A stretch of DNA of 64,000 nucleotides, taken from an uncultured Gammaproteobacteria bacterium (GTDB lineage: Bacteria; Patescibacteriota; Patescibacteriia; SG8-24). A model generated the notes under the pieces. That model did not search any database. It was not told the origin of the DNA and saw nothing but the letters and a program-made list of their open reading frames with translations. Shown piece after piece: positions 1 to 64,000 of this stretch (the stretch's first letter is position 1; each line of letters starts with the position of its first letter). The stretch spans positions 5,023 through 69,022 of the forward strand of contig CAYOXM010000003.1 of assembly GCA_964407925.1 (NCBI GenBank). Reading direction: 5' to 3'. Position numbers and translations under genes: made by a program.

Positions 1-167
1 TACTCCTCGGCATAGGCCAAAAACACGGGAGTGCGAGCGCGCACGTACGCGCCCCCCTCGCCGGCATTTACCGCTTCGACCGCGCTGTCGACGTCCTCGG
101 CGACGCCGGTGTAGAGCGTGCCGTCGCTGCAGCGGACGACATAGACGTGCCAATGTTGGATGCCCAT
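1..167 (-). CDS. GIY-YIG nuclease superfamily small protein (UPF0213-like), 3' end cut by window edge
   Basis: Reverse complement of 1-167 reads MGIQHWHVYVVRCSDGTLYTGVAEDVDSAVEAVNAGEGGAYVRARTPVFLAYAEE, with GIY...YIG-type spacing. It is absent from the ORF track because there is no stop codon inside the window. Confidence 0.55.
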   Translation of the reverse strand, partial: MGIQHWHVYVVRCSDGTLYTGVAEDVDSAVEAVNAGEGGAYVRARTPVFLAYAEE

Positions 168-398
168 ACGGGAATCGGCTGACCGCGACAGACGCTCGGC
201 GCTGATAAATCGAAACCGAACGGCGGCGGTCCCGCCAAGGAAATCGGGCAAAAGCGTACCGTCACGGTGTCCTGCCGTAAAGGCGGGGGTGTGTATAAGT
301 CCTACGACAGCGCGGGCGGGGTTGACGGACCGGCCCGTATGCCGTACCCTCGATATTCGTCACGCCTTTCTTGTCGGAACGCCATCAGGAGGTACGTC

Positions 399-767
399 AT
401 GGGAAGAAGCGACCGGTGCACCCGTCCACGCGAGAAGACACGACGCTTCGGTTTGAACCGCCATCGTCACGGCGACGAGGTCCGCGGCGAAACCGAACGC
501 GTACTCGCCGCACTACGCGAGCAGGAACGGATTTCGGAGTACGCTTGTCACCGCCCGCCCGTCACTGACGACGCGACGGCCGCGCGGTTCTCGGTAACGA
601 TGCGCGTGAACGGCGAAGACGTGACCGCGCGCTTCAGCGTCACGGTCTCGCGACGCGCGTGGCAACGCGCGCAATCGCGCGACGACGCCACCCCGACGTT
701 CTGCTTCCCGCTCGGGACGCGTCCCGAGACCATCCGCAAGCGCATCCTCGGCCTCTTCACCGCCTGA
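399..767 (+). CDS. hypothetical protein
   Basis: Internal ATG of track ORF 267..767, with AGGAGG 7 nt upstream. It is followed by a hairpin terminator. Confidence 0.4.
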   Translation: MGRSDRCTRPREKTRRFGLNRHRHGDEVRGETERVLAALREQERISEYACHRPPVTDDATAARFSVTMRVNGEDVTARFSVTVSRRAWQRAQSRDDATPTFCFPLGTRPETIRKRILGLFTA

Positions 768-780
768 CGACAAATAACAA

Positions 781-808
781 AAGCCCCGCGGCATGCGGGG
801 CTCTTTCA
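781..808. terminator. hairpin GCCCCGC-GGCAT-GCGGGGC with a T-rich tail, between convergent genes
   Basis: Inverted repeat read directly from the sequence. Confidence 0.45.
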
Positions 809-819
809 ATTCCGGCGTG

Positions 820-1389
820 TCACCGGTTGACGGTTGCGGTTTCCGCCGGCGCCTTTGGCTTCGGAAAAAACAGGTAGTCGAGGCGACTGCCCCAGCGGAG
901 CTCGGGACCGAAACGCGTTGGACGGTTCTGCCGCCAGCCGTTCAGGACCAGTCGGATCAACCCGCCCGTCGTCGTTTCGCCGACTTCGGACGCGGCGATG
1001 AGCGACACGCGCGACGGGGAGACGGACGCCTCCCCGAACGCCGCGGCGGCGGCCATGGCGTGGCAACAATCGTTCACGATCAGCACCGGCCGTTTCCCGA
1101 CGGTCAGGAGTTCGGCCAGGCGGCGGTAGGAAAACTCGCGCGTGTCGTCGAGTCCCCAGCCGGTCGTGCTCCCGTGCCCGCAATAGAGAATGACGAGCGG
1201 GGCCTTGGTCTTCTGGCCGATGGCCATCGCCAAGTATGTCCCGAGCACGTCCTCGTCGAGGTAGGCCGTGCGGCTGTCACGCACGCTCTTCGGTCCGATG
1301 CCCGCCTCGCGTATCAGATAGCGTTCGAAATCCTCGGCATCTTCGGAGAAACGGCGGGCGTTCCCCGCGATCACGAACCCTTGTGGCAT
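820..1389 (-). CDS. caspase/legumain-like (C13/C14-fold) cysteine peptidase-like protein
   Basis: YCGHGSTTGWG is followed about 39 aa later by LIVNDCCHA. This His...Cys spacing resembles the catalytic dyad of the C13/C14 fold. AAGGAGG precedes the ATG at 1389, so the track ORF 820..1572 was trimmed. Confidence 0.45.
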   Translation of the reverse strand: MPQGFVIAGNARRFSEDAEDFERYLIREAGIGPKSVRDSRTAYLDEDVLGTYLAMAIGQKTKAPLVILYCGHGSTTGWGLDDTREFSYRRLAELLTVGKRPVLIVNDCCHAMAAAAAFGEASVSPSRVSLIAASEVGETTTGGLIRLVLNGWRQNRPTRFGPELRWGSRLDYLFFPKPKAPAETATVNR

Positions 1390-1496
1390 CGTCCCCTCCT
1401 TCGGGAAAAAGAACGCTTCGACGCTAGCAGTCGGACGCTCAGCGGTCAATGCTGCGCCGTAACGAAAACCGCCCCGCGTTTGCGGGGCGGCGAAGG

Positions 1497-1985
1497 TTAC
1501 GCCGCGAGCTCGGAGGTGCAGAAGGCGCAGCGGGTCGCCGCCTTCTTCACCATCGACAGGCACTTCGGACATTCCTTTTGATCGGGCGCGGGCGGCGTCT
1601 CGCGGCGGAGGCGGTTGATGGAACGCACCGCGACGTAGACGACGAAGGTGACGATCAGGAAGTCGAGCGCGGTGTTCATGAACGCGCCGTAGTTCAGCGT
1701 GACCGCGCCGGCCTTCTTGGCCTCCTCGAGGGTGGCGTAGTTGCCGGCCGACAGCGTGATGAACAGGTTCGCGAAGTTCACCTTGCCCATCACCATCGAG
1801 ATGGGCGGCGTGAGGATGTCGTTCACGAGCGACGTGACGACGCGGCCGCCTGCGGCGCCGATGACGACGGCGATGGCGAGGTCGAGGACGTTGCCCTTGA
1901 TCGCGAAGATCTTGAACTCCTCCATGAACTTCGCGGTCGGCTTGATGACGGACTTGTTGAGGGTTGCTGGCGTCATAAACATCAT
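1497..1985 (-). CDS. mscL: large-conductance mechanosensitive channel MscL with a C-terminal CxxC...CxxC tail
   Basis: TM1 signature FAIKGNVLDLAIAVVIGAAGG. AGGAGG lies upstream of the MMFM start. The C-terminus reads CPKCLSMVKKAATRCAFC. Confidence 0.8.
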   Translation of the reverse strand: MMFMTPATLNKSVIKPTAKFMEEFKIFAIKGNVLDLAIAVVIGAAGGRVVTSLVNDILTPPISMVMGKVNFANLFITLSAGNYATLEEAKKAGAVTLNYGAFMNTALDFLIVTFVVYVAVRSINRLRRETPPAPDQKECPKCLSMVKKAATRCAFCTSELAA

Positions 1986-2038
1986 TCCTCCTGTGCCGAT
2001 TCTGCCATGAAAGGAGCGCTCCGGCAAGGGGGCCGCGG

Positions 2039-2401
2039 CTACGACTGTCCCAGCGCGGGCGAGGCGTGGTAAATCTCGTGCAGCGTCAGCGCCTCGTAGC
2101 GCCGCGGATGCTTACCCGCCATGCCGTCGACGCCCGATGGCGGATCGAACTTCACGCGGCCGAGTTTCGCCCTGTCGCGATGGACGATGACGTAGTCGAT
2201 GACCTCCTGCAGCGTACGCGCCCCGAACGGACGCGCGACGATCTGCCCGTCTTCGTCAAGGACGAGCAGGGCGTACCCCACCCTCCCGGTTTCGCTCATG
2301 TCGTGCCTGTTCAGGTACACGGCACGGACGATGACCGCTTTGTGCCGTTGGCTAGACATGACTTCCATCCGCTGCGGAAAGAGCTGGAGAAATTGAGTCA
2401 T
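2039..2401 (-). CDS. hypothetical protein
   Basis: ORF upstream of mscL on the same strand. No motif recognised. Confidence 0.35.
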   Translation of the reverse strand: MTQFLQLFPQRMEVMSSQRHKAVIVRAVYLNRHDMSETGRVGYALLVLDEDGQIVARPFGARTLQEVIDYVIVHRDRAKLGRVKFDPPSGVDGMAGKHPRRYEALTLHEIYHASPALGQS

Positions 2402-2480
2402 GGCGGCGTGGCGGGGTCAAGCGGCGCGACCCTCTCGACAAGGGAAATGACGTTTGCTACAGTGCCCAACGCAATAACGC

Positions 2481-2558
2481 GGTCCCATCGTCTAGCCCGG
2501 TCCAGGACGTCTCCCTCTCACGGAGAAAACAGGGGTTCGAATCCCCTTGGGACTACCA
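2481..2558 (+). tRNA. tRNA-Glu (anticodon CTC), CCA encoded
   Basis: Cloverleaf folded by hand: acceptor GGTCCCA/TGGGACT, anticodon stem TCTCC/GGAGA with loop CTCTCAC (CTC at positions 34-36), and T-arm AGGGG-TTCGAAT-CCCCT. The architecture is close to E. coli tRNA-Glu. Confidence 0.85.
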
Positions 2559-2560
2559 GC

Positions 2561-2590
2561 AAAACGGCCTCTCACTGAGAGGCCGTTTTG
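2561..2590. terminator. perfect 13-bp inverted repeat AAAACGGCCTCTC-ACT-GAGAGGCCGTTTT, bidirectional
   Basis: Read directly from the sequence, immediately 3' of tRNA-Glu. Confidence 0.6.
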
Positions 2591-2653
2591 CTGCGTACGG
2601 GGACCCAAGTTGATTCAAACGGGCAGCGGGCGAGGTGCTGAAAATTTTGCCGT

Positions 2654-3016
2654 TCACTTCTCGTCCCGCGCATCGTTCTTCTTCACCCGCGCCCTGATCA
2701 GCTTCTTGACCAACCCGAGGGGCAGCGGCTTGTCATTGGGGAAACGCACCGTCGCCATGGCAGTTTCGTATTTCTTCAGCTCCTTCTTATGCTCCGCCAC
2801 GACCGGCGGCGGCACGTACAGGCCGATGTGCCTTTTCGCGAAGGCGAAATACGCCAAACGGCCCTTGTAATGGTAGTACGGCATGCCGTAACTCAATCGC
2901 TCCTCCGCTTTCGGCGCGGCGGCCTTTATGGCCGCGCGAAGCTGGGCAAGTTTTCCCCGCACTCCTTTCGGCGCTCCTGCGATGTATGCCGTCACGCCTT
3001 CGGTCGGCTTCTTCAT
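2654..3016 (-). CDS. DUF1801 (YdhG-like) domain protein
   Basis: MKKPTEGVTAYIAGAPKGVRGKLAQLRAAI... has DUF1801-like length and pattern. Confidence 0.5.
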   Translation of the reverse strand: MKKPTEGVTAYIAGAPKGVRGKLAQLRAAIKAAAPKAEERLSYGMPYYHYKGRLAYFAFAKRHIGLYVPPPVVAEHKKELKKYETAMATVRFPNDKPLPLGLVKKLIRARVKKNDARDEK

Positions 3017-3125
3017 ACGACACCAGTATCGCGATTCGATTCACGTTTGGCAAACGCGCGCGTCTGGAGCATTCCCCTCCTTCACTCCGCCTGCTACGAT
3101 TGTTTTCGACAGTAATCCCAATCAT

Positions 3126-3554
3126 ATGCCGGAAGCCGCCAACCAGCTCACCGTCGAAACGGTCATCAACGCGCCGCTCGAAAAAATCTGGGAACTGTGG
3201 ACCGAGCCGCGGCACATCCAACAGTGGAACGCCGCCTCTCCCGACTGGCACTGCCCCTCCGCGACGAACGACCTGCGACCGGGCGGCAAATTCCTTTATC
3301 GCATGGAAGCGAAGGACAAGAGCGTCGGCTTCGACTTCGACGGGACCTACAGCGAGGTCGTTTCGCAGTCGCGCATCGCCTATGCCCTCGCCGACGGCCG
3401 AAAGGTGACTGTCACGTTCGCGAAAACCGCGCCGACGCGGGTGAAAGTCAGCGAGACGCTCGAAATGGAAAAGATCAATCCCGCGGAGATGCAGCGGCTC
3501 GGATGGCAGGCGATACTCAATCGGTTCCGGGAATACGTTGAGAACGGCAAATAG
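3126..3554 (+). CDS. SRPBCC/AHSA1-like (activator of Hsp90 ATPase homologue) domain protein
   Basis: ATG at 3126 is in frame with track ORF 2928..3554. The sequence LTVETVINAPLEKIWELWTEP...GGKF...DF is AHSA1-like. Confidence 0.6.
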   Translation: MPEAANQLTVETVINAPLEKIWELWTEPRHIQQWNAASPDWHCPSATNDLRPGGKFLYRMEAKDKSVGFDFDGTYSEVVSQSRIAYALADGRKVTVTFAKTAPTRVKVSETLEMEKINPAEMQRLGWQAILNRFREYVENGK

Positions 3555-3576
3555 CGCGACGAACGTGAAATGTAAA

Positions 3577-3600
3577 AACGCCCCTCATCGCGAGGGGCGT
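3577..3600. terminator. hairpin CGCCCCTC-ATCGC-GAGGGGCG flanked by A and T runs
   Basis: Read directly from the sequence, between convergent genes. Confidence 0.5.
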
Positions 3601-3615
3601 CGTCGTTTCACGGGA

Positions 3616-4899
3616 TCATTCCTCCACCGGAGCGACGAGCACGCGTGGCGCGGAGAGCGGATCGGCCATCAGCTCCTTCACGACCGCCTCCATCCGCATG
3701 CCGCGCGAACCCTTCACGAGCACGACGTCGCCTTGCCTCATCCTCTCCTGGACGAAACGGCCGGCCTCGGCGGGCGTGGAGAAACGGAAGATGCGGTCTT
3801 CGCCGACGCCGGCGGTGCGGGCGGCTTTCGCGGCATCAGCCATGCGTTCGCCGACGAAGACGAGGACGTCGGCGCATTCCGCCGCCTCGCGGCCGACCTG
3901 CGCATGCCCCTCTTCGGAGACGGACCCGAGCTCGAGCATGTCGCCGAGCACGGCGAATTTCTTCGCGGTCTCGGTCAGCGGGATGTCGCGCAGCACGTAC
4001 AGCGCGGCCAGGGCGGAACGCGGCGCGGCGTTGTACGTGTCGTCGATGAGCACCGACCGCTTGATGCCGGGGACGTAGCGCATCCTGCCCGGCGGGCCGG
4101 AATACTCACGCAGGCCGTCGGCGATCTCGACGAGATTCATGCCCTTGTGCAGGCCGACGACCGCCGCGGCGAGCGCGGCGTAAATCGCCGGCCGGCCCAG
4201 GACGCCGGGGACGAACACCGGCACCGTGGCGCCGTCCGCCTGGATCTTGAAGTGCATGCCGCACTCGCCGTCGTAGGTGCAGGCGTAGCCGATCGGCTCG
4301 ACCGCGCGCACGTCGGCGCTCTCGTGGAACCCGAAACTCCGGATGGGCGCCTTCGACGTCCTGGCCATGGACCAGACGCGGTCGTCATCGCGATTCAGCA
4401 CCGCGAGGCCGTCCTTCGGCAGGCGCTCAATGAGCGTACGTTTTTCCTTTTGGATCCCCTCGACCGTGCCGAACGACTCGAGGTGCGATTCCCCGACGGC
4501 GGTGACGACGCCGACCGTCGGCGGGGCGATGGCGCACAGCTCGGCGATGTCGCCCGCTTTCGCCGCGCCCATCTCGAGCACCAGCGTCTTCGGGTAGTCC
4601 TTCGTTCCGCCCGCGGCGGCCTTCCAGGCGCCCATGAGCGTGGCGAGCCACTTCATCGGCGAGCGGCCGTTCACCGCGGGAAGCCCGAGCACCGTGAGCG
4701 GCAGGCCGAACTCGGTGTTCATGTTTCCGGCATTGGCACGGACGGCGAATTTGCGCCGAAGGACGGCGGCGACGGCCTCCTTCGTCGAGCTCTTGCCGAC
4801 GGAGCCGGTGATGCCGATGATTTCGGGCTTTTCGCGTTCGATGACGCGTTTGGCGGAAGCGGCGAGCGACGTGCGCACGAAGGTCTTCATAGCGGTCAT
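3616..4899 (-). CDS. murF: UDP-N-acetylmuramoyl-tripeptide--D-alanyl-D-alanine ligase MurF
   Basis: GITGSVGKSSTKE P-loop and Mur-ligase domain order. It sits downstream of the PBP2 gene. Confidence 0.85.
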   Translation of the reverse strand: MTAMKTFVRTSLAASAKRVIEREKPEIIGITGSVGKSSTKEAVAAVLRRKFAVRANAGNMNTEFGLPLTVLGLPAVNGRSPMKWLATLMGAWKAAAGGTKDYPKTLVLEMGAAKAGDIAELCAIAPPTVGVVTAVGESHLESFGTVEGIQKEKRTLIERLPKDGLAVLNRDDDRVWSMARTSKAPIRSFGFHESADVRAVEPIGYACTYDGECGMHFKIQADGATVPVFVPGVLGRPAIYAALAAAVVGLHKGMNLVEIADGLREYSGPPGRMRYVPGIKRSVLIDDTYNAAPRSALAALYVLRDIPLTETAKKFAVLGDMLELGSVSEEGHAQVGREAAECADVLVFVGERMADAAKAARTAGVGEDRIFRFSTPAEAGRFVQERMRQGDVVLVKGSRGMRMEAVVKELMADPLSAPRVLVAPVEE

Positions 4900-4904
4900 T
4901 TCCT

Positions 4905-6671
4905 TTATTTCCGGTCAGGCGGGATCTCCAAATATTGTAACAGGAACTTCGCGATGTCGCCAAAGAGCGGGGCGGCGGACGATTCCGCCCAGTCGACGTC
5001 TCGCGGACGGTCGATCTTCACGAGCATAACGAACGCCGGATCGTCGACCGGCGCGTAGCCGACGAACGAGCCGATGAAGGCGTTCTTCTCGTACCCGAGG
5101 CCGTCGCCGCGGGACACCTGCGCCGTGCCGGTCTTGCCCGCGACGTAATATCCCGGCACGCCGGCGCGTTTGCCGTGGCCGCGCTCGACGACGTTCACGA
5201 GCATGCCGCCCATGAGTCCGGCGGCGCGCTTCGTGATGACCTGCCGTACCGCCTTCGGCTCGACCTTCTCGACCGTACCGTCGGCGCGCCGGATTTCCGA
5301 GACGACGTGCGGTGCCATCAGCTTGCCGCCGTTCGCGATCGCGCCGAACGCGGTGACGATCTGGATCGGCGTGGCGGTGATGCCCTGCCCGAACGACGCG
5401 GTCGCGCTCCAGATTTCGCCTTTCTTGCGCAGCGACTCGACGTCGCCCGCGGCTTCGGTGTCGAGCTCGATGCCGGTCGGACTGCCGAAGCCGAAATCCT
5501 CGACGTACCGGAGGAACGACTTCGGCCCGAGCTTGCGTACGGCGAAAATCGTTCCGGTATTGAGCGATTCCTCGAGCACCTGCGTCATCGTCTGAATGCC
5601 ATGCCCCTTGCCGTCGGAATTCTTGATGGTGTACGGACCGATAACCACGCTCCCCGTGTCCTCGTAGGTCGTGCCCGGAGAAATCTTCCCCGCGTCGAGC
5701 GCGGCGACGAGCGTGAACGGCTTGAAGATGGAACCGGGCTCGTATGCCGCGAAGATCGCGGGATCGTTGAACAACCGCAGGTCCTCGACCTTCGAAAAGT
5801 CGTTCGGATCGAAATCCGGAACGTTACAGAGCGCGAGGACCGCGCCCGTCTTCGGTTCCATGATGACGACCGAGCCGCCGTCGGCGCCGTGCTTCGCGAC
5901 CGCCGCGCGGAGCTTCTCGCATGCCGCATACTGGATGCTCCGATCGATCGTGAGCGTCAGCCGGTCGCCGTCCTGCGCGGGATGAAAGTCGCGGTCCGCC
6001 GCGCCGATCCACCGCCCTATGGGATCCTTTTCCGCCTCGAGATGTCCGGCGCGCCCGGCGAGACGGTCGTTCCAAAACCCCTCGATGCCGTAGCGGCCGA
6101 CGCGCTCGCCCTTGTCGTTCGAACCGAGGAAGCCGGTGACGTGCGAAAGCGACGGGCCTTCCGGATAGTAACGGTGCTGCTCACGCGCGAGGGCCACGCC
6201 CGCGATACCGAGCGCCTTCACCTGCGCGGCCCTCGCGTCGTCGAGGTTTTTGGCGAGCGGCTCGTACGGGTCGTCCTTGCGCGACAATTTCGCGAACAGC
6301 GCGGCCTCGTCCGTCCCGAGCACGGGCGACAGCTTCCGCGCGGCGTCGGCGGGATCCCCGATCAACCGTCCGTCCGCGTACGCGAGGTACGCGTTCTTGT
6401 TGATGATCGCGGGAAACACGCCCTCGGGCGATTTCGGGTCGCGCAAGTAGACCGAGCCGCGCTCGGGAAAAAGCTCTTCGAAAATGGAATGCTGGTTCGA
6501 AGCGAGGGCGGCGTAGAAGCGGTGCGAGAGCACCTGCAGGACGAACAGCCGCGCCGCGATCGCGCCCATGCCGACGACCACGACGCCCGCGAAAAGCAAA
6601 AGGCGGCGGTCCGTCGATGACGGCCGCGCCTTCGCGTGAGAACCCCAAAAACGGAATCGCGAGCCGGCCAT
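4905..6671 (-). CDS. penicillin-binding protein 2 / FtsI-type peptidoglycan D,D-transpeptidase
   Basis: N-terminal TM segment plus a transpeptidase domain (SIFKP ... KTGTA motifs). Confidence 0.85.
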   Translation of the reverse strand: MAGSRFRFWGSHAKARPSSTDRRLLLFAGVVVVGMGAIAARLFVLQVLSHRFYAALASNQHSIFEELFPERGSVYLRDPKSPEGVFPAIINKNAYLAYADGRLIGDPADAARKLSPVLGTDEAALFAKLSRKDDPYEPLAKNLDDARAAQVKALGIAGVALAREQHRYYPEGPSLSHVTGFLGSNDKGERVGRYGIEGFWNDRLAGRAGHLEAEKDPIGRWIGAADRDFHPAQDGDRLTLTIDRSIQYAACEKLRAAVAKHGADGGSVVIMEPKTGAVLALCNVPDFDPNDFSKVEDLRLFNDPAIFAAYEPGSIFKPFTLVAALDAGKISPGTTYEDTGSVVIGPYTIKNSDGKGHGIQTMTQVLEESLNTGTIFAVRKLGPKSFLRYVEDFGFGSPTGIELDTEAAGDVESLRKKGEIWSATASFGQGITATPIQIVTAFGAIANGGKLMAPHVVSEIRRADGTVEKVEPKAVRQVITKRAAGLMGGMLVNVVERGHGKRAGVPGYYVAGKTGTAQVSRGDGLGYEKNAFIGSFVGYAPVDDPAFVMLVKIDRPRDVDWAESSAAPLFGDIAKFLLQYLEIPPDRK

Positions 6672-6677
6672 ACGTCC

Positions 6678-7916
6678 CTAGTCGAACTGCCCCCCGAAAA
6701 AATCGAACAGTTTGCCCGGACCGGCGGGATTGCGGCCTTGGTCGACTTCCGCACCGTCCTTGACGCCGTCGGCGTCGGAATCGGGATTATTCGGATCGGA
6801 GCCGTAGAACTTTTCCAGCGCGTTCGTGAGCCCGTCCTCGTCGGTGTCTTCCTGGCCGGGATCGAAGATGTCGACGCCGAGTCCGCCCTCGTCGGCAGGC
6901 TTCTTGCCGACGCGCGCCGAACCGTCCTTCGCGAGCGGCAGGTGTTCCTTGAAGCTCGGCAAAAGCGATTCGACGACGGGCGTGACGTCGGTGAGGTCCT
7001 TCTCGGGCGTCTCGATGGAGAGCAGTTCGTTGAAGCGGGAGAAATTCAGCGTGAGCGACAGCGTTCCCTGCCGCACGCCGTCGTCGTAACGGAACCGGAA
7101 GCGCGCGCGGTAGAGAAGATAGTCGCCGCCGCCGATCCACATCTCGCCGTCCTCCGCGGCGACGTTGGCAAAAAAGGTGTCCGCGGCGGTACGTTCCTTG
7201 TTGGTGAGCTCCCGTCCCAGCCGCTTCGTCTCGGCGAGCACGAAGTAATCCTTGAAGAACAGGACTTCCGGCTCGACTTGGTAGTGATGGACGGCGACGC
7301 CGTTCAGTTTCTCGTTCTTGAGTTTTTCCTTCACGCGCACGAACGGCGTGGCGCGGAACTGTTCGCGCAGGTAATCGCGATCGGCCTTCTCGAGCGGCGG
7401 ATGGTCGCCGCCGACCGCCGGCAGATCGACGTCGGCGAACAGCTTGCGGAAACTGAGGCGCAACCATTTGCCGGAGAGCTCGTCGAGGTGCAGCGCGCCG
7501 ACGCGGCTCGGCAACGCGCTGAAATTGAAGTAGTGGGCGTCGCCGGCCTTGACGTACTCCCCGGCGACCTTGGTCGGTTCGCCCTCGCCGACGTCGAGCG
7601 CGAACTTCTGCCACGCGCCCGTCGACGCCTCGTCGGTCCGATTGACCCACCCGCTTCCCGCGAGCCTCAGCTCCTCGCGCGACTTGCGGACGTTGCCGTT
7701 CGCGTCCTTCGAGGCGACCCAGCCCGACCAGCGGGCGTCGGTTTCGAGATAGAACGTCTTGGCGTTGACCATCCGCCACTGCATGAACCGGACGATTTCG
7801 GTCGACTGCGGGATGAGCAGGAACAGCAGGCTCGACGTCGCGATGCCGAGCGTCGAGATGAAGATGACGATCCACGTCGAGACGTGCGCGTACCAGGGTT
7901 TCTGCGACATAGGCAT
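6678..7916 (-). CDS. membrane-anchored hypothetical protein with C-terminal Asp-rich TSP3-like Ca-binding repeats
   Basis: N-terminal TM helix. C-terminus reads DTDEDGLTNALEKFYGSDPNNPDSDADGVKDGAEVDQGRNPAG. Confidence 0.55.
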   Translation of the reverse strand: MPMSQKPWYAHVSTWIVIFISTLGIATSSLLFLLIPQSTEIVRFMQWRMVNAKTFYLETDARWSGWVASKDANGNVRKSREELRLAGSGWVNRTDEASTGAWQKFALDVGEGEPTKVAGEYVKAGDAHYFNFSALPSRVGALHLDELSGKWLRLSFRKLFADVDLPAVGGDHPPLEKADRDYLREQFRATPFVRVKEKLKNEKLNGVAVHHYQVEPEVLFFKDYFVLAETKRLGRELTNKERTAADTFFANVAAEDGEMWIGGGDYLLYRARFRFRYDDGVRQGTLSLTLNFSRFNELLSIETPEKDLTDVTPVVESLLPSFKEHLPLAKDGSARVGKKPADEGGLGVDIFDPGQEDTDEDGLTNALEKFYGSDPNNPDSDADGVKDGAEVDQGRNPAGPGKLFDFFGGQFD

Positions 7917-7917
7917 C

Positions 7918-8856
7918 CTACTTCTTCGATTTCTTGAGCCGCGCCGCGACGTCGGTGAACGGCTTCGCGTCCGCGGGCGCGTCGACCTCGGCCCGCTCGG
8001 TCACGGGCAAAAACTCGATCATCACCGACAAGTGACCGCCCTCCTCGCCGCCCGTCGCGGCGCTTTCGATGACGAACTTCTTGAATTCCCCCGAACGCTT
8101 GTCGATCCAGACGTCGACGCTTTCGGCGTTCCGCGCGAGGCCGGCGGAAATTTCGGCCTCCTCGTCGGGCGTAAGCGGACGTCCGAGCGCCAACTCGCGC
8201 ACGTCCTTGAGCATCCGCGCCGCGCCGTCGCGGTCGAGGAGCAGGGTGAACCGGCGCAACGGAACGCCGCCGACCACTTCGTTGGGAAGCTTGCCCCCGT
8301 ACGAGAACGCCTCGCCGCCGACGACGGCGGACCTGACGCGCGCCCACGCGACCTTGGCCTTCTCGTCGCCGAGGCCCGGACCCGCGTCGACGCCCGAAAG
8401 GGTGGCGCGGAGGTCATCGAGCCGGAGCGCGTACCACTGGCCGTTCAGATCGGCGAGCGAAAGCGCATCGCCCTCGCCCTTCGGCAGGCCGGCAAATCTG
8501 AGGAACGCATCGCCGTCCGGCCGCGCCTTGAGCTCGATCGAGATGTCGTCGTTCGAGGCGTCGCCGGTACCGAGCAGGCTGAAGGCGGCCTCGCCGTTCG
8601 GCAGGCCGTCCTCCGGGACGTTCGCGTGCACCGCGCCGCCGATGAGTACCGGCACGCGTTCGCCGCCGGAAAGCGCGGCCGGCGCGAGCGTTTCCGCGGT
8701 GACCTTCACATACACCGCATCGGCCTCGCCCAGCTTCCTGAACGCGCCGGCGAGCAGCGTCTCCGGCGACGGCTCGCGTACGACGTAGACGATGGCGACC
8801 GTCGCCGCGACGAGCGCGACGAAAGCGACGATGAGCGGCGTTCTGCGCATAGGCAA
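7918..8856 (-). CDS. membrane-anchored hypothetical protein
   Basis: N-terminal TM helix. It abuts the downstream gene, consistent with one operon. Confidence 0.5.
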   Translation of the reverse strand: MPMRRTPLIVAFVALVAATVAIVYVVREPSPETLLAGAFRKLGEADAVYVKVTAETLAPAALSGGERVPVLIGGAVHANVPEDGLPNGEAAFSLLGTGDASNDDISIELKARPDGDAFLRFAGLPKGEGDALSLADLNGQWYALRLDDLRATLSGVDAGPGLGDEKAKVAWARVRSAVVGGEAFSYGGKLPNEVVGGVPLRRFTLLLDRDGAARMLKDVRELALGRPLTPDEEAEISAGLARNAESVDVWIDKRSGEFKKFVIESAATGGEEGGHLSVMIEFLPVTERAEVDAPADAKPFTDVAARLKKSKK

Positions 8857-8858
8857 TC

Positions 8859-10130
8859 TTACCCTTCGAGATATTTCCTGCCGCGGAGGCGATCGGGGAG
8901 GTATTCCTGGTCGACCGGGCCCTCCGCGTCGGGATTATAGACGTACCCTTTTCCGTAACCGAGCTGTTTCATCAGCTTCGTCGGGGCATTTCGGATGTGG
9001 TGCGGCACGGGATCGTTCGGGGACTCGGCGATGTCGCGCCTCACTTCGCCGTATCCGGCGTACAACGCGTTCGATTTCGGCGCGTGGGCGAGGTAGACGA
9101 CGGCCTGCGCGAGGATGACGTCGCATTCGGGCATCCCGAGCAGGTGCGTCGCCTGGAATGCGGCCACGGCCTGCACCAGCGCCTGCGGATCGGCGAGACC
9201 GACGTCCTCGGACGCGAACCGCACGAGCCGCCGCGCGACGTAGAGCGGCTGCTCGCCCGCCTCGAGCATCCGCCCGAGCCAGTAGAGCGCCGCGTCGGCG
9301 TCGGAGCCGCGCATGCTCTTGTGCAGCGCGGAGATCGCGTTGAAATGCTCCTCACCGGACTTGTCGTAGAGGAGCGACGAACGCTTGAGCATTTTCGCGA
9401 CATCTTCGCGCCGCAAGTGTACCACGGGACCGGCGGCCCCGTCGACGCGGCCGGAGACCGCCTTCACGGCGAGTTCGAGCGCGTTAAGCGCCGCCCGCGC
9501 GTCCCCGTCGGCCGCCTCCGCCACGGCGCCGAGCGCGTCCCCGTCGGCCTCGACGCCGAACGAACCGAGCCCGCGCGTAACGTCGCCCATCGCCCTTGCC
9601 AGCACGACCGCGATCTCGGCCGCCTCGAGCTTCTTGAGCACGTAGACGCGGCTTCGGGAAAGAAGCGCCGAATTCACCTCGAACGACGGGTTCTCGGTCG
9701 TCGCGCCGATGAGCGTCACCGTCCCGTCCTCGACGTACGGCAGGAACGCGTCCTGCTGGGCCTTGTTCCAGCGGTGGATCTCGTCGACGAAGACGATCGT
9801 CCGCGTGGCATGGAGCTTGAGCCTGTCCTCGGCCTCTTTAACCGTCTCGCGCAGGTCCGCGACGCCGCTCGACACCGCGCTCAGCGCGACGAACCTCGAC
9901 CGCGTCATGCGCGCGACGATGCGCGCGAGCGTCGTTTTCCCGGTCCCCGGCGGACCCCAGAGGATCATCGACGGCACCTCGTCGCGCTCAAGCAGGCCGC
10001 GTAACATGCCGCCCGGACCGACGACGTCCGCCTGTCCCACGAACTCGTCGAGCGATTCCGGCCGCATCCGGTCGGCGAGCGGCGCTTCCTTCTTCAGCTG
10101 CTTTTCGGCCTTGTAGGCGAAGAGGTCCAT
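8859..10130 (-). CDS. rarA: replication-associated recombination protein A (RarA/MgsA AAA+ ATPase)
   Basis: RMRPESLDEFVGQ, GPPGTGKTTLA and FVDEIHRWNK motifs. Confidence 0.9.
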   Translation of the reverse strand: MDLFAYKAEKQLKKEAPLADRMRPESLDEFVGQADVVGPGGMLRGLLERDEVPSMILWGPPGTGKTTLARIVARMTRSRFVALSAVSSGVADLRETVKEAEDRLKLHATRTIVFVDEIHRWNKAQQDAFLPYVEDGTVTLIGATTENPSFEVNSALLSRSRVYVLKKLEAAEIAVVLARAMGDVTRGLGSFGVEADGDALGAVAEAADGDARAALNALELAVKAVSGRVDGAAGPVVHLRREDVAKMLKRSSLLYDKSGEEHFNAISALHKSMRGSDADAALYWLGRMLEAGEQPLYVARRLVRFASEDVGLADPQALVQAVAAFQATHLLGMPECDVILAQAVVYLAHAPKSNALYAGYGEVRRDIAESPNDPVPHHIRNAPTKLMKQLGYGKGYVYNPDAEGPVDQEYLPDRLRGRKYLEG

Positions 10131-10268
10131 ACGCCTTCACCCTACCGCTTCGGCCCTTTAAAATGAAGCCGCGTCTCGCGCTGTTGCGCCATCGCGTCCG
10201 ATGCCGTAGGCTCACGGCGTCCCTGAGGGGAAAACGATCATTTTTCACGCGCCACGGAGGGTGCGACG

Positions 10269-10559
10269 ATGACGACGGAAAACAGGCGCGACCGCATCGC
10301 GCGGCTCAAACGCAAGTTCCTTCCCTTGAGCAAGATCCGCAGGCTCTTGGAGTTCGTGCGCTACGACCGCGCGAAGAACGGCCAGCTGCCGCATCCTTTC
10401 CCTGACGAATACGTGGAAGACTGCCGACAGGCGCTCTGGGAGCTGCTGCTCGAGGACTACGAAAACGACAACGACCGGCTGAGCCGCGTCCTCAGGCTCG
10501 CGGAGAAACGTCCGTCGGACCCGTTCATCAAGGCCGAGGCGCAGACGCCCGCGAAATGA
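10269..10559 (+). CDS. hypothetical protein
   Basis: GGAGGG lies 7 nt upstream of the ATG. Confidence 0.4.
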   Translation: MTTENRRDRIARLKRKFLPLSKIRRLLEFVRYDRAKNGQLPHPFPDEYVEDCRQALWELLLEDYENDNDRLSRVLRLAEKRPSDPFIKAEAQTPAK

Positions 10560-10662
10560 CCCGCAATCGCGGGTTTTTTACATGGCCGACGGTTGACTTC
10601 CGGTCCGAAAAATGCTAGCTTCGTGCGGCCGACGCTGACGCGTCGCGTGAGGAGAAAATGCC

Positions 10663-11844
10663 ATGACCGATCGTCGTTCTTTGAAACGCCCTACGTCGCG
10701 CCTTCCCCTTCGGCAATGCCTGAACGCGGACGCGCGGCTCGCCCTGCTCCGCGAGGACGGCCATGACGCCGACCTGCCGGGACCGCTCGCGGGATGCGAC
10801 GCCGCCGAACGCTTCATCGAAAACGCCGTCGGCGCGTTCCCCGTGCCGCTCGGAATTGCCACGAACTTCGTCGTGAACGGCGAGGAACGTCTCGTCGCCA
10901 TGGCGACCGAGGAACGCTCGGTCGTCGCTGCCGCGTCGTACGCCGCGAAGCTCTGCAGGGACACCGGCGGTTTCACGGTCGAGGTCGGACCGAACGTCGC
11001 CCGCGGGCAAATCCTGTTCGTGTCGTCGTCGTTCGGCGACGGCAGGGACGACGAAATCACGCTCCAGTGCCGCCGGATCGCCGAGGCGCTCGACCGCGAG
11101 GAACGGGCGCGTCGGCCGTCGCACTGCTCGCTCGCTGCCGACCCGTTCGCCCACTCGGTGGGCGCGCGCTGGCTCGACGGCGGCGTCGGCAGGCCGCACA
11201 TGCTGGTCGTCGACTTCCAGATGGACGTCGCCGACGCGATGGGCGCGAACGTCGTCACGCGCTTCGGCGAAAAGCTCGCGGCGCGCCTCAGGTCGCTGCT
11301 CGGCCTCCGCCGGACGGCGGTCATCTGCTCGAACGACCTCGCGTACCTGAACGGATCGGCCGTCAAGGCGACGGCGACGTGGCCGGTCGCGGCCGTCGGC
11401 GAACGCATCGCGGAAACGGTGGTGCGGCTGCAGCGGTGGGCGGAAAGCGACGGCTTCCGCGCCGTGACGCACAACAAGGGCGTCATGAACGGGGTCAGCG
11501 CCGTCGCGCTCGCCACGGGACAGGACGTCCGCGCCATCGAGGCGGCGGCGCACGCGGCCGCGGCGCACGAGGCGATGCCCTACGCGCAAAGCAAACCGCT
11601 CACGAAGTACGCGCTCGTCGGCAACGGCCTCGTCGGGACGCTCGCGCTCCGCGTGCCGCTCGGCACGGTGGGCGGCGCGACCGCGCACCCGATGGCAGCA
11701 TGGTGCCGACGGCTCATGGGCATCGAAAACGCGCGCGACCTCGCCGCGACCATCGCGGCCGCAGGCCTCGCGCAAAACTTCGCGGCGCTGCGCACGCTCG
11801 CCGACGAAGGCATTCCCGAGGCCCACGAACGCCTCAAACGGTGA
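10663..11844 (+). CDS. hydroxymethylglutaryl-CoA reductase, class II-type catalytic domain
   Basis: ENAVGAFPVPLGIATNFVVNGEERLVAMATEE, DAMGANVVT and THNKGVMNGVSAVALATGQDVRA match the class II HMGR signatures. GAGGAG lies upstream of the ATG. Confidence 0.75.
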   Translation: MTDRRSLKRPTSRLPLRQCLNADARLALLREDGHDADLPGPLAGCDAAERFIENAVGAFPVPLGIATNFVVNGEERLVAMATEERSVVAAASYAAKLCRDTGGFTVEVGPNVARGQILFVSSSFGDGRDDEITLQCRRIAEALDREERARRPSHCSLAADPFAHSVGARWLDGGVGRPHMLVVDFQMDVADAMGANVVTRFGEKLAARLRSLLGLRRTAVICSNDLAYLNGSAVKATATWPVAAVGERIAETVVRLQRWAESDGFRAVTHNKGVMNGVSAVALATGQDVRAIEAAAHAAAAHEAMPYAQSKPLTKYALVGNGLVGTLALRVPLGTVGGATAHPMAAWCRRLMGIENARDLAATIAAAGLAQNFAALRTLADEGIPEAHERLKR

Positions 11845-11924
11845 ACGGCCCCGCTTCTCGCGGGGTTTTCTTTTTGCGGCGGTTACGGCAGGATGCTTTC
11901 GCCGCTCGACGGCACGGAGGAACG

Positions 11925-12470
11925 ATGACGACCGACACCGAGACGATCACGCGCCCTTTTCGCACCATCGGCTTCGTCGCCGCGCTCGCAGCCGCGGCCG
12001 CGGCAGGAGTGACCGCCGGCTGGCTGCTCAAACCCGACCGCGCGAGGACCGAAACCGTCGCCCCGACGCGCGACGGTTCGCCCGGGGCGATTGCCGAACG
12101 CAACGCCGTCTGGCGCGTCTTGAACGGCAAGGACGCCGACGTGCCCGACGGTCCGGCCAAATCGCTCGGCTTCGCGCTCAAGGCCGCGCTCGACAAGGAT
12201 TCGCCGGTGCCGCTCCGCGACCGCGCGATGGGCGCGCTCATGAACAAGAGCGTGCTCTACTTCACCCCGGACGAAATCGACGAGGTAATGGGCGTGATGG
12301 TCGAAGGCGCCCCCGATGACCGCGCCGACGTCCTCCGCCGCATCCTCGCCGCCGACGACCGCGCGTGCGCTTTCGTCCGCGGCATCCTCGCCGACAAGCG
12401 GCGCATCGCGCTGTTTGCGGCCGGAAAACAAATTCCGCTCGAGACGCTTCCCGACGGCACGACGCCCTGA
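11925..12470 (+). CDS. membrane-anchored hypothetical protein
   Basis: GGAGG precedes the ATG at 11925, which is in frame with track ORF 10794..12470. There is one N-terminal TM segment. Confidence 0.45.
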   Translation: MTTDTETITRPFRTIGFVAALAAAAAAGVTAGWLLKPDRARTETVAPTRDGSPGAIAERNAVWRVLNGKDADVPDGPAKSLGFALKAALDKDSPVPLRDRAMGALMNKSVLYFTPDEIDEVMGVMVEGAPDDRADVLRRILAADDRACAFVRGILADKRRIALFAAGKQIPLETLPDGTTP

Positions 12471-12471
12471 C

Positions 12472-12502
12472 CTCGCCGCCCCTTCCGGGCGGTTTTTTTA
12501 TG
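12472..12502 (+). terminator. rho-independent terminator GCCGCCCC-TTCC-GGGCGGT followed by T7
   Basis: Read directly from the sequence. Confidence 0.6.
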
Positions 12503-12534
12503 CAAAAACATCCGCTTTCGGCGGATGTTCCTGA

Positions 12535-12554
12535 TGGTCGGGGCGACAGGGATT
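12535..12554 (-). repeat. exact 20-bp direct duplicate of the tRNA-Pro 3' end (TGGTCGGGGCGACAGGGATT)
   Basis: Identical to 12731..12750. A rearranged inverted copy, CCCCGACCCAATCCCTGTCGC, lies at 12671..12691. Confidence 0.7.
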
Positions 12555-12730
12555 TCACTGCTCGCCTCCGCCTCCTCGCACTGGGCTGCGGGGCGGGCTG
12601 CGCTCGCGGGAACCTTCGGGTTCCCGCGGACCCTCCTCGAAATGCGGAAACCTCCCGGTTTCCGCCCCTTCCCCGACCCAATCCCTGTCGCAACAAAAAA
12701 AGTTCCCCACCATCGGTGAGAAACTTTTTT

Positions 12731-12805
12731 TGGTCGGGGCGACAGGGATTGAACCTGCGGCCTCTCGGTCCCGAACCGAGCGCACTACCACTGTGCTACG
12801 CCCCG
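12731..12805 (-). tRNA. tRNA-Pro (anticodon CGG), CCA encoded
   Basis: Reverse complement folds as acceptor CGGGGCG/CGCCCCG, D-arm GCAC-AGTGGTA-GTGC, anticodon stem CTCGG/CCGAG with loop TTCGGGA, and T-arm GCAGG-TTCAATC-CCTGT, ending ACCA. It closely resembles E. coli tRNA-Pro(CGG). Confidence 0.85.
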
Positions 12806-12877
12806 ATGAGCGAATACTGAACGCGGTTGAGGATAACGCATCCCCCGTTTTTCTTCAAGTGTCCCGCGCGAGGAAAG

Positions 12878-12904
12878 GAAAACCGCCCGAGAGGGGCGGT
12901 CAAA
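12878..12904 (-). terminator. hairpin ACCGCCCC-TCTC-GGGGCGGT with a T-run on the minus strand
   Basis: Read directly from the sequence, just 3' of the gene ending at 12908. Confidence 0.5.
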
Positions 12905-12907
12905 AGC

Positions 12908-13531
12908 TCACGCGACGATGGCGATCATCGTCTCCGGTTCCGCCTTGCGCCGTCCGAGGACGGCGGTCTTGGCGAAGAGGCGAAGGAGCGGGCGGAGTCG
13001 TTCGGCGTTCTCGGCGTCGCCGACGGCGACGAAACCGAGGAAATGCACCGAGGTCGCGAGGAGTCCCGCGCGGACGCTCAACCGCAGGCGCTGGCCGATG
13101 TCGTCCCAGCGGTTCTCCTCGAACGCGTGCCACAGCGGCTCGCCGAGCGTCTCCCAGAACACGGTCTGCATCCGGTCATATGCCGAAGCGCCCATGCGCG
13201 CGGAAAGCGCCCCGGAAAAACGGCCGCACACGGACGATCGGAGTTCCTCGCCGAGGTCGCCCTCGACCTGGCCCCAGTACGCGTCACGGTCGGCGGCGCC
13301 GTCCGCGAGCGAGACGAACGCGACGTCATCGGGCGCGCGTCCGACGGCGGCTCCCACGGCGGAACGGACGTCGTCCTTCCGCATGGCATTCGCGGGCGCG
13401 AGGTCGAAGAAGCCGTTATCGGCCTTCCGGCACAAGGGTTCGATCAGTTCGATTTCAGACCGCACCAGTTTGGCGCGGCTTCCGGACATGCCGATAAGGA
13501 AAGCCTTGAGCGAATGACGATCTGACAGCAT
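12908..13531 (-). CDS. hypothetical protein
   Basis: Internal Met (MLSDRHSLKAF...) of track ORF 12908..13615. AGGA lies upstream of the ATG. Confidence 0.45.
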   Translation of the reverse strand: MLSDRHSLKAFLIGMSGSRAKLVRSEIELIEPLCRKADNGFFDLAPANAMRKDDVRSAVGAAVGRAPDDVAFVSLADGAADRDAYWGQVEGDLGEELRSSVCGRFSGALSARMGASAYDRMQTVFWETLGEPLWHAFEENRWDDIGQRLRLSVRAGLLATSVHFLGFVAVGDAENAERLRPLLRLFAKTAVLGRRKAEPETMIAIVA

Positions 13532-13714
13532 GGGAAACCGTCCTTTCGGGCGAGGCGTCGCGAAAGCAAAAGAACGTAACCCCTTCGTTCTGCTCCTCTT
13601 CGCGCAGGCCGTCAATGCCGCTTGTGGATGGCCGCGTTACCTTTTCGCGCATGACCCGTACTATAGAGGTAAAGCGCTCGCCTGCCCTTCCGGCGTGCGG
13701 TATACTGTAAACCT

Positions 13715-14344
13715 ATGACTAACGACATCCATTCGTTCGTGCGGGAGTCGCTGTCGCGGAAAATTCCGCGCAACGACATCCGCAAGGCGCTCCACGACGC
13801 GAAGTGGCAGGACGACGAGATCGAGGCCGCGCTCGGCGCATACGCCGACGTCGATTTCCCCGTGCCCGTGCCGCGCCGCCGACCGTACCTGTCGGCGCGC
13901 GAGGCGTTCATCTACCTCGTGCTGTTCCTCTGCCTCTACATCAGCGCGTTCAGCTTCGGGAAACTGCTGTTCGACTTCATCAACCACTGGGTGCCTGACG
14001 CGCTCCAGAACTACGGCTACTCGGACGTCTCCGGCGTGCGCATGTCGGTCGCGTCGCTCATCGTCGCCTTCCCGGTCTACTTGTGGCTCACGTGGCTGAT
14101 GCTTTCGGAAATCCGCCGCGACTCGGACAAGAAAAGTTCGAAGATCCGCAAGTGGCTGACCTACATCACGCTCTTCGTCGCCGCCGGCGTCATCATCGGC
14201 GACCTCATCACCCTCTTGTTCAACCTGCTCGGCGGAGAACTGACCCTGCGCTTCCTGCTCAAGGTGCTCACGGTCCTCCTCATCGCCGGGCTCATCTTCG
14301 GTTACTACCTATGGGATCTCCGCAAGGAAGAAAAGGGCGCGTAA
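13715..14344 (+). CDS. polytopic membrane protein, DUF5671-like
   Basis: Soluble N-terminal region followed by four hydrophobic helices. A TATACT -10 box lies 12 nt upstream of the ATG. Confidence 0.5.
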   Translation: MTNDIHSFVRESLSRKIPRNDIRKALHDAKWQDDEIEAALGAYADVDFPVPVPRRRPYLSAREAFIYLVLFLCLYISAFSFGKLLFDFINHWVPDALQNYGYSDVSGVRMSVASLIVAFPVYLWLTWLMLSEIRRDSDKKSSKIRKWLTYITLFVAAGVIIGDLITLLFNLLGGELTLRFLLKVLTVLLIAGLIFGYYLWDLRKEEKGA

Positions 14345-15186
14345 ACGGCCTGACGATTTTCGTCGCCGCCGTCGTCCTGATGGTCGCCGCGACCGTGGGT
14401 ACCGGCCTGTACCTGGCGGGGTCGCCGAGCAAAGAGCGCGGCCGGCGCTTCGACGAACAGCGCGTGTCGAACCTGCAGTCGCTCGTGAACGCCGTCAACT
14501 CCCGCTTCGAACGCACGGGCGTCCTGCCGCAATCCATCGAGGAGCTCAGCGCGCCCGGCAGCGCGGAAAGCTACGTCGTCGGATCGACGAACGACCCTTC
14601 GACGCTCGAGCAGTACGAGTATCATGCGACCGGCGAATCGACGTATGAGGTCTGCGCCGCCTTCGACCTCGCGACGCCGGCATCGCCCGCAACGCCGGGG
14701 ATGAAACGGCCGTACGCGGCGACCGCGCCCGAAATGTACCCGATGGATCCGACGGTGAAGGACTGGAGCCATCCCGCGGGACGGCACTGCTTCCCGGTCG
14801 ACGCGTCGCTCATGTCCCCGCGCGTCGCCTGCAGCCTGACGAACCCCTGCGCCGCCGGGCAATCCTGCGTCACGCTTCCCGGAAAAAAGGGGTCGGTCTG
14901 CGTCCCGTCGGGCAAGGAGTGCCTCGCCGCGGGTTGCGAAGGCACCTGCGTCGTCGCGGAAAGCTACCCGGCCCAGATCAGCTGCGCTCCGACGGCCGGC
15001 AAACGGCCTCCGAACGCCGAGGGAAACGCCTGCGACCTGATGCGCAATAAGAAGACCGGCGCGATCGATTGCTACGGCATGGGAAAAAGCCTCGCTCCGG
15101 GGTGGGAACCGTATTCGACCACAGACGTCGGCATTCCCTATTCCTGCTACGTCGACGCGAACGGCGAGTGCGCGCTCGCGCAATGA
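14311..15186 (+). CDS. membrane-anchored Cys-rich secreted hypothetical protein (start uncertain)
   Basis: N-terminal TM segment LTIFVAAVVLMVAATVG, and a C-terminal half with about 16 Cys. The ATG at 14311 overlaps the upstream gene. Confidence 0.4.
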   Translation: MGSPQGRKGRVNGLTIFVAAVVLMVAATVGTGLYLAGSPSKERGRRFDEQRVSNLQSLVNAVNSRFERTGVLPQSIEELSAPGSAESYVVGSTNDPSTLEQYEYHATGESTYEVCAAFDLATPASPATPGMKRPYAATAPEMYPMDPTVKDWSHPAGRHCFPVDASLMSPRVACSLTNPCAAGQSCVTLPGKKGSVCVPSGKECLAAGCEGTCVVAESYPAQISCAPTAGKRPPNAEGNACDLMRNKKTGAIDCYGMGKSLAPGWEPYSTTDVGIPYSCYVDANGECALAQ

Positions 15187-15312
15187 CATGACCGGAAAGG
15201 CCCGCGTGCCGCGGGCCTTTTTCGTTCCGTGGCCACCGTTGACGCCGCGTCCCGCCCGGACTATGCTGCCTTGTCGCCCTTTCACTACGGCTCGCGTCGC
15301 AAGGAGTAGGCC

Positions 15313-16413
15313 ATGTTCAAGGCGCTCAATCGCAAGGCGTTCGGCGTCGTTTCGCCGCTCGAAGTCCTGCTGTTCCTGGCTTTTTTCGCCCTGCTGTCCA
15401 CGATTGCCCGCTGGCAATTCGCCGCCGCGCTTATCGCCGGACTGTTCGTCCACGAGATGGGCCACGTCGTCGCCATGCGCGCGTACGGCATGCGCATCAA
15501 GGGCGTGTACTTCGTCTTCCCGTTCGGCGCGGTGATTCCGCTCGTCGGCACGCCGCCGTCGCGCTTCTCGGAAGCGATCATCGGCCTCGCCGGACCGGCG
15601 GCGGGACTGCTCACCGCGATCGCCGCGTTTGCGGCTTACGCCGTCACGCACGAGACGGCCTTCGCCGGCGTCGCGGGAATCTACGCCTTCTTCAACTTGT
15701 TCAACCTCCTGCCGGCCCGTCCGCTCGACGGCGGCAGGGCGGCGAGCGCGCTCGCGTTCTCCCTCGGCGACACGGCAGGCCTCGTCCTTCAGGGCGCGGC
15801 CGTGGCGTTCTGCGCGTGGGCGGGATTGCGGCACGTCCCCATCCTGCTGCTCGTCGCGCTCGTCGGCTGGTCGGAGCTGCGCGGCGAATTGCGCCGCGCG
15901 CGCCGCGCCGAGGACCGCCGCCGAATCGTCGACGCGCTCGCGAAGGCGTTCGGTTGTCCGGCGTCGGCGCGGTCCGTCCGCGCGGCCGTCCGCCTGTACC
16001 AGACGAACGTCGTCGGGTTCGGCGACGAAGCGGCGCTCGTCGCCTGGATCAGGATGTTCCGCCGCGAGCCCGAACAGCCGCTCGGCGCCGACGAGGCGCG
16101 CCGCGAACTGCTCGCGGTTCCCGCCGCCATCGCGGCGTCGGCGCGCGTCGGCCGCATCCCCCTCTTCGCGACCGCGACGGAATTCGTCACGGGCCTCGAC
16201 GAGCTTCAGTCGTTCGCGCCGCCGATCCGCGAAGAGGATTCGCCGCTCGCCACGTTCCTCGCCGAGACGGAGCGCCCGCGCATGGGCGTCGGCAGCGGCC
16301 TCGCGGTCCTCGCCGCCTACGTCGGCCTCGCGGCGCTCCTGTGGCTCTGCATCGGACTGGCCGACGGCATCGCCGACCTCGACGCGTTCACGCGCTACGC
16401 CTTCCGGCGCTGA
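15313..16413 (+). CDS. site-2 protease family (M50) membrane zinc metalloprotease
   Basis: HEMGHVVAM (HExxH) and NLLPARPLDGGR (LDG) motifs. Polytopic. Confidence 0.75.
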   Translation: MFKALNRKAFGVVSPLEVLLFLAFFALLSTIARWQFAAALIAGLFVHEMGHVVAMRAYGMRIKGVYFVFPFGAVIPLVGTPPSRFSEAIIGLAGPAAGLLTAIAAFAAYAVTHETAFAGVAGIYAFFNLFNLLPARPLDGGRAASALAFSLGDTAGLVLQGAAVAFCAWAGLRHVPILLLVALVGWSELRGELRRARRAEDRRRIVDALAKAFGCPASARSVRAAVRLYQTNVVGFGDEAALVAWIRMFRREPEQPLGADEARRELLAVPAAIAASARVGRIPLFATATEFVTGLDELQSFAPPIREEDSPLATFLAETERPRMGVGSGLAVLAAYVGLAALLWLCIGLADGIADLDAFTRYAFRR

Positions 16414-16498
16414 CCGACGCCCGCATCCCGCGGGCGTTTTTCTTATGCCGCGGCATCGGTTACGATGACGCCGTCCTTTCGCCGCACGGAGGCAGTTC

Positions 16499-16825
16499 AT
16501 GGAGCGCGACTTCGTCATCGTCACCTTCGCCGACCTGGAACTCGCGACCGCGCTCGAAGCCGATCCCGGCGCGGCGCTCCGCTTCAAGGATCCCGAGCGT
16601 TGGCACGCATTCTGCCGGAACGTCCGCGCCGCGCTCGCGGAAGGCCTGCGCATCGACGTCCATTCCGCTTATGCCGACGCGCTGCCGGAACCGCAACGCT
16701 GGCGCGTACCGCTCGCGGAAGCGCCGGAACCGTGGCGGTCGCGGATAGCGCGGGCGCTCACGTCGCTCGCGCCGCCTGACGCGTCCCGCGCGGACGCGAC
16801 GCGAAACGCGAACTTCGTCTTCTGA
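16499..16825 (+). CDS. hypothetical protein
   Basis: GGAGG precedes the ATG. A hairpin terminator follows. Confidence 0.4.
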   Translation: MERDFVIVTFADLELATALEADPGAALRFKDPERWHAFCRNVRAALAEGLRIDVHSAYADALPEPQRWRVPLAEAPEPWRSRIARALTSLAPPDASRADATRNANFVF

Positions 16826-16853
16826 AAAACGGGACCCTCTCCGGCCCCGTTTT
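16826..16853. terminator. hairpin AAAACGGG...CCCCGTTTT between convergent genes
   Basis: Read directly from the sequence. Confidence 0.45.
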
Positions 16854-16871
16854 CCTTTTTCGCGCGGACGC

Positions 16872-17990
16872 CTAACCGAAAGTGAACGCGTATGCCTCGA
16901 CTCCTTCATCCAGGAAACGAATGCGCAACGTGTGCTCCTCGTACGCGCCCTTCCCGTCGACGAGCGAATACAGGCGCTCCTCGTCGACCGTCACCATCGT
17001 GTATCCGCCCTCATCCTTCACGTCGGCCCCGCGCATCGCTTGCGGCACGGGAGCGCCGTCGACCGTCACGATCGCGCGCTTCTTTCCGCCGATACCCGGC
17101 CCCATGACGAGGTTGGCGTTCGACGCCAAGTAACGGAAAACGATTTCCCCTGGCGCCTTGGCGAGCACCGCACGTTCGGCTTCCACGCGCCACGACCCCT
17201 CGAGGTAAAAAAGGTTGCGGTCGGGCGAGAGCGCCGACGTGTACTCTTGCGTCCTGTCGCGCAGGACCTCCTCCTCGCTCCCGAGGAACTCCTGCCGCCC
17301 GTACCCGATGTATGTCTCGGGCGTGCCGATTTTCGAAAAATCCGTCGTCGTCGGCATGTCCGTCACCGGCACGCTCGCGTCCGCGCCGGCCTCGGCGAGC
17401 AGGTCCTGGATGTGCTTTTCCGTCACGTCGTAATTGCCTTCACCGAAATGCGTGTAGCGGAGCCGCCCCTTGGCGTCGAACAGGTATTCGGCGGGCCAGT
17501 AACTATTGTCGTACGCGTCCCACGTGGCGTACTCGTTATCGAGCGCGACGGGATAGCCGATGCCGTGCCGTCGCGTCGCCTCGGCCACGTTCTTTTCGGA
17601 CTTCTCGAACGCGAACTCGGGCGTATGCACGCCGACGACGACGAGACCCTTGTCCTCGTACTTCCCGTACCACGACGTGACGTACGGCAGCGTGCGGATG
17701 CAATTGATGCAGGAGTAGGTCCAAAAATCCACGAGCACGACCTTTCCCTTCAACGACTCCGGCGTGAGCGGCGGCGAATTCAGCCATGACGTCACTCCTG
17801 CGAACGGCGGCATCGCCGCGGCGATGACCGGGAGTTCCGCCATTTTCGAAAGGTCGGCGACGGTGCCCGAGACGCGCGCGTCGGGCGCGGCCGGCATGTC
17901 TTCGCCCCCGAGGCGCACGTTCACGATCCACGCCATGAGCACGAGGGCTGTGAGCCCGGCAAGGGCGGCGACGGCGGCATTGCTTTTCAT
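16872..17990 (-). CDS. TlpA/ResA-like thioredoxin-fold thiol-disulfide oxidoreductase with C-terminal extension (DipZ C-domain-like)
   Basis: Signal/TM segment, then WTYSCINCIRTLP (a CxxC motif in a redoxin fold). Confidence 0.7.
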   Translation of the reverse strand: MKSNAAVAALAGLTALVLMAWIVNVRLGGEDMPAAPDARVSGTVADLSKMAELPVIAAAMPPFAGVTSWLNSPPLTPESLKGKVVLVDFWTYSCINCIRTLPYVTSWYGKYEDKGLVVVGVHTPEFAFEKSEKNVAEATRRHGIGYPVALDNEYATWDAYDNSYWPAEYLFDAKGRLRYTHFGEGNYDVTEKHIQDLLAEAGADASVPVTDMPTTTDFSKIGTPETYIGYGRQEFLGSEEEVLRDRTQEYTSALSPDRNLFYLEGSWRVEAERAVLAKAPGEIVFRYLASNANLVMGPGIGGKKRAIVTVDGAPVPQAMRGADVKDEGGYTMVTVDEERLYSLVDGKGAYEEHTLRIRFLDEGVEAYAFTFG

Positions 17991-17994
17991 ACGG

Positions 17995-18705
17995 TCACAG
18001 TTTCGACGTGAACGTCGACGGGTAGAATTGAATGAGCCACGTCTGGAACGCGAGATCGTAGCCGGTCAGGATGAGGAGGGCCATCGCGACGACCATGACG
18101 CCGAAAATCTTGTTCAGGACGTGTTGCCATCTTCCGATGCCGAGCAGCCGCTTCTGGATGACCTGCCCGCCGTAGGCGATGCCGCCCATGGGCACGCCGG
18201 CGCCGAGCGCGTAGGCGAACATGAGGAAGAGCGTCGTCACGTAGTCGTTCGTCCTTGTCGCGAGCGTCAGGATGGAACCGAGTATCGGTCCGGCGCACGG
18301 CGTCCAGACGAGCCCGAGGGAAACGCCGACGAGCAGGCCCGAGGCGGCGTCGGTCCTCGTCCGCGCGCCCCCGGAGACTTTTGCGCTAAGACGTGCGAGC
18401 ACCGGCTGGAGGCCGGCCATGGCGCGGTCATAGACGCTTTCAAACAGCAGTGCGAGACCGAACAGCAGCAGCAGCGCGACGGCGACGGTCCGGAACGCCT
18501 CGTTCGAGACGCCGAAAAACGTTCCCGCCGTCGCGAAGGCGGCGCCGAGGACGCTGAAGCTGCCGACGAAGCCGACGATCGTCATGAGCGGCCGCCACGG
18601 GGACTTGCCGCCGCTCGTGCCAAGCAGGAACGGGAGGAGCGGCAGGATGCACGGCGCGAGTATGGTGAGGAAACCGGCGGCGATGGCGAGAAAAAAGACG
18701 CCCAT
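17995..18705 (-). CDS. ccdA: cytochrome c-type biogenesis / thiol-disulfide transporter CcdA (DsbD family)
   Basis: ILAPCILPLLP and a second conserved Cys (WTPCAGP). Six TM segments. Confidence 0.8.
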   Translation of the reverse strand: MGVFFLAIAAGFLTILAPCILPLLPFLLGTSGGKSPWRPLMTIVGFVGSFSVLGAAFATAGTFFGVSNEAFRTVAVALLLLFGLALLFESVYDRAMAGLQPVLARLSAKVSGGARTRTDAASGLLVGVSLGLVWTPCAGPILGSILTLATRTNDYVTTLFLMFAYALGAGVPMGGIAYGGQVIQKRLLGIGRWQHVLNKIFGVMVVAMALLILTGYDLAFQTWLIQFYPSTFTSKL

Positions 18706-18706
18706 A

Positions 18707-19222
18707 TCACCTCGTTGCCGCGACGGCGAGCGCGGCCTGCAGGTCGGCGTCGCTCGTCGGACCCGTGAACCGCGCCGACTCGTTGCCGTGCGTGTCCAAG
18801 ATGACGGTCGTGTGCTGGTACGGCACGCGGAACGCCTTCTTCATGTCTTCCTGAACGTCGTAGTCGACGCGGAATCCCGCGACGGCCACCGCGCTCCCCT
18901 CGACGGACGCCTTCACTTTCGGTTCTTCGGCGCGGCAAATCGGACACCAGCCCGCCCAGAAATACAGCAGAACCGGCCGACCCTCGGCCTTCGCCTTGGC
19001 GTATCCTTCGGCGGAATACGCGACGTAATACGGTTTCCGCGCCGGGACCTCCGCGTCCGGTCCGCCGTCCGTCGCACCTGCGGGCGACGACACGTCGACC
19101 TCGGCGCGTTCGACGGGCGGAGCCGTCGGAAGTTCGAGTGCCGGCTGCACGGGCTTGCAGCCCGCACCGATGAGGAGGACGCCGACGAGCGCGGACGCGG
19201 CGAAAAGGGAGTTTACGGACAT
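18707..19222 (-). CDS. thioredoxin-like lipoprotein
   Basis: Lipobox LIGAGC. YFWAGWCPICR is a WCxxC motif. Confidence 0.65.
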   Translation of the reverse strand: MSVNSLFAASALVGVLLIGAGCKPVQPALELPTAPPVERAEVDVSSPAGATDGGPDAEVPARKPYYVAYSAEGYAKAKAEGRPVLLYFWAGWCPICRAEEPKVKASVEGSAVAVAGFRVDYDVQEDMKKAFRVPYQHTTVILDTHGNESARFTGPTSDADLQAALAVAATR

Positions 19223-19254
19223 AAGGCGGTTATAACTACGTGCGGAAGTATACC

Positions 19255-19284
19255 AAAAAAGGCGCCTAAGCGCCTTCGTTTCCC
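19255..19284. terminator. A6-GGCGCC-TAA-GCGCC-TTCGTTTCC hairpin, bidirectional
   Basis: Read directly from the sequence. It separates the VKOR gene from the thioredoxin gene. Confidence 0.5.
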
Positions 19285-19289
19285 GTACC

Positions 19290-19826
19290 CTATCGCTGCA
19301 GCAAGAAAGCGACGCCGGTGAAGGCCAGCCCCGCGCCGCCGGCGGCCGCCAACCATGCGGCCTTCGTGGGCGACTTCGCCTTCGCGAGCGCGGACGTCGA
19401 CAGGCCGAGCAGGACGAGCATCAGCACCTTTGAGAGCTCGCAGAAAAGGCACACCACTCCGAGCCACAGGTATTCTATGCCGGAAAGGTATGCGGAAAAG
19501 ACGAGCGACCCGAGCGTGAAGAGCTGTATCATGCGCCACGCGTCCTTCACGCGCAGGGCGATGAGCCCGGCAACCGCGAGGAAATACGTGAGTCCGAGGA
19601 CGGACACGGGGATGCCGGCGAGTTCGGAGAACACGCTCTGGTTGACGATCTGACACGAAAAACTGCCGCCGAAATCGCACAACGAGCTCCCGCCCTTGTG
19701 AAAATGCAGGTAGGTCAAGTACGACATGAACGCCGCGCCGAGCGTGGCGACGGTCATGGCGGCGTATTCGGCCTTGGCGTACGCGGCCGATTTCGCTTCG
19801 GACGCGATCGTTTCGTGAAACGGCAT
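19290..19826 (-). CDS. vitamin K epoxide reductase (VKOR) family membrane protein
   Basis: Loop Cys pair SLCDFGGSFSC and an in-membrane CLFC (CxxC) motif, with VKOR-like topology. Confidence 0.6.
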   Translation of the reverse strand: MPFHETIASEAKSAAYAKAEYAAMTVATLGAAFMSYLTYLHFHKGGSSLCDFGGSFSCQIVNQSVFSELAGIPVSVLGLTYFLAVAGLIALRVKDAWRMIQLFTLGSLVFSAYLSGIEYLWLGVVCLFCELSKVLMLVLLGLSTSALAKAKSPTKAAWLAAAGGAGLAFTGVAFLLQR

Positions 19827-19948
19827 ATCGGGTCGAGGATAGCGCGAAATCGGCCTTTTGTCGAGGACGCGGAGGGTTGCGTCGCCGCCTGACCGTGCTA
19901 CAGTGGCGGCGCTCCGCGTAACCGCGGGAAACGCACAAAGGAGGAGTC

Positions 19949-20662
19949 ATGGCGCGTACGTTGATTTTGGCTACGGGACGGGGCCTCGCGCCGCACTTGG
20001 CGGCGGAGTCCCTCGCGAGGGGCTTCCAGACCACCATCGTCGGCAACAACGCCGCCGACCTGCGGAGGGAACCCGCGCTCAAAGGCGCGATGTTTCGGTC
20101 GGCCGACTTGGCCGACCCCTACGCACTGCCGACGGTGATGTGCGGCTGCTGGGCTGAAATGACCCACGTCCTGTGGGAAGTCCCGGGCTTCGGCCCGAAA
20201 CCGCCGCTCGACCTCACGATCGAGGACGCCCGTTACATGGTGGACCTGGGACTCATCGGCGGCATGGGCGCGCTCACCGCGCTCCATCGCCTGAAGGCGG
20301 CATCGCGGCCGCTCGCCGAAAGGCCGGGATCCCCGATGCGCCTCGCGGTCATCGTACCGTCGTGCGGCTGGCAGGCAGAGGACGGGATGGCAATGCAGTC
20401 GGCGGTCGCCGCCGCAGCCGCGCATTTCGCGCGCGGGTATGCGGCAACGCTCGCCGCGAGCCTTCCGGGATCGGGCGTCGATCTCATTCACAAGGTCCCG
20501 CCGCGCGACGCCGAAGGGCACTCGCCCGCGGATGCCGCGAGGCACGTCTGGGACGGGTTCCTTTCGCACGTCGAAACGTTCCAAGAGCGCTACCTCATGA
20601 ACGACCCGAGGCACGGCCTGCACGTCCAGCATTTCCCGCGCCCGCCGGAGCTCGTCCGTTGA
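19949..20662 (+). CDS. hypothetical protein (possible Rossmann-type fold)
   Basis: AAGGAGGAG lies upstream of the ATG. The N-terminus reads LILATGRGLA. Confidence 0.4.
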   Translation: MARTLILATGRGLAPHLAAESLARGFQTTIVGNNAADLRREPALKGAMFRSADLADPYALPTVMCGCWAEMTHVLWEVPGFGPKPPLDLTIEDARYMVDLGLIGGMGALTALHRLKAASRPLAERPGSPMRLAVIVPSCGWQAEDGMAMQSAVAAAAAHFARGYAATLAASLPGSGVDLIHKVPPRDAEGHSPADAARHVWDGFLSHVETFQERYLMNDPRHGLHVQHFPRPPELVR

Positions 20663-20666
20663 ACTG

Positions 20667-20696
20667 CGCCCGCCTCATGCGGGCGTTTCTTTTTGC
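20667..20696 (+). terminator. CGCCCGC-CTCAT-GCGGGCG followed by TTTCTTTTTG
   Basis: Read directly from the sequence. Confidence 0.6.
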
Positions 20697-20698
20697 AT

Positions 20699-20730
20699 AA
20701 AAAAAAGGCCGACCTGCCGGCCGGCGCGCG
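20699..20730 (-). terminator. GGCCGACCTGCCGGCC hairpin with a T8 run on the minus strand
   Basis: Read directly from the sequence. It is 3' of the minus-strand gene ending at 20757. Confidence 0.5.
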
Positions 20731-20756
20731 TAGGATTGAGAACGGGACGGCAGGGG

Positions 20757-21134
20757 TCAGCCGCCCTTGGGCGTCACGGTCTTCTCGCGCGACACCTTGT
20801 CGCCGTCGACCTCGCCCTCGACCTTGATCTTGATCTTCTCGACCTTCGACTTGTCGGCGCCCTGCTTGGCCCCGTCCGCCACCTTCTCGGCGGCGTCGAG
20901 CTGCTTCTTGGCACCGCCGTCCTTGTTGGCGTCGAGCTGCCTCTTCACTTCCTTCTCGACCTTCTCCTTGACGGTGTCGGCGTACTCCTTGTTGTCCTTC
21001 TTCTCCTGCCGGCTGCTCCCGTCCTTCGGCGTCACGGTGACGTCGACTTTCGGGTTCTCGAGCGGCGGCTCGGGCTTCTTTTCGGCGGGTTTGGCGGACG
21101 AATTGTCGGGTTTGGCGGTCTGTGCGTCGCTCAC
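20757..21134 (-). CDS. lysine/glutamate-rich low-complexity hypothetical protein (GTG start)
   Basis: GGAGGA lies 9 nt upstream of a GTG. The protein reads VSDAQTAKPDNSSAKPAEKKPEPP...KEKVEKEVKRQLDANKD... The track ORF 20757..21440 was trimmed. Confidence 0.4.
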   Translation of the reverse strand: MSDAQTAKPDNSSAKPAEKKPEPPLENPKVDVTVTPKDGSSRQEKKDNKEYADTVKEKVEKEVKRQLDANKDGGAKKQLDAAEKVADGAKQGADKSKVEKIKIKVEGEVDGDKVSREKTVTPKGG

Positions 21135-21267
21135 GGCTCGTGCTCCTCCGTGGGAAAAGGTTCCTGCTCGGCGGCGTCGCCGGGCCGCATCATATTGACA
21201 GGAGCCGGTTTTCGTGGCAAGGTGTCCAGTTCCTTTGACCGTCAACCCGCCATCTTGGAGGTGTCCC

Positions 21268-21720
21268 ATGGACGCATTTCCCGATTCCTGTTTCTCCGCC
21301 GTCATCGCAGACCTCATCGCCGACGGGACGTCCGTCGTGCCGCATCGGCCGTGGAGCGTCCTCTCCGGCGGCGAACGCTTCGACGGCGAGACGTTGCGCA
21401 TCGACGACGCGCCGTCGGCGTACGCCGTGATGGATGCCATCGCCGCGACCGAGGACGAGGACTGCTACGCCATCTGGACGCCGATCGAGAAGCGGCAGCG
21501 CGGCCGCATCCCGCGCGCGCTGCGCTGCGGCTTCACGCTCGCGCTGAACCGCGACGGCGGCATCACGGTGTTCCAAAGCGTCGTCTTCGTCCCGCTCGAC
21601 GTCATCGACATCGTCGCGCACCTGCCTTCCGGACAGGTCGTGCTGGTGAAGAGCCAGAAGGTTTCCGCCTGGGACGGCACCTCGACCGACGGGGCCTGGC
21701 CCGCGCGCGCGACGTCATGA
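21268..21720 (+). CDS. hypothetical protein
   Basis: GGAGG lies 7 nt upstream of the ATG at 21268. Confidence 0.4.
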   Translation: MDAFPDSCFSAVIADLIADGTSVVPHRPWSVLSGGERFDGETLRIDDAPSAYAVMDAIAATEDEDCYAIWTPIEKRQRGRIPRALRCGFTLALNRDGGITVFQSVVFVPLDVIDIVAHLPSGQVVLVKSQKVSAWDGTSTDGAWPARATS

Positions 21721-21730
21721 AAGAAACGAA

Positions 21731-21765
21731 AGGCCCGCATCGTCCGATGCGGGCCTCTTTTTTTC
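21731..21765. terminator. AGGCCCGCATCG-TCC-GATGCGGGCCT followed by T9, bidirectional
   Basis: Read directly from the sequence. Confidence 0.6.
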
Positions 21766-21772
21766 GCGCGGC

Positions 21773-22243
21773 TCACTCCGCCGTCCACACGCCGTTCTCG
21801 GCGTGCGTGCTCGGCCAGAGGTATGACGACTCCGTGCCGTCGGCCATGAAGAGGCGCACGTTCACGTCCCGCGACGCGGGGTTCTTGCGCTCCACGAGGA
21901 CGGCCTTCAGCGTCTCGCCCATCGGGGCGTAATGCATGAGCAGCGGGACGACGAGGTTCATCTGGAGCGTCGCCTCCTCGCCCGGCCGATACTTCGCCAC
22001 GGACCACATCACGAGCGGCTGGGCAGCGGCCGGCGTCTCGACGGCCGGTTCCTGAACGGGCGACATGCGCCGACCGTAGTTCATCTGCAGCGACTGCAGC
22101 GAGGAGAGCGCGCCGGCCAGCGAACCGCTCCGATCGGTCATGTACCAGAGGTTGAGCGCCGACAGCCCCAGTCCGACGAGCAGGACCATCATCGAGAACG
22201 ACGCCGAGACGTCTTTGACTTCGTTTTTCTTCTTGGGTGGCAT
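21773..22243 (-). CDS. membrane-anchored hypothetical protein
   Basis: One TM segment (MMVLLVGLGLSALNLWY). Confidence 0.4.
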   Translation of the reverse strand: MPPKKKNEVKDVSASFSMMVLLVGLGLSALNLWYMTDRSGSLAGALSSLQSLQMNYGRRMSPVQEPAVETPAAAQPLVMWSVAKYRPGEEATLQMNLVVPLLMHYAPMGETLKAVLVERKNPASRDVNVRLFMADGTESSYLWPSTHAENGVWTAE

Positions 22244-22274
22244 ACGCGTTGTGCCCGGTCAGGGCGTTAAAGGC

Positions 22275-23486
22275 CTATTCGTTGAATAGCGAAGGAATGA
22301 CGCGGAGGATGCGATCGTCGCCGGCGCGGACCGTGCCGCGTCCGTCGTCGTTCGACGTCGAGACGTAGAGCGCGCCGTCCGGACCGCGTACCACGGCACG
22401 GAGCCGTCCGAACTCGTTCCGCAGGTGCGCGCGCAACGGTTTCACGCCGCCGTCATCGGCGATTTCCGCCTGGTACAGCGACGAGCCGCGCAAACCGGCG
22501 AACCAGAGGCTGCCGTCGGCGAATGCCATGCCGGACGGCGCCCACGTCTCCTTTTCCCCGGAATGCCTCACCGGAAGGATCATTCCTTCGCGCGCCTTGT
22601 CGCCCTCGATCACGGGCCAGCCGTAATTGCCGCCCTTCACGATCAGGTTCAGCTCGTCGAGGCCGCTCTTCGCGCCGGAACGGCCGTGTTCGGTAGCCCA
22701 GAGACGCCCGCGGTCGTCCCACGCGAGTCCCTGCGGATTGCGATGGCCGTATGACCACACAGCGTTGCCGAACGGATTGTCCTCGGGGACGGAGCCGTCG
22801 GGATTCACGCGGAGAATCTTGCCGGCGAGCGAGTTCTTGTCCTGGCTGCGGTTGCCGTCGCCGGCGTCGCCCGTCGTCACGTAGAGTTTTCCGTCCGGAC
22901 CGAACGCGATGCGTCCGCCGTCATGGTAGTTGCCGGCCGGAATGCCGTCGACGACGACGTTCTCGTCGGACAGCGCGCCGTCAGCGTACCGGAAGCTCGA
23001 AACGCGGTTCGTCGCCGCGCCCGACTTCGCGCGCGCGGTGTAGTACAGGTAGATGCGGTCCCCCGCGCCGCCCGGCGGGACGGCGAGACCGAGCAGTCCC
23101 CCCTCGCTGATTTCGACGACGCCGGGTACGGCGACTGAAGTCGGCGGATTACCGTCGCGCCAAAGGCGGCCGTCGCGCTCCGTCGCGATCATGCCGCCGT
23201 CCGCCAAGAACGCCACCTCCCACGGCACGTGCATCCCCTCGGCGACGGTAACAACGGGACGATCCCGTGACGGCGCGACAGCGGCCGAATCCGCGGAGGC
23301 GTCGTCCTCGAGGACGTACCCGAGGTCGAGATCGCTGTCCGTCGGCGCGAACGCATACCGCACGAGCGCCGCGCGCGTGGCGAAAAGCGTCGCGACGAGC
23401 ATGAGCAGAATCGCCGCGGCGACGGTACTGAAGGGGAATTTTTTCACGATGCGCTTCATCGCCTCCATTCTAACAGATTGAGGCAA
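22275..23486 (-). CDS. PQQ-dependent sugar (glucose/sorbosone) dehydrogenase, beta-propeller
   Basis: Soluble GDH-B-type repeats (GLLGLA, GPDGKLYV, HRNPQGLAWD, GPDGALYVS). Possible TTG start with an AAAGGTG Shine-Dalgarno. Confidence 0.7.
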   Translation of the reverse strand: MPQSVRMEAMKRIVKKFPFSTVAAAILLMLVATLFATRAALVRYAFAPTDSDLDLGYVLEDDASADSAAVAPSRDRPVVTVAEGMHVPWEVAFLADGGMIATERDGRLWRDGNPPTSVAVPGVVEISEGGLLGLAVPPGGAGDRIYLYYTARAKSGAATNRVSSFRYADGALSDENVVVDGIPAGNYHDGGRIAFGPDGKLYVTTGDAGDGNRSQDKNSLAGKILRVNPDGSVPEDNPFGNAVWSYGHRNPQGLAWDDRGRLWATEHGRSGAKSGLDELNLIVKGGNYGWPVIEGDKAREGMILPVRHSGEKETWAPSGMAFADGSLWFAGLRGSSLYQAEIADDGGVKPLRAHLRNEFGRLRAVVRGPDGALYVSTSNDDGRGTVRAGDDRILRVIPSLFNE

Positions 23487-23593
23487 GGGTCGTCACCTTT
23501 CCCGGCCGCGTGCGGCGCATCTCGGCCGGCCTGATTGACTCGGGTCCGCCTTAAGCGTATCGTGCCGCCGTCGCCCTTTCGCAAGGAGAAGTC

Positions 23594-24217
23594 ATGCCGT
23601 ACAAGGACAAGGTCACCGACCATTTCGAGAATCCGCGGAACGTCGGAACGCTCGACAAAACCGCCGCCGACGTCGGTACGGGGCTCGTCGGCGCGCCCGC
23701 CTGCGGCGACGTGATGCGGCTCCAACTCCGCATAGAAGAACGGATCGTCGGCGTCAGGTGCACGACCTGCCACGGCGAGACGCGTGTCGCGGGCGCGGTA
23801 CCGGCGTCGTTCTCGCTTCCGTGCGGGCACGGCGAATTCGTGATCACGCGCGGCGACGTGGTCGCCGACGCGAAATTCAAGACATTCGGCTGCGGCTCGG
23901 CGATCGCCAGCTCGTCGCTCGTCACCGAGTGGGTGAAGGGGCGGCGGATCGAGGACGCGGAGCGCATCACGAACCGCGACATCGCGGAGGAGCTGTCGCT
24001 GCCTCCCGTGAAAATCCACTGTTCGGTGCTCGCCGAGGACGCGGTGAAGGCGGCCATCGCGGACTACCGCGCCAAACGCAAAACGCGGCAGGCGGCCGCC
24101 GTCCCGAAGGGACCGGCCGCTCCCGATGCCGAACGCGCGCCGCTGCCGCCGGAATATCCCGCTACTCCCGTCGCCGAAGACGGGCATGCGCGGGCGCGCG
24201 ACCCGTTCGATACCTGA
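23594..24217 (+). CDS. iscU: Fe-S cluster assembly scaffold IscU/NifU-like, with an approximately 45-aa Cys/His insertion and a C-terminal extension
   Basis: VGAPACGDVMRLQ ... KFKTFGCGSAIASSSLVTEWVKG ... IHCSVLAEDAVKAA. AAGGAGAAG lies upstream of the ATG. Confidence 0.75.
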   Translation: MPYKDKVTDHFENPRNVGTLDKTAADVGTGLVGAPACGDVMRLQLRIEERIVGVRCTTCHGETRVAGAVPASFSLPCGHGEFVITRGDVVADAKFKTFGCGSAIASSSLVTEWVKGRRIEDAERITNRDIAEELSLPPVKIHCSVLAEDAVKAAIADYRAKRKTRQAAAVPKGPAAPDAERAPLPPEYPATPVAEDGHARARDPFDT

Positions 24218-24235
24218 CGAGCGCCACGAGGCCGA

Positions 24236-24260
24236 CCGCGCGGATCCGCGCGGTTTTTAT
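24236..24260 (+). terminator. CCGCGCGG-ATC-CGCGCGG followed by TTTTTATT
   Basis: Read directly from the sequence. Confidence 0.55.
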
Positions 24261-24331
24261 TGTCCGGATTGACGCGGCGGACGAATCGTTGTACGGTTCC
24301 GCGTCGTTCCTTCGAAAGGAGAACCGTACCG

Positions 24332-24871
24332 ATGAAACTCGCCCTCGCCGCGCCCACCGACGTCCGCTCCCACGTGGGAGACGGCTGGTTCGACCGACAC
24401 GACGCGTCGGTCGGCACCGCCGACGAACGCAACAGTTACCTCTTCCGGCGACGCGTCGCCCTTCAGCTGAAAATCGCGCAAGAATGGCCGAACGGGGACG
24501 GGTACTCCGGCCCGACGATCGACCGCATCATCGACGTCCGCTGCTACACGGCGAATGACGAAACCGGAGAGCTCGGCTGCCGTTCGCTGTCCGCGCTCGC
24601 CGCCAACGCGCTCGTCGGCAAGACCGCGGTGCAGGCGGCGGCAATGCGCGACGAGGCGTTCGTTGCCGCCGAGAAGGTTCCGTGGCAGCCGGGCTGCAAC
24701 GGCCTGCCGTTCCTGTTCGCGGATGCGGTCCGCGCCGCGCTGCTCGACTGGGCGACGAAGGCGAACGGCCGGCGCGACCGCCTGCCGTACGAACAGGCGC
24801 CGGCCGCGATGCCGCCCGATCCGAGCGTCCTCACGCCGTTCGGCAGGTTCCTCCGCGCCCTCGGCCTTTGA
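24332..24871 (+). CDS. hypothetical protein
   Basis: AAAGGAGAA lies 8 nt upstream of the ATG at 24332. Confidence 0.45.
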   Translation: MKLALAAPTDVRSHVGDGWFDRHDASVGTADERNSYLFRRRVALQLKIAQEWPNGDGYSGPTIDRIIDVRCYTANDETGELGCRSLSALAANALVGKTAVQAAAMRDEAFVAAEKVPWQPGCNGLPFLFADAVRAALLDWATKANGRRDRLPYEQAPAAMPPDPSVLTPFGRFLRALGL

Positions 24872-24874
24872 ACG

Positions 24875-24914
24875 AAAAACCGTCCCGCGATCACGCGGGA
24901 CGGTTTTCTTTTTC
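24875..24914. terminator. CCGTCCCGCG-ATCA-CGCGGGACGG flanked by A5 and T-run, bidirectional
   Basis: Read directly from the sequence. Confidence 0.6.
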
Positions 24915-26204
24915 CTACTTCCTTTCCGCAAGCGTGACGTCGACCGTTTTCTCCTTGCCCTTGTGCAGCACCTTGAGCGTCACTTTGTCACCGGGACCGT
25001 ATCCGCGAATCGCCACCGCGAGCGGATACTCCTCGGTGAGCTTCTTGCCGCCCGCCTCGAGGATGATGTCGTTCTCCTCGATGCCCGCGACGTCCGCCGG
25101 CGACCCCGGCGACACGGCGAGGTCGGTCTGCGTCTCGCCGCGCACGACGAGCGCGCCGTAATCGACGGAGAGTTGGTTCTGCTTCTTGATGTCCTTGCTG
25201 ACCATCACGTAGCGCACGCCGAGCCAGGCGCGGGTGATTTTTCCGCCGGTCTTCACCGTCTCGATGACGCGCTTCACGTCGTTCGCCGGCAGCGCGAAAC
25301 CGATGTTCTGCGACCCCTGGACGATGGCGACGTTCACGCCGATGACTTCGCCCTTCAGGTTGAGGAGCGGCCCGCCGGAGTTTCCCGGATTGATGGCGGT
25401 ATCGGTCTGGATGACGTCGTAGAGGTCCTCTGGTTTCGCCATGCCGTTCGAGGCCTGGATGGATCGCTTGAGGCCCGACACGACGCCGGTCGAGACCGTG
25501 TTGCCGAACTGGCCGAGTGCGTACCCGATGGCGATGACGCGCTGGCCCACCTTGATCGCGTCGGAGTCGCCAAAATCGAGGTGCGGCAGGCCGGTCGCCT
25601 CAATTTTCAGCACGGCGATGTCATTCGACGGATCGCGGCCGATGACTTTCGCGTCGTGCTTCGCCCCGTCCTGCAGGACGACGGTATATTCGGCGGTCTC
25701 ATCGAGCACGACATGCCGGTTCGTGACGATGTAGCCGTCATCCGTGACGATGAAACCGGTCCCCGCACCGATATCCTTCTTCTCCGTGCCCTTCTGCCGC
25801 ACCTGCGGCATCTGGAACGCGGGGTTGTCGCCGAAGAACTGCTGGAAGAAATCGTCGTTACCGAACGGATTGACGTTGTACTGCTCGTACACCGGCATGT
25901 CCTTCGCGACGACTATCGACACGACCGCCGGAGAAGATTTCGCGACCGTGGCGACCGTCATCTCCTCCTCCGATTCCCGCGCCGCGGCAGGCGGCTGCGC
26001 GGCGCGCGGCTCCTCCGGAGCGCCGACGCCGGCACGGTAACGTTCACCGAGCTGCGGAGAAAGCGAGGTCAACAACGAAGCGGAAAGCTCGCGGTTCGCG
26101 CCGACAATGCCGCCGAGGAAACCGAAAAGCGACGACACGCCGGCAGCGATGACGAGCGCGATGACGACGTAGGCTGTCGCCATCGGATTCTTATGCTCTG
26201 TCAT
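24915..26204 (-). CDS. htrA: HtrA/DegP-family serine protease (trypsin-like domain plus PDZ)
   Basis: TGFIVTDDGYIVTNRHV, DIAVLKI and GNSGGPL catalytic-triad motifs, plus a C-terminal PDZ domain. The start was trimmed to MTEHKNP. Confidence 0.85.
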   Translation of the reverse strand: MTEHKNPMATAYVVIALVIAAGVSSLFGFLGGIVGANRELSASLLTSLSPQLGERYRAGVGAPEEPRAAQPPAAARESEEEMTVATVAKSSPAVVSIVVAKDMPVYEQYNVNPFGNDDFFQQFFGDNPAFQMPQVRQKGTEKKDIGAGTGFIVTDDGYIVTNRHVVLDETAEYTVVLQDGAKHDAKVIGRDPSNDIAVLKIEATGLPHLDFGDSDAIKVGQRVIAIGYALGQFGNTVSTGVVSGLKRSIQASNGMAKPEDLYDVIQTDTAINPGNSGGPLLNLKGEVIGVNVAIVQGSQNIGFALPANDVKRVIETVKTGGKITRAWLGVRYVMVSKDIKKQNQLSVDYGALVVRGETQTDLAVSPGSPADVAGIEENDIILEAGGKKLTEEYPLAVAIRGYGPGDKVTLKVLHKGKEKTVDVTLAERK

Positions 26205-26277
26205 GGCAAATGGCGTTAAGAATTCATTGGCGAAAGTATACTCCCGATAGGACAAGTTGGCAAAGTGCCGAACATTA

Positions 26278-26299
26278 TTTTTGCTTATATAAGCAAAAA
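26278..26299. promoter_or_regulatory. 22-bp perfect palindrome TTTTTGCTTATATAAGCAAAAA in an AT-rich htrA upstream region
   Basis: Read directly from the sequence. It lies about 75-95 nt upstream of the htrA ATG, and a TTATCCACA box sits at 26332. Confidence 0.4.
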
Positions 26300-26372
26300 T
26301 AATGTCGTTCTTATCACTACATAACGTAGTTTTATCCACAACGAAAAACCCACCGGACACGGTGGGTCGAAT

Positions 26373-26582
26373 CTACTCCCGGCGCGGCGCGGGAAGAAGG
26401 CGCAAGCCGAGGATCGCGAGGAGCGGCAGGAGCATGCCGACGCCGATGACGAACGCGTTTTCTCCGGCGACGTCGCTCGGATCGCGGAGCAGTCGCAGGC
26501 CGCCGGACGCGGTAAGCGCCGCACCGAAGGCGAGCAGGACCGCGAGCAGGATGTCCGGCCACGAGGGCCGTTTACGGCGCAT
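26373..26582 (-). CDS. small membrane protein (2 TM)
   Basis: Hydrophobic. It overlaps the upstream gene by 11 nt. Confidence 0.35.
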   Translation of the reverse strand: MRRKRPSWPDILLAVLLAFGAALTASGGLRLLRDPSDVAGENAFVIGVGMLLPLLAILGLRLLPAPRRE

Positions 26583-27051
26583 GATCGTCCTCCATCGTCG
26601 CGACGAACGTTTCTTTTCTCGGTCGGCGCGGCCGGACGTACGGCAGGAGCGCCGTCGCGCCGCGATTCGAAACGACCCCGACGATCGTCACGACGAGCGG
26701 CATCATGCCGCTCTCCCCCGCATTCTCGAATGCGAGGAACAGGATGAGTCCCCACATCACGAGGAACACTCCGGCGAACTGCAGGAACGAAAGTACCGTG
26801 ACGGCCAGCGCGCGAAGCACCGAACGCGTCAGATTTTCCGTCCGGCCACCGCCGACCATCCTAATGACCGCGCCGATCGTCGACGCGAGCGCGAGAAGCG
26901 CGACACCGACGAGACCGACGACGACGGGATCCCAATCCCCTTCCCAACTGAGCGCGAAACCGTTCTTGACCGCGGAAGCGAACGCATACCCGAGGCAGGC
27001 GAAGCCGACGGCACCGACCAAAAAAATGACGGGACGCACTTTGCCGCTCAT
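26572..27051 (-). CDS. membrane protein (4 TM), hypothetical
   Basis: GGAG lies 7 nt upstream of the ATG. Four hydrophobic helices. Confidence 0.45.
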   Translation of the reverse strand: MSGKVRPVIFLVGAVGFACLGYAFASAVKNGFALSWEGDWDPVVVGLVGVALLALASTIGAVIRMVGGGRTENLTRSVLRALAVTVLSFLQFAGVFLVMWGLILFLAFENAGESGMMPLVVTIVGVVSNRGATALLPYVRPRRPRKETFVATMEDDHAP

Positions 27052-27109
27052 CGTTTTCTCCGTCGAAAAAGAGCTCCCCCTACCTTACGAGAAGCCCCTG
27101 AAAACGCAA

Positions 27110-27145
27110 CTTTATCCACAATGGGGACAGTCCCCGTTGTGGATA
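27110..27145. promoter_or_regulatory. near-perfect palindrome TTATCCACAATGGGGAC-A-GTCCCCGTTGTGGATAT (two inverted DnaA-box-like 9-mers)
   Basis: Read directly from the sequence. It lies about 55 nt upstream of the ATG at 27051. Confidence 0.45.
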
Positions 27146-27712
27146 TCAGTAGTCCAAACCGAACCGCGCCGGAACGCCGTGGTAAAAGTAATGTTTCACG
27201 AGCGACACGTCGCTCACGAGGTCGGCAAGTTCGCGGAAGGACTCGGGCGCGTCGCGTCCGGTCAGCACGAGTTCGGTCTCCGCGGGTTTCGATCGGATGA
27301 CGGCAAGCACGTCTTCCTCGGCCAGCATCCCGAGCGTCACCGTCGTGTTGATTTCGTCGAGGATGACGAGGCCGTGCTCCCCATTCGCGAAAATGCCGCG
27401 GACGATTCCGAGGCCGCGCTCGGCTTCGGCCTTATCCTCCGGCGTCACGCCGAAACGGAACCGGCCGGTCACGGGGTCGATGCGGTCGAGGCCCGTGGCA
27501 TGAAGCGCGATTTCGGGAAACCGCTCGGCGATAATCTTACGCTCGGCATAATGGTCGCCGCCCTTGTCGAAGTGGACGATGGCGACCTTCATCCCTTGCG
27601 AGACGGCGCGCAGCGCCATCCCGAGGCCCGCGGTCGTCTTGCCCTTCCCATTGCCAGTGTAGACCTGAATGAGACCCGTGGATTTCGGCGTCGCTGATGA
27701 CCTGCGTTCCAT
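27146..27712 (-). CDS. cobO: cob(I)yrinic acid a,c-diamide adenosyltransferase (CobA/CobO/BtuR family)
   Basis: IQVYTGNGKGKTTAGLGMALRAVSQGMKVAIVHFDKGG. The start was trimmed to MERR. It lies directly downstream of nrdJ. Confidence 0.8.
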   Translation of the reverse strand: MERRSSATPKSTGLIQVYTGNGKGKTTAGLGMALRAVSQGMKVAIVHFDKGGDHYAERKIIAERFPEIALHATGLDRIDPVTGRFRFGVTPEDKAEAERGLGIVRGIFANGEHGLVILDEINTTVTLGMLAEEDVLAVIRSKPAETELVLTGRDAPESFRELADLVSDVSLVKHYFYHGVPARFGLDY

Positions 27713-28046
27713 AAGCGCTGTGGACAACACGACGCCCGATCCTTGCGGACCGGGCGCCGTAGATGTGACCACCTCCTTTACGATGAATGAATCATACGCA
27801 TCGTGGAGGGCCCCGCGACCCCGACCTTTTGCCAGGGTGGCGCGGGGTCTCCCGCAGTAGTGCGGGAGACTCGCCGCCGTATCAGCTTTGCTGACGCACG
27901 GGATGGACTGACGGGAGGTACCGGGTCGCAGCTCTGGATGCACCGCTAGGCGCGGGGTGCAGTCGGGGCGCAGGCGTACTCGACGTACGCCGAGCCTCGA
28001 CGGGGACCCCGCAACGACGCGGTGCGCCAGAGATGCGGGCCGCCGT

Positions 28047-31253
<3,207 letters not shown>

Positions 31254-31430
31254 GGGTGAAAAATTTTTCGAAAAATTGCTGGTGTAGAGTAGCGCGGGTT
31301 CTCACCATGAGCAACCCTCCTTATCCACAACTAATTGTGTCTGTTAGTCCGAGTATACCACAAGATGTTGTGTTGCTTGTGGATAACCCTCCGTACAAAA
31401 AACGACACAAATTTACGCCTTCATCGAGCG
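31254..31430 (-). promoter_or_regulatory. nrdJ upstream region: DnaA-box-like 9-mers, extended -10, and an AT palindrome in the 5'UTR
   Basis: TTATCCACA at 31321 and TTGTGGATAA at 31377 are inverted. A degenerate TATACCACA sits at 31354. On the nrdJ sense strand this gives TG-G-TATACT (extended -10). AATTTTTCGAAAAATT lies at 31263-31278. Confidence 0.45.
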
Positions 31431-31435
31431 CAAAA

Positions 31436-31465
31436 AAGCCACCCGCGTCCGGGTGGCTTCTCTTG
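31436..31465 (-). terminator. GCCACCCG-GACGC-GGGTGGC followed by T6 on the minus strand
   Basis: Read directly from the sequence, 3' of the exonuclease gene. Confidence 0.5.
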
Positions 31466-31470
31466 TCACG

Positions 31471-32046
31471 CTAGAACGGCAGCGTGAGGCTGATCGGTTT
31501 TTTCTCCGCGAGCGGGTTGAAGTCGATCGGCACCTGCACCTGCTGGCCCATGCGATCCTTGTACCGCACGTGCTTGTTCGCGAGCCCGAATTCGTACACT
31601 TCCTTCGTGACTTTCACGTCCTGCAGGCAGTAGTCGCGCAGCTTGTCGATTTCGCCGCGGCGGAAAAACTCGATCGCCTGAAGGCCGTTCCCCGACTTGC
31701 CGACGCCGAGCGAGGCATGCGCGACGTCGTCGAGCTTCACGCGGAAGCCGATCTTCTTCTCGATCTCGGCCATGATGTCGAGCATCGGAAACTTCATCAG
31801 GTCGCCGGGATAGTAGGTATTCAGCACCGGAAAATCGAAACCGATGATGTTATACCCGATGATACGGTCGGCCGCTTCCATGGCGCGCCACAGTTTCGGC
31901 AGGTCCGGTTCCATGTACGACTCGTATTTGTCGGTCGCGTAATCGTACACGCCGACGAGCGAGACCTTGAGCAGCGTCGGGTCGTACTTGCCGACGTCGG
32001 CGAAACTATTGGCGGTCTCGATGTCGAGGACGAGTTCTTTTCCCAT
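31471..32046 (-). CDS. DEDDy-type 3'-5' exonuclease domain protein
   Basis: LVLDIETAN (ExoI motif) and YCLQDV (ExoIII YxxxD motif). Confidence 0.65.
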   Translation of the reverse strand: MGKELVLDIETANSFADVGKYDPTLLKVSLVGVYDYATDKYESYMEPDLPKLWRAMEAADRIIGYNIIGFDFPVLNTYYPGDLMKFPMLDIMAEIEKKIGFRVKLDDVAHASLGVGKSGNGLQAIEFFRRGEIDKLRDYCLQDVKVTKEVYEFGLANKHVRYKDRMGQQVQVPIDFNPLAEKKPISLTLPF

Positions 32047-32125
32047 ATATAGTTCAAAGGTCAGAGTATCAAAGCTTAAAGGTTAGAGCGCTCTAACCTC
32101 TGAAGCTCTCACCTCTAAACCTGTT

Positions 32126-32308
32126 TTATCCGGTACAGCCGCATTTGCAGGCGCGCTCAAAATGCTCGGCATGGCCGCAGTTCCAGCAGAACTGGCCGAC
32201 CTGCTGTTCGGCCTCGCAGCCGCAATCGCACGTACCGTCTTCCTTGTGCTCGTGGTCGCAAACCGAGCAATTCAACGACGCCGCCATACTGTTCGCGTGT
32301 CCGCTCAT
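32126..32308 (-). CDS. Cys/His-rich 60-aa protein (metallothionein-like?)
   Basis: CSVCDHEHKEDGTCDCGCEAEQQVGQFCWNCGHAEHFERACKCGC contains 10 Cys and 5 His. No clear Shine-Dalgarno. Confidence 0.4.
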   Translation of the reverse strand: MSGHANSMAASLNCSVCDHEHKEDGTCDCGCEAEQQVGQFCWNCGHAEHFERACKCGCTG

Positions 32309-32343
32309 GGGTTACGTGAGTGAAAGATGGGGGGAATTCGGGT

Positions 32344-32661
32344 TCACGCGCCGGCTGCGGCCTTGAGCTCGTCGAGACGCGCCCGCACCGTCGCCGCGGC
32401 CTCATGCTGGTTTTTGACGCTCGCGAGCCGTGCGCCGAGTTCGCTGTCGCCGACGACTTCGATGACCCATCGTGACAGGTCGTTCTTCTGACCGCTCACG
32501 TGGTAGGCGAAAACTTCGTCGCTGACGGTGCCGACGCCGACGCCGAATTCCTCGAGGTTCTTCGCCACGAGATGCATGTGGAACCAGAACGCGCGCCACA
32601 TCGGCTCGACGTCCTTCAGGTACTTGCGCGCTGTCTCGGCGCTGACGATGTCGGCTGCCAT
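32344..32661 (-). CDS. hypothetical protein
   Basis: Internal Met (MAADIVSAETARKY...) of the track ORF. No motif recognised. Confidence 0.35.
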   Translation of the reverse strand: MAADIVSAETARKYLKDVEPMWRAFWFHMHLVAKNLEEFGVGVGTVSDEVFAYHVSGQKNDLSRWVIEVVGDSELGARLASVKNQHEAAATVRARLDELKAAAGA

Positions 32662-32773
32662 AGGTCGACGGTAAGTATACCATCGGTCGTCGTAGCCGCA
32701 AGAAGCGGGCAGTTGCCTTTCCCCGCGCCCTCTGGAACGATGCATCCAAGCCCTTTTTTGGCCGAGGTGAACC

Positions 32774-33166
32774 GTGAAGAAGCGCTCCCCGCGGGCGCTC
32801 CGTGAGCGCCGCCTGCATTACCGCCTGCTCGGCAGGACATACGCCATCCTCCGATCCGACGAGTGGCGCGTCCGCCTCGTGCGGATGCACGGCAACGGCA
32901 AACTGTGCGGCGCGCTCGGCGTGCCCACGACCTCGATCGGCACGGTCGACGACGAGGCGCAGGTCATTACCATCGACCTGCGCAACGACATCCTTTCGAC
33001 CGCGCTTCACGAGTGCCTCCACGTCATCGTCGGCGACCGCTTCGGTCCCGGCCGCCACAAGACCGAAGAGCGCGAGGTGCTGCGACTCGAAAAACTGATG
33101 ATGCGGCATCTGTCGCATGCGCAGGCCACCCGCCTTTTCCGCCTCATCGCGGCCCGGCTCGAATGA
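32774..33166 (+). CDS. small HExxH-motif protein (putative metallopeptidase-like)
   Basis: GTG start with GAGGTGA upstream. ALHECLHVIVGD contains the HExxH motif. Confidence 0.4.
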   Translation: MKKRSPRALRERRLHYRLLGRTYAILRSDEWRVRLVRMHGNGKLCGALGVPTTSIGTVDDEAQVITIDLRNDILSTALHECLHVIVGDRFGPGRHKTEEREVLRLEKLMMRHLSHAQATRLFRLIAARLE

Positions 33167-33197
33167 AAAACCCCCGCTTCGTGCGGGGGCGTTTTAT
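33167..33197. terminator. A5-ACCCCCGC-TTCGT-GCGGGGGC followed by T4, bidirectional
   Basis: Read directly from the sequence. Confidence 0.55.
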
Positions 33198-34501
33198 GTT
33201 CCGCCCAGACGGGCGAGGACGCGCTCGAACGACGCGAGGTCCGGATCGATGACCACGGGCGCGTTCGCGCGAGAGGGCGGGATGCCGGGGAGCGCGCCCG
33301 AGTGATAGCCGACGGTCGCGTCGGGATCCTTGAGCATGTGCCCGGTGAGCACGGCGAGGACGGAATCCCCGCGGCGCACGAGGCCGACGTCGGCGAGCTT
33401 CTTGAGTCCCGCGGCCGCGGCGCACGAGGCCGGTTCCGCGCCGACGCCGTCGGCATCAAGGACGGCTTTCGCGTCCATGATTTCGCGGTCGTCGACCTGC
33501 ACCACGACGCCGTCGGTCTCGCGGATGGTGCGGACCGCCTTGTCGAAGTTGACCGGCGCGCCGATCTTGATCGCCGTCGCGATCGTCTCGGCGCGGACGA
33601 CCCGCTTCTTCCAGCCGTCGTGCATGTGCTGCGCGAGCCATAGCGGGTTCGCTCCGGCCGCCTGCACCATGGCGATGCGTGGAACGCGGGAGATGAGCCC
33701 GAGCTCGCGCGCTTCCTTCACCGCCTTCCCGAACGCCGCCGCGTTGCCGAGATTTCCGGCAGGAACGACGATCCAGTCGGGCGCGACCCATTTCATCTGC
33801 TCGAACGCCTCGAGCATCACGGTCTTCTGGCCTTCGAGCCGGACGGGATTCACGGAATTCATCACCGTGAGCCCGAACCGTTCCCGCGCCGAAAGCAGGA
33901 GCTTCAGCGCGTCGTCGAAGTCGCCGCGGACCTTCACCGTCGTGGCACCGTAGGCGAGCGATTGCGCGACCTTGCCGAGCGCCGTCCCCTTCTCGGAGAT
34001 GAGGATGACGGACGGGATGCCCGCGAGCGCCGCATAGGACGCGACGGACGCAGAGGTGTTGCCGGTCGAGGCGCACGCGACGATTTTCGCCCCGCACCGC
34101 TTCGCCCACGTCATCGCGACGGTCATGCCGCGGTCCTTGAAGGAGCCGGTCGGGTTCTCCCCCTCGTGCTTGAAGCGCGCGCCAGGGAGGCCGAGCCAGC
34201 GGTTGGTCCTCGCGAACTCATAGAACCGGGTGTTACCTTCCGCGCGCATGACGAGTTCGTCATCGGCGAGGCCGGGCATTACGAGGTCGCGGAAGCGCCA
34301 GACGCCGCTCTGGTCCGCCGGCGACTCGAGATGCCACCGACGGATGGCGAACATGGCGCGGAGCGAGTCTCCGCGGTAGCGCAGGGCGGACCAGTCATGA
34401 ACGACGTCGAGCAGGCCGCCGCAGTCGCAGGCGTAACGGTCGCCGTCGAGCGGATACGTGTCCGTGCAAAGAACGCACGCGAGGCGTGACGTCAGCTCCA
34501 T
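33194..34501 (-). CDS. thrC: threonine synthase
   Basis: FKDRGMTVAMTWA (PLP lysine) and an N-terminal Zn-ribbon-like CVLC...CDCGG. Confidence 0.9.
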   Translation of the reverse strand: MELTSRLACVLCTDTYPLDGDRYACDCGGLLDVVHDWSALRYRGDSLRAMFAIRRWHLESPADQSGVWRFRDLVMPGLADDELVMRAEGNTRFYEFARTNRWLGLPGARFKHEGENPTGSFKDRGMTVAMTWAKRCGAKIVACASTGNTSASVASYAALAGIPSVILISEKGTALGKVAQSLAYGATTVKVRGDFDDALKLLLSARERFGLTVMNSVNPVRLEGQKTVMLEAFEQMKWVAPDWIVVPAGNLGNAAAFGKAVKEARELGLISRVPRIAMVQAAGANPLWLAQHMHDGWKKRVVRAETIATAIKIGAPVNFDKAVRTIRETDGVVVQVDDREIMDAKAVLDADGVGAEPASCAAAAGLKKLADVGLVRRGDSVLAVLTGHMLKDPDATVGYHSGALPGIPPSRANAPVVIDPDLASFERVLARLGGT

Positions 34502-34503
34502 CG

Positions 34504-35472
34504 CTAACTCCTTTCAATCGTCCGAGCGCCACCGGCGCCGACTCGGCTCACGATGACATCGGAGGGGATGCCGGTTTTCCGCCAAGCGGCCCGCATCATC
34601 CTCGCGACGACCTTCGCACGGGCCGGCCCATCAGTCAAAGCGAAAAGCGCGGGACCGGCGCCGGAGACCGAGGCACAAGCGGCGCCGGCGGCGAGCGCGG
34701 CGCGGATGACCTCTGCGCCGCCGCGGATAAGACGAAGACGGACCGGCGCGGCAACGGCATCGGCCATGACCGCACGGCCGAATAAGGCCAAGTCCTTCCT
34801 ATATATGGCTGCGACGGCGGTGGCCGTGTTCGCGGCGGTCGCAGCCATGACGGCGAGCGGCACGGCTCTCGGGAGAGCCGCTCGCGAAGCCTTGGTTTCA
34901 AGCGTCAGCGCGGGGCTCACGACGACGACCTGCCACGTTTTCGGCGGCACGAGACGGACGACCTCGGGCGGATCCCCCGGACGGATGACGCAAAACCCGC
35001 CGAACAGCGCGGGCGCGACGTTGTCTGCATGCGCGACGCCGCAGGCGATACGCTCGCCCTCGCGAGCGAGGTCAAGAAGTCCGTCATCGTCGAACCGTCC
35101 GCCGAGGAGCGCGTTCGCGGCGACCGCGGCGGCGGCCGCTGAAGCGGATGAGGAGCCGAGCCCGCTCCCGAGGGGCAACCCCTTTGTCAAACGGACATCA
35201 GCGCCGAACCGCACGCCGGCGCGACGGAACGCGAGCGCGACGACCGCCGACGCGACGTTCTTGCGCGCGTCACGGGAAAGCTTTCCGCCGTCGCCCTCGA
35301 CGCCGACGAGCCGCACGCCCGGACGAGTCGAACGGGCCGCGGCCACGACGTCGCCACGGCCCTCCAGCGCGAACCCGAAAACGTCGAACCCCGGACCGAC
35401 GTTGGCGACGGTCGCCGGGGCGAACGCTGATACGTGATCAAGACGTCCTTTCATTCCCTTATGTATACCCAT
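34504..35472 (-). CDS. thrB: homoserine kinase
   Basis: GHMP kinase motifs NVGPGFDVFG and LPLGSGLGSSSASAAAA. Confidence 0.8.
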   Translation of the reverse strand: MGIHKGMKGRLDHVSAFAPATVANVGPGFDVFGFALEGRGDVVAAARSTRPGVRLVGVEGDGGKLSRDARKNVASAVVALAFRRAGVRFGADVRLTKGLPLGSGLGSSSASAAAAAVAANALLGGRFDDDGLLDLAREGERIACGVAHADNVAPALFGGFCVIRPGDPPEVVRLVPPKTWQVVVVSPALTLETKASRAALPRAVPLAVMAATAANTATAVAAIYRKDLALFGRAVMADAVAAPVRLRLIRGGAEVIRAALAAGAACASVSGAGPALFALTDGPARAKVVARMMRAAWRKTGIPSDVIVSRVGAGGARTIERS

Positions 35473-35753
35473 GCCTTCGTCCCGCTCGCGAGATGCACCC
35501 GCATGCGCTGGTACGTTTCCGACTCATACCCGTCGACGCGCCGCAGCGTCTCCTCGTCGACGTCGATGACGTCCCCCGCGACCGACATGCCGCCCGCGGG
35601 GGCGATGTTGGGATAGGCCATCCCCTGAATGGTCGTCGTCGTTTTCGCGTACCCCTCAAGGACGTCGGGAACGCGCTCCGGCCGCCCGCCGAAGAGCGCA
35701 CGTCCGATGTCTCCGTCGCGAAGCGTCCCGTAGGTGAACAGCTTTTCCTTGTG
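35451..35753 (-). CDS. gamma-glutamyl cyclotransferase-like (AIG2/GGCT family) protein
   Basis: Internal start MHKEKLFTYGTLRDGD..., with YGTL and E-containing core. It overlaps the thrB 5' end by about 20 nt. Confidence 0.5.
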   Translation of the reverse strand, partial: HKEKLFTYGTLRDGDIGRALFGGRPERVPDVLEGYAKTTTTIQGMAYPNIAPAGGMSVAGDVIDVDEETLRRVDGYESETYQRMRVHLASGTKAWVYIRE

Positions 35754-35909
35754 CATACGGAAAGGGTTAATGAGTATGCCTTCAGCGTGACGCCGTGGGG
35801 GAAGGCCGTCAACGCCCCTCAAAGCGGGGGGATTATTGACTTTTTCGGCGTAAACGCGCATACTCCTCGCGCCCGAAAGGGCACGTTCTCTGCAAAAAAG
35901 GAGCGCGCG

Positions 35910-36659
35910 ATGGACAGCCGAACGGCACTGGGAATCGACATGATCCGCACGATCGTCGGGTGGCGGCTCAAGGAAAGCCTGCTTTTCATCCCCTCGGACG
36001 ATTACGAGGACGAGCGGGAGGAGATCGACGAGGCGTGCACGGCGGCGCGCAAGGCCTTCGTCAGCCGACTGACCGACATCGCCGTCGCCGACGCCGCGGG
36101 AACGCGGTCGGCCGCCCTCCTCGTCACGCCGGACGAGGCGGAACGGCTCTTCGGCCCGCTCGCCGGACGCATCGCGGAAGCGATGAACGCGGGCAAGGAG
36201 GGCGAGGACGCCGCCCGGCGCCTGCGCATCGAACGCGCCGGACTCGTCGGTTTCGTGCGCGCCTGCGCTCCGGCCGCGGCGCGGTACTGCACGGAACCGA
36301 CGGCGGCGCTGCGCCGCGACGCCGAGGCGCTCGCCGGCTTCGTCGCGGAAAACGACCTGCTCCTCGAAGACCTCGACGAGAACGCCTGGCGCGCGTTCCT
36401 GCGCCGTACCACGACGCCGGAGGCGTTCCGGAACCGGATCACGAGCTACGTGAACCGCGTCACCGACGAGGAACCGCTGCTCGCGCAGTTCGTCCACGCG
36501 TTCCGGCGCGAGTTCCCCGATCCGGCCGAGTACCGTTCGGTCGAGGAGGAGCTTCGGCTGAACGACGCCGCGCAGATGGCCGCCGATCTCGAGGAGATCC
36601 GCGAAGACGTCGGCAACATCGTCAACGACGTCATCGGGGAGGTTTGGCCGCCGGGCTGA
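35910..36659 (+). CDS. hypothetical protein (opposite strand, embedded in the thr gene cluster)
   Basis: AAAGGAG lies 7 nt upstream of the ATG at 35910. Confidence 0.45.
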   Translation: MDSRTALGIDMIRTIVGWRLKESLLFIPSDDYEDEREEIDEACTAARKAFVSRLTDIAVADAAGTRSAALLVTPDEAERLFGPLAGRIAEAMNAGKEGEDAARRLRIERAGLVGFVRACAPAAARYCTEPTAALRRDAEALAGFVAENDLLLEDLDENAWRAFLRRTTTPEAFRNRITSYVNRVTDEEPLLAQFVHAFRREFPDPAEYRSVEEELRLNDAAQMAADLEEIREDVGNIVNDVIGEVWPPG

Positions 36660-36689
36660 CCGTCGCCGACGGCGATTCCGAGGACCGCT

Positions 36690-37034
36690 TCATGCGGTCC
36701 TTTTTTCTTCGTCCGTCACCTCACTGCCGGGCCGCCTACCGACGTACGCGAACGCGACCGTGCCGCTCGCGAGGACGAACGCCCGTCGCTCGTACGCCGA
36801 CGTCTCATACTCGTCCGCGCGCCGCAACTCGTCATCGGACACGTCGACGACGTCGCCCTTCACGGCCGCGTCTTCCTCGATGACGAGGTCGGGATAATTC
36901 CTGCCCTCGACCGTGATTTGCGTCAGGCCGTATCCGTCGAGATGGTCGGAACGGCTCTCGAGCCTGCGTCCGAACACTTCCTCCTGGACGGCCGGTTCGC
37001 GGAGCGTGCCGTAGATGAAAAGCGCGTGCGTCAT
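36690..37034 (-). CDS. gamma-glutamyl cyclotransferase-like (AIG2/GGCT family) protein, paralog of 35451..35753
   Basis: MTHALFIYGTLREPAVQEEVFGRR... aligns with the first copy. Confidence 0.55.
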   Translation of the reverse strand: MTHALFIYGTLREPAVQEEVFGRRLESRSDHLDGYGLTQITVEGRNYPDLVIEEDAAVKGDVVDVSDDELRRADEYETSAYERRAFVLASGTVAFAYVGRRPGSEVTDEEKRTA

Positions 37035-37041
37035 AATATTT

Positions 37042-38097
37042 TCAGAGCAGTCCCCGTGCCGCGAGCAACTCCGCGTCGGCAACGGCGGCACCGGCCGCGC
37101 CACGGACGGTATTATGCGACAGGACGACGAATTTCCACTGGAGTATCGGGCACTTGCGAAGCCGACCGACGCTCACCGCCATTCCCCTGCCCGCGTCGCG
37201 GTCGCGCCGCGGCTGCGGACGGTTTTCCTCCTCGCGCACGACGACGAACGGCGTCGGAAGGCTCGGCAATCCGAGCGCCGCGACGGACGGGACGTACGAG
37301 CGCCACGCCGCGAGGACGTCCTCGGCCGACGCCCGCGCGCCGAGTTCCACGGACACGCACTCGAGATGACCGTCGCGGACGTGCACGCGGTTGCAGTGCG
37401 CCGAGACGGCGATGTCCGCGTCCGCGAACCGTTCGCCGTCGTACCGCCCAAGGAGCTTTAGCGTCTCCGCCTGCATCTTTTCCTCCTCCCCCTTGATGAA
37501 CGGCACGACGTTGTCGAGGATGTCGAGCGACGGCACGCCCGGATAGCCCGCGCCGGAAATCGCCTGCATCGTAGTGACGAGGACTTTCGTCACGCCGAAC
37601 GCGTCTTGGAGCGGCTTGAGCGCGCAAACGAGACCGACGGTCGAACAGTTCGGGTTCGTGACGATGAATCCCCTGCGCCAGCCGCGATTCGCCTTCTGCC
37701 GCGCGACGGCGCCAAGATGGTCGGCGTTCACTTCGGGGATGACAAGCGGCACGTCTGGCTCCATCCGGTGATTCTTCGCGTTCGAGATGACGGGATACCC
37801 GGCTTCGGCGAAGGACGCTTCGATTTCCCCCGCGACCGCGTTATCGAGGCCCGAGAGCACGAAATCGCAATCGAGGCCGGGCGTGCACTCGCGTACCACC
37901 ATGCCTTTCGCCCAGTCGGGCATCGGCTGGTCGAGCTGCCAGGCCGCGGCCTCGGCGTACGGCTTGCCGGCGGACTGCTCGGATGCGGCGAGCGCGGTCA
38001 CCGAGAACCAAGGATGATTGTCGAGCAGCGCGAGCATCCTTTGTCCGACCGTGCCGGTCGCGCCGAGGATTCCCACGCGCCAATGTTTTTTTTCCAT
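37042..38097 (-). CDS. asd: aspartate-semialdehyde dehydrogenase
   Basis: VGILGATGTVGQ, plus an active-site Cys region. Confidence 0.9.
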   Translation of the reverse strand: MEKKHWRVGILGATGTVGQRMLALLDNHPWFSVTALAASEQSAGKPYAEAAAWQLDQPMPDWAKGMVVRECTPGLDCDFVLSGLDNAVAGEIEASFAEAGYPVISNAKNHRMEPDVPLVIPEVNADHLGAVARQKANRGWRRGFIVTNPNCSTVGLVCALKPLQDAFGVTKVLVTTMQAISGAGYPGVPSLDILDNVVPFIKGEEEKMQAETLKLLGRYDGERFADADIAVSAHCNRVHVRDGHLECVSVELGARASAEDVLAAWRSYVPSVAALGLPSLPTPFVVVREEENRPQPRRDRDAGRGMAVSVGRLRKCPILQWKFVVLSHNTVRGAAGAAVADAELLAARGLL

Positions 38098-38108
38098 AGG
38101 ATTGCCGG

Positions 38109-39194
38109 TCAGAATCCGCCGACGCGCAGCAGGTCCGAGAAGACGCCCGCAGCCGACACTTCCGCGCCCGCGCCCGGCCCCTTGATGACGAGCGGCAGCG
38201 CGTTGTACCGGCGACTGCGGATGACGAACATGTTTTCCGGCCCTTCGAGCGCGCCGAATCCGGAACCGCTCGGGACTTCCTCGATGCCGACACGGACGGC
38301 ATCCGGCGTGAGCGTGGCAAGGTAGCGCAGGGCATGCCCGCGCCTCGCCGCGGACTTCACGCGCTCGTCGAATTCGCGGCCGTGCTCGGAGAGGCCGTCG
38401 AGGAAGGCGTCCGCGCCGCCTTCGCGAAGCGCTTCGGGAACCAGGCTTTCTGCCGTAACGCTCTCAAGATCGATGCGGTGACCCAGCAAGCGCGCAAGGA
38501 TGAGCGCCTTGCGGCACACGTCCGCGCCGGACAGGTCCTCGCGCGGGTCAGGTTCGGTGTACCCGCGCGTCTTCGCGTCACGAACGGCGAGCGCGAACGG
38601 GACGCCCTTGCCGCACTCCGCGAAAAGGTGGCCGAGCGTCCCCGACATCGCCGCGCGGACCTCGATGACGGCGTCGCCGGAAAGGAGCATGTCACGGAGC
38701 GTGCTGACGACGGGGAGCCCCGCCCCGACGGTTGATTCGTAGCGGTAGGCGGGACCGTTCGGGTCGGCCTGCGCGGCCACGATGGCGTCGTACTGGATGA
38801 GCGGCGCGGTGAGCGGCTTCTTGTTCGCGCTGATCACGTGCCAGCCGCGGCGGAGCCAGGTCGCGTGCGCCTCGTGGTTCCTTTCGGCGGTCATGTCGAC
38901 GACGACCTGCCCCTCGGCATCCATGCCGGCGACGCTCGCGGTCACGTCGTCCCAACTGCCTGATCCGGCGCCGGCAGGACGGAGTTCGAACCGCGCTCGC
39001 CCCTCGGCGATGCCGTTCAGGTCGAACACGGGAATCCCCTGCGGGATGTAAATCGCGGTCGTCCTGCCGACGATGCCCGTGACGCGGATATCGACGCCGC
39101 GGCGCAGGAACGCCTCATGCGTTTCCGCGATCTGCCGGATGAACGCGCGACCGACGTTGCCTTTGCCGATGATGACGACGGGTATCACGCGCAT
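38109..39194 (-). CDS. hom: homoserine dehydrogenase
   Basis: VVIIGKGNVGRAF NAD-binding motif plus a catalytic domain. No ACT domain. Confidence 0.85.
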   Translation of the reverse strand: MRVIPVVIIGKGNVGRAFIRQIAETHEAFLRRGVDIRVTGIVGRTTAIYIPQGIPVFDLNGIAEGRARFELRPAGAGSGSWDDVTASVAGMDAEGQVVVDMTAERNHEAHATWLRRGWHVISANKKPLTAPLIQYDAIVAAQADPNGPAYRYESTVGAGLPVVSTLRDMLLSGDAVIEVRAAMSGTLGHLFAECGKGVPFALAVRDAKTRGYTEPDPREDLSGADVCRKALILARLLGHRIDLESVTAESLVPEALREGGADAFLDGLSEHGREFDERVKSAARRGHALRYLATLTPDAVRVGIEEVPSGSGFGALEGPENMFVIRSRRYNALPLVIKGPGAGAEVSAAGVFSDLLRVGGF

Positions 39195-40591
39195 ACGGGA
39201 AGGGATAATGCATGAAGGGCGAAGGCCTCGTGCGCGGCGCGCACGGCGGCGTCGGCTTGCGATTCGCGGACGACGAAGGAGATGTTGCGCTCAGACGACC
39301 CTTGGGCGATGGCCAGCACGTTCACGCCCGCGGCCGCGACTGCGGTGAACAGGCGTCCCGCGACGCCCGGCGAACCGCGCATCCCCTCGCCGACGATGGC
39401 GACCGCGGCGACGCGCCCCTCGACCGCGATGCGGTCGACGAGCCGCGCCTCGAGGTGCTCGCGCAAGTCGCGATCGAGCGCGGCGGCGAACGCGGCCGCG
39501 GAATCGCGCCCGACGAGGAGGCAGATGTTCTGCTCGGACGACGACTGACTGAACATCACGATGTTCACGCGCTCCCGACCGGCGACCCGGAAGACGTGCG
39601 CCGCGAAGCCGGCGATGCCGACCATCCCGCGCCCCTCGACCGTCACCATGGCGAGGCCTTTCGCCGCGGTGACGACCTTCACGCCATGCGGCGCGGTGGA
39701 CGTGCGGCTCCCGATCGCGGTGCCGGGGGCGTCGGGCCGGAAGGTGTTGCGCATCCTGATGGGAATGCCGGCCTCGACCGCGGGAATCATCGTCTTCGGG
39801 TGGAGCACCTTCGCGCCGAAGTAGGACATCTCGGCGGCTTCGTCGTAACTGATGTCAGAAATGAGCGCGGCGTTCGGGATTATGGCGGGGTCGGCGGTCA
39901 TCACGCCGTCGACCTCCTTCCATATCCAGATTTCCTTCGCGGCGAGGCCGGCCGCGACGATGGCGACGCTGTAGTCCGAACCGCCGCGACCCAGCGTCGT
40001 CGTGACGCCCTTGGGCGTGGCACCGATGAATCCGGTGACGACGGGAACGACGGCTTTCTCCACGAGCGGCGCGAGGACGTCGCGAACCTTGCCGTACGTC
40101 CGCTTGAAATCCACGTTCGCCGCGCCGAACCGGTCATCGGTCTCGATCAGGCCGCGACTGTCGACGGCGACAGCGGCGATGCCACGCGCCACGAGCGCCG
40201 CCGTGACGACGGGCGCGCTCATCCGCTCGCCGAAGGAGACGACGGCGTCCGACGCGCGGTCGTCGAGCGTTCCGGCTTCGGCGACGGCACGGAGCGTCGA
40301 CGCGAGTTCGCCCGCGAGCGTGCGGACCGCGTCGAGCGCAGAAACGTTTTCGCCGAATGCCGCGAGCGCCGACTCGTGCCGCGCAAGGATTGATGCGGCG
40401 CCCGCCTCCGCGCCAGCAGCGTCGCCCTTCGCGGCGAGCGCGGCGAGTCCGAGCAACTCGTCCGTCACGCCGCGTAGAGCGGACACGACGAGGACGGGGC
40501 GGACGTCACGGTACCGTGCGACGATGTCCGCGACCTGCGTGATGGCGTCGGCCGTGCCGACGGAGCTGCCGCCGAATTTCATGACGATCAT
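39185..40591 (-). CDS. lysC: aspartate kinase
   Basis: MKFGGSSV motif, followed by ACT domains. Confidence 0.9.
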   Translation of the reverse strand: MIVMKFGGSSVGTADAITQVADIVARYRDVRPVLVVSALRGVTDELLGLAALAAKGDAAGAEAGAASILARHESALAAFGENVSALDAVRTLAGELASTLRAVAEAGTLDDRASDAVVSFGERMSAPVVTAALVARGIAAVAVDSRGLIETDDRFGAANVDFKRTYGKVRDVLAPLVEKAVVPVVTGFIGATPKGVTTTLGRGGSDYSVAIVAAGLAAKEIWIWKEVDGVMTADPAIIPNAALISDISYDEAAEMSYFGAKVLHPKTMIPAVEAGIPIRMRNTFRPDAPGTAIGSRTSTAPHGVKVVTAAKGLAMVTVEGRGMVGIAGFAAHVFRVAGRERVNIVMFSQSSSEQNICLLVGRDSAAAFAAALDRDLREHLEARLVDRIAVEGRVAAVAIVGEGMRGSPGVAGRLFTAVAAAGVNVLAIAQGSSERNISFVVRESQADAAVRAAHEAFALHALSLPVCA

Positions 40592-40673
40592 ATGTCGAGA
40601 GTGTGAAAGGTTGGGAGGTCATGAGGCCGAGAGACGCTCTCAACCTTTAAACCTTTTGACCTCTCAACCTTTT

Positions 40674-40699
40674 AAAAAGCCCGCCTTCGCGTGGCGGGT
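40674..40699 (-). terminator. attenuator terminator CCCGCC-ACGCGAA-GGCGGGC followed by T5 (minus-strand sense) between the leader peptide and lysC
   Basis: Read directly from the sequence. Confidence 0.55.
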
Positions 40700-40734
40700 G
40701 TCTGTCTCGCGTGCGTGTTCTCGCAGCAGCGACC

Positions 40735-40800
40735 TACCCCGCCGAACAAGTCGTCGTGGTCGTGGTCGTCGTCGTCGTCGTGACAAACGCGGTGGCCATA
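40735..40800 (-). CDS. threonine-operon leader peptide MATAFVTTTTTTTTTTTCSAG (11 consecutive Thr codons)
   Basis: Minus-strand reading ATG GCC ACC GCG TTT GTC (ACG/ACC/ACT)x11 TGT TCG GCG GGG TAG. It is followed by a terminator hairpin upstream of lysC-hom-asd-thrB-thrC. Confidence 0.5.
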
Positions 40801-40848
40801 ATGATGGGAGATAGCGTAACACGCTTCCCCGTCGCGTCAAACGACAGA

Positions 40849-40885
40849 CTTATCCACACCGGGGACAGTCCCCCGGTGTGGATAA
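40849..40885. promoter_or_regulatory. near-perfect palindrome TTATCCACACCGGGGAC-A-GTCCCCCGGTGTGGATAA (second copy of the 27110 motif)
   Basis: Read directly from the sequence. It lies about 50 nt upstream of the thr leader ATG. Confidence 0.45.
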
Positions 40886-40915
40886 AAAATGACCCGCCGG
40901 ACAGGCGGGTCGTCG

Positions 40916-41575
40916 TCATTTCTTCGCCGCGTAGTCGGGGCGGACCATGACGTGGAAGCAGAGCGCTCCCCACTTCTCCTCGGTCGCCTGAATGAGGCCG
41001 CGCCGTTCCAAGTCGGCGAGCTTCCTGCGGAGCCACGCCTGGACCGCCGGTGGCATGTCCTTCGTCGAGATGTCGACGGTGGATCCGGTGAGGTGCGACG
41101 ACCGCTTCTGCGGCGTCACGCCGCTCGCCGCGACCGCGGTGCGCCTGCGGAGCTTCTTCTGATACTCCTCGGTACGCGAGAGCGAGGTGACGCGGAGTTT
41201 CGCCCCCGCCGGCATCGCCACGTCGGCCGCGAGGTCGTGGAGAAACTCCTTCACCCATGGACGGGCGTGCGCGTAGAGCGCCGCGTTGTCCGGATCGAGC
41301 TCGCCGAGCTGCGAGTCGACCGTGACGGGACCGTCGTCCTTGATCGGGACGAGACGCCCGTCCTTCATGTGGTCGCGAATCTCGTCGAGATTCCTGAAGC
41401 GCGCGAGGCCGAACTCGTCGGCGACGCGATTTTCCTCCGCGAGCGCTGACGGCGATCCCGCGAGGACCGAGGCGTCGCTTGCCGGAGCGGGCGGCCGTTT
41501 CTTCTTGGGGCGCGCGTCGGCATCGGGGGCGGCGAGGAGGACGATGACAAAGAACGCGTGTGCGGGAACGCGCAT
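40916..41575 (-). CDS. secreted peptidase M15 (VanY/LAS-like D-Ala-D-Ala carboxypeptidase fold) candidate
   Basis: Signal peptide. SSHLTGSTVD matches the HxxxxxxD Zn-site motif, and EEKWGALCFHV resembles the E.WH motif. Confidence 0.4.
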   Translation of the reverse strand: MRVPAHAFFVIVLLAAPDADARPKKKRPPAPASDASVLAGSPSALAEENRVADEFGLARFRNLDEIRDHMKDGRLVPIKDDGPVTVDSQLGELDPDNAALYAHARPWVKEFLHDLAADVAMPAGAKLRVTSLSRTEEYQKKLRRRTAVAASGVTPQKRSSHLTGSTVDISTKDMPPAVQAWLRRKLADLERRGLIQATEEKWGALCFHVMVRPDYAAKK

Positions 41576-41678
41576 GGCGGAAAATCCTTTCGCGCAGGGC
41601 GCACGGTCACGGTACGGCCGCGTCGACGGACCGTCAACGCCGTGCTATGCTCAAGCCGTACTCATCATCACTACGCCT

Positions 41679-42002
41679 ATGGGAACCAAAAAGAGTTTCG
41701 TCAAGGGCCTCGCTGCCGGCGCGGTGCTCGGCGCCGTGGCGGCGCTCCTGCACGGCATGCAAGACAAGGGCAAGAAGACGGCAGACATCGAACGTGCGGC
41801 GATGCGCATCAAGGACAAGGTCGCGGCGCACGCGAAGAAGCTCGGCAAACTCACGAAATCCGCCTACGGAACGATCGTCGACACCACGGTCGCGGAGTAC
41901 CGCGGCGTGAAAGCGCTTTCCGAATCCGAGCTCAAGGAGCTGAAGGCCGAACTCAAGGCAGGCTGGACCGACGTCCAAGCGATGCTCAAACGGAAAAAGT
42001 AA
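41679..42002 (+). CDS. hypothetical protein (one TM plus a Lys-rich amphipathic tail)
   Basis: ATG at 41679 is in frame with track ORF 41286..42002. Confidence 0.45.
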   Translation: MGTKKSFVKGLAAGAVLGAVAALLHGMQDKGKKTADIERAAMRIKDKVAAHAKKLGKLTKSAYGTIVDTTVAEYRGVKALSESELKELKAELKAGWTDVQAMLKRKK

Positions 42003-42004
42003 GA

Positions 42005-42036
42005 CGCAAAAAAAGCCCGCCGTTGCGGGCTTTTTT
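42005..42036. terminator. A7-GCCCGC-CGTT-GCGGGC followed by T6, bidirectional
   Basis: Read directly from the sequence. Confidence 0.55.
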
Positions 42037-43535
42037 CAATGCGCGCCCTTCAGGAAATCACGCGCCTCTTCCACTGACGTGACTTCGCCGCTCAGCTGCG
42101 CCTCCTTGAGCGCCTCGAGCAGCCGACCGACGTCGGGCCCGGCCTCCATGCCGGTGATGGCCATCACGTCCTGACCGGAGGCGAGCTTCGGCGGCGCGCC
42201 GCGGCCGCCGGTCTGCCGGTCGAGCGCGGCAAGCGCCGACAGGAGCCGGCGGAGGCCGGACAGGTCGGACGTGCCGTCCGGCCGCAGGCTCGCCACGGCA
42301 TCGGCATACGCGAGGTGCAGGAGCCGGCGGCCTGCGGCGCGATCGGAAAGGAAATGCTTCACGAGCGTGGTGCGGCGCACCTCGTGCACGTTCACCGAAT
42401 TGGGCAGGAGGTGCATCTTCACGAGCCAGGCGACCCGTTCGGGACTCACGCCGGCGCTGGCCAAATGCAGCCGTTCGGCGACCTGCCGCGCGACCAGCGC
42501 ACCGGCCTCGGCGTGACCGTAAAAAGTGATGCGATCCGCGCCGTGCGCGGCGGTTTGCGGTTTCGCGACGTCGTGCAGGAGCAGCGCGATCGCCGTTTCC
42601 GCGTCAGGCGTCTCGCCGGGAAAGAGTTCCCCGAACTCGGGGCCGGCGAGCTTGCCGAGAGCGAGGCGCGTGTGCGCCCAGACGTCGCCTTCCGAATGCT
42701 GCCCGGGCGACTGCGCGCACTTGGCGAGCGGAACCAGTTCGGGAACCAGCCGGAACAGCGCGCCGCTCCCCTCGAGAAGCTCGAGCGCGTGTGCAGGATC
42801 CGCGGCGAAAGCCTTCGTCACTTCCTTCGCCACCGTCTCGAACGGTACGACCCGCTCGTGCCCGCCGCCGTCGACGGGCCTCGTCTCGTCGAGGCGCGGC
42901 ATGAGCCGGAGCATCGCCTCCCACGTGTCATGCTCGATGCCGAAACCGAGCTGGCAGGCGAAACGGATGCCGCGAAGCATGCGCGAATAGTCCTCGGCGA
43001 ACCGCTCCGCCGGATTCCGTACGGCGCGCATCAGGCCGTCCCGAAGATCGCCGACGCCGCCGAACGGATCGAGCAACGTACCCGTCCCGAGATCGAGCGC
43101 AAGCGCGTTGACCGTGAAATCGCGGCGGGACAGGTCGGCTTCCATCGCCAGATCCGGATCCGCCTGCACCGTGAAATCGCGGTACCCGCCGCTGCCGCCC
43201 GCGCGCTCGGTGCGCGGCCAGGCGATGTCGACCTCCGCGGCGACGCCCTCCGGCCGGAACTTCAGCACGCCGAAATGCCGCCCGACGAAACTCACCTGCC
43301 CGCGCTCCCCGAGCGCCTCGGCTATCTCCCGGAGCGACGCCTTCCGCACCACGACGTCAAAATCCTTCACCGGCCGGCCGAGCAGCCCGTCACGCACCGC
43401 GCCGCCGACGACGTGCCACTCCGCGTCCGGAAACTCGTCACGCAGCTCGGCAACGAACGCGAGGGCGGGTTCCATGACGAACGCGTCGGCGAGCGCGGCG
43501 GCCTTCTTGGCCATGTCCCGAGTGATGACTGCCAT
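42036..43535 (-). CDS. cca: CCA-adding enzyme / tRNA nucleotidyltransferase with HD domain
   Basis: Pol-beta NTase head (GGAVRDGLLGRPVKDFDVVV) and an HD domain (LLHDVAKP). Confidence 0.8.
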   Translation of the reverse strand: MAVITRDMAKKAAALADAFVMEPALAFVAELRDEFPDAEWHVVGGAVRDGLLGRPVKDFDVVVRKASLREIAEALGERGQVSFVGRHFGVLKFRPEGVAAEVDIAWPRTERAGGSGGYRDFTVQADPDLAMEADLSRRDFTVNALALDLGTGTLLDPFGGVGDLRDGLMRAVRNPAERFAEDYSRMLRGIRFACQLGFGIEHDTWEAMLRLMPRLDETRPVDGGGHERVVPFETVAKEVTKAFAADPAHALELLEGSGALFRLVPELVPLAKCAQSPGQHSEGDVWAHTRLALGKLAGPEFGELFPGETPDAETAIALLLHDVAKPQTAAHGADRITFYGHAEAGALVARQVAERLHLASAGVSPERVAWLVKMHLLPNSVNVHEVRRTTLVKHFLSDRAAGRRLLHLAYADAVASLRPDGTSDLSGLRRLLSALAALDRQTGGRGAPPKLASGQDVMAITGMEAGPDVGRLLEALKEAQLSGEVTSVEEARDFLKGAH

Positions 43536-43577
43536 ACCGCGAAAGTGTAGCAGTTTTCGCGCGCATTGGTGAGATGT

Positions 43578-43607
43578 TTGACAATTTGCAAACGGATTTG
43601 CAATAAT
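43578..43607 (+). promoter_or_regulatory. zur promoter: TTGACA -35, 17-18 nt spacer, AATAAT -10, overlapping the tandem palindrome TTTGCAAA-cgga-TTTGCAA
   Basis: Read directly from the sequence. The predicted transcription start is within a few nt of the ATG, suggesting a leaderless mRNA. Confidence 0.45.
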
Positions 43608-43615
43608 CAACGCGT

Positions 43616-43978
43616 ATGCACGCCTGCCCCGCCGACGAACTCATCGCGAATAACGGCCTCCGGCGTACGAAGGACCGTCACGCGCTCCTCGCGCTCTTCA
43701 GCGAAGGCCGCGCTTGGACCGCCGCGCAACTGCATCGGAAAATCCGCTCGGCGGACCTCTCGACCGTGTACCGGAACGTGAACGCGCTCGTCGCCAAGGG
43801 GATTCTCATCGAAACGCACGTGCACGGGCACGAAGCGTATTTCGAACTTGCCTCTCTCCCCCATCACGACCACCGCGTCTGTCCGAGCTGCGACGCCGCC
43901 GAATGCGTCCCCTGCCCGGGAAACCTGCCGAAAGAGCACCGTCTTGAGCTGCTCGGTACCTGCGCCGCGTGCGCCTGA
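43616..43978 (+). CDS. zur: Fur-family metalloregulator, probably Zur
   Basis: Winged helix (RRTKDRHALLALF...STVYRNVNALV) and HHDHRVCPSCD metal sites. It is adjacent to znuACB. Confidence 0.8.
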   Translation: MHACPADELIANNGLRRTKDRHALLALFSEGRAWTAAQLHRKIRSADLSTVYRNVNALVAKGILIETHVHGHEAYFELASLPHHDHRVCPSCDAAECVPCPGNLPKEHRLELLGTCAACA

Positions 43979-43982
43979 CCCC

Positions 43983-44903
43983 ATGAACCGACAAACGAAA
44001 ACCCTCGCCGTTTTCATCACGTTGACTGCCGCCGCGGTCGCGCTCGTCGTCCTGTCGTCGCCGCGGACGCCGCCGCCCGCCGCGTCGCCGCGCCGCGTCG
44101 CCGCGACCGTCTTTCCGCTCTATGACATCGTCCGCAACGTCGCGGGCGACGGCGTAACCGTATCGCTCGTGCTCCCGCCGGGCGGCGAGCCGCACTCGTT
44201 CGAGCCGACGCCGTCGACCGTACGCGACGTCGCCGCCGCATCCGCCGTCTATGCCGTCGGCCACGGCATCGACGACTGGATCGACCGCGCGCTGACGGAG
44301 GGTTCGGCAGCAAAGGTCGTCGTCGACCGAGGCATCGCGTTGCGCGCCTCGCCCGAAACCGTCGCACTCGCCGAAGGAGAGGACGAGCACGGCCCGGAAC
44401 CGGAAGACCCGCATTATTGGCTGACCGTCCCGAACGCGATGATCATCGCCGAAACGGTGGCGGACGATCTCGCCGCACGTTTCCCCGCGGACGCGGACGT
44501 TTTCCGCGCGAACCTCGCGCGGTATCGGACCGAACTCTCCGCGCTCGACGCCGACGTCCGTGCCATGCTCGACGCGGCGAAGAACAAGAACATCGTCACC
44601 TTCCACGACGCGTGGTATTATTTCGCCGAAGAGTACGGCCTCCGGATCGCCGGCACGTTCGAACCGTCCCCGGGACGCGAACCGACGGCGCGCGGCCTCG
44701 CCACGCTCAAGGAAGCGATCGACCGCAACCGCGTCCGTGCGCTCTACACGGAACCGCTGTTCAGCGACGCGGCGGTGACCGCTTTCGCCCGCGACGAAGG
44801 CGTCGTCCTCGCCGCGATCGACGACATCGGCGGCGCGCCCGGCCGCGACACCTACGCGTCACTCATGCGCTACAATGCCGAAACCATCCGCGAAAACCAG
44901 TGA
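43983..44903 (+). CDS. znuA: zinc ABC transporter substrate-binding protein
   Basis: Signal/TM segment. Cluster-9 SBP motifs are present, with an acidic His/Asp/Glu loop (EGEDEHGPEPEDPHYW). Confidence 0.8.
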   Translation: MNRQTKTLAVFITLTAAAVALVVLSSPRTPPPAASPRRVAATVFPLYDIVRNVAGDGVTVSLVLPPGGEPHSFEPTPSTVRDVAAASAVYAVGHGIDDWIDRALTEGSAAKVVVDRGIALRASPETVALAEGEDEHGPEPEDPHYWLTVPNAMIIAETVADDLAARFPADADVFRANLARYRTELSALDADVRAMLDAAKNKNIVTFHDAWYYFAEEYGLRIAGTFEPSPGREPTARGLATLKEAIDRNRVRALYTEPLFSDAAVTAFARDEGVVLAAIDDIGGAPGRDTYASLMRYNAETIRENQ

Positions 44904-45681
44904 CCGCGCCGTGCCCGAACCGATTCCGGCGCTGTCCGTGAAGGACTGCACCGTGCGGTTCGGCGACGTGAACGTCCTCGACGGCGTCGGCTTTGACGTC
45001 GCGCAGGGAGAAATCGCCGCCATCATCGGTCCCAACGGCTCCGGAAAGACGACGCTCCTCAAGACCGTCCTCGGGCTGGTGCAGCCGTCGGGCGGCGAAA
45101 TCCGCGTATTCGGAAAGCACCTGCATGCAGTCCGCAACCTCATCGGCTACGTGCCGCAACGCTTCGACTTCGACCGCGACTTCCCGATCACCGTGCGCGA
45201 ATTCATGGACCTCGCGCGCCATCAGCACTGCCCCGCCTCGCGCATCCCCGAAAAAATCCGCGAAGTCGGCCTGCCCCACAAGGCGCTCGACGCGCGGCTG
45301 GGCTCGCTCTCGGGCGGACAACTCCAGCGCGTGCTCATCGCGCAGGCCATCCTCAACAACCCCGCGATGCTCTTCCTCGACGAACCGTCGAGCGGCATCG
45401 ACGTCGCGGGCGAAGCGACGTTCTACGAGCTCATCGAGCACCTGAACGTGGAGCACGACACCACAATCTTGCTCGTATCGCATGACATCGCGATGGTCGC
45501 GGGAATGGTCGACAACGTCATCTGCGTGAACAAGAAGCTGCTCTGCTACGGACCGCCGCAGGACGCGCTGACCGTGCGCAAGATCACGGAGCTCTTCGGG
45601 CCGCAGCGGCTCTACGATCACCCGCGGCACGAGGACCGGCACGACCACGGTTCGGGCCGCGCCCATGACCACGGCCACTGA
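44875..45681 (+). CDS. znuC: zinc ABC transporter ATP-binding protein (start uncertain; possibly GTG at 44911)
   Basis: Walker A GPNGSGKTT, signature LSGGQLQR, Walker B LFLDEP. Confidence 0.8.
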   Translation: MPKPSAKTSDRAVPEPIPALSVKDCTVRFGDVNVLDGVGFDVAQGEIAAIIGPNGSGKTTLLKTVLGLVQPSGGEIRVFGKHLHAVRNLIGYVPQRFDFDRDFPITVREFMDLARHQHCPASRIPEKIREVGLPHKALDARLGSLSGGQLQRVLIAQAILNNPAMLFLDEPSSGIDVAGEATFYELIEHLNVEHDTTILLVSHDIAMVAGMVDNVICVNKKLLCYGPPQDALTVRKITELFGPQRLYDHPRHEDRHDHGSGRAHDHGH

Positions 45682-46507
45682 TATGCCCCTCATCGCGATG
45701 TTCACCTACCCGTTCGTGCAGCGCGCCTTCGCGGCGGGGCTCATGCTCGCCGTACTGCTGGCAGCGCTCGGCATTTTCGTCACGCTGAGGAAAATGGCGT
45801 TTTTCGGCGACGGCATCGCGCACTCCTCGCTCGCCGGCATCGCCATCGCGTTGCTCCTCGGCCTCGCCCCGCTCCCCGTGGCGCTCCTCTGGGGGGTACT
45901 CGTCGCGCTGGCCATCTACGCGGTCGAACGGTCGACGCGCCTGCCCTCCGACACGCTCATCGGCATCTTTTTCACGGCGAGCATGGCGCTCGGCGTGGTG
46001 CTCATGAGCTTCACGAAGGGCTACCAGCCCGAACTCGTCACGTACCTTTTCGGGAGCATCCTCGGCGTGCGACAGGCCGACCTCGTGCTCATCGTCGCGG
46101 CCGCGGCGCCCACCCTCGCCTGGCTCATCGCCTCGTTCCGCGAACTCACCTACATGTCGCTCGCCGAGGAGAACGCGCGCGTCGCGGGCGTGCCCGTGTC
46201 GTTCCACACGCTCGCGCTGTACGTCGCGCTCGCGGTCGCGACCGTCCTCGGCGTGAAGGTGCTCGGCATCGTGCTGGTGTCGGCGCTCCTGGTTCTGCCG
46301 CCCGCGACGAGCAGGATGCTCACGACGTCGTTCCGCGGCTATCTCGCCGGTTCCGTCGCGCTCGCGGTCCTCATGACCGTCGTCGGCCTCGCCGCGTCGT
46401 TCCGGTACGACCTGCCGTCGGGCGCGACCATCATCCTGACCGGCGCCGCCGTCTTCTTCATCGCGGGCATCAGCACGCGCGTCGCCGGCGCGATGCGGCA
46501 TCCCTGA
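45665..46507 (+). CDS. znuB: zinc ABC transporter permease
   Basis: Eight TM segments and ABC-3 family character. Confidence 0.8.
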   Translation: MTTATDMPLIAMFTYPFVQRAFAAGLMLAVLLAALGIFVTLRKMAFFGDGIAHSSLAGIAIALLLGLAPLPVALLWGVLVALAIYAVERSTRLPSDTLIGIFFTASMALGVVLMSFTKGYQPELVTYLFGSILGVRQADLVLIVAAAAPTLAWLIASFRELTYMSLAEENARVAGVPVSFHTLALYVALAVATVLGVKVLGIVLVSALLVLPPATSRMLTTSFRGYLAGSVALAVLMTVVGLAASFRYDLPSGATIILTGAAVFFIAGISTRVAGAMRHP

Positions 46508-46512
46508 ATCCT

Positions 46513-47346
46513 ATGAAAATCAGGAAAGTCAGCGGCGAAAGCGTCGAGTTCCGTCCCGCGAAAGTCCGCGAGACGCTCAAGCGCATCGGAGCGAAGCCGG
46601 AGACGGTCGATCACGTCATCGCGAACGTCACCAGGGCCATCACCGAAGGGATGACGACCCGCGACGTGTTCGCCATCGTGCGGCGCGAGCTCAAGAAGGA
46701 GGACCGATGCCTCGCCCACCGGTACAACCTGCGCAAGGGACTGCTGAAGCTCGGTCCCGCGGGATTCAAGTTCGAAAAATACGTCGCGGCGATACTGCAG
46801 GCCTACGAATACGAGACGTCGCTGCCGCAGGACGAGCTCGCCGGCCTGTGCGTCCGCCACGAGGTCGACGTGATCGCGAAATCGCCGAGCCGCGTGATCA
46901 TGATCGAAGCGAAATTCAGGAACCGCTTCGACGACACCGTCACGCTCAAGGACGCGATGGCGACATGGGCGCGACTCATCGACCTGCGCGAAGGGTCGAA
47001 GGCGGGCAAGAAGACGCCCTACTTCGACGAGGCGTGGATCGTCACGAACGGCCGGTTTTCCGACCGCGCCCAGCAGTTCGGCGTCTGCAAGGGCATGCAG
47101 CTGATCGGCTGGAGCACGGAAGAGGCGTCGCTCGCCCGCATGGTCGACCATGCGGCGCTCTACCCCATCACGGTGATCGACGACGTGCGCCAGTGGGAGC
47201 TCGACGGCCTCGAAAAGAAGGGGTACGTCCTGTGCCGCGAAATCGCGGAGAAAAAACCGGACGCGCTCGCGAAGCAGACCGGCATGGCGCCGGACCGCGC
47301 GGCGAAAATCGTCGCCGACTGCAAGGAAATCGTGAACATCAGTTGA
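46513..47346 (+). CDS. ATP-cone domain fused to a PD-(D/E)xK (restriction-endonuclease-like, Mrr_cat-type) domain protein
   Basis: N-terminus MKIRKVSGESVEFRPAKVRETLKRIG... is ATP-cone-like. The core HEVDVIAKSPSRVIMIEAKF fits the D...E.K pattern. It starts 6 nt after znuB. Confidence 0.55.
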   Translation: MKIRKVSGESVEFRPAKVRETLKRIGAKPETVDHVIANVTRAITEGMTTRDVFAIVRRELKKEDRCLAHRYNLRKGLLKLGPAGFKFEKYVAAILQAYEYETSLPQDELAGLCVRHEVDVIAKSPSRVIMIEAKFRNRFDDTVTLKDAMATWARLIDLREGSKAGKKTPYFDEAWIVTNGRFSDRAQQFGVCKGMQLIGWSTEEASLARMVDHAALYPITVIDDVRQWELDGLEKKGYVLCREIAEKKPDALAKQTGMAPDRAAKIVADCKEIVNIS

Positions 47347-47367
47347 CCGGGTTCGCGTGCGAAGATT

Positions 47368-47397
47368 AGAAAACGGCCCGCACTCGCGGGCCGTTTT
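47368..47397. terminator. AAAACGGCCCGC-ACTC-GCGGGCCGTTTT, bidirectional
   Basis: Read directly from the sequence. Confidence 0.6.
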
Positions 47398-47410
47398 CTT
47401 TTCCCGCCGT

Positions 47411-49876
47411 TTACTGCGCCTTTTCGCCCTGCCCCTTCATGCGCGACATGAAGCGCCAGCCGAAACCGAGCGCGACGAGCACGAGGAACGCCGTTCCGTA
47501 CAGGTAGTACCGCGCCCAGCTCGAGATCGCCGCGTCGGGCCGGACGTCGACGTCGGGCCTCAGGAAGTCCTCTTCTGACGTCGCGGCGACGGCTCCCTTC
47601 ACGAAGAACGCGAGCGGTTCGCTCTTCTTCGTGATCTTGCCGGTATCGTCCGTGACCGCGACATAGACCTCGTGCCTGCCGTCGACGACGCTGTCGGCGA
47701 GGTCGTACGCGAAGTTGCCGTTGCCGTCGGTCGTCGTCGTGAGCACCATCGGCACGTAGCTGTAGACGTACAGCAGGACCGTGGTATCCGGGGTCGCCTT
47801 GCCCTTGAGGACGTTGCTCGGCTTCGGGGACGAATCCGCCTTATTGGCGACATCTTTGTTGTCGTCATTGACTTGGCGATACCCCACGGGCGCAGGGCTG
47901 TTCGCGTCCTGACCGTCGCCATAGCAATACCCGTCACGGCAGAAGGGGTATTCGGCCGGACAATCCTTTTCAGACCGACACCGGATGATCTCGCGGTCGG
48001 TCGCGACCGGACCGGACGCGAGCGTCAAGCCGAACGATGCGTCAATTTCGCCCGCCCCGCGCGGCTGGCCGATGGCGTTGCCGAGGATGAAGGCCCTGTC
48101 TACGGACGCGAGCGAATCGAGCATGGCGGCGAACTGCGGCTGCGTCGGCTTGTCGCCCTTTTCAAAGAAGGCCTTGAGCGCGTCCCGGACCTGTTCGCCG
48201 TCGGGCGTCCCGTCGCCGTCGGTATCGGCCTTGTTCGGGTCCGTGCCGAGCCGTTTCTCGACGTCGTCTGGCAGCCCGTCCTTGTCGGCATCGAACACGA
48301 TGACTCCGGGCGCGGTCTCCTGCCCCTCCTCCTTCGAGGACGGCCACCACTTGACCTCGTCTTTCTTCTCGACACGAACCGCGACGAGAAGCGGCGCGGC
48401 GTCGCCGAGTTCCGCGAACGCGTCGCCGACCTTCTTGGTCGTGATGATCTCATCGACCTTCTTCTTGTCTTCGGCGGGAAGGTAACCGAACGTCGCGCGC
48501 GCCTTCACCGCGTCGCACGCTTCGGGCGTCAGTCCCTCGCAGCCGGGGAAGACGCCTCCTGCCTTGTCGCTCAGGTATTTCTCGCACGCCTCTTTCGTCG
48601 TGATGCCGGCGCGCGTGCAGGCATCGTCGGCATATTTCGCCTCGAGCCAAGAGGCGCAGCGCTCGGGAAGGATGCCCGCCGCAGCGCACTCGGCATTAAG
48701 CGCGCTCGCGGGAACCGCAACCGAGCCCATGAGCCCGAATCCGCCGTTGACGCCTTCCGTATCCTTCTCGAAATCCGCGGCAGCCGCCGGCGGGGCAGGC
48801 GGTGACGTGCCGTCAGTGTCGTCATCCGTGTCCTCCGCGACCCCCGCGAGCTTCTCGGCCGGTTCGCGAGAATGCTGGAGTTCCTGGGCGTCCGCCAAGA
48901 GATCGGGCGGAGGAACGCACTCCTCCAGCTGGGCCGGCGCGGGCGTCTGGACCGTCGGGCAATCGTCGACGAGCGTGCATTTCCGTTCCCGCATGCCGCC
49001 CCGACCGCACTCGCCCCATTCGGCGCACGTCCATTTGTCGGCAGTGCACGCGACGCACGTCCGCGTCACCGCGGGCTTGGCCGTCGTGACCCCGGCGCAG
49101 TCGCTTTTCAGCGTGCACGTCCGCGACTGGGAGCCTCCGCGGCACTCGCCCCAATCCACGCATGACCACAAGTCCTCCTTGCATGCCGTCTGCGGCGTGC
49201 TGCACGAGCGGGTCTCGGGCGGCCTGGGATCGTCGAAACCCGGACAATCGACGGTGAGCGTGCAGGCGCGCGCCTGCTTGCCCTCGACGGAACAGGCGCC
49301 CCACTCGCCGCAGCTCCAGGTGTCCTTGTCGCATGCCGGAACGCACGCCCGCGATTCGGAGGGTTTGGGCGTTTCGACGCCGGCGCAATCGGACCGCATC
49401 GTGCACGTACGTGACTGCGCGTAGTTGCCTGCCGCATCCTTCAGACAAATTGCCCAGTCGCCGCACGCCCAGTCGTCCGCGGTGCAGGCCGCGGCCTTGG
49501 TCGTGAACTGCCGGACGTCGGACTGCGTCGTGAGCCCGCTGGCGGTTGAGCGGACCTGATAAAAATAGGTGGTTCCCGGCTCAAGGCCCCACAACGTCAT
49601 GGCATGGCTGATCTCGGTGGTCTCGGTCTCCTCGATGGGGACGATTTTCTTGAATTCCTGGCCGAGCGACGCGGTCTTGCCGAAATTGACGACCGACGTG
49701 CTCTCGACGTTCGTCTGCCACCTGACGACGGCCGACGTGTCCGTCGTCTCCGCCTCGGCAACCGTCGGGCCGGAAACGATCTGGGGCGCGACCTGCGCGA
49801 ACGCCGAAAACGCCGTCAGCCCGACGACTGCGGCGAGCGCGGCGACGATGCGCTTCGTGATGCGGAACGAGGTCAT
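47411..49876 (-). CDS. large secreted/cell-surface protein: FN3/PAP-N-like domain, 4 tandem Cys-rich W-x-C-G-x-W-G-x-C repeats, TSP3-like Ca-binding repeats, C-terminal TM anchor
   Basis: Signal peptide. GTTYFYQV. Four repeats of about 48 aa each. DKDGLPDD...DTDGDGTPDGEQ. A C-terminal hydrophobic helix followed by basic residues. Confidence 0.6.
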   Translation of the reverse strand: MTSFRITKRIVAALAAVVGLTAFSAFAQVAPQIVSGPTVAEAETTDTSAVVRWQTNVESTSVVNFGKTASLGQEFKKIVPIEETETTEISHAMTLWGLEPGTTYFYQVRSTASGLTTQSDVRQFTTKAAACTADDWACGDWAICLKDAAGNYAQSRTCTMRSDCAGVETPKPSESRACVPACDKDTWSCGEWGACSVEGKQARACTLTVDCPGFDDPRPPETRSCSTPQTACKEDLWSCVDWGECRGGSQSRTCTLKSDCAGVTTAKPAVTRTCVACTADKWTCAEWGECGRGGMRERKCTLVDDCPTVQTPAPAQLEECVPPPDLLADAQELQHSREPAEKLAGVAEDTDDDTDGTSPPAPPAAAADFEKDTEGVNGGFGLMGSVAVPASALNAECAAAGILPERCASWLEAKYADDACTRAGITTKEACEKYLSDKAGGVFPGCEGLTPEACDAVKARATFGYLPAEDKKKVDEIITTKKVGDAFAELGDAAPLLVAVRVEKKDEVKWWPSSKEEGQETAPGVIVFDADKDGLPDDVEKRLGTDPNKADTDGDGTPDGEQVRDALKAFFEKGDKPTQPQFAAMLDSLASVDRAFILGNAIGQPRGAGEIDASFGLTLASGPVATDREIIRCRSEKDCPAEYPFCRDGYCYGDGQDANSPAPVGYRQVNDDNKDVANKADSSPKPSNVLKGKATPDTTVLLYVYSYVPMVLTTTTDGNGNFAYDLADSVVDGRHEVYVAVTDDTGKITKKSEPLAFFVKGAVAATSEEDFLRPDVDVRPDAAISSWARYYLYGTAFLVLVALGFGWRFMSRMKGQGEKAQ
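48916..49495 (-). repeat. four tandem DNA repeats of about 145 bp each, encoding the Cys-rich modules of the surface protein
   Basis: Protein-level repeats of about 48 aa with conserved Cys spacing. Confidence 0.5.
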
Positions 49877-50055
49877 ACTTCCCGCGTTTTTTCCTCCGCG
49901 ATGCGGCGTACCTCGGGAGACTCCACTTGGTCCTTAGTCTGGCCATGCGACGCCATGCCGTGCTTCTTCGCCATTTCCAGCACTTCGTCGACGGTTTCGC
50001 CGCGGAACTCGGCCGGGCAGTCAAGGCCGAAATCCTTGCACATGAGCAGTTTCAT
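49873..50055 (-). CDS. DUF1059-like small protein
   Basis: MKLLMCKDFGLDCPAEFRGETVDEVLEMAKKHGMASHG. A 4-nt ATGA overlap with the downstream gene. Confidence 0.5.
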   Translation of the reverse strand: MKLLMCKDFGLDCPAEFRGETVDEVLEMAKKHGMASHGQTKDQVESPEVRRIAEEKTREV

Positions 50056-50116
50056 ACGTTGTCCCTGCGAATAATGAATCTTGCGGAAGTATAGCGTCTT
50101 TTCCCCCGTACCTCCA

Positions 50117-50692
50117 CTACGCGGCGCCAAGCGCGCTGCGGATGAATTCCACGCCGATGGCCACGATGATGAGCCCCATGACCTTGGCGAAAGCGAGCGC
50201 GCCCTTGTCGCCGAGCAGCCGCAGCACGAGATACGCGTAACGGAACAGCAGGCGCGTGACGATCAGGTTCGCGACGATGCCGGCAAGCGTCAGGACGTAC
50301 CCGTACTCTTTCGCAAGAATGACCGCCGACGTGATCATTCCCGGACCGGCGATGAGCGGCGTCGCGAGCGGAACGACGCTGATGTCGGCTCCGGCGCCGG
50401 GCGAAGCGTCATGCTCCTTGCCGAACAGGATCTGCAGGCCGAGGATGGCGAGGATGAGACCGCCCGCGATGCGGAAACTCTCGATGGAAATCTGGAAGGC
50501 GTGGAGGATCGCGGAACCGAGGAACACGAACACCACCAGGATGACGCCGGCGCGGACGACCGCCGCGGTCGCGAGCGACTGCTGGGTCTTGCGGTCCATC
50601 TTGCCGGTCAGCGACAAGAACATCGGCACGTTGCCGACGGGGTCCATGACGCCGAAAATGGCGAAAAATACCTGTGCGAAGGCGAGTCCCAT
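50117..50692 (-). CDS. marC: MarC-family (UPF0056) integral membrane protein
   Basis: Six TM segments and MarC-like motifs (GVMDPVGNVPMFLSL). Confidence 0.75.
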   Translation of the reverse strand: MGLAFAQVFFAIFGVMDPVGNVPMFLSLTGKMDRKTQQSLATAAVVRAGVILVVFVFLGSAILHAFQISIESFRIAGGLILAILGLQILFGKEHDASPGAGADISVVPLATPLIAGPGMITSAVILAKEYGYVLTLAGIVANLIVTRLLFRYAYLVLRLLGDKGALAFAKVMGLIIVAIGVEFIRSALGAA

Positions 50693-50820
50693 ACGTGCTC
50701 AGCATACCATATTTGCCGCATATTTGACGCGTTTTCGCCCCCTGTTATAGTGCTCGGGTGTTCATTTCAATCGTCGGACCTTCTTTTTAAGGTTCCGCCG
50801 AGAAGGAAAAGGCATCTCTC

Positions 50821-51744
50821 ATGATTCACCGGACCGCACGGAGCCTCCCGATCCTCCTTTCCGTCCTGGCGTTCGGCTGCGCGGGTCCGATGACTCCGCG
50901 CACGGCCCTCGCCGACACGACCGCCTCGCACGGCGCGTCGATCACCGACCTCGAGACGAGGTTCAGGAGCGCCACGGCGCTGCTGTACGCGCAGACCGAC
51001 GACGGCGGCTTCAAGATGATGTGCACCGCCACGGCGTTCGAGAAGAAAGGTAAGATGACCCGCTTCGTCACCGCCGCGCACTGCGTGGCGTCCGACGACA
51101 CGCAGCACGACCGCGTGGACGTCGAGAAGACGAACTGGTTCATCACCTTCGACGAGCCGCACAACAAGAACATGATGGAAGCGCAGGTCGTCGCGGCCGG
51201 CTACCAGCATCGCGGCGACGACTTCGCGGTCGTCGAAGTGGAACTCGCGAAGGACGTGCCGCTCATGCCGCTCGCGGCGAACGACCCGTCGCTCGGCGAG
51301 AACATCTCCAACTTCGCGTCCCCCCTCGGCCTCGGCAAGCAGCTGTTCCGCGGGCACGTGAGCATGGAGGCGCTCGACCGGCCGGTCATCTCCGGCGACA
51401 TCAACTGGAAGGGCGCGACGCTCCTCCAGATGAGTTCCGGTCCCGGTTCGTCCGGATCGTCGATCGTGAGCCAGAACCAGCAGGGCATCGTCGCCTTCCT
51501 GGTCGGCAACATCACGTTCCGCGGTTCGCCGAACATCGTGGCCATCCCGGTCGGCAAGTTCAAGAAGTTCTGGTCCGAAGTCCAAGTCGGCAAGTACAAG
51601 TGGTACAAGGCCGACGACGAGACCGCGTCCGCCGAAGCCAAGTCCGGCAAGGGCAAGGGCGTGAAGAAACTCTGGGAGCGGATCCACGTGAACGGCATCA
51701 CGTACAAGCTCGAGGGCGACGAGGAGTCGTCCGAGGCGAAGTGA
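50821..51744 (+). CDS. secreted trypsin-like (S1) serine protease
   Basis: Lipobox/signal AFGCAG, with TAAHC (His), D and GPGSSGS (Ser) triad motifs. GAAGGAAAAGG Shine-Dalgarno. Confidence 0.7.
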   Translation: MIHRTARSLPILLSVLAFGCAGPMTPRTALADTTASHGASITDLETRFRSATALLYAQTDDGGFKMMCTATAFEKKGKMTRFVTAAHCVASDDTQHDRVDVEKTNWFITFDEPHNKNMMEAQVVAAGYQHRGDDFAVVEVELAKDVPLMPLAANDPSLGENISNFASPLGLGKQLFRGHVSMEALDRPVISGDINWKGATLLQMSSGPGSSGSSIVSQNQQGIVAFLVGNITFRGSPNIVAIPVGKFKKFWSEVQVGKYKWYKADDETASAEAKSGKGKGVKKLWERIHVNGITYKLEGDEESSEAK

Positions 51745-51749
51745 TGCGC

Positions 51750-51782
51750 ATCCCCCTCGCCGAAGGCGAGGGGTTTTTTCCG
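51750..51782 (+). terminator. CCCCCTCGCC-GAAG-GCGAGGGG followed by T6
   Basis: Read directly from the sequence. Confidence 0.6.
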
Positions 51783-51855
51783 CCTTCGGGCGGAACCCCG
51801 CCCTTCTTTGAAGAAACGTCAGTGTGGCGGGGCTTCCAGCGAAAGGAGCGGCGTC

Positions 51856-52197
51856 ATGCGCCTGACCGTTTCGAAAGTTCCCGCCGAGGGAATCCTCATC
51901 ACGCGGTGGCGGCGCGGCGCGTGCGTCGGCCGCGCGTACCTCTACCTCATGCGGAACAAGCTGCACGACGAACCGTTCGGCTTCATGGAAGACGTGTTCG
52001 TCGACGAATCCTGTCGCGGCAAGGGCGTCGGCGAGGCGCTCGTGAAACGCGTCATTGCCGAGGCGAAGAAGCGCGGCTGCTACAAGCTCGTCGCGACGAG
52101 CAGGCACGAACGTCCCCGCGTCCACGACCTGTACCTGAAACTCGGTTTCAAGGAACGCGGCAAGGAATTCCGCGTCGATTTCGAAAAGACCCCTTGA
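51856..52197 (+). CDS. GNAT-family N-acetyltransferase
   Basis: AAAGGAG precedes the ATG at 51856. The acetyl-CoA motif RGKGVGEALVKRVIAEAKKRG is present. Confidence 0.7.
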   Translation: MRLTVSKVPAEGILITRWRRGACVGRAYLYLMRNKLHDEPFGFMEDVFVDESCRGKGVGEALVKRVIAEAKKRGCYKLVATSRHERPRVHDLYLKLGFKERGKEFRVDFEKTP

Positions 52198-52212
52198 GCG
52201 GGGTCTTTTTTC
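52187..52212. terminator. GACCCC-TTGAGC-GGGGTC followed by T6
   Basis: Read directly from the sequence. Confidence 0.5.
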
Positions 52213-52833
52213 CTAAAGGGAGTGTCCCATCCGTTTCTTTTTCACGTCGAGATATTTCCGATTGTACCGGTTCGGCCGCGTCCGAACGGGGATGACGCCG
52301 GTAACGGCGACACCCTCGGCCTCGAGCCCCTTCTTCTTGAGCGGGTTGTTGGTCATGAGGCGGATCGACGCGACGCCGAGCTTCCGCAACACGGCGGCGG
52401 CCGGACAATATTCGCGCGAATCCTGAGGAAGGCCGAGCTTGGCGTTCGCCTCGACGGTATCGAGGCCGTGATCCTGCAGGTGGTAGGCGCGGATCTTGTT
52501 GAAGATGCCGATGCCGCGCCCCTCCTGACGGAGATAGATGATAGCGCCCTTCTTCCGCTTGGCGACGTAACGCATGGCGAGTTTCAGCTGGCCGTCGCAG
52601 TCGCACTTGAGCGAATCGAACACCTCGCTCGTCATGCATTCGGATTGGACGCGCACCGGCAGGTCACGCGCGCCCGCGACGTCGCCCATCACGAAAACGA
52701 GATGGGTGTTTCCGGCCTTGCGGTCGGCGGCGTCATAAAACGCGATCGCCTTCCACATGCCGTGCGGCGTCGGGATGTTCGCCGGCTCCGTGCAGACGAG
52801 CCGTGCTGACTTGCGGTGACGTTTCACGGGCAT
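52213..52833 (-). CDS. ribA: GTP cyclohydrolase II
   Basis: RVQSECMTSEVFDSLKCDCDGQL (Zn-binding Cys triad) and the RibA catalytic motifs. The start was trimmed to MPVKRH. Confidence 0.8.
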   Translation of the reverse strand: MPVKRHRKSARLVCTEPANIPTPHGMWKAIAFYDAADRKAGNTHLVFVMGDVAGARDLPVRVQSECMTSEVFDSLKCDCDGQLKLAMRYVAKRKKGAIIYLRQEGRGIGIFNKIRAYHLQDHGLDTVEANAKLGLPQDSREYCPAAAVLRKLGVASIRLMTNNPLKKKGLEAEGVAVTGVIPVRTRPNRYNRKYLDVKKKRMGHSL

Positions 52834-52945
52834 GAGCGCATCGTACCACCGCCGCCCGCGACGGAGAAGCACGGTTGACACTGAGCGAAAAACATGGCAA
52901 GCTGTCCGGTCGTTCCTTGTCTGCAACCGCAACCGCGGAGGGGTC

Positions 52946-53440
52946 ATGAGCGCCTTCATCGTCATTCTCGGCACGATCGCCTATCTTCAGGCGGGGTACT
53001 TCCTGGGACGCATCGGCTGGTCCGTCTGGAAACGGCGGGACAACCTGTCGTTCCGCTCGTACCTGTTCTTCCCCTCGAGCCATCTCCGCCGACGCGTCGG
53101 AGCGGGAACGATGTCGCTCTTCCAAGGGGTCAACCCTGAGGAAGGCGCGTATCGGGCGGCGATGCTGCTCTTCTGGCCCGTCGCTGCCGTTCTCAGCCTC
53201 GCCGTCGTCGCCGTGACGCTGCCGGGCTGGATGGCGTCGCGGCCCGAACGGATCCGCGCGGCGAACGTGCGGAAGCTCCACCTCCTCGAGACGCAGAACC
53301 GCGCGCTCGACGCGTACATCCGCCGCCTCGAAACGGGTGACGTGACCACGCACGCCGCGCCGGTCACCCGGATCGTCGAAATCAGCGACGACGAGGGCGA
53401 GGAGGAAGAAACGGCTGCCGCCCGGCGCACCGCCGGCTGA
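52946..53440 (+). CDS. membrane hypothetical protein
   Basis: GGAGGGG precedes the ATG at 52946. Two TM segments and an acidic C-terminus. Confidence 0.45.
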   Translation: MSAFIVILGTIAYLQAGYFLGRIGWSVWKRRDNLSFRSYLFFPSSHLRRRVGAGTMSLFQGVNPEEGAYRAAMLLFWPVAAVLSLAVVAVTLPGWMASRPERIRAANVRKLHLLETQNRALDAYIRRLETGDVTTHAAPVTRIVEISDDEGEEEETAAARRTAG

Positions 53441-53465
53441 CCGCCCTCTCGGGCGGTTTTTTCAT
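53441..53465 (+). terminator. ACCGCCC-TCTC-GGGCGGT followed by T6
   Basis: Read directly from the sequence. Confidence 0.6.
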
Positions 53466-53546
53466 TGCCGGTTGACGCGAAACCCGACGGCGCATACGCT
53501 CGAAGCAGTACCGTCCTTTCTTCATTTTTCCCAAAGGAGGCCGTCG

Positions 53547-54257
53547 ATGGATGCCGATGACCGCTCGTCCGTGGAATCCTTCCGCGCGGCGAGGATAGCC
53601 GCGCTCCCCCGCTGGTACTCGCCGCTGGCGCATCTTGCGGGAACGCTGTCCGTCGGCGTTCTCGCGCTCGGCCTGGCGCTCTGGGTCATCAAGGATCCGT
53701 GCTGGCAGGACTTCCTGATCGTCCCAGCAATGCTCGTCTTCGCGAACTTCTTCGAGTGGTGGGCGCACAAGAACGTGTTGCACCGCCCGCGGAGATTCTT
53801 CCGCGACCTGTACGAGCAGCACACGCCCCTCCACCATCGCACCTACCGGTGGGAGGACATGGCGATTCGCGACCGTCGCGAGCTGCGCTTCGTGCTGATG
53901 CCCGCGTCTGGCGTGCTCGGCATCGTGCTCACGGCGACGCCCGTCGCCGTGGCGATCGGCCTCGCGCTCGGCACGAACGTCGGCTGCATCGCGCTCATGG
54001 CGATGGCGTCCTACGTCATCCTCTACGAGCTCACGCACCTCACCTACCACCTGCCGGCGGAACACCCGCTCCACCGCCTGCCGTTCGTTGCGAGGCTCGC
54101 GGAGCATCACGCCCGCCACCACGACCCGGCGATGATGGCGAAGTGGAACTTCAACGTGAGCTTCCCTCTCGCGGACTTCGTCCTTCGGACCTGCGCCCCG
54201 AAGGCTCTCGTCGAGGAACGCCGCGCCGCAATCGCCGCGCGCCGCAAGAACCGCTGA
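53547..54257 (+). CDS. fatty acid hydroxylase superfamily (sterol desaturase-like) membrane protein
   Basis: His boxes HKNVLH, HHRTY and HHARHH. AAAGGAGG Shine-Dalgarno. Confidence 0.6.
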   Translation: MDADDRSSVESFRAARIAALPRWYSPLAHLAGTLSVGVLALGLALWVIKDPCWQDFLIVPAMLVFANFFEWWAHKNVLHRPRRFFRDLYEQHTPLHHRTYRWEDMAIRDRRELRFVLMPASGVLGIVLTATPVAVAIGLALGTNVGCIALMAMASYVILYELTHLTYHLPAEHPLHRLPFVARLAEHHARHHDPAMMAKWNFNVSFPLADFVLRTCAPKALVEERRAAIAARRKNR

Positions 54258-54261
54258 AAAC

Positions 54262-54295
54262 GAAAACCGCCCCTTTTCGGGGGGCGGCATTTTTT
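54262..54295. terminator. ACCGCCCC-TTTTCG-GGGGGCGGCA followed by T6
   Basis: Read directly from the sequence. Confidence 0.55.
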
Positions 54296-54366
54296 ATCGC
54301 TAGATCCCGCGTCGGCCGTCGCCGCGCGACGCCCGCACGGGATGATCCGCGCAAAAGTATTGCGGA

Positions 54367-54936
54367 TCAGTTCGCGGGAACGAGCGACGTGACCATGTCG
54401 GTAAGCTCCTGCCATGAAGCGACGCGCACGGCGACGCCTTCGGCATCCACGTGGCTGTTGTAGCCCCACGAAAACAACGCGCGATGCGGCACGACGCCGA
54501 CGAGCGGCTCGAGCTTGTCGATGTCGTCATCGACGTAGAAATCCAGTCCTGCCGCCGCATCCGCCTTGCTCGCGCCGTGGCCCACGCCGGTGAAATCGAT
54601 GGCGAGCCCGCGGCGGTCCGCCCATGCCCGCGCGACCTCGAGCGTTTCGCCATCGCGCGACGTGATGACGCGCACCTCGTGGCCGGCGCCGCGCAAACGC
54701 GCGATCCCCTCGAGGACGCCGGGAACCGGCTCCATCAGCTCGCCGTATTCGTGCGTGCCGTAAATCACCTGCTGAAGATGCCGGTACTGGTCATGCGTCA
54801 GGATGCCACCGCCGACGACGAGTTCCTTCTTGAACCGCTCCGGCGGGATGTCCACGCCGAAGAGCCGCTTGGCTGCCTTGCATTTGAGGTCGCCGCAGTC
54901 GGAGATGACGCCGTCGAAATCGAGGCCGATGCGCAT
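54367..54936 (-). CDS. HAD-superfamily hydrolase, NT5C (5'(3')-deoxyribonucleotidase)-like
   Basis: N-terminal DFDGVI catalytic motif, plus HAD motifs downstream. Confidence 0.5.
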   Translation of the reverse strand: MRIGLDFDGVISDCGDLKCKAAKRLFGVDIPPERFKKELVVGGGILTHDQYRHLQQVIYGTHEYGELMEPVPGVLEGIARLRGAGHEVRVITSRDGETLEVARAWADRRGLAIDFTGVGHGASKADAAAGLDFYVDDDIDKLEPLVGVVPHRALFSWGYNSHVDAEGVAVRVASWQELTDMVTSLVPAN

Positions 54937-54991
54937 AGTCGGATCATGCCGGAATATGGGCGTACGTTAGCAGTCGCGGACCGTCCAGTCA

Positions 54992-55007
54992 ACGCGCGTT
55001 GACACTA
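54992..55007. promoter_or_regulatory. 16-bp perfect palindrome GTCAACGCGCGTTGAC between divergent genes (it carries TTGAC in both orientations)
   Basis: Read directly from the sequence. TTGACA, a 17-nt spacer and TACCAT are upstream of the 55065 gene. Confidence 0.35.
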
Positions 55008-55064
55008 CTGCGCCCCGTGCCTACCATTGCCGCAGGCATGCCCGATTCATGAAAGGAGGCCGGC

Positions 55065-55604
55065 ATGACGACGCGACTACTCATCGGCGGCCCGAGCAAC
55101 TCGGGCAAGAGCACCTTCGTCCTTTCCCTCGTGGAATACCTGCGGAGCGCGGGACTCACCGCGAACGCGCACGAGCTCGACGTCTGGTCGAACTCGTACG
55201 TCGCCTTCCGCGGCGAAATCCCGTTCGAGGGCAGGCCGAAACGGCAGGGCCTCGACTGGGACTGGCAGACGCCGCTCAAGGAGCGCATCGACGCGTTCGC
55301 GACGGACCCGTCCGACTTCGTTTTCGGCGACCTGCCCGGCAAACTCGACGAGGCGATTACGCACGTCTGCGCGAACGCACCCGCGAACGCCGCGCTCGTC
55401 ATCAGCCGCAAGCTCGATGCCATCACGGAATGGGAGTCGTTCTTCGAAGAGAGCGGCGTGCCTGTCCTGCAGTCGTTCCTGACCTTCCAGGACCGCCCGC
55501 CGGTGATTCTCGTCGGGATGAACCGCAACCTGGAGCCGGGCCACCCGCACGTAAAGGCGTTCGGCGACATGCTCCTCTTCGGGAGAAGGCTCGCGAGGCG
55601 TTAA
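55065..55604 (+). CDS. P-loop NTPase, hypothetical (AAA_28-like)
   Basis: AAAGGAGG precedes the ATG. LLIGGPSNSGKST is a Walker A motif. Confidence 0.5.
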   Translation: MTTRLLIGGPSNSGKSTFVLSLVEYLRSAGLTANAHELDVWSNSYVAFRGEIPFEGRPKRQGLDWDWQTPLKERIDAFATDPSDFVFGDLPGKLDEAITHVCANAPANAALVISRKLDAITEWESFFEESGVPVLQSFLTFQDRPPVILVGMNRNLEPGHPHVKAFGDMLLFGRRLARR

Positions 55605-55743
55605 GAGGCAGTCCTCATGACCGCCTCTTTTTCTATGCTGAACCGGTTGACGGCCGCGGATTTTCGCGCTAGCGTCCCCAGTCGGGCGGCCGCGGCGCGG
55701 CCACCGATCACGTTCTTTCCGCAGCACCGACCGGAGGTCCGCA

Positions 55744-56859
55744 ATGGCGAAAGACAAGTCGAAAAAAAAGACGCCCGTCGAGGACGAGCCCGAGTACGAG
55801 CGCCGCTGGGTGGTCAGGTCGATCGACCCCGACATCCGCCGCGCACCTTCGCAGCTCATTGAGCAGGGGTACTTCGACCGGACGCGCGACCTGCGCATCC
55901 GCATCATCGACGGCAAGATGTCGATCCTCGCCTGCAAGCTGGGCCGAGGCAGGGCACGGACGGAACGGCCGAAACGCACGCCGCTGTCGGTCGGGCGGTT
56001 CCTGCTCGAGTCGACGCCGTACGTGGTACGCAAACGCCGCCACGTCCGGGACGGCTGGGAAATCGATTTCTTCGAGGGACCGCTCGCGGGCCTCGTCATC
56101 GCCGAAATCGAAAAAAGGTCGCTCGCCGCGCTCGAAAAGGTGACGCTGCCGCCGTGGATTCACGACGCGGTCGAGGTGACGGAGACGCTGTCGAACCGCC
56201 TGCTCGCGCGCGTCGCCTACGACCTCGCCGGCGAGGAAGGCCCCGACCGCCCCATCCGCGAATTCCTGCCGAAGCGCGTCCCGAGCGTCGTGCTCACGGG
56301 CGGACCCTGCTCCGGCAAAAGCACGCTGATGGCCCTCTTCCGTCAGGAATACGGCGGCATCCTGCATTGCGTTCCGGAAACCGCGACCATCGTCATCGAC
56401 CAGGTCGGCGCGAAGCCGCCCGTCAACGACCCCGAGGGAATGCGGACGTTCCAGCGCGTCATCTACCGCGTGCAGAACAGCTTCGAGAAGGTCGCACACC
56501 GGCAGGCGTTCAAGGACGGCAAGAAGGCGCTCCTGCTCGACCGCGGGACCGCCGACGCCGCTGCCTACATGACAAAGGGCGTCGCCGATCTCGAACGCGT
56601 CTGCGAGACGAGGATGGACGACGAGTACGCGCGCTATGACGGCGTCATCTGCCTCGACGTTCCGCCGAAGGACGTCTACGACGCCAACAAGGCGAACAAC
56701 CCGGCGCGATCGGAAACGCACGCGCAGGCGGCGAAGCTCGGCGACCGCATCGTGAGCGCATGGGGAGACCATCCCCGCTTCCGCTTCATCCGCGGCAGCT
56801 GGGAAGAGAAGGTCGCCGGCGCCCGCGCGGCGCTCGAGGAAATCGTCGGCATCCGCTGA
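55744..56859 (+). CDS. CYTH-like (triphosphate tunnel) domain fused to a P-loop ATPase (AAA_28-like)
   Basis: N-terminus EPEYERRWVV is ExExK-like. Walker A motif VVLTGGPCSGKSTL. GGAGG Shine-Dalgarno. Confidence 0.5.
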   Translation: MAKDKSKKKTPVEDEPEYERRWVVRSIDPDIRRAPSQLIEQGYFDRTRDLRIRIIDGKMSILACKLGRGRARTERPKRTPLSVGRFLLESTPYVVRKRRHVRDGWEIDFFEGPLAGLVIAEIEKRSLAALEKVTLPPWIHDAVEVTETLSNRLLARVAYDLAGEEGPDRPIREFLPKRVPSVVLTGGPCSGKSTLMALFRQEYGGILHCVPETATIVIDQVGAKPPVNDPEGMRTFQRVIYRVQNSFEKVAHRQAFKDGKKALLLDRGTADAAAYMTKGVADLERVCETRMDDEYARYDGVICLDVPPKDVYDANKANNPARSETHAQAAKLGDRIVSAWGDHPRFRFIRGSWEEKVAGARAALEEIVGIR

Positions 56860-56861
56860 CC

Positions 56862-56890
56862 AGGCCCCGCTTCCCGCGGGGTTTTTCTTT
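56862..56890 (+). terminator. CCCCGC-TTCC-GCGGGG followed by T5
   Basis: Read directly from the sequence. Confidence 0.5.
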
Positions 56891-56962
56891 ATGTCCGAAC
56901 GTTGACGAAAGGCGCGCCGGCGCGTTCAATGGGGGCTCACGTCCTTTTCCCAGGAGGCAAAG

Positions 56963-57562
56963 ATGCACGAATTGCATAACGACCTTGACCGGTTGCTCGG
57001 ACGGAAGTACCGCAAACGCGCCGAGCGCGACACGGCGATGCTGCCGCTCCTGCCGCTCTACGCGGCGCTGACGGACGGCGAATTCCGCCTGGTTTCCGCG
57101 TCAGCAGTCGACGCGCATGACGCCGGCCTGGCGATCGCGCTCGCCACGGGAATCCGCGACGCCGCGGTCGAGCTCGTCACGGCAGTCGCCGCAGAAGACG
57201 CGCTCGCCGCCGGTCTCGCCACCTCGCGTCTCGGCGACACGCTCCGCGACCGGCTCTGGACCGGACTGCAGCCGGTCCTCGGCGAGAGCGTCGCCGAGGA
57301 CCTCGACCGGCACGTCGACCTCTTCGACGGCCTGCTCGAAGAAGCGGTCGCGGAACGCATCCCCGACGCCTTCAGGGGCAGAAAGTACGTCGACGTGCTC
57401 TACGGCATCCGCATGGCCGTCCGCGTCTACCTCGGACGCTCACTCGCTGCCGACGACTCGTCGGCACGACGCCTCGTCCCGCTGCTCCGCCTGATCACCG
57501 GCACCCTGCCGCTCGGCGAGACGACGTCGCCACCCTGCCGCTGGATCCTGCTCGCGGCCTGA
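56963..57562 (+). CDS. hypothetical protein
   Basis: AGGAGG precedes the ATG. No motif recognised. Confidence 0.4.
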   Translation: MHELHNDLDRLLGRKYRKRAERDTAMLPLLPLYAALTDGEFRLVSASAVDAHDAGLAIALATGIRDAAVELVTAVAAEDALAAGLATSRLGDTLRDRLWTGLQPVLGESVAEDLDRHVDLFDGLLEEAVAERIPDAFRGRKYVDVLYGIRMAVRVYLGRSLAADDSSARRLVPLLRLITGTLPLGETTSPPCRWILLAA

Positions 57563-57564
57563 AT

Positions 57565-57597
57565 GCCGCCCCCTTGCTCGGGGGCGGTTTTTTTAAA
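57565..57597 (+). terminator. GCCGCCCCC-TTGCTC-GGGGGCGGT followed by T8
   Basis: Read directly from the sequence. Confidence 0.6.
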
Positions 57598-57658
57598 AAA
57601 AGCCCGCCACGACGAACTTTACTAAAAACGGCGTTCCCGTCCGACGGCAAAAAAAATC

Positions 57659-57685
57659 CGTCCCGCGAGCGTGCGGGACGGCGTA
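57659..57685 (-). terminator. CCGTCCCGC-ACGCTC-GCGGGACGG followed by T8 on the minus strand, 3' of the Ubl gene
   Basis: Read directly from the sequence. Confidence 0.5.
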
Positions 57686-57700
57686 GCATGCGGTTCCGTC

Positions 57701-57961
57701 TCAGGAACCTTGCGGTCGCTCGGCGATGCCGATCTTGTCGCCGGCCTTGAGGCTGACGCCGTAGTCGGTCGCCGGCGTGCCGTTGACGGTGATGTCCTTA
57801 CGGTCCGGCGTGACGCCGCAGGCCTGGAGCGCGCCCTCGAGGGTCGCGCACTGGGCGAGGTCGAGCGTCTTCTCGGTCGGAGACCCCTGGGTGGGAGTGA
57901 CGGTGACGGTCACCGTGCCGGCAGCCTTCTTGGTCCTCGAACTGCGATTCTTCTTGCTCAT
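57701..57961 (-). CDS. small ubiquitin-like beta-grasp protein (MoaD/ThiS-like) with a Lys/Arg-rich N-terminal tail, ending QGS
   Basis: GGAGGA lies 7 nt upstream of the ATG. TVTVTVTP...ITVNG...LKAGDKIGIAE has a beta-grasp-like pattern. The gene starts 19 nt after the E1 gene stop. Confidence 0.45.
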   Translation of the reverse strand: MSKKNRSSRTKKAAGTVTVTVTPTQGSPTEKTLDLAQCATLEGALQACGVTPDRKDITVNGTPATDYGVSLKAGDKIGIAERPQGS

Positions 57962-57980
57962 GGAACGTTCCTCCGTGGCA

Positions 57981-58637
57981 CTAGGCCGTTACCTGCTTGA
58001 GGTCGCGGACCAACTTCTTGTAGTGCCGCTCCTTTCTACCGTTCGACCACCAGTTCGTCAAGTTGGCGTTGACCGCGGCGGCGGCGACCGCGGCGACGTG
58101 GTAGATGCCGTGATAGCCGCACATCGGCTTCACGGCCTCGTCGTATCCGTAGCGGAGAAAGTACTCGTAGTACGCGATGTCGTCGGGGTCCGACGGGTTC
58201 ACCGCGAACACCGAGACGTACTCCGAGGCGATGCGCGTGTCGATCAGGATGTCGACGAGGCTGGCCTTCGCCGTCTCCCAGATCTTCTTGCGCGCCTCCA
58301 TCCGGTCGACGCAGGCGACGACGGCGCCGCGGAGCGGTTCGCCGGCGTACATCCGCGGGACTGGCGTAATCGTCACGCCCGCCTGCTCGGCGACGATGTC
58401 GGCGAGCGCGCGCACCTTCACGACCCCGAGGTCCTTCAGGCGGTAGGCGCTCACCGGGATGTTGTGGCTCTCGATGTCGTCGCCGTCCCAGACCGTGAGG
58501 TCCGTGACGCCGATCTTCGCGAGTGCCACCGCCACCTGGCTCCCGACGGAACCGGCGCCGATGAGCGTCACCGGCATGGCGTGGCTGGCCGTGAACAGCT
58601 CGTGCTGCTGGCCGTGGTTCATCGCCGTTCCGGTCAT
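57981..58637 (-). CDS. compact ThiF/MoeB/E1-like adenylyltransferase
   Basis: AAGGAGGAA Shine-Dalgarno. Motifs LIGAGSVGSQVAVALAKIGV (GxGxxGS), DGDDIESHNI and VVACVDRMEARKKI (CxD..xxxR). A translationally coupled ATGA overlap with the upstream gene. Confidence 0.7.
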   Translation of the reverse strand: MTGTAMNHGQQHELFTASHAMPVTLIGAGSVGSQVAVALAKIGVTDLTVWDGDDIESHNIPVSAYRLKDLGVVKVRALADIVAEQAGVTITPVPRMYAGEPLRGAVVACVDRMEARKKIWETAKASLVDILIDTRIASEYVSVFAVNPSDPDDIAYYEYFLRYGYDEAVKPMCGYHGIYHVAAVAAAAVNANLTNWWSNGRKERHYKKLVRDLKQVTA

Positions 58638-60175
58638 TGCATTCCTCCTTCTTTTTCCTTGACGGTGACGTCGACGGCGCGCCGGGACAGCGCGGCCGCT
58701 TCCTCGCCCGGATTCCGCTGCGAACGCAACGTATCGGGCGGCTTGTCGGGGTCGTGCGGTTCCGCCGCCGCGACCGTCGCGGGCGCGGGCGTCCCGACGG
58801 CGGCCTCCGGCCACTCCTCGATCTTCACGTTGGCGAGGATCGGCGTGTAGCCCTTGGCAAGCCAACGGATCACGAGCGTGACGGTGTCGAAGTAGCGGTG
58901 ATACGCCGCGTTCTTCGCGATCGCCTCGACCGCGTTGCCGAAGCAGGCATTGCCGTCGAGATGAATGTGGGGATGCGGCACGCGCCGCGGATGCTTCGTC
59001 TCCTCGCACCAGACCGAGACGCCGCCGACCGACGAGATGCGGATGACGTACCGCCCGAGGGCGTACCGTTTTCCGCCGTACTCCGCGTGGATGAGCTTCG
59101 TTTCCACGTGGACCCCGTTCTCGACGAGCGACACGCGCCGCACCTCGGGAATCCGTCGGATGGCGGCGAAGTCGCGCGGCGCGCGCTCGAGAGCCTCCTT
59201 CACGAACGGCGCGTCGTTGAAAGACGACAGCTGCGCCTCGAGCTCCCTTCTGAAGCGGAGCGCGTCGGCGAGCTGCTTTTGCAGGGTCTGGATCGTCCCG
59301 TCGTTCTTGACGATGGTCTTCTTGAGACCTCCGCCGACCGACGTGATCCACTCCTCGCTCGCCTTGACGAAAGCGTCGCGCGTCGCCGCGGGCGCGGCGT
59401 CGACGCCCTCCTTCAGCTGGCGATACCGTTCGTTCCACGAGAGCGCGAGCGTCCGCTGGAAAATCAGCGGGCTCGACGACTTGTGGAACGAGGACACCAT
59501 CGGCAGGAGGAAGTAGAAGTTCGCGCCGAGCACCTGCGCGACCGCGGTCTCCTTGTCCTTGAGGACCGTTCCCCGCCCCTTCGACGCCGTGCGCCGGAGG
59601 ACCGCGAGGTTGTCCTGATTGACCGAGACTCCGAACGCGACGGCGACGTACTCCGTGCCGAAGTCGCCCGGCGGACCGCCGTTCGAGAAGACGTGGATGG
59701 TCTTCCCGTCGTCGGCGTACGGGTCGCGGACGTGTCCGCCCCCATGGTGGAAGACGATCTCCGCGCCGACGAGGCGCGAGAGGAGCATCAGGGAAGGACG
59801 GTACGCGTTGCAGGCGGTTTCCCGCCGCACCATGTCGTCCTGGTCCTTGTTCTCCCTGTCCTCGTCCGCGAACGTGACCGTCCCCTTCCTGGGAAGGAGC
59901 ATCGGCACGCCGGCGAGATCGCCGATGGCGCAGAAGGACCATTCGAAGTCCTCCTCCTTTCGGCCGACGGCCTGGTAGAACGCCGCGAGCTCCGCGTCGC
60001 TCAGGCCGACCGTGCCGCGTCCGTTGACGCGGATGACGTCGATGACGAAGTCGCCGGCGACCGCCTTCTCGCGGCCGATCCGGAGCTTCTTGCGCCGAAG
60101 CGCCTTCCTCGCCGCCGACTCGACGGCGTACGCGGGAACGGCAAACGGGAGCGATGCCGATTTTTCGGGTTCCAT
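58634..60175 (-). CDS. 513-aa protein with unknown N-terminal region and a C-terminal UBC/E2-like domain
   Basis: GGAGG lies 5 nt upstream of the ATG at 60175. The C-terminal ...RYVIRISSVGGVSVWCEETKHPRRVPHPHIHLDGNACFGNAV... matches the E2 HPN-x(4-6)-G-x-[IA]-C-[LF] core. Confidence 0.5.
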   Translation of the reverse strand: MEPEKSASLPFAVPAYAVESAARKALRRKKLRIGREKAVAGDFVIDVIRVNGRGTVGLSDAELAAFYQAVGRKEEDFEWSFCAIGDLAGVPMLLPRKGTVTFADEDRENKDQDDMVRRETACNAYRPSLMLLSRLVGAEIVFHHGGGHVRDPYADDGKTIHVFSNGGPPGDFGTEYVAVAFGVSVNQDNLAVLRRTASKGRGTVLKDKETAVAQVLGANFYFLLPMVSSFHKSSSPLIFQRTLALSWNERYRQLKEGVDAAPAATRDAFVKASEEWITSVGGGLKKTIVKNDGTIQTLQKQLADALRFRRELEAQLSSFNDAPFVKEALERAPRDFAAIRRIPEVRRVSLVENGVHVETKLIHAEYGGKRYALGRYVIRISSVGGVSVWCEETKHPRRVPHPHIHLDGNACFGNAVEAIAKNAAYHRYFDTVTLVIRWLAKGYTPILANVKIEEWPEAAVGTPAPATVAAAEPHDPDKPPDTLRSQRNPGEEAAALSRRAVDVTVKEKEGGMQ

Positions 60176-60238
60176 CGTGCCTCCATGGTCGGTGGTGAAC
60201 GTCCGATCCCCCTTCGCCGAAGCTTGAGGGGACGGGCA

Positions 60239-60267
60239 AAAATAGCACGCGTCACGAACGCGGTCAA
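60239..60267 (-). promoter_or_regulatory. sigma70-like promoter of the E2-E1-Ubl operon: TTGACC -35, 17 nt spacer, TATTTT -10 (minus-strand sense)
   Basis: Read directly from the sequence. About 55 nt of 5'UTR follow, containing a small hairpin. Confidence 0.45.
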
Positions 60268-60281
60268 CTGCGTGCATGACG

Positions 60282-60310
60282 AAAAAACCGGCCCCGAAGG
60301 GGGCCGGCCG
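60282..60310 (-). terminator. CCGGCCCC-CTTC-GGGGCCGG followed by T6 on the minus strand, 3' of the EEP gene
   Basis: Read directly from the sequence. Confidence 0.5.
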
Positions 60311-60315
60311 CGGCG

Positions 60316-61524
60316 TCAGCGGTACGAAAGCCGCACGCGGATGCCATAGTGGTCGGACAGGTACGTGGTCGCGGAATTGCCCGCGGCGTCCGTGACGACG
60401 ATCGTCCGGTCGAAGAGGCGCTGCGTTTCGCACGCGACGACGCGGGGACCGGTCGGCGGGTTGCGCAGCAGCACGTGATCGATGAACTGGTTCATGCGGT
60501 TGTCGCGGAGAGCATTCTCCGCGCAGACGCTGCACATCGGCGGTTCGACGAACGCCGCGGGGCTTTCGAAGCCGAGACGGTTCGCGAGGAGCCAGACGTC
60601 GCGCGACATCGCGACGATATCGGGACCGTGCTCCTGGCCGAAGTTCATGTCGCCGAGAAAAACGACGGGACGTCCCGCGGAACGGAGCGCGAGGCGTTCC
60701 GACGCGAGCGCGATCTGTGCCGCCTGCTCCTCCTCCCAGGTCGCGTAGCCGGTATGCATCGGCGGGACGCGCTGGGGCGACGAGAGGTGAGTGCATGCGA
60801 CTTCGACGGGAGGACGACCGGGCACGTCCATCGACGCGATGAGCACGGGACGGTTCGCGCCGCTCGAGGGCAGCGCGAGCGTCTCGCGGTCATGGAGCGG
60901 GAACCGCGACAGCAGGATGAGGCCGTTCTGCCCGCCGTAGACGCGCGACGCGTGCCTCCCCTCGGTGCATGACGCCATGATGGCGTCGAGCGGCTTGCCG
61001 ACGCCGGCGGCAAGGCAGTTGAGGCACTGCTTATGGCGGAGGTACAGCCCGAGCAGGTCGGAACCGCATTCCGCCATGGCGCAGAGCGTCGCGTCCTCGC
61101 CGGCGTCCGCGCACTTCTGGCGCGAACATTCGGCGAGCGATCCGAGATCGTCCGCGTCGCAAGCGTCGGCCGGATCCTCCCCCGTCCCGGACGTATCCGA
61201 GAAGAAGGCATGCGGCAGGCGCGGCGCGAGCGCGTCGACGATGCGGCGCTTGTCCTCGGCGAGCCACGCTTCCTCGATGCAGACGACGTCGGCGTCGAGA
61301 TCGCGAAGCGCCTCAGCGACGGGCACGGCGCGCGGCGTGGCGAGGCGGTTCATGCCGGGGGCGAGCGCGACGTTCCACGTGACGGCGTTGAACGACGGGC
61401 TGGTCTCGCAGGTTCCCTCGGGCGGGGGCGGGGGCGGCGGAATCGGCGGCGGGGGCGGCGGCCGCATGTCGCTCGTGACGAGCAGTGCCGCGGCGAGCGC
61501 CAGCGCTACGATTTTCTTGTCCAT
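60316..61524 (-). CDS. endonuclease/exonuclease/phosphatase (EEP) family secreted protein with an N-terminal poly-proline tract
   Basis: Signal peptide, then PPPPPPIPPPPPPPEG. EEP motifs VVCIEEAW and SDHYG. It is the C-terminal part of track ORF 60316..62874. Confidence 0.65.
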   Translation of the reverse strand: MDKKIVALALAAALLVTSDMRPPPPPPIPPPPPPPEGTCETSPSFNAVTWNVALAPGMNRLATPRAVPVAEALRDLDADVVCIEEAWLAEDKRRIVDALAPRLPHAFFSDTSGTGEDPADACDADDLGSLAECSRQKCADAGEDATLCAMAECGSDLLGLYLRHKQCLNCLAAGVGKPLDAIMASCTEGRHASRVYGGQNGLILLSRFPLHDRETLALPSSGANRPVLIASMDVPGRPPVEVACTHLSSPQRVPPMHTGYATWEEEQAAQIALASERLALRSAGRPVVFLGDMNFGQEHGPDIVAMSRDVWLLANRLGFESPAAFVEPPMCSVCAENALRDNRMNQFIDHVLLRNPPTGPRVVACETQRLFDRTIVVTDAAGNSATTYLSDHYGIRVRLSYR

Positions 61525-61616
61525 CGGTCCCTCCGTCGCAATGCGAAAAAAAAGGGCTTTCCTGATGGTAACCCACGCTCGGGCAAAAGAAAAAGGCGCG
61601 GAAAACCGCGCCTGAG

Positions 61617-62822
61617 TCAAGGTACTTTGAGCCGGAATTTCACTCGGGTCCCGTAGTGGTCGGAAAGGTCGGTGAGTACCGTGCCGCCCGAGTACCCGAT
61701 GACGTTCACCGGGGCGTCGAACATCCGGTCCGCGCAGGCGGGAACGAGGTCCGTTCCGCCGACGGGGTCGCGCACGAGCACGTGGTCGATGAGGTTGCCC
61801 GCGCCGCCGGGCTTTCCGCGCAACGTGTTCTCGCCGCAGATGGTGCACCACGGCGACGGAATCGACGCCGCGGGACTGACGTATCCGTACTTCATCACGT
61901 CGCCCCAGACGGCGGGAGCCTCGGCATCGAGCGTGCCGACCTTCGGGCCCGTGTTGACGTCGCCGATGAGGAGCGTGGGACGCGTCCCCGCGCGCAGCCG
62001 CAGCCGATCGTCGATCATCTTCAGCTGAGCGCGCTGTTCCTCGATCCACGTCGCGTAGCCGGAGTGCGCGGGAGGAATCTGCGCGTCCGACGACAGGTGG
62101 GTGCAGGCCAGCTCGACCGGTTCGGTCGCGCCGGGCACCGCAATGCGCGCGAGGAGCGCCACGCGGTTCGCGCCGCTCGCCGGAAGATTGATCACTTCGC
62201 GGTCGATGAGCGGCCAGCGCGACGCCAGGATGACGCCGTTCCTGCCGCCCTGGATGCGCGACGCGCCGCCGTGCGTGCAGACGTCGGCGATGGCGAGCGA
62301 GGACTTCCCCGCCATGGCGGCGAGGCAGTTCACGCAGTTCTTGCCGTTCATGTAGACGGCGGCGAGCTCGAACGCGCACTTGTCCATCGCGCAGAGCGTC
62401 AGGCTCTCCGACGGCACGCCCTTGCACTGCGTGTCCGTGCAGGACAGCAGGAAGTCGACTTGGCTGCCGGAACAGGTATCCGTCCCGGTCTCGCCGAGCC
62501 CGGCGGTCTCCGTGACGAACACGTTCTGCGGGGGCAGGCCGAGCGCGGCGACGATCGCGTCCTGGTCGCGCTTGACCCATGCTTCCTGCAGACAGAGGAC
62601 GTCGTACTGCGTGCGTCCGAGCGCGGCCGCGACTTGCGGCGCACGCGGCGACGAGTACTCGATCATCCCCGGGCCGAGCCCGGTATTGAACGTGACCGCC
62701 GTGAGCGCGGCGTCGGTTCGGTCGCACGTCTGGCCGACCGTACCTTCGGGAACGAGCGGCTTCGGACCGTCGGCGCAAGAGGCGCCGATGAACAGGGTCG
62801 AAATGACGATGACAGCCATCGT
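61617..62822 (-). CDS. endonuclease/exonuclease/phosphatase (EEP) family secreted lipoprotein, paralog of 60316..61524
   Basis: Lipobox FIGASC. Motifs VLCLQEAW and SDHYG. Internal Met of track ORF 61617..62918. Confidence 0.65.
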   Translation of the reverse strand, partial: TMAVIVISTLFIGASCADGPKPLVPEGTVGQTCDRTDAALTAVTFNTGLGPGMIEYSSPRAPQVAAALGRTQYDVLCLQEAWVKRDQDAIVAALGLPPQNVFVTETAGLGETGTDTCSGSQVDFLLSCTDTQCKGVPSESLTLCAMDKCAFELAAVYMNGKNCVNCLAAMAGKSSLAIADVCTHGGASRIQGGRNGVILASRWPLIDREVINLPASGANRVALLARIAVPGATEPVELACTHLSSDAQIPPAHSGYATWIEEQRAQLKMIDDRLRLRAGTRPTLLIGDVNTGPKVGTLDAEAPAVWGDVMKYGYVSPAASIPSPWCTICGENTLRGKPGGAGNLIDHVLVRDPVGGTDLVPACADRMFDAPVNVIGYSGGTVLTDLSDHYGTRVKFRLKVP

Positions 62823-62924
62823 CCACAGGAAGGAGTGCTTCACGCCAACCTCCGTCGCATGAGACAGGGAACAAAAAAGGACTTTAACCGATGGTAGCCG
62901 ACGCCTGCGCAAAAGCAAACCTGC

Positions 62925-62965
62925 GGAGACGCGACGAAAAAAAACGAGGCCTTGCGGGCCCCGCT
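62925..62965 (-). terminator. GC-rich hairpin followed by T8 on the minus strand, 3' of the aldehyde dehydrogenase gene
   Basis: Read directly from the sequence. Confidence 0.45.
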
Positions 62966-62968
62966 CGG

Positions 62969-64000
62969 TCAGGCGACCCTGACCGTCTTGACGTTCACGA
63001 ATTCCTTCTGCCCGTAGTGCGACAGCTCGCGGCCGAAACCGGACTTGCCGACGCCGCCGAACGGCAGCATCACGTCCGATTTCACCATCGAGTTCACGCC
63101 GACGAAACCGGCGTTCAGCTTCGCCGCGATCCGCTTGGCTCGGGCGACGTCGGCGGTCCAGACGGACGCGCCGAGGCCGAACTCGGTGTCGTTCGCGACG
63201 AACAGCGCTTCCGCCTCGTCCGCCACCTCGATGATCGCCGCGACCGGGCCGAACGTCTCCTCGTCGTAGGCCGGCATCCCCTTTTTCACGCCGGTAAGGA
63301 TGGTCGGCTCGTAGAACCAGCCCGGACCGTCGCCGCGCCTGCCGCCCGCGACGATCTTCGCGCCCTTGGCGACGGACTCGTCGACCTGCCGTTCGATGTC
63401 CTTGCGGCCGTTCTCGGTCGCGAGCGGGCCCATCGTCGTCTTCTCGTCGAGCGGGTCGCCCATGATAACGGTATCGAACCCCTCGCGGAGGAGAGCGACG
63501 AACCGGTCATGGACGGCGCGAACGACGACGAAGCGCTTCGCCGCTATGCAGCTCTGACCGGCGTTCTGGAGGCGCGCCTCGACGGCGACTTTCGCGCACG
63601 CTTCGAGATCGGCGTCCTCGAGCACGATGAACGGGTCGCTGCCGCCGAGCTCGAGCACGACCGGCTTGATCTCCTCGCCGCAGATGCGGGCGACGGACGC
63701 GCCGGCCTTTTCGCTGCCGGTGAGCGTCGCGGCCTTCACGCGCCTGTCGCGGAGCACGGCCTCGACGTCGGCCGCGGGAATCGCGAGATTCTGGAAGCAC
63801 CCGTTCGGGAACCCCGCGGAGCGGAACATTTCCTCGAGCGCGATGGCGCATCCCTGCACGTTGGACGCGTGCTTGAGCAGGCCGACGTTTCCCGCCATGA
63901 GCGCGGGCGCGGCGAAACGCATCACCTGCCAATACGCGAAATTCCACGGCATCACGGCGACGACGATGCCGAGCGGGTCGAAGCGGACGAACGCCTCGCT
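62969..64000 (-). CDS. NAD(P)-dependent aldehyde dehydrogenase (SSADH/GabD-like), 5' end beyond the window
   Basis: PWNFAYW, ELGGSDP and catalytic Cys (QSCIAAKRF) motifs. The ORF continues to the window edge. Confidence 0.85.
   Translation of the reverse strand, partial: SEAFVRFDPLGIVVAVMPWNFAYWQVMRFAAPALMAGNVGLLKHASNVQGCAIALEEMFRSAGFPNGCFQNLAIPAADVEAVLRDRRVKAATLTGSEKAGASVARICGEEIKPVVLELGGSDPFIVLEDADLEACAKVAVEARLQNAGQSCIAAKRFVVVRAVHDRFVALLREGFDTVIMGDPLDEKTTMGPLATENGRKDIERQVDESVAKGAKIVAGGRRGDGPGWFYEPTILTGVKKGMPAYDEETFGPVAAIIEVADEAEALFVANDTEFGLGASVWTADVARAKRIAAKLNAGFVGVNSMVKSDVMLPFGGVGKSGFGRELSHYGQKEFVNVKTVRVA

Follow-up and report, generated by a model that had tools for sequence, protein, structure and literature searches.

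A poly-threonine leader peptide and a probable transcription attenuator ahead of lysC in the threonine operon of an uncultivated bacterial lineage

A poly-threonine leader lies ahead of lysC in the 64-kb window (the term used here for the whole stretch of DNA that was analysed), and it is very likely a ribosome-mediated transcription attenuator that responds to charged tRNA-Thr. It would set read-through into lysC-hom-asd, and also into thrB-thrC where the operon is contiguous. The sequence features that define an attenuator are all present, namely a Thr-rich ORF, an intrinsic terminator, a mutually exclusive antiterminator and conservation across genomes (Table 1). An earlier note on this DNA had called the element a classical Thr attenuator, and the leader ORF, the terminator and the competing antiterminator, conserved in ten relatives, support that reading at the level of sequence and folding models. 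The mechanism is a textbook one, here in an uncultivated bacterial lineage, and we regard the result as a sound annotation rather than a surprise. It gives a confident regulatory annotation to the threonine operon of a poorly known lineage, while the understanding of attenuation itself is unchanged.

Table 1 Features of the lysC leader region and the downstream operon, in window coordinates
Feature	Coordinates	Strand	Basis and remarks
36-bp palindrome TTATCCACA-CCGGGG(G)AC(T)GTCCCCGG-TGTGGATAA, DnaA-box-like ends	40850..40885	.	Sequence
-35 hexamer TTGACG, predicted thr promoter	40835..40840	-	Read from sequence
Extended -10 TGTTACGCT (TGnTAnnnT)	40813..40821	-	16 nt past -35; conserved in leaders
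Leader peptide ORF, MATAFVTTTTTTTTTTTCSAG*	40734..40799	-	Translation; orthologous ORFs in 10 relatives
Run of 11 Thr codons, putative sensing codons	40749..40781	-	Codon count
Predicted antiterminator hairpin	40693..40743	-	-28.2 kcal/mol folded alone; encloses inner stem-loop
Predicted intrinsic terminator, CCCGCC (region 3) / ACGCGAA / GGCGGG (region 4), then C + UUUUU	40674..40698	-	-11.7 to -12.3 kcal/mol
Extra long hairpin from AAAGGTTGAGAG repeats	40606..40672	-	-33.1 kcal/mol
lysC, monofunctional aspartate kinase, two ACT domains	39185..40591	-	Pfam; first regulated gene
hom, homoserine dehydrogenase	38109..39194	-	Pfam; overlaps lysC end
asd, aspartate-semialdehyde dehydrogenase	37042..38097	-	Pfam
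GGACT-domain gene 1 (AIG2/gamma-glutamyl-cyclotransferase-like)	36690..37034	-	Starts 7 nt after asd stop
Opposite-strand gene, 249 codons	35910..36659	+	AAGGAG Shine-Dalgarno; own terminator 36680..36702
GGACT-domain gene 2, 101 aa	35451..35756	-	Pfam
thrB, homoserine kinase (GHMP kinase)	34504..35472	-	Pfam
thrC, threonine synthase (PLP enzyme)	33194..34501	-	Pfam; followed by operon terminator 33190..33170

Translation of the minus strand from 40799 to 40734 gives MATAFV-T11-CSAG, a product of 21 codons followed by UAG. The 11 consecutive threonine codons (ACG eight times, ACC twice and ACT once) form a run that exceeds every other homopolymeric amino-acid run in the six reading frames of the window; none of the others is longer than 8 residues, and 8 residues was also the maximum in 50 shuffles. 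In folds of the window RNA, the distal Thr codons double as region 1, which is able to pair with region 2. Measured from the leader stop codon, the terminator begins after 35 nt and the lysC ATG (40591) follows after 142 nt, in agreement with the roughly 35 and 140 nt given by the earlier note. The note had placed the 21-codon frame inside a 174-aa ORF (40734..41258), and it does occupy the 3′ end of that ORF, in the same frame. The 174-aa ORF was rejected as a real gene: it runs out of frame across part of the DUF5715 gene (40916..41575), which has Pfam support, and it also spans the terminator of that gene and the thr promoter, and is therefore spurious.

The same leader element is present in ten relatives with shared synteny and LysC proteins that are 54-81% identical, which answers the comparative search for poly-Thr micro-ORFs upstream of lysC that had been proposed as a check. 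These close relatives were obtained through exact-protein look-ups, while LysC scans of a genome collection and of metagenomes returned, among the matches listed, mostly relatives of at most 51% identity and one close locus; an exact look-up with the window's own LysC gave no contig. In each locus fetched, the stretch ahead of lysC was scanned for Thr runs. Orthologous leaders in the ten relatives include MHIASTTTTTTTTTTCSAG, MAFVSVSTTTTTTTTRKAG, MVLATVTTTTTSTTRKAG, MNRVSLTTTTTTTTTTTTRSAG, MRNHLTVTTTTTTTTPKAG and MHSLTATVTTTTSTTTTLSAG. Across the 11 leaders threonine accounts for 88 of the 95 run codons, with ACG, ACC and ACT interchanging, and the third-position variation fits local codon usage. 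The start codon, the reading frame, the identity of threonine and the position of the stop codon are all conserved; the N-terminal residues are free to vary, and the peptide is poorly conserved outside the Thr run. The 3′ end of the leader is near-invariant, with GCGGGG in all 11 sequences and GCGGGG-UAG in nine, and equivalent terminators occur in all ten relatives. Another relative (L168) has no leader, and its fetched locus also has neither thrB nor thrC after asd. The MAG labels of the closest relatives conflict (Eisenbacteria, Binatia, Parcubacteria, Uhrbacteria) despite clearly syntenic loci, and we therefore assign no phylum from them.

Mutually exclusive terminator and antiterminator hairpins, which the earlier note had suggested looking for, are predicted in the window and in the ten relatives. 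The terminator stem in the window consists of six base pairs, all G-C (40698..40680), followed by UUUUU at 40678..40674, and the base helix of the antiterminator pairs GGCGGGGU (40743..40736, region 2) with ACACCCGCC (region 3). Folding thus bears out the pairing claimed for GGCGGGG, located at the 3′ end of the leader, with the 5′ arm of the terminator; GGCGGGG had also been said to overlap the stop codon, but it (40743..40737) actually adjoins the UAG, of which only the U enters the helix. Every one of the 11 leaders has both hairpins, the terminators at -9 to -24 kcal/mol and the larger antiterminators at -22 to -37 kcal/mol, and the 5′ arm of the antiterminator lies no more than one ribosome footprint from the leader stop codon. 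RNAalifold finds the base helix in all 11 leaders, with one compensatory change from G-C to C-G in L171; formal covariation support is thin (one compensatory pair in 11 sequences) because the base helix is almost invariant. When run on the antiterminator segment, RNAalifold recovered this invariant helix alone, the inner helices being too divergent to align, and these differ in sequence among the leaders with their pairing retained. A whole-leader MAFFT alignment misregistered the short terminator arms, and column-wise pair counting on it was therefore not used.

Thermodynamic constraint folding of these RNAs behaves as a switch that depends on the position of the ribosome. With the ribosome masked at the stop codon, the terminator forms with a probability of at least 0.98 in all 11 leaders, and with the ribosome stalled at early or mid Thr codons most leaders fold into the antiterminator, with a terminator probability of about 0. 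In the window the terminator probability averages 0.08 across eight early and mid Thr stall positions. A stall at the last Thr codon brings it back to 0.92-1.0 in the ribosome-masked folds (0.59 in L086). The E. coli thrL leader, which served as a positive control under the identical model, gave a terminator probability of 1.00 at the stop codon and 0.01 at a mid-run stall. Shuffling just the spacer weakens the switch, in the same direction in all 11 leaders, with 0-18 of 100 shuffles per leader reaching the observed value; for the window leader the count was 12 of 100, and the per-sequence significance is moderate. The naked window RNA prefers the antiterminator (terminator probability 0.01), so that read-through would be expected without translation; in this it differs from E. 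coli thrL and from seven relatives. An additional long hairpin sits between the terminator and lysC, ending 14 nt ahead of the lysC ATG, and is specific to the window genome, being found in neither L081 nor the other relatives. Weak miRNA-like Rfam matches at E<=10 merely reflect this hairpin.

A conserved promoter element that the earlier note had overlooked, an extended -10 of the form TGnTAnnnT, stands 6-15 nt ahead of the leader ATG in all 11 leaders. The -35 hexamer TTGAC(C/G) is conserved in the window and in five relatives (L081, L082, L084, L085 and L172). A simple consensus promoter scan did not report the extended -10 at 40813..40821. From these elements transcription is predicted to start near 40805/40806. 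The note had named the lack of a start upstream of 40800 as grounds against attenuation, and the conserved TGnTAnnnT provides a promoter, predicted in silico, just upstream of that position. The spacing between the extended -10 and the ATG is 6-9 nt in seven of the 11 leaders, which is compatible with a 5′-terminal AUG, and 11-15 nt in four; at the 13 nt of the window the 5′ UTR would be some 6-7 nt long, and true leaderless initiation would be favoured less than at a spacing of 6-9 nt. No Shine-Dalgarno sequence precedes the leader ATG in the window, and lysC, hom and asd likewise have none. From the promoter spacing, the mRNA of the leader probably begins at its AUG or a few nt before it, and such a leaderless or near-leaderless start would explain the absent Shine-Dalgarno. 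A leader devoid of ribosome-binding context had been named as a second ground against attenuation: the Shine-Dalgarno is indeed absent, but a leaderless or near-leaderless start would weaken the objection.

These elements suggest how the operon may respond to threonine in vivo. Transcription would start from the conserved extended -10 a few nt ahead of the AUG, and the leader would be translated without a Shine-Dalgarno, from an mRNA that begins at the AUG or close to it. When Thr-tRNA is plentiful, the ribosome would pass the 11 Thr codons, reach the UAG and cover GGCGGGG-UAG-GUC (region 2). With region 2 covered, CCCGCC (region 3) would pair with GGCGGG (region 4), the terminator would form, and RNA polymerase would stop at the U-tract. 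When Thr-tRNA is scarce, the ribosome would stall within the first eight or so Thr codons and leave region 2 free, while also covering the distal Thr codons, whose pairing might tie region 2 up. The large antiterminator would then form between regions 2 and 3, blocking the terminator and allowing the biosynthetic genes to be transcribed.

The LysC protein encoded immediately downstream begins with MIVMKFGG, in agreement with the consensus of its homologs. The five genes of the threonine pathway had been described as lying downstream on the same strand, and all five do share the minus strand, but with an interruption between asd and thrB by two small genes for GGACT-domain proteins and a gene on the opposite strand. 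Relatives also have a GGACT gene at the position after asd. The opposite-strand gene, which had escaped the earlier note, splits the operon in the window genome only and is absent from L081 and L084. Two homologs of this ORFan were found (78% and 37% identity), and neither its product nor these homologs contain a Pfam domain. Because of this gene, control of thrB-thrC by the attenuator is uncertain in the window genome.

Attenuation at thrL of E. coli is experimentally established, and the window leader resembles it in several respects. Both have a Thr-rich leader of 21 codons followed by an intrinsic terminator ahead of an aspartokinase gene, both peptides end in -A-G-stop, and in both the 5′ arm of the antiterminator is made of the last sense codons and the stop codon (GCG GGC UGA in E. 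coli, GCG GGG UAG in the window). The antiterminator geometry of thrL claimed for the window is matched by the control, where GCG GGC UGA pairs with AGCCCGCACC. The E. coli leader mixes threonine and isoleucine codons, whereas window-type leaders have threonine with occasional serine and an Ile codon in none of the 11 Thr runs; from a pure-Thr run no isoleucine input would be expected. E. coli also has a fused thrA (aspartokinase I-homoserine dehydrogenase I) where the window has a monofunctional lysC with separate hom and asd, and thrL has a 5′ UTR where the ATG of window-type leaders lies 6-15 nt from the -10 without a Shine-Dalgarno. The window leader falls outside the Thr_leader RNA family of E. 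coli type: RF00506 had no match in the whole window at the gathering threshold (55 bits), in 40550..40950 at E<=10, or in the ten relatives at the gathering threshold, in a run where E. coli thrL scored 122.1 bits. Nor was there an Rfam match, in the window or the ten relatives, to a lysine riboswitch, a T-box or another cis-regulatory RNA of the kinds usual for lysC or thr genes. The leaders add a sequence family missed by the Rfam Thr_leader model, and the 11 sequences could seed a new covariance model to be used in annotating genomes.

Leader peptides on leaderless transcripts have been described elsewhere, with 14 predicted leaderless leader-peptide attenuators in Deinococcus deserti (PMC4007540) and poly-Cys leaderless sORFs acting as attenuators in mycobacteria (bioRxiv 10.1101/834739). 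As in those systems, the micro-ORF in the window has no Shine-Dalgarno and is enriched for codons of an amino acid that the downstream genes make or use, and it appears to begin at or a few nt from the predicted transcription start. The start sites in Deinococcus and mycobacteria were mapped experimentally, whereas a leaderless state in the window clade is deduced from promoter spacing, which in the window itself would point to a short UTR more than to a 5′-terminal AUG; the lineage and the amino acid are different. The window leader would be a further likely case of an attenuator leader peptide on a leaderless or nearly leaderless mRNA.

Other Thr-rich leaders, examined by eye, lie upstream of lysC in Caldilineaceae (L019, L032), in an Acidobacteriaceae MAG (L058) and in Cyclobacteriaceae (L029, L035). 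All of them share with the window a short ORF with a cluster of Thr codons, and L019, L032 and L058 also a hairpin with a U-tract before a lysC-type aspartokinase gene; in L019 and L032, GCGATGAGAG inside the ORF appears complementary to the 5′ arm of the terminator. The sequences of all these leaders are unrelated to those of the window clade, and their Thr runs are much shorter (4-6 codons); the Cyclobacteriaceae runs are mixed with isoleucine, as in E. coli, and the Caldilineaceae loci carry a tandem SAM riboswitch. Together with these loci from Chloroflexota, Acidobacteriota and Bacteroidota, the window clade suggests that Thr-codon attenuation of aspartokinase operons arose repeatedly, and its leader is a new, sequence-unrelated member among the known regulators of this kind.

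The leader might sense Thr-tRNA and yet act through translation or through Rho control of access to lysC, with the hairpin and U-tract playing a minor part. The lack of a Shine-Dalgarno at lysC and the -33 kcal/mol hairpin between terminator and lysC ATG in the window would suit such an output, and the mycobacterial leaderless poly-Cys sORFs have been reported to attenuate the expression of genes in their operons (bioRxiv 10.1101/834739). However, that hairpin is not found in the relatives, whereas all 11 leaders retain a G+C-rich stem directly before a U-tract and an antiterminator competing for the 5′ arm of the stem, a combination that intrinsic-termination control requires and that otherwise has no obvious role; we consider this output improbable. 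A further rival makes the poly-Thr frame incidental and hands the choice between terminator and antiterminator to a ligand, a tRNA or a protein, in the manner of a riboswitch, a T-box or a TRAP-like system; this is very improbable. The lysC genes of many bacteria are under lysine riboswitch control, and Rfam detects SAM riboswitches in the distant Caldilineaceae lysC loci, but searches against Rfam found no family for the window leader at E<=10, nor for the relatives at gathering thresholds. In addition, the sequence of the spacer's inner helix varies among the leaders, which speaks against a ligand pocket, and the conservation of start codon, frame, Thr identity and stop position is explained by translation only.

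The micro-ORF has its own predicted promoter and terminator, and it could be an independent small gene or encode a functional small Thr-rich peptide, without regulating the operon. Trans-acting leader peptides do exist, such as peTrpL of Sinorhizobium, which has a function in trans (PMC7298713), although such a function would be compatible with attenuation anyway. Against a separate gene, conservation is found in GCGGGG-UAG at the RNA level rather than in the peptide outside the Thr run, the element always has lysC as its immediate downstream neighbour, in the same orientation, and the sole relative that has no leader also lacks thrB and thrC after asd; we give the idea very little credence. 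Scarcely any credence can be given to chance, that is, to an (ACG)n repeat beside an unrelated hairpin or to the C-terminus of a real 174-aa protein. Slippage is able to lengthen (ACG)n repeats, and a 174-aa frame does exist mechanically, but the run is not a pure repeat, and Thr codons with differing synonymous patterns are kept in the ten relatives. The run is also the longest homopolymer in any frame, and the 174-aa ORF is out of frame with the DUF5715 gene and spans a terminator and a promoter. A chance origin is thus already contradicted by the comparison of sequences, and attenuation by intrinsic termination is the reading that we prefer.

The promoter region contains a palindrome with DnaA-box-like ends, also overlooked by the earlier note, whose 9-mer on the promoter side stands 9 nt ahead of the -35 in the window. 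The 9-mer TTATCCACA occurs at the same place in the relatives, exactly in five and with one or two mismatches in others, as a single copy in each relative's 6-9 kb locus, and in most members 6-9 nt separate it from the -35 that follows. The palindrome at 40850..40885 is a possible operator, and it would belong to the promoter region rather than to the attenuator RNA. It is doubtful that the thr operon is under a two-layer control in which the leaderless poly-Thr attenuator is combined with a conserved perfect DnaA box. If DnaA or another box-recognising protein does bind, replication status would bear on the biosynthesis of threonine and the aspartate family, a connection that to our knowledge has not been described for thr operons. 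A replication origin at the TTATCCACA cluster was considered and rejected, with no GC-skew inflection and no dnaA/dnaN context seen. Within the window, the 9-mer also flanks the promoter, at 31390..31310, of a class II ribonucleotide reductase gene.

The threonine attenuator that an earlier note had placed upstream of lysC-hom-asd-thrB-thrC was confirmed as an observation, and its interpretation is supported by conservation and by alternative RNA folds. In the window, the leader codons are ATG GCC ACC GCG TTT GTC, (ACG)5 ACC ACG ACC ACG ACG ACT, TGT TCG GCG GGG TAG. A terminator hairpin followed by C and UUUUU begins 35 nt downstream of the stop codon, and the aspartokinase start at 40591 lies 142 nt downstream of it, where the N-terminus MIVMKFGG agrees with the homolog consensus. 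Translation and coordinates thus bear out the micro-ORF with 11 Thr codons, its terminator and their distances to lysC. The Thr run is the longest amino-acid homopolymer in six frames of the 64 kb; all others, mostly off-frame Arg, have at most 8 residues, and the longest run in 50 shuffles also reached at most 8. The poly-Thr leader is therefore real, and a chance feature is ruled out. The 174-aa ORF named in the earlier note does carry the leader, but as a gene it is a mechanical artefact, overlapping the Pfam-supported DUF5715 gene in another frame and also crossing the DUF5715 terminator and the thr promoter.

Among the matches listed, the closest LysC relatives (54-81% identity) came from uncultivated bacteria, and most close loci shared the order CCA-adding enzyme, small gene, DUF5715, lysC operon. 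A comparative search for poly-Thr micro-ORFs upstream of lysC found an orthologous leader in 10 distinct relatives, flanked by lysC and, upstream, by DUF5715 or another gene, giving 11 leaders with that of the window (L-numbers denote the relatives' lysC loci). Thr accounts for 88 of the 95 run codons, with ACG (51), ACC (29) and ACT (8) interchanging at frequencies that resemble local Thr codon usage, and the exceptions are single-base neighbours (Ser TCG/TCC, Ala GCC). Since the Thr codons and the GCGGGG-UAG RNA are kept (the latter in nine leaders, GCGGGG in all 11) while the N-terminal residues vary freely, the pattern is that expected if codon identity and RNA pairing, and not the peptide, are under selection. 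No leader was found in L168 (61% LysC identity), where a promoter-like stretch stands directly before lysC and the fetched locus shows no thrB/thrC after asd; the lack or loss of the attenuator here goes together with loss of Thr-specific genes. Fetched loci with LysC identity of 51% or less did not carry the same RNA. Close syntenic loci (records P0005, P0008, P0010 and P0020 of the label comparison) are publicly labelled Parcubacteria, Binatia, Eisenbacteria and Uhrbacteria, so at least some of these MAG labels must be wrong.

Features of the threonine leader, its operon and neighbouring sites in the window and in relatives. Each leader peptide is followed by a stop codon.
Feature	Locus	Position	Strand	Sequence or remark
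-35	window	40840..40835	minus	TTGACG
Extended -10	window	40821..40813	minus	TGTTACGCT, 16 nt after -35
Leader ORF	window	40799..40734	minus	MATAFV-T11-CSAG; MATAFVTTTTTTTTTTTCSAG
Terminator hairpin	window	40698..40680	minus	CCCGCC / ACGCGAA / GGCGGG, 6-bp all-G-C stem
Long hairpin	window	40606-40672	minus	AAAGGTTGAGAG repeats and complement
lysC	window	40591..39185	minus	AA_kinase and 2 ACT
hom	window	39194..38109	minus	
asd	window	38097..37042	minus	
GGACT-domain gene 1	window	37034..36690	minus	
249-codon gene	window	35910..36659	plus	between GGACT genes 1 and 2
Terminator of 249-codon gene	window	36680..36702		
GGACT-domain gene 2	window	35756..35451	minus	
thrB	window	35472..34504	minus	
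thrC	window	34501..33194	minus	
Operon terminator	window	33190..33170	minus	
DUF5715 gene	window	40916..41575		
DUF5715 terminator	window	40911..40891		
Leader peptide	L081			MHIASTTTTTTTTTTCSAG
Leader peptide	L082			MAFVSVSTTTTTTTTRKAG
Leader peptide	L084			MVLATVTTTTTSTTRKAG
Leader peptide	L085			MVLATLTTTTTSTTPKAG
Leader peptide	L086			MNRVSLTTTTTTTTTTTTRSAG
Leader peptide	L167			MRSIFSTSTTSTTTPLAG
Leader peptide	L169			MRNHLTVTTTTTTTTPKAG
Leader peptide	L171			MHSLTATVTTTTSTTTTLSAG
Leader peptide	L172			MKFALATTATTTTTSP
Leader	L170	2375-2484		UAG after GCGGGG is UCG; ORF five codons longer
Leader-less region with promoter-like stretch	L168	2380-2600		
GGACT genes	L081	7569-7874, 8023-8328		also present in L082, L084, L167
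SAM riboswitch with Thr-cluster leader	L019	5454-5580		RF00162
SAM riboswitch with Thr-cluster leader	L032	5628-5744		RF00162
DnaA-box 9-mer sites	window	40850-40885, 27112-27146, 26332-26340, 31321-31329, 31378-31386		TTATCCACA
DnaA-box 9-mer, exact	L081	3804		
DnaA-box 9-mer, exact	L082	3809		
DnaA-box 9-mer, exact	L086	1273		
DnaA-box 9-mer, exact	L167	2313		
DnaA-box 9-mer, exact	L171	2294		
Class II ribonucleotide reductase (RNR) gene	window	31253..28047	minus	
RNR promoter region	window	31310-31390		TGgTATACT
AT-rich palindrome	window	26270-26305		TTATTTTTGCTTATATAAGCAAAAATAA

In all 11 leaders, the RNA from GGCGGGG to the terminator 5′ arm, folded alone, formed a hairpin 45-55 nt long (-22 to -37 kcal/mol) on a base helix of (G/C)GCGGGG(U) with (R)CCCCGC(C/G), and the terminators were weaker than these antiterminators (-9 to -24 kcal/mol). 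RNAalifold recovered the 6-bp base helix in every leader, with one fully compensatory change (G-C to C-G in L171, matched in the terminator 3′ arm). The inner helices differ in sequence by lineage, with pairing kept and alignment impossible, so formal covariation support is thin. The classical four-region scheme here comprises the distal Thr codons (region 1), GGCGGGG-UAG-GUC... (region 2), CCCGCC (region 3) and GGCGGG (region 4), with 2:3 pairing as antiterminator and 3:4 as terminator.

Ribosome occupancy was modelled by forcing 28 nt around the A-site unpaired. With the ribosome at the stop codon, the modelled probability of the terminator hairpin (P_term) was at least 0.98 in 11/11 leaders, and with stalls at early or mid-run Thr codons most leaders gave values near 0 (a mean of 0.08 over eight positions in the window; 0.00 in L081 and L167, 0.01 in L169, 0.06 in L171). 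A stall at the last Thr codon gave 0.92-1.0 in ten leaders and 0.59 in L086, as region 2 then lies under the ribosome. In the window, P_term was 0.56 at Thr codon 2, where the distal Thr codons are free to pair with region 2, and 0.00 mid-run, where the ribosome removes that competitor. The mutually exclusive folds anticipated from the sequence are predicted in all 11 leaders and, in most, switch with the modelled ribosome position. Shuffling only the spacer, with the Thr run and terminator kept (100 shuffles per leader), weakened the switch in every leader; the observed value was reached by 0-18 of 100 shuffles (12 for the window). Naked window RNA preferred the antiterminator (P_term 0.01), and untranslated RNA of seven relatives prefers the terminator. 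L170, with a much stronger terminator (-24 kcal/mol) and a weak modelled switch (P_term 0.79 under stall), may be an attenuator that is degenerate or tuned in another way.

An extended -10 element (TGnTAnnnT) stands only 6-15 nt before the leader ATG in all 11 leaders. The spacing is 13 nt in the window and 6-9 nt in seven other leaders; for L170 it is 8 nt if an upstream in-frame ATG serves as the start. No Shine-Dalgarno sequence was found before the 11 leaders or at lysC, hom and asd; one was found at thrC, DUF5715 and the opposite-strand ORFan. We infer from the sequence a leaderless leader mRNA in several members and, for the window, a UTR of some 6-7 nt. For Deinococcus deserti, mapped start sites led to the proposal that 14 attenuators have their leader peptides encoded at the very 5′ end of transcripts that are leaderless (PMC4007540), and in mycobacteria leaderless poly-Cys sORFs work as attenuators (bioRxiv 10.1101/834739). 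The objections that the leader might have no promoter or no ribosome-binding context are thus addressed in silico only, by the promoter and this leaderless precedent. The probable leaderless start is a minor twist.

The predicted mechanism is the one known from E. coli thrL. Under the same folding procedure, P_term for E. coli thrL (NC_000913) was 1.00 with the ribosome at the stop and 0.01 with a mid-run stall, and its region 2 likewise spans the last sense codons and stop (GCG GGC UGA), in agreement with the thrL-like antiterminator geometry claimed for the window. Unlike the window RNA, naked thrL RNA prefers the terminator; its regulatory codons mix Thr and Ile, whereas the window leader is pure Thr, and its first gene is the fused thrA rather than a monofunctional lysC. 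Membership in Rfam RF00506 was rejected, as the model had no match on the window (gathering thresholds; E<=10) or the ten relatives (gathering thresholds), but scored 122 bits on the E. coli control. The results support the thr leader as a sequence-unrelated addition to a well-known type of regulator.

No thr attenuator turned up in a published survey of Actinobacteria (PMC1262725). Unrelated Thr-cluster leaders were present at distant LysC loci of Caldilineaceae (L019, L032), an Acidobacteriaceae MAG (L058) and Cyclobacteriaceae (L029, L035), with terminator hairpins evident at the first three and a Thr/Ile mix like that of E. coli at the last two. Because such leaders occur in several phyla, the solution recurs, probably by convergence. 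At the Caldilineaceae loci, a SAM riboswitch (62-70 bits) is followed by the Thr-cluster leader ORF (MTTTTTMGNRWAMRAQ... in L019, MTTGTTMTTQCWAMRAQ... in L032), a terminator and lysC, making them candidates for two-input (SAM and Thr) control of aspartokinase.

All five pathway genes lie downstream on the minus strand, as the earlier note had it, but the operon is split here by the opposite-strand 249-codon gene, which has an AAGGAG Shine-Dalgarno, a promoter-like site and its own terminator. Leader control of lysC-hom-asd is therefore straightforward, whereas that of thrB-thrC in the window genome is uncertain. A weak promoter-like site, TTGACG-N17-CACGCT, is predicted on the minus strand ahead of GGACT gene 2 and could drive thrB-thrC separately. 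Only two of 5.8 billion proteins were homologs of the opposite-strand gene (identities of 78% and 37%), and no Pfam domain was found in its product or in these homologs. L081 and L084 have a contiguous operon, lysC-hom-asd-GGACT(-GGACT)-thrB-thrC. In the thr operons of this clade, asd and thrB are separated by one or two small, conserved GGACT (AIG2/gamma-glutamyl-cyclotransferase-like) genes, which have no obvious role in the canonical Thr pathway. No relative has the long hairpin (-33.1 kcal/mol) that stands between the attenuator terminator and the ATG of lysC in the window, and it looks like a genome-specific palindromic insertion. L084 and L085 have other A/G-rich palindromes upstream of their promoters.

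The most unusual nearby item, and an unexplained lead, is a conserved perfect DnaA-box 9-mer, TTATCCACA, beside the thr promoter, which may be an operator for DnaA or another protein. The window holds 6 copies versus 0.05 expected, and the sites upstream of the thr promoter and at 27112-27146 are near-identical palindromes (TTATCCACA-N2-GGGGACAGTCCCC-N2-TGTGGATAA). Five relatives have a single exact copy in each 6-9 kb locus, always beside the thr promoter, 6-9 nt upstream of the -35 or, in L086, further away. L084 and L085 have a copy with 1 mismatch at the same place, and none was found in the leader-less L168. The cluster was rejected as a replication origin because GC-skew has no inflection. 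Two inverted boxes also flank the predicted RNR promoter, and between them are two palindromes, CACAAnnnnTTGTG, which we take to resemble NrdR boxes; this layout points to RNR control of the DnaA and/or NrdR type. Another box adjoins a perfect AT-rich palindrome, which precedes an HtrA-like protease gene and lies in intergenic DNA that is locally AT-rich; the genome has 66% G+C.

Follow-up and report, generated by a model that had tools for sequence, protein, structure and literature searches.

Within the window (the whole 64-kb stretch of DNA that we analysed), a gene for a three-domain protein stands last in a unit ordered Fur-family regulator, znuA, znuC, znuB and nuclease gene, and bounded by one promoter and one terminator (Table 1). 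The promoter is the only strong promoter-like site within positions 43300-47700, and eight related loci share this promoter layout ahead of their Fur-family gene. The palindrome between its hexamers has a counterpart (TGCAAAT-N2-3-ATTTGCA) at the equivalent place in related loci L006-L009, L011 and L013-L015, and is likely the operator of the Fur-family repressor. We name the regulator zur by context and show it as Fur-family only, since every NCBIfam equivalog match falls below its own cut-off. The MntC, AztC and ZnuA matches of the substrate-binding protein are also all below cut-off, and the best match of the ATPase, to ZnuC, reaches 178 bits against a cut-off of 306. The importer is thus described as of the ZnuA/ABC-3 type, with zinc as its putative substrate.

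Table 1. Features of the five-gene unit, the domains of its last product and the adjoining gene (window coordinates)
Feature	Position	Strand	Details
Sigma-70-like promoter of the five-gene unit	43578..43607	+	TTGACA, 18 nt spacer, AATAAT; 11/12 consensus positions
Inverted repeat TGCAAA-N4-TTTGCA	43587..43602	.	between -35 and -10 hexamers; likely operator
Fur-family regulator, "zur" by context	43616..43978	+	120 aa; PF01475 FUR, E 2e-14
ZnuA-type substrate-binding protein	43983..44903	+	PF01297 ZnuA, E 1e-69; start taken as ATG 43983
ABC ATPase, ZnuC-like	44875..45681	+	PF00005, E 2e-30
ABC-3 permease, ZnuB-like	45665..46507	+	PF00950 ABC-3, E 3e-62
ATP-cone/PD-(D/E)xK/helix-hairpin-helix protein gene	46513..47346	+	277 aa; ATG at 46513, TGA ends 47346
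ATP-cone domain	46513..46752	+	aa 1-80; four helices and beta-hairpin lid
PD-(D/E)xK (Mrr_cat) nuclease core	46762..47112	+	aa 84-200; E88, H116, E117, D119, E132, K134, D157, N179
Helix-hairpin-helix domain, AF1548-like_C	47161..47334	+	C-terminal; aa 217-274
GC-rich 14-bp hairpin with flanking A-run and U-run	47368..47399	.	likely bidirectional intrinsic terminator
Convergent gene	47411-49876	-	likely shares the terminator hairpin

Spacing along the unit is tight: the regulator and znuA are separated by 4 nt, znuA and znuC overlap by 29 nt, znuC and znuB overlap by 17 nt, and 5 nt lie between the znuB stop and the nuclease start. An earlier note on this DNA had placed the nuclease gene 6 nt after znuB on the same strand with no intervening terminator, and this holds; our scan of 43300-47700 detected no promoter-like site between the two genes either, and no terminator anywhere inside the unit. 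No Shine-Dalgarno-like sequence was found ahead of the internal genes of the unit, and the nuclease is probably translated by re-initiation just past the znuB stop. From this layout we infer that the nuclease gene, whose GC3 is 0.88, is co-transcribed with the importer operon; its membership of a Zur regulon and its translational linkage are likewise putative. The strong terminator hairpin beyond the unit, absent from the earlier note, escaped a simple terminator scan and was found by folding analysis, in which the region 47340-47410 reaches -36.1 kcal/mol (z = -4.96) and none of 200 shuffles folds as well.

The earlier description of the protein as an ATP-cone fused to an Mrr-like PD-(D/E)xK domain was right about both domains and missed a third, a C-terminal helix-hairpin-helix (HhH) domain, along with the homology to AF1548. 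In Pfam, residues 84-198 match Mrr_cat (PF04471; 24.7 bits, above the cut-off of 21) and residues 217-274 match AF1548-like_C (PF22357; 27.6 bits, above the cut-off of 23.9). The Mrr_cat profile also matches 143 of 150 relatives, and fold comparison recovers the core alpha-beta-beta-beta-alpha-beta fold of the PD-(D/E)xK superfamily. The window protein is homologous to PDB 1Y88 with an E value of 1.7e-24, HhH domain included, and is a member of the AF1548-like family by sequence and structural homology. The ATP-cone match of the window protein itself (PF03477; residues 1-64, E 1.5e-4) scores 22.7 bits, below the gathering cut-off of 25.8, but the cone is confirmed by profiles, the solved homologue and fold comparison: 140 of the 150 relatives match the profile at E <= 0.01 (best 9e-12), the Criblamydia homologue scores 36.2 bits, and the four-helix bundle under a beta-hairpin lid that the fold requires is present. 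The three-domain architecture is well supported, and we propose that the HhH domain, which is RAD51-N-like, would hold nucleic acid irrespective of its sequence.

AF1548 of Archaeoglobus fulgidus (PDB 1Y88) has AF1548-like_C and Mrr_cat in common with the window protein, whereas its solved chain of 199 residues begins near the nuclease core and shows no ATP-cone in the alignment. It has Q where the window protein has H116, and it keeps C133/H136 where the window clade has A/R. AF1548 is a restriction endonuclease by computational prediction only, and the D38/E51/K53 triad predicted for it corresponds to active-site residues of the window protein (PMC1821046).

The heart of the active site is HEVDVIAKSPSRVIMIEAKF (residues 116-135; 46858-46917), which contains D119, E132 and K134. 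We checked conservation in three independent sequence sets (150, 105 and 118 members). All eight core residues listed in Table 1 are fully conserved in the 105 locus-derived sequences and again in the 118 Bacteroidota-type sequences; among the 150 cluster representatives, which extend down to 28% identity, E88, E117, D119, E132, K134 and D157 are invariant and H116 and N179 are conserved at 90% or more. The D/E/K triad to which the earlier note had drawn attention (D119, E132, K134) is therefore intact throughout, and because E88 is invariant with it in all three sets, the suggestion of a regulator that had lost catalysis is contradicted. The conserved residues indicate that the window protein is an apparently active, catalytically competent PD-(D/E)xK nuclease. 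A strictly co-occurring cysteine pair, C113/C192, adjoins the active site. We also considered whether four cysteines form one metal site whose fourth ligand is swapped (C133 versus C270), and rejected this on finding no anticorrelation and two separate covarying pairs instead.

To our knowledge, every experimentally studied ATP-cone controls ribonucleotide reductases (RNRs) or the repressor NrdR. When aligned to E. coli NrdR, residues K5, F13, K17, V18 and V52 fall on adenine-pocket positions, with I3, F13, V18 and V52 corresponding to NrdR V51, F61, L66 and I108, and the adenine- and phosphate-contacting residues (lid Lys, helix-1 Lys, hydrophobic pocket) are kept. K5 and K17 are found in all 105 locus-derived sequences and in at least 90% of the 150 representatives, and position 11, aligned to the NrdR lid residue E59, is Val in the window clade and E in most of the family. 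By analogy, the cone would bind adenine nucleotides (ATP/dATP, and possibly ADP/AMP). A recent copying of the cone from the RNR of the window was rejected, BLASTP showing no similarity between the two cones.

The ATP-cone-regulated RNRs (NrdA, NrdB, NrdD, NrdJ) have a catalytic domain unrelated to the window nuclease. NrdR, a repressor of RNR genes, consists of a zinc ribbon followed by the cone, whereas the window protein has the reverse order, with a cone from residue 1 and neither a zinc ribbon nor a CxxC motif, and the partner of its cone is an apparently active nuclease rather than a box-reading DNA binder. The window protein is not an NrdR, although it may have a related mode of working. 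This last possibility could be taken further, to a nucleotide-sensing regulator in which the nuclease fold and HhH domain replace the zinc ribbon and which represses RNR or adjacent transporter genes without cutting. In one attractive version of this idea the protein would be a zinc-independent substitute for NrdR, which itself requires zinc, at times when that metal is scarce; the window gene lies in an operon putatively under Zur. In two loci (L048 and L051) the family gene overlaps or abuts the gene for an ATP-cone RNR, reminiscent of the nrdR-nrdJ operon of Streptomyces (PMC9110341). However, this adjacency is confined to one small clade, and an E88, D119, E132 and K134 set that is invariant across phyla is unexpected in a pure DNA binder. 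The promoter of the window RNR gene (nrdJ) carries two canonical NrdR-box-like palindromes, which argues for an ordinary zinc-ribbon NrdR elsewhere in the genome; no nrdR gene was found in the 64-kb window or in the related loci retrieved. We consider a non-cutting regulator of this kind quite improbable.

Ligand-gated PD-(D/E)xK nucleases are known from CRISPR and CBASS signalling, where Can1/Can2, Card1, Cap4 and NucC carry CARF or SAVED sensors. The window protein differs from them in its ATP-cone and in having no CRISPR or CBASS context, and its ligands are likely to be ordinary cellular nucleotides and not cyclic oligoadenylates. Its nuclease core resembles those of the CARF-linked Can2 and Card1, and after AF1548 the closest folds are the modification-dependent enzymes AspBHI and MspJI. 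These resemblances, the Mrr_cat domain and two plasmid-borne homologues would suit an anti-phage or anti-plasmid effector, whether an Mrr-like type IV enzyme or an abortive-infection nuclease fired by perturbed ATP/dATP pools, and a defence nuclease had indeed been suggested in the earlier note. Unlike the Mrr, MspJI and AspBHI type IV enzymes, however, the window protein has no N-terminal modified-DNA-reading domain (neither Mrr_N nor an SRA domain was found in Pfam) and no defence context, and the family gene is a widespread and stable component of small genomes. PADLOC has no family for the window protein and returns only weak domain-level matches for its relatives; tblastn against 50,697 phage records gave no homologue, viral contigs contained no relative, and a viral structure library gave single-domain matches only, with a query TM-score of at most 0.40. 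The loci examined have no restriction-modification, toxin-antitoxin or CRISPR neighbours, and hold metal, nucleotide and housekeeping genes instead. In the window clade both sequence and gene order are strongly conserved, which is atypical of defence genes and, together with the negative PADLOC, phage and viral-contig searches, argues for a housekeeping or stress role. By the tests run here, the window gene is not a defence gene, and we hold a defence function to be very improbable.

The family to which the gene belongs is large. The window protein has 839 word-indexed homologues, the family forms 883 clusters at 50% identity, and a Bacteroidota member alone has more than 7,500 relatives. Members occur in Patescibacteria, Bacteroidota, Chlamydiota and a likely archaeon, and include cultivable Bacteroidota (Pontibacter, Flavobacterium, Sporocytophaga) and a Criblamydia plasmid. 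Our literature search found no paper on this family or on its fusion of ATP-cone and nuclease, and no assayed member, AF1548 included.

The earlier note called the pairing of this nuclease with zinc uptake unexpected; a pairing with metal transport is not a one-off and recurs in separate lineages and phyla. Most family members nevertheless lie away from znu, and the adjacency has disappeared in two close relatives. An ABC-3 importer lies directly upstream of the nuclease gene in 12 loci of the window clade, and a second ABC-3-adjacent clade, only 33% identical, has importer and nuclease genes that overlap by 10 nt. Genes for CsoR, YHS or HMBD-type P-type ATPases adjoin or overlap the family gene in several further branches, and a link to an ABC-3 importer, a CsoR/CopA-type copper pump or another P-type ATPase is found in at least 8 separate branches and in other phyla; metal or cation pumps lie near the gene in the Bacteroidota loci L111-L114 and on the Criblamydia plasmid. 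The place behind znuB could nonetheless be devoid of functional meaning, the nuclease gene being simply the next one in a compact genome and riding on read-through from the importer. Unrelated genes lie close together in patescibacterial genomes, which makes short gaps weak evidence of shared function. Two loci nested in the window clade (L003 and L004) keep the gene without a znu operon, directly beside a CCA-adding enzyme gene; locus L002 lacks a Fur-family gene at the equivalent site, and its ZnuABC set is very different (~33% identity); and in lower-identity Uhrbacteria the conserved context is another one, with HU and then a LytR-like protein preceding the family gene. In several relatives 95-570 nt separate znuB from the family gene, which leaves room for a promoter of its own, and in about 70% of diverse loci there is no metal gene within 4 kb, the neighbourhoods being heterogeneous. 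Against a chance position stand the independent adjacency with overlapping genes in the 33%-identity clade, the P-type ATPase, CsoR, HMBD or YHS neighbours seen in six or more additional branches as well as in Bacteroidota and Chlamydiota, and the decay of metal and cation genes with distance: within 2 kb of the family gene their density is 5.2 per 100 kb, and at 4-8 kb it is 0.7-1.9 per 100 kb. On balance we think a meaningless position rather unlikely.

A second set of recurrent neighbours concerns nucleotides. The family gene is joined by a beta-CASP nuclease, a thymidine/AMP-phosphorylase-like protein and a PRPP synthase on a Pontibacter plasmid, a Criblamydia plasmid and a Cyclobacterium scaffold, and locus L022 carries a variant of this cassette. 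A LOG/PpnN-like gene occupies position -1 or -2 in 7 loci, and PPK2 and DeoC lie near the family gene in L112 and L113. The contact with an ATP-cone RNR gene in L048 and L051 belongs to this nucleotide setting as well. An MBL/Prs/TP triad is induced by microoxia in Bradyrhizobium (PMC6515984). Repair genes (UDG, EndoIII, PDDEXK_1, LigD_N) also recur among the neighbours, and with them comes the reading of a structure-specific DNA-repair or recombination nuclease acting on flaps, forks, junctions or mismatches, as do NucS, Hjc and XPF-type nuclease-plus-HhH enzymes. Here the ATP-cone would limit activity to suitable dNTP or energy states, and pumps would adjoin the gene since metal and oxidative stress damage DNA. 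The Hjc profile of Pfam also matches 14 of the 150 members, and some sources label relatives "Holliday junction resolvase". Apart from EndoIII and LigD_N, UDG is found directly downstream, PDDEXK_1 lies 4 nt downstream in three loci, RmuC is present in L110, and Pur_DNA_glyco and DNA_alkylation genes lie within a few kb. Family-wide, however, no one repair partner is conserved, repair genes are no more frequent than the beta-CASP/TP-like/Prs cassette and the metal pumps, and we know of no repair nuclease under ATP-cone control. A repair function, pumps and cone included, is unlikely in our estimation.

Building on the observed domains, fold, active-site and adenine-pocket conservation, operon anatomy and recurrent neighbourhoods, our best reading of the window protein is a nuclease that is gated by adenine nucleotides, serves a stress or nucleotide-economy response and is encoded in a Fur-family-regulated importer operon. 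We advance it tentatively, as plausible but still short of probable, and ligand gating, the substrate, the role in physiology and the explanation of the metal link are proposals. The gene would be transcribed fifth and last in a Fur-family-regulated ZnuABC-type importer operon. The N-terminal ATP-cone would sense adenine nucleotides and, by analogy with RNRs and NrdR, switch the nuclease on and off through changes of oligomeric or conformational state, while the HhH domain would grip nucleic acid and the PD-(D/E)xK core would cut it. The adenylate or dNTP state would thereby trigger turnover of nucleic acid into nucleotides or pentose, and the nuclease would share stress islands and operons with cation and metal pumps.

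More speculatively, the family may be an unrecognised class of ATP-cone-gated nucleases that read the adenylate/dATP state, and possibly a thiol or metal signal through C113/C192, and mobilise nucleic acid as a reserve of nucleotides and pentose in energy, oxygen or metal stress. We rate this wider proposal as doubtful, yet it would explain the wiring into pump operons and the beta-CASP/AMP-phosphorylase-like/PRPP-synthase cassette in Patescibacteria, Bacteroidota and Chlamydiota. The family is prominent in Patescibacteria, which probably rely on salvage for their nucleotides. The repeated wiring to zinc/manganese importers, copper pumps and other P-type ATPases suggests that metal or energy stress is connected with nucleic-acid turnover, a connection of which we found no description in the literature searched, and members in cultivable Bacteroidota and on a Criblamydia plasmid make the idea directly testable. 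A sensor of this type on an apparently active nuclease, in thousands of proteins, would extend the ATP-cone switch to nucleic-acid breakdown and, if true, would be its first use outside ribonucleotide reduction and its repressor.

The nuclease gene, which directly follows the znu operon in the window, is a genuine open reading frame of 277 aa running from ATG to TGA, with a third-position GC of 0.88 in a window of 66% GC. An earlier note had read it as an ATP-cone joined to a PD-(D/E)xK nuclease fold, and both domain calls are correct, as judged by Pfam (see the table), by homology to the Archaeoglobus fulgidus protein AF1548 (PDB 1Y88), and by comparison with known ATP-cones (NrdR 10.1 and 9.9, NrdB cone 9.6, NrdD 9.4) and nucleases (AspBHI 12.2, NucS 10.8, MspJI 10.4, FokI 10.0). 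A search of solved structures matched residues 90-275 to AF1548 at an E value of 1.7e-24, which became 4e-60 with the family profile. This homology, together with a third, DNA-binding domain of the helix-hairpin-helix (HhH) type at the C terminus, is new relative to that description. The protein is not an NrdR, as it lacks the defining zinc ribbon.

We assessed conservation in three independent sets: 150 cluster representatives (to 28% identity), 105 locus-derived proteins, and 118 Bacteroidota-type relatives. E88, D119, E132, and K134, as well as E117 and D157, are invariant in all three sets; H116 and N179 show no exceptions among the 105 or the 118 sequences and are ≥90% conserved among the 150. 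The Global Ocean Sampling paper (PMC1821046) predicted a triad in AF1548 to which D119, E132, and K134 correspond, and the invariance of these three residues and E88 strongly argues against the proposal that the fold has decayed into a purely regulatory domain. Within the ATP-cone, K5 and K17 are without exception among the 105 sequences and occur in at least 90% of the 150 representatives. When the family profile is aligned with Escherichia coli NrdR, K5, F13, K17, V18, and V52 pair with K53, F61, K65, L66, and I108, which a recent structural study (bioRxiv 10.1101/2025.03.28.645925) identifies as the adenine pocket, making nucleotide binding by this ATP-cone likely. The lid of E. coli NrdR reads VKS rather than KR, and the same is true of the nuclease family.

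The family also retains paired cysteines. C113 and C192, on either side of the active-site strands, are both present in 474 sequences and both absent from 13, apparently from several lineages as judged by sequence, and neither is found without the other. In the second pair, C241 varies together with a cysteine of the last helix (odds ratio of 17.5, uncorrected for phylogeny). C133 and H136 (ECKFHN motif) occur in AF1548, all Bacteroidota-type members, and most of the family, and are replaced by A and R in the window clade, the close relatives of the window protein. Together with the near-invariant H116, and with C133/H136 where these are present, the cysteine pairs could form redox or metal-binding sites.

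As a new member, the window protein joins a very large family that has been catalogued but not studied. It has 839 word-indexed homologues and 883 clusters at 50% identity (249 below an E value of 1e-30), almost all of 265-295 aa and matching over their full length, and a Pontibacter member has >7,500 relatives at an E value of ≤1e-20. One relative (locus L025) lies beside prefoldin and other archaeal-type genes. The family carries only automatic names ("ATP cone domain-containing protein," "restriction endonuclease," "ATPase," "Holliday junction resolvase"), and full-text literature searches returned no paper on the ATP-cone/nuclease fusion and nothing about what AF1548 does apart from the 2007 prediction.

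Coordinates of features in the window and in fetched loci (L handles) carrying relatives of the nuclease gene
Feature	Position	Detail
Promoter-like site, strong	43578-43607	TTGACA, 18-nt spacer, AATAAT
Fur-family gene	43616-43978	
ZnuA-type binding protein	from 43983	
ABC ATPase	44875-45681	
ABC-3 permease (znuB)	45665-46507	
Nuclease gene	46513-47346 (+)	
ATP-cone	residues 1-64	Pfam 22.7 bits, slightly below cut-off of 25.8
Mrr_cat	residues 84-198	Pfam 24.7 bits, cut-off 21
AF1548-like_C	residues 217-274	Pfam 27.6 bits, cut-off 23.9
C113 codon	46849-46851	
C192 codon	47086-47088	
C241 codon	47233-47235	
C270 codon	47320-47322	
GC-rich hairpin	47368-47399	14 bp, A and U runs alongside; common to convergent gene
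821-aa protein	47411-49876 (-)	
Class II ribonucleotide reductase	28047-31253 (-)	ATP-cone and TSCPD domain
NrdR-box-like palindromes	31325-31373 (-)	ACACAACATCTTGTGG and ACACAATTAGTTGTGG
5'(3')-Deoxyribonucleotidase, NT5C type	54367-54936 (-)	
AAA_28 protein	55744-56859 (+)	
ZnuABC set	L002 3169-7993	
Cassette	L108 1972-6597	
Cassette	L109 8001-12608	
Cassette	L112 7001-11666	
Cassette	L022 6001-10103	variant

In the window the five genes form a tight unit, with junctions of +4, -29, -17, and +5 nt in order, and the region of the closing hairpin folds at -36.1 kcal/mol (z of -4.96). The earlier statement that no terminator separates znuB from the nuclease gene holds: a scan of that interval found neither a terminator- nor a promoter-like site, and no Shine-Dalgarno-like sequence lies upstream of the nuclease gene. 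An inverted repeat, TGCAAA-N4-TTTGCA, sits between the promoter hexamers. Eight related loci (L006-L009, L011, L013-L015), nine with the window, keep the promoter and, between TTGACA and the -10 hexamer, the repeat (TGCAAAT-N2-3-ATTTGCA) 5' of the Fur-family gene. This conserved layout looks like a candidate operator of a Fur-family (Zur-like) repressor in Uhrbacteria-type genomes. The regulator and importer subunits match NCBIfam models below cut-off throughout, divided between Zn and Mn systems, so neither can be assigned to zinc. Co-transcription, translational coupling, and "Zur" control of the nuclease gene are well-motivated proposals, and the linkage in the window probably reflects real co-transcription.

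Among 20 loci encoding close relatives, 12 have znuC-znuB or the whole operon directly upstream (52-69% identity), within a wider synteny of CCA-adding enzyme, operon, nuclease gene, 821-aa surface protein, and MarC, and inheritance alone could explain the adjacency in these 12. Two loci nested in the window clade (L003 and L004) have lost the operon, and the nuclease gene there adjoins the CCA-adding enzyme gene. In L002 the downstream nuclease is 69% identical to that of the window, whereas the ZnuABC set at the same position is only ~33% identical and a PAS/GAF protein replaces the Fur-family gene, which suggests that the importer operon was exchanged while its site stayed the same. The low-GC Uhrbacteria context differs (HU, a LytR-like protein, then the nuclease gene). 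In a distant clade, whose proteins are 33% identical to that of the window, an ABC ATPase and an ABC-3 permease again come before the nuclease gene, with a 10-nt overlap in L026 and L028 and a 93-nt gap in L029.

Several loci with synteny to the window (L002, L003, L006, L009-L012, and L019) bear the labels Binatia, Gammaproteobacteria, Acutalibacteraceae, or Vicinamibacterales. Judged by gene order and closest proteins they are of Uhrbacteria/Parcubacteria type, which makes these MAG labels look unreliable. The 821-aa protein, whose gene is kept downstream of the nuclease gene in related loci, has a signal-peptide-like hydrophobic N terminus, a fibronectin/purple-acid-phosphatase-N-like N-terminal domain, several repeated cysteine-rich modules, TSP3 and Ig-like repeats, and, at its C terminus, a further hydrophobic stretch.

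We sampled 80 diverse metagenome loci and clustered the neighbour proteins. CsoR-like repressors, YHS and HMBD proteins, and HMA/HMBD P-type ATPases adjoin the nuclease gene, often with a 4- to 16-nt overlap (L034, L046, L049, L052, L053, L054, L056, L063, L088, L095), and such cases are spread over at least six separate branches of a neighbour-joining protein tree, besides the two ABC-3 clades. With the window clade excluded, ZnuA, ZnuB, CsoR, and P-type ATPase genes number 5.2 per 100 kb at <2 kb and 0.7-1.9 at 4-8 kb. A Flavobacterium locus runs HMBD, HMBD, nuclease gene, an overlapping cation P-type ATPase, and an RND efflux system; two other Bacteroidota scaffolds carry CusB/HMBD/HMA/Usp or PPK2 with a P-type ATPase, a Cyclobacterium scaffold has a metal/cation theme too, and a Criblamydia plasmid encodes, 4-7 kb upstream of the nuclease gene, CusA/CzcA together with a P-type ATPase. 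In ~70% of the diverse loci, many on short contigs, no metal/cation gene was found within 4 kb; the association is therefore recurrent but not universal. The znu linkage in the window is one case of this broader, unexplained association with metal/cation transport, to which the two cysteine pairs may be relevant.

A second set of neighbours concerns nucleotides. Plasmids of Pontibacter actiniarum and Criblamydia sequanensis encode full-length homologues, and there, as on the Cyclobacterium scaffold, the nuclease gene heads a cassette, conserved across unrelated phyla, of a beta-CASP/RMMBL nuclease, a thymidine-phosphorylase-family protein, and PRPP synthase. The phosphorylase-family protein has ~500 aa and an N-terminal extension; AMP phosphorylases also have an N-terminal extension. 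An ATP-cone-bearing ribonucleotide reductase (RNR) adjoins or overlaps the nuclease gene in L048 and L051, a LOG/PpnN-like gene lies at position -1 or -2 in seven loci, and PPK2, DeoC, phosphoketolase, glycogen phosphorylase, and acetate kinase genes occur nearby. In Bradyrhizobium diazoefficiens the other three cassette genes, as an MBL/Prs/TP triad (bll3115-3117), are induced by microoxia at the RNA and protein levels (PMC6515984). Elsewhere in the window, two NrdR-box-like palindromes, 33 bp apart start to start on either side of TATACT, precede the class II RNR gene, with no nrdR within the 64 kb; the deoxyribonucleotidase and AAA_28 genes, 7-9 kb downstream of the nuclease gene, are further window nucleotide-metabolism genes.

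The earlier observation thus stands, and its interpretation is supported in part: a defence role is unlikely, as the gene lacks the defining features of type IV restriction and of known defence systems. The most economical reading of our analysis is an active endonuclease in which the HhH domain would hold nucleic acid and the ATP-cone would gate cleavage by way of oligomerisation-based switching of the kind known from RNRs and NrdR (PMC9110341). The main rival is a repair nuclease, and genes for DNA repair (UDG, EndoIII, PDDEXK_1, and LigD_N) are recurrent neighbours. With a nucleotide-catabolic cassette, RNR, LOG, DeoC, and PPK2 genes among the neighbours, and a stress-island setting, we favour for the gated endonuclease a part in turning over nucleic acid and managing nucleotides under stress. 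Conceptually it parallels the CARF-gated Can and Card nucleases, and as a system it would be a previously undescribed variant of known ligand-gated nucleases and ATP-cone switches.

Follow-up and report, generated by a model that had tools for sequence, protein, structure and literature searches.

Bacterial ubiquitination-like systems (CBASS Cap2, Bil and Bub) have recently reshaped views on the origin of ubiquitin signalling and on its uses in bacteria. In type II CBASS, Cap2 is an E2-E1 fusion that conjugates a CD-NTase and is partnered by an effector and by Cap3, a JAB protein. The smallest eukaryotic E1, UBA5, carries its Cys within the adenylation domain. In Bil, a JAB deubiquitinase accompanies an E1 of several domains, one of them a mobile Cys domain, that also has a zinc site; the E2 is of the CEHH type, with a conserved His after the Cys (PMC10557695). 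Bub (class 6E/DUF6527) uses Tyr and Ser oxyesters, with a catalytic Ser in the E2 and a Tyr in the E1; its proteins occur as fusions (Ubl-E2 with JAB-E1, or E2-E1), and a DUF6527 serine protease is always present (PMC11601596). The characterised bacterial E1/E2 systems have been tied to immunity, as shown for CBASS Cap2 and Bil and proposed for Bub (PMC10557695, PMC11601596).

Between positions 57658 and 60309 of the window (the whole stretch of DNA analysed, 64,000 nt) lies a minus-strand transcription unit of three genes, g1 to g3, that has a promoter-like site of its own and is bounded on both sides by terminator-like hairpins. We consider it probable that this trio constitutes a self-contained ubiquitination-like protein-conjugation module with a previously undescribed architecture. 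In the order of transcription, the features are:

60286..60309, minus strand: terminator-like hairpin (10-pair stem with 8 G-C pairs, then a T run)
60239..60267, minus strand: sigma-70-like promoter, TTGACC, 17 nt, TG-TATTTT (consensus match only)
58634..60175, minus strand: g1, 513 aa, ATG preceded by a GGAGG ribosome-binding site
59390..60175, minus strand: g1 residues 1-262, family-wide N-terminal region (AF2 secondary structure and conservation)
59156..59389, minus strand: g1 residues 263-340, long helices 266-321 and 323-340 (AF2 and E2 alignments)
58805..59155, minus strand: g1 residues 341-457, UBC/E2-like core (AF2, PDB profile search, hhalign)
58934..58975, minus strand: proposed active-site loop HPHIHLDGNACFGN, g1 residues 401-414 (motif alignment; Cys411 codon at 58943..58945)
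57981..58637, minus strand: g2, 218 aa, minimal ThiF/E1-type adenylation domain (PF00899 and profile matches)
57701..57961, minus strand: g3, 86 aa, beta-grasp ubiquitin-like protein (AF2 topology and C-terminal motif)
57658..57681, minus strand: intrinsic-terminator-like hairpin with T8, 20 nt past the g3 stop

The first hairpin closes the upstream EEP gene and sets the 5' boundary of the unit. The promoter TTGACC-17-TATTTT placed ahead of the trio by the initial annotation is the sole promoter-like site within 57400..60500 (one found, 0.2 expected) and precedes the g1 ATG by 64 nt, and the terminator it had seen at the other end corresponds to the hairpin with T8 past g3. The genes had also been described as translationally coupled, which applies to g1 and g2, where the g2 ATG overlaps the g1 stop (ATGA), but less clearly to g3, which follows the g2 stop after a gap of 19 nt, near but without overlap, and has its own GGAGG.

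The description of g2 as a minimal 218-aa E1-like adenylyltransferase agrees with its match to PF00899 (ThiF) over residues 21-204 (49 bits, cutoff 28.1), and a profile of its family, searched against the PDB, matched UBA5 best (3e-10) and ThiF (1e-9), and also MccB, PaaA, Cap2, TcdA and UBA3. It carries the motifs GAGSVGS, DGDDIESHN and CVDRMEAR, and the residues G27, G29, G32, D51, D53, H58, N59, K74, C109, D111, R116, D133, T134, R135, C173, G174 and H176 are invariant. The stretch C109-V-D111-x-M-x-x-R116, also invariant, aligns with CVDNFEAR of UBA5, the Mg/ATP-binding Asp motif. Cys173, in a C-G-x-H-G motif (codon 58119..58121), is conserved in 32 of the 32 sequences covering the column and sits 62 residues past the Mg-Asp, a spacing similar to those of ThiF and UBA5. 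The C-terminal half of the E1, used as a profile by itself, matched no solved E1 in the PDB, so that Cys173 is only a candidate counterpart of the crossover-loop Cys of ThiF and UBA5. The family lacks the canonical Arg of S-N-x-x-R-Q (it has S-H-N-I-P-M-S, with Met or Val in the UBA5 Arg column), the N-terminal R-x-x-R-Q (it has L-N-x-S-Q-Q) and both zinc CxxC pairs, C109 and C173 being the only conserved cysteines. PADLOC matches are limited to residues ~20-90, the PRTRC ThiF model TIGR03736 scores 35.3 bits against a cutoff of 144.75 with neither ParB nor PRTRC proteins A-F as neighbours, and g2 also resembles the phage protein family phrog_15670.

g1 comprises an N-terminal region, a long helical hairpin, a UBC/E2-like domain and a disordered tail (AF2 model, pLDDT 77). 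The C-terminal UBC fold claimed earlier is corroborated from several sides. In the AF2 model, a prediction and not an experimental structure, the UBC-type order of helix alpha-1, four-strand meander, active-site loop and helices is present at residues 323-448, and residues 341-457 contain the beta-meander, the HPH loop, Cys411, two helices and a W-P end. A profile of the domain drew 12 matches from PDB sequences, 11 of them to eukaryotic E2s (UBE2L3, E=0.04), with HPH falling on HPN and Cys411 on the E2 catalytic Cys, column for column with HPNIDEKGQVC of UBE2L3; an hhalign comparison with four human E2s aligned the motif likewise (85.9% probability, E=5e-6, 101 columns). The loop reads H401-P-H-I-H-L-D-G-N-A-C411-F-G-N414, in motif form H-P-H-I-x3-G-x-x-C, and the asparagine of HPN is replaced by His403, invariant in the g1 family. 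Across 72 diverse sequences, H401, H403, C411, G413 and Y443 are invariant, while H395, P402 (71/72), W438, L439, G442, W455 and P456 are nearly so. Compared with eukaryotic E2s, the helix following the Cys begins two residues further on, which makes the domain more compact. Curated E2 profiles (Pfam UQ_con, Prok-E2_A to Prok-E2_E) are not matched by g1. On the profile alignments and the model, the last ~120 structured residues of g1 are a UBC/E2-type domain.

The first ~330 aa of g1 had been noted as matching nothing recognisable, and indeed no curated family covers them, but they are present family-wide and so are not peculiar to this copy. The AF2 model predicts a beta-alpha-beta-beta-alpha-beta unit (10-95), a helix (112-136), a beta-rich part (139-222) and a further helix (235-256), and the E2 helix alpha-1 aligns to residues ~328-341, the last turns of the long helices, both in the profile search of the PDB and in the profile-profile comparison. 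Conserved residues of the N-terminal region are G137, P152, P168, G170, G200, G202 and Q214; in the family alignment, none of its Cys, His, Ser or acidic positions is conserved. Searches of g1 against Pfam (E<=1), PADLOC, NCBIfam and PHROG gave no matches, nor did ten distant relatives match any Pfam family at E<=0.1, and Foldseek found no significant PDB match to the full-length model. The family is large and uncurated: it numbers 185 cluster representatives at E<=1e-30, rising to 853 at E<=1e-10.

Further loci were retrieved with a degenerate DNA pattern (H-P-x4-H-P-H-x7-C-x-G-N), and the ~40% of matches due to chance were removed with the family HMM. Among reference genomes, 32 of 51 pattern matches were g1 family members; an E1 gene adjoins g1 in 31 of the 32, that is, in all with room downstream (L047 has none), and a Ubl gene follows the E1 in 29/29 loci with further room. 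Metagenomes provided 38 more loci, with the E1 in 37/37 that have room and the Ubl wherever the contig continues. The order E2-like, E1, Ubl is thus found in every copy with enough downstream sequence among 70 independent loci, and because all related loci with room share it, the trio is more than a chance arrangement. Many of the loci are from tiny-genome Patescibacteria, and the distribution is patchy across phyla. No fourth conserved gene, JAB/DUB, effector or regulator was found in the ~70 loci, and the earlier observation that E1 and E2 are separate and a JAB gene is absent extends to all of them. The literature searched, incomplete in coverage, contains no description of the family, which is absence of evidence only.

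Flanking genes vary from locus to locus and are largely housekeeping; in 30 loci they have ribosomal, chaperone, tRNA-modification or metabolic roles, with no enrichment of defence genes. The window neighbours had been called EEP hydrolases and P-loop/CYTH proteins; Pfam recovers EEP (twice) and a P-loop gene (AAA_28), but gives no match for CYTH. The genes for EEP, AAA_28, NT5C, FA-hydroxylase and GTP-cyclohydrolase II are syntenic only in two loci, L001 and L002, and were dropped as candidate components on that ground; the EEP and P-loop genes reflect synteny within the lineage, lie outside the system and are uninformative on function because they accompany the cassette in only one related genome. 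Elsewhere in the window no gene for an E1, a Ubl or an E2-like protein was found, and the window has no JAMM motif. An origin in a mobile element or phage was likewise set aside, as viral contigs, phage records and plasmid records gave no matches with the cassette.

These data bear on a role in anti-phage defence by the same chemistry, in which the trio would tag a structural or replication protein of the phage, as Bil does, with the N-terminal region of g1 as sensor. In its favour, an immune function has been reported or proposed for every characterised bacterial E1/E2 system, the spread is patchy, the E1 is like phrog_15670, and the N-terminal region of g1 diverges much faster than the E1 (window versus syntenic L001: g1 30%, E1 52%, flanking genes 46-76% identity). 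We nevertheless regard defence as unlikely, given the housekeeping flanks, the lack of PADLOC matches for g1 and g3, the absence of a DUB, effector or regulator, the absence of the cassette from phage, plasmid and viral-contig matches, and a window copy without compositional anomaly.

The AF2 model of g3 (pLDDT 77) has a beta-beta-alpha-beta-beta topology closest to ThiS, MoaD, TtuB and SAMP, as expected from its initial assignment as a beta-grasp Ubl; neither g3 nor its relatives match a curated family (Pfam, PADLOC, NCBIfam and PHROGs for g3). The Lys/Arg-rich N-tail ascribed to it is common among homologues but not universal. Its tail, E81-R-P-Q-G-S86 (57704..57721, minus strand), extends six residues beyond the last strand, as in ThiS. 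The annotated ending in ERPQGS instead of GG recurs as a GS-type end across the ~70 loci: homologues nearly always finish in [E/A]-R-x-x-G-S, the terminal Ser is the most conserved residue (27/28, 21/21 and 19/19 in three sets), and variants ending in SS or DS also occur. Trimming of this Ser by a peptidase was considered and is unlikely, since the cassette has no associated peptidase gene and SS and DS ends would not expose a Gly. We know of no Ubl with a C-terminal Ser that is an E1 substrate.

A sulfur-carrier system, in which the adenylated Ubl would become a thiocarboxylate for tRNA or cofactor thiolation and the g1 Cys a persulfide relay, would account for the structural neighbours of g3, the ThiF-like size of the E1, the housekeeping flanks and the small genomes. 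We judge it improbable. Known carriers end in Gly-Gly; the best NCBIfam matches of g2 are ThiF models, but all ThiF and MoeB scores are far under the cutoffs; and the obligatory partner carries a Cys at the E2 catalytic position within an E2 motif, an arrangement that, to our knowledge, no known sulfur relay uses. Among the ~70 loci there was neither a rhodanese or cysteine desulfurase nor a partner of the TtuA/ThiG/MoaE type, and no other neighbour is conserved; the window contains no sulfur-pathway, thiamin or Moco genes, as had been noted for the latter two. By analogy with MccB and PaaA, the E1 could instead serve non-protein ligation or modification of the Ubl C-terminus, with g1 as scaffold or acceptor. 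Both enzymes are among the PDB matches of the E1 profile, and the invariant non-Gly end recalls MccB substrates, which end in Asn. This reading seems very improbable to us: the substrate here is a folded ~80-aa beta-grasp and not a short peptide, the 218-aa E1 lacks the N-terminal peptide-clamp domain and its matches span the Rossmann part only, export and immunity genes are absent, and the E2 motif and invariant Cys would go unexplained.

The data establish the folds and motifs, their conservation and the strict linkage of the genes; protein conjugation is inferred, with an E1-to-E2 (Cys) Ubl cascade as the most likely function. Its chemical steps may be envisaged as follows. The E1, probably homodimeric as are ThiF, MoeB and UBA5, would bind g3 through the g3 tail, guided by the Arg at -4 and the small-small C-terminus, and adenylate the carboxylate of Ser86. 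The activated Ubl would pass to a thioester on Cys411 of g1, possibly via Cys173 of the E1, with His401 taking the structural role of the E2 HPN histidine and His403 standing in for the asparagine. g1 would then discharge the Ubl onto a nucleophile of the target, its N-terminal region and helical hairpin perhaps serving as a built-in substrate-recognition or oligomerisation part, in the manner of an E2/E3 hybrid. A maturation protease would be unnecessary, the Ubl being synthesised with its C-terminus already in final form, and the trio encodes no dedicated deconjugating enzyme. Counting against conjugation are the lack of an identifiable target, E3 or DUB, an E1 without the canonical Arg residues and CxxC pairs, and the Ser-ended Ubl.

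The trio would add a further family to the bacterial systems, with the simplest gene set so far (E1, E2 and Ubl, no protease), an E2 motif nearer the classical HPN...Cys layout than those of Bil or Bub, and a Ubl ending in an invariant Ser instead of Gly. Its distribution also differs, being centred on Patescibacteria and on housekeeping-like contexts, not defence islands. Patescibacteria have genomes of ~1 Mb and keep few dispensable genes. It is a tentative and rather doubtful extension that, in Patescibacteria and a few other lineages, the trio performs a minimal, DUB-less ubiquitin-type tagging as ordinary physiology, with Ser-dependent chemistry and a classical H-P-x...Cys E2. Such tagging could serve proteostasis or regulation where Pup and the proteasome are absent, and might proceed, for instance, through a thioester or ester of the Ser carboxyl whose properties differ from those of Gly-linked Ubls. 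If true, it would represent a new protein modification and a bacterial lineage near the root of eukaryote-type E2s. As the system is small (513, 218 and 86 aa) and directly reconstitutable, its targets and the activation of a Ser-ended Ubl are immediately testable.

Among described systems, type II CBASS differs from the trio, where the genes are separate, g1 is unmatched in PADLOC and g2 is matched only over ~20-90; across the ~70 loci, neither a CD-NTase nor a JAB gene is a recurrent neighbour, and the Pfam-scanned genes of the window include none. In contrast to Bub, both enzymes of the trio keep an invariant Cys, there is no fusion, and no DUF6527 (PF20137) gene or Pfam match is present. 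The sulfur-carrier pairs (ThiS/MoaD/TtuB/SAMP with ThiF/MoeB/TtuC/UbaA) share with the trio the Ubl fold, size and tail length and the E1 size, but differ in the G-G end in place of G-S, in the obligatory E2-like partner and in the sulfur-transfer and cofactor genes that the trio lacks, with NCBIfam scores under cutoff. Closer in organization is Bil (BilABCD, Iyer class 6C/CEHH), which likewise encodes its Ubl, E2 and E1 separately within one operon, relies on Cys-based chemistry and has no E3 gene, the E2 being thought to pick targets itself. The trio departs from it by having no JAB, a 218-aa E1 without CxxC pairs, a Ubl ending in Ser, and an E2 with a classical-type H-P-x before the Cys and a 340-aa N-terminal extension. 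On the eukaryotic side, UBA5 is the top PDB match of the E1 profile. g1 is remote from eukaryotic UBC E2s, with no Pfam UQ_con match, HPH for HPN and a large N-terminal extension, yet it matches them (UBE2L3) from helix alpha-1 through the H-P-x-I-x3-G-x-x-C spacing.

Three minus-strand genes, g1 (a UBC/E2-like protein), g2 (a ThiF/E1-type protein, here E1) and g3 (a beta-grasp ubiquitin-like protein, Ubl), are located between 57658 and 60309 of the window, and a signal scan placed a promoter-like site and two terminator-like hairpins around them:

60309..60286, minus strand: terminator-like hairpin just upstream, ending the preceding EEP gene
60267..60239, minus strand: sigma-70-like site TTGACC-17-TG-TATTTT (consensus scan, one found versus 0.2 expected by chance)
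58634..60175, minus strand: g1, 513 aa
57981..58637, minus strand: g2, 218 aa, its ATG overlapping the g1 stop as ATGA
57701..57961, minus strand: g3, 86 aa, starting 19 nt past the g2 stop, with its own GGAGG
57681..57658, minus strand: terminator-like hairpin just after g3

The gene calls and the scan agree with the coordinates, motifs and gene lengths of the initial annotation. Its description of the junctions as coupled applies in part: g1 and g2 overlap, while g2 and g3 are adjacent. The base composition of the cassette is that of its flanks.

No match to g1 was found in Pfam, PADLOC, NCBIfam or PHROG, and a word-indexed search returned just 10 relatives. At thresholds of E<=1e-3, E<=1e-10 and E<=1e-30, an exhaustive profile search gave 2235, 853 and 185 cluster representatives, respectively, and nearly all of the best 150 matches were full-length (430-550 aa); ten distant relatives likewise carried no Pfam family. 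The g1 family is therefore large and uncurated, and the N-terminal part of about 330 aa, which had been taken for a novelty of this particular E2, is a feature of the family. The AlphaFold model of g1 (pLDDT 77) has four parts:

residues 10-260: N-terminal alpha/beta region
residues 266-340: two long helices
residues 345-393: five-strand meander, followed by a loop and two helices (413-441)
residues 458-513: disordered tail

Across 72 diverse family sequences, G202, H401, H403, C411, G413 and Y443 are invariant, and H395, P402, W438, L439, G442, W455 and P456 nearly so.

When a profile of the g1 C-terminal domain was compared with all PDB sequences, 11 of the 12 matches were E2 enzymes, with nine UBE2L3-type chains ranking first (best E=0.04). 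The aligned stretch extends from helix alpha-1 of the E2s to their active site, and in it the proposed active-site loop H-P-H-I-x3-G-x-x-C (H401 to C411) falls on H-P-N-I-D-E-K-G-Q-V-C. The same register was obtained by hhalign against four human E2s (85.9% probability, E=5e-6, 101 columns). A Foldseek search of the PDB with the g1 model gave no significant match. With the gene context added to the profile and hhalign alignments, assignment of the C-terminal domain as E2-type, as the initial annotation had it, appears well supported, at the level of remote sequence similarity. Within 17 residues (395-411; window 58943..58993) lie His395, His401, His403 and Cys411, all invariant or near-invariant; instead of being purely catalytic, this cluster could form a metal site.

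The E1 matches Pfam ThiF over residues 21-204 (49 bits, cutoff 28.1), while the PADLOC Cap2 'E1-E2' models cover just its Rossmann part and the NCBIfam models for ThiF, MoeB, PRTRC and SAMP-E1 all score far under their cutoffs. A profile built from 17 orthologues matches UBA5 (3e-10) and ThiF (1e-9), and further TcdA, MccB, PaaA, Cap2, UBA3, UBA6 and BubCD. A C-terminal modification of the MccB/PaaA kind is a very improbable function for the trio. Among the invariant residues are the GxGxxG loop, D51/D53, H58-N59, K74, C109-V-D111, R116, D133-T-R135 and C173-G-x-H176. Of the canonical features g2 lacks three: the S-N-x-x-R-Q arginine, an Arg motif at the N-terminus and the two CxxC pairs that bind zinc. 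Because the C-terminal half of the profile matched no solved E1, Cys173 is best described as the putative crossover-loop catalytic cysteine, a role suggested by its invariance and spacing. The g2 protein (57981..58637, minus strand) also matches phrog_15670, a phage family of unknown function, over its full length (E=1e-17) and better than it matches Pfam ThiF, which shows that phages, too, have minimal E1-like proteins of this kind.

What stands out in g3 is its C-terminus: proteins of this type almost always end in [E/A]-R-(P/A/V)-x-G-S, directly followed by the stop codon. The terminal Ser is present in 27 of 28 locus-derived sequences (the remaining one ends in GG), in all 21 database homologues and, as part of a G-S end, in 19/19 complete metagenome copies, these having been chosen by their C-terminal motif. 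The penultimate position is now and then Ser or Asp. As no peptidase is linked to any cassette, and removal of Ser from the SS and DS variants would expose no Gly, activation most likely takes place on the terminal Ser itself. We regard a sulfur-carrier system as improbable: it fits poorly with the G-S end, with an E2 as partner and with the lack of sulfur-transfer genes.

The trio is probably a cysteine-based E1 to E2 cascade for Ubl conjugation. Its folds, its sequence motifs, the invariant positions and the strict linkage of the genes are shown, whereas the steps and the biological role are inferred. The E1 would adenylate Ser86 of the Ubl, which would then be carried as a thioester on g2 Cys173 and g1 Cys411 and passed on to targets, and the N-terminal part of g1 may serve in target choice or assembly. 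The trio includes no maturation or deconjugation enzyme.

Related loci were located by searching DNA for a degenerate pattern of the g1 active-site loop, and family membership was decided by HMM. In species-representative genomes, 32 of 51 pattern places were g1-family members, and the E1 adjoins g1 in 31 of them (phmmer 1e-36 to 1e-72), the other (L047) having no room downstream; a small Ubl ORF comes after the E1. Metagenomes searched with the same pattern added 38 loci, with the E1 in 37/37 that had room and the Ubl wherever the contig continues. Recorded taxonomy of the 32 genomic loci is Patescibacteria for 19 (Uhr-, Lloyd- and Kaiserbacteria, Paceibacterota and Saccharibacteria), uncultured 'Gammaproteobacteria' for 6 and unclassified for 7. 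The family was not found in the viral contigs, phage records or plasmids searched.

Clustering of all flanking ORFs revealed no other family in more than 5 of the roughly 70 loci. Pfam and PADLOC searches of 87 flanking proteins, among them ribosomal protein S2, EF-Ts, Cpn60, TsaD, NadA, DNA polymerase III delta', peptidases and transporters, showed neither a recurrent neighbour nor an enrichment of defence genes. A Bil-like anti-phage role would employ the same chemistry as the conjugation cascade, but defence context and effector are both absent, and we consider it unlikely. The only recurring flanking family is a LexA-like repressor (5 of about 70 loci: L005, L010, L034, L065 and L099), and a DinB/ImuB-type polymerase gene recurs in at least three of these (L005, L034 and L065), probably reflecting synteny among related Patescibacteria.

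The cassette in the window is flanked by genes for Aldedh, two EEP proteins, a 199-aa ORF, AAA_28, a P-loop ORF, NT5C, FA-hydroxylase, GTP cyclohydrolase II and GNAT, with MarC, a trypsin-like protease, a phosphatase, Mrr-like, Znu and CCA/polyA polymerase genes further out. Since this gene order is kept in one MAG (loci L001 and L002) and nowhere else, the neighbours represent lineage synteny and are not functional partners of the cassette. Flank identity is 46-76%, against 30% for g1, 52% for the E1 and 42% for the Ubl in L001 (9971..12578), whose cassette is no closer to the window copy (57701..60175) than are Uhrbacteria or Saccharibacteria copies; fast evolution or in-place replacement could account for the low identity.

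Several neighbours have features of their own. The EEP genes (PF03372; 60316..61524 and 61617..62918, both minus strand) are tandem paralogues directly upstream of the cassette, and in the cassette-proximal protein a hydrophobic N-terminus gives way to a poly-proline run and an insert rich in Cys; L001 has one copy, 46-48% identical to those of the window. In the 371-aa protein at 55744..56859 (plus strand), residues 182-356 form an AAA_28 (NadR-like kinase) domain, and its N-terminal part of about 170 aa, earlier called CYTH, has no Pfam match. Its gene is grouped with those for an NT5C-like nucleotidase (54367..54936) and GTP cyclohydrolase II (52213..52974), a nucleotide-metabolism grouping kept in L001 only. 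The 199-aa ORF (56963..57562, plus strand; no family match) and a 179-aa Walker-A ORF (55065..55604, plus strand) are both missing from the syntenic L001 region. An ORF on the opposite strand (54989..55570) overlaps the latter and equals it in its high third-position GC, so either strand may code. An Mrr-like restriction-endonuclease-fold protein (46513..47343, plus strand), also encoded in L001, adjoins a gene (47414..49876, minus strand) whose 821-aa product combines an N-terminal purple-acid-phosphatase domain with a Big_13 domain.

We found no description of the trio in the literature searched, and NCBI annotates its homologues as hypothetical proteins. We class it as a bacterial ubiquitination-like module. 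Bacterial classes 6a-6e (Iyer et al. 2006, PMC1779556), Type II CBASS Cap2/Cap3, the Type I/II Bil systems (PMC10557695) and the Type I/II Bub systems (PMC11601596) each have at least one of the following: a JAB/DUF6527 protease, an E1/E2 or Ubl/E2 fusion, a multidomain E1, non-Cys catalysis or a CD-NTase partner. The trio, in contrast, has none of these, in keeping with the separate E1 and E2 and the lack of a JAB/DUB noted in the initial annotation. It is distinguished instead by the Ser-terminated Ubl, a classical-type H-P-x...Cys E2 with a large N-terminal extension and a stripped-down E1, as well as by the absent protease and by a distribution that has its centre in Patescibacteria.
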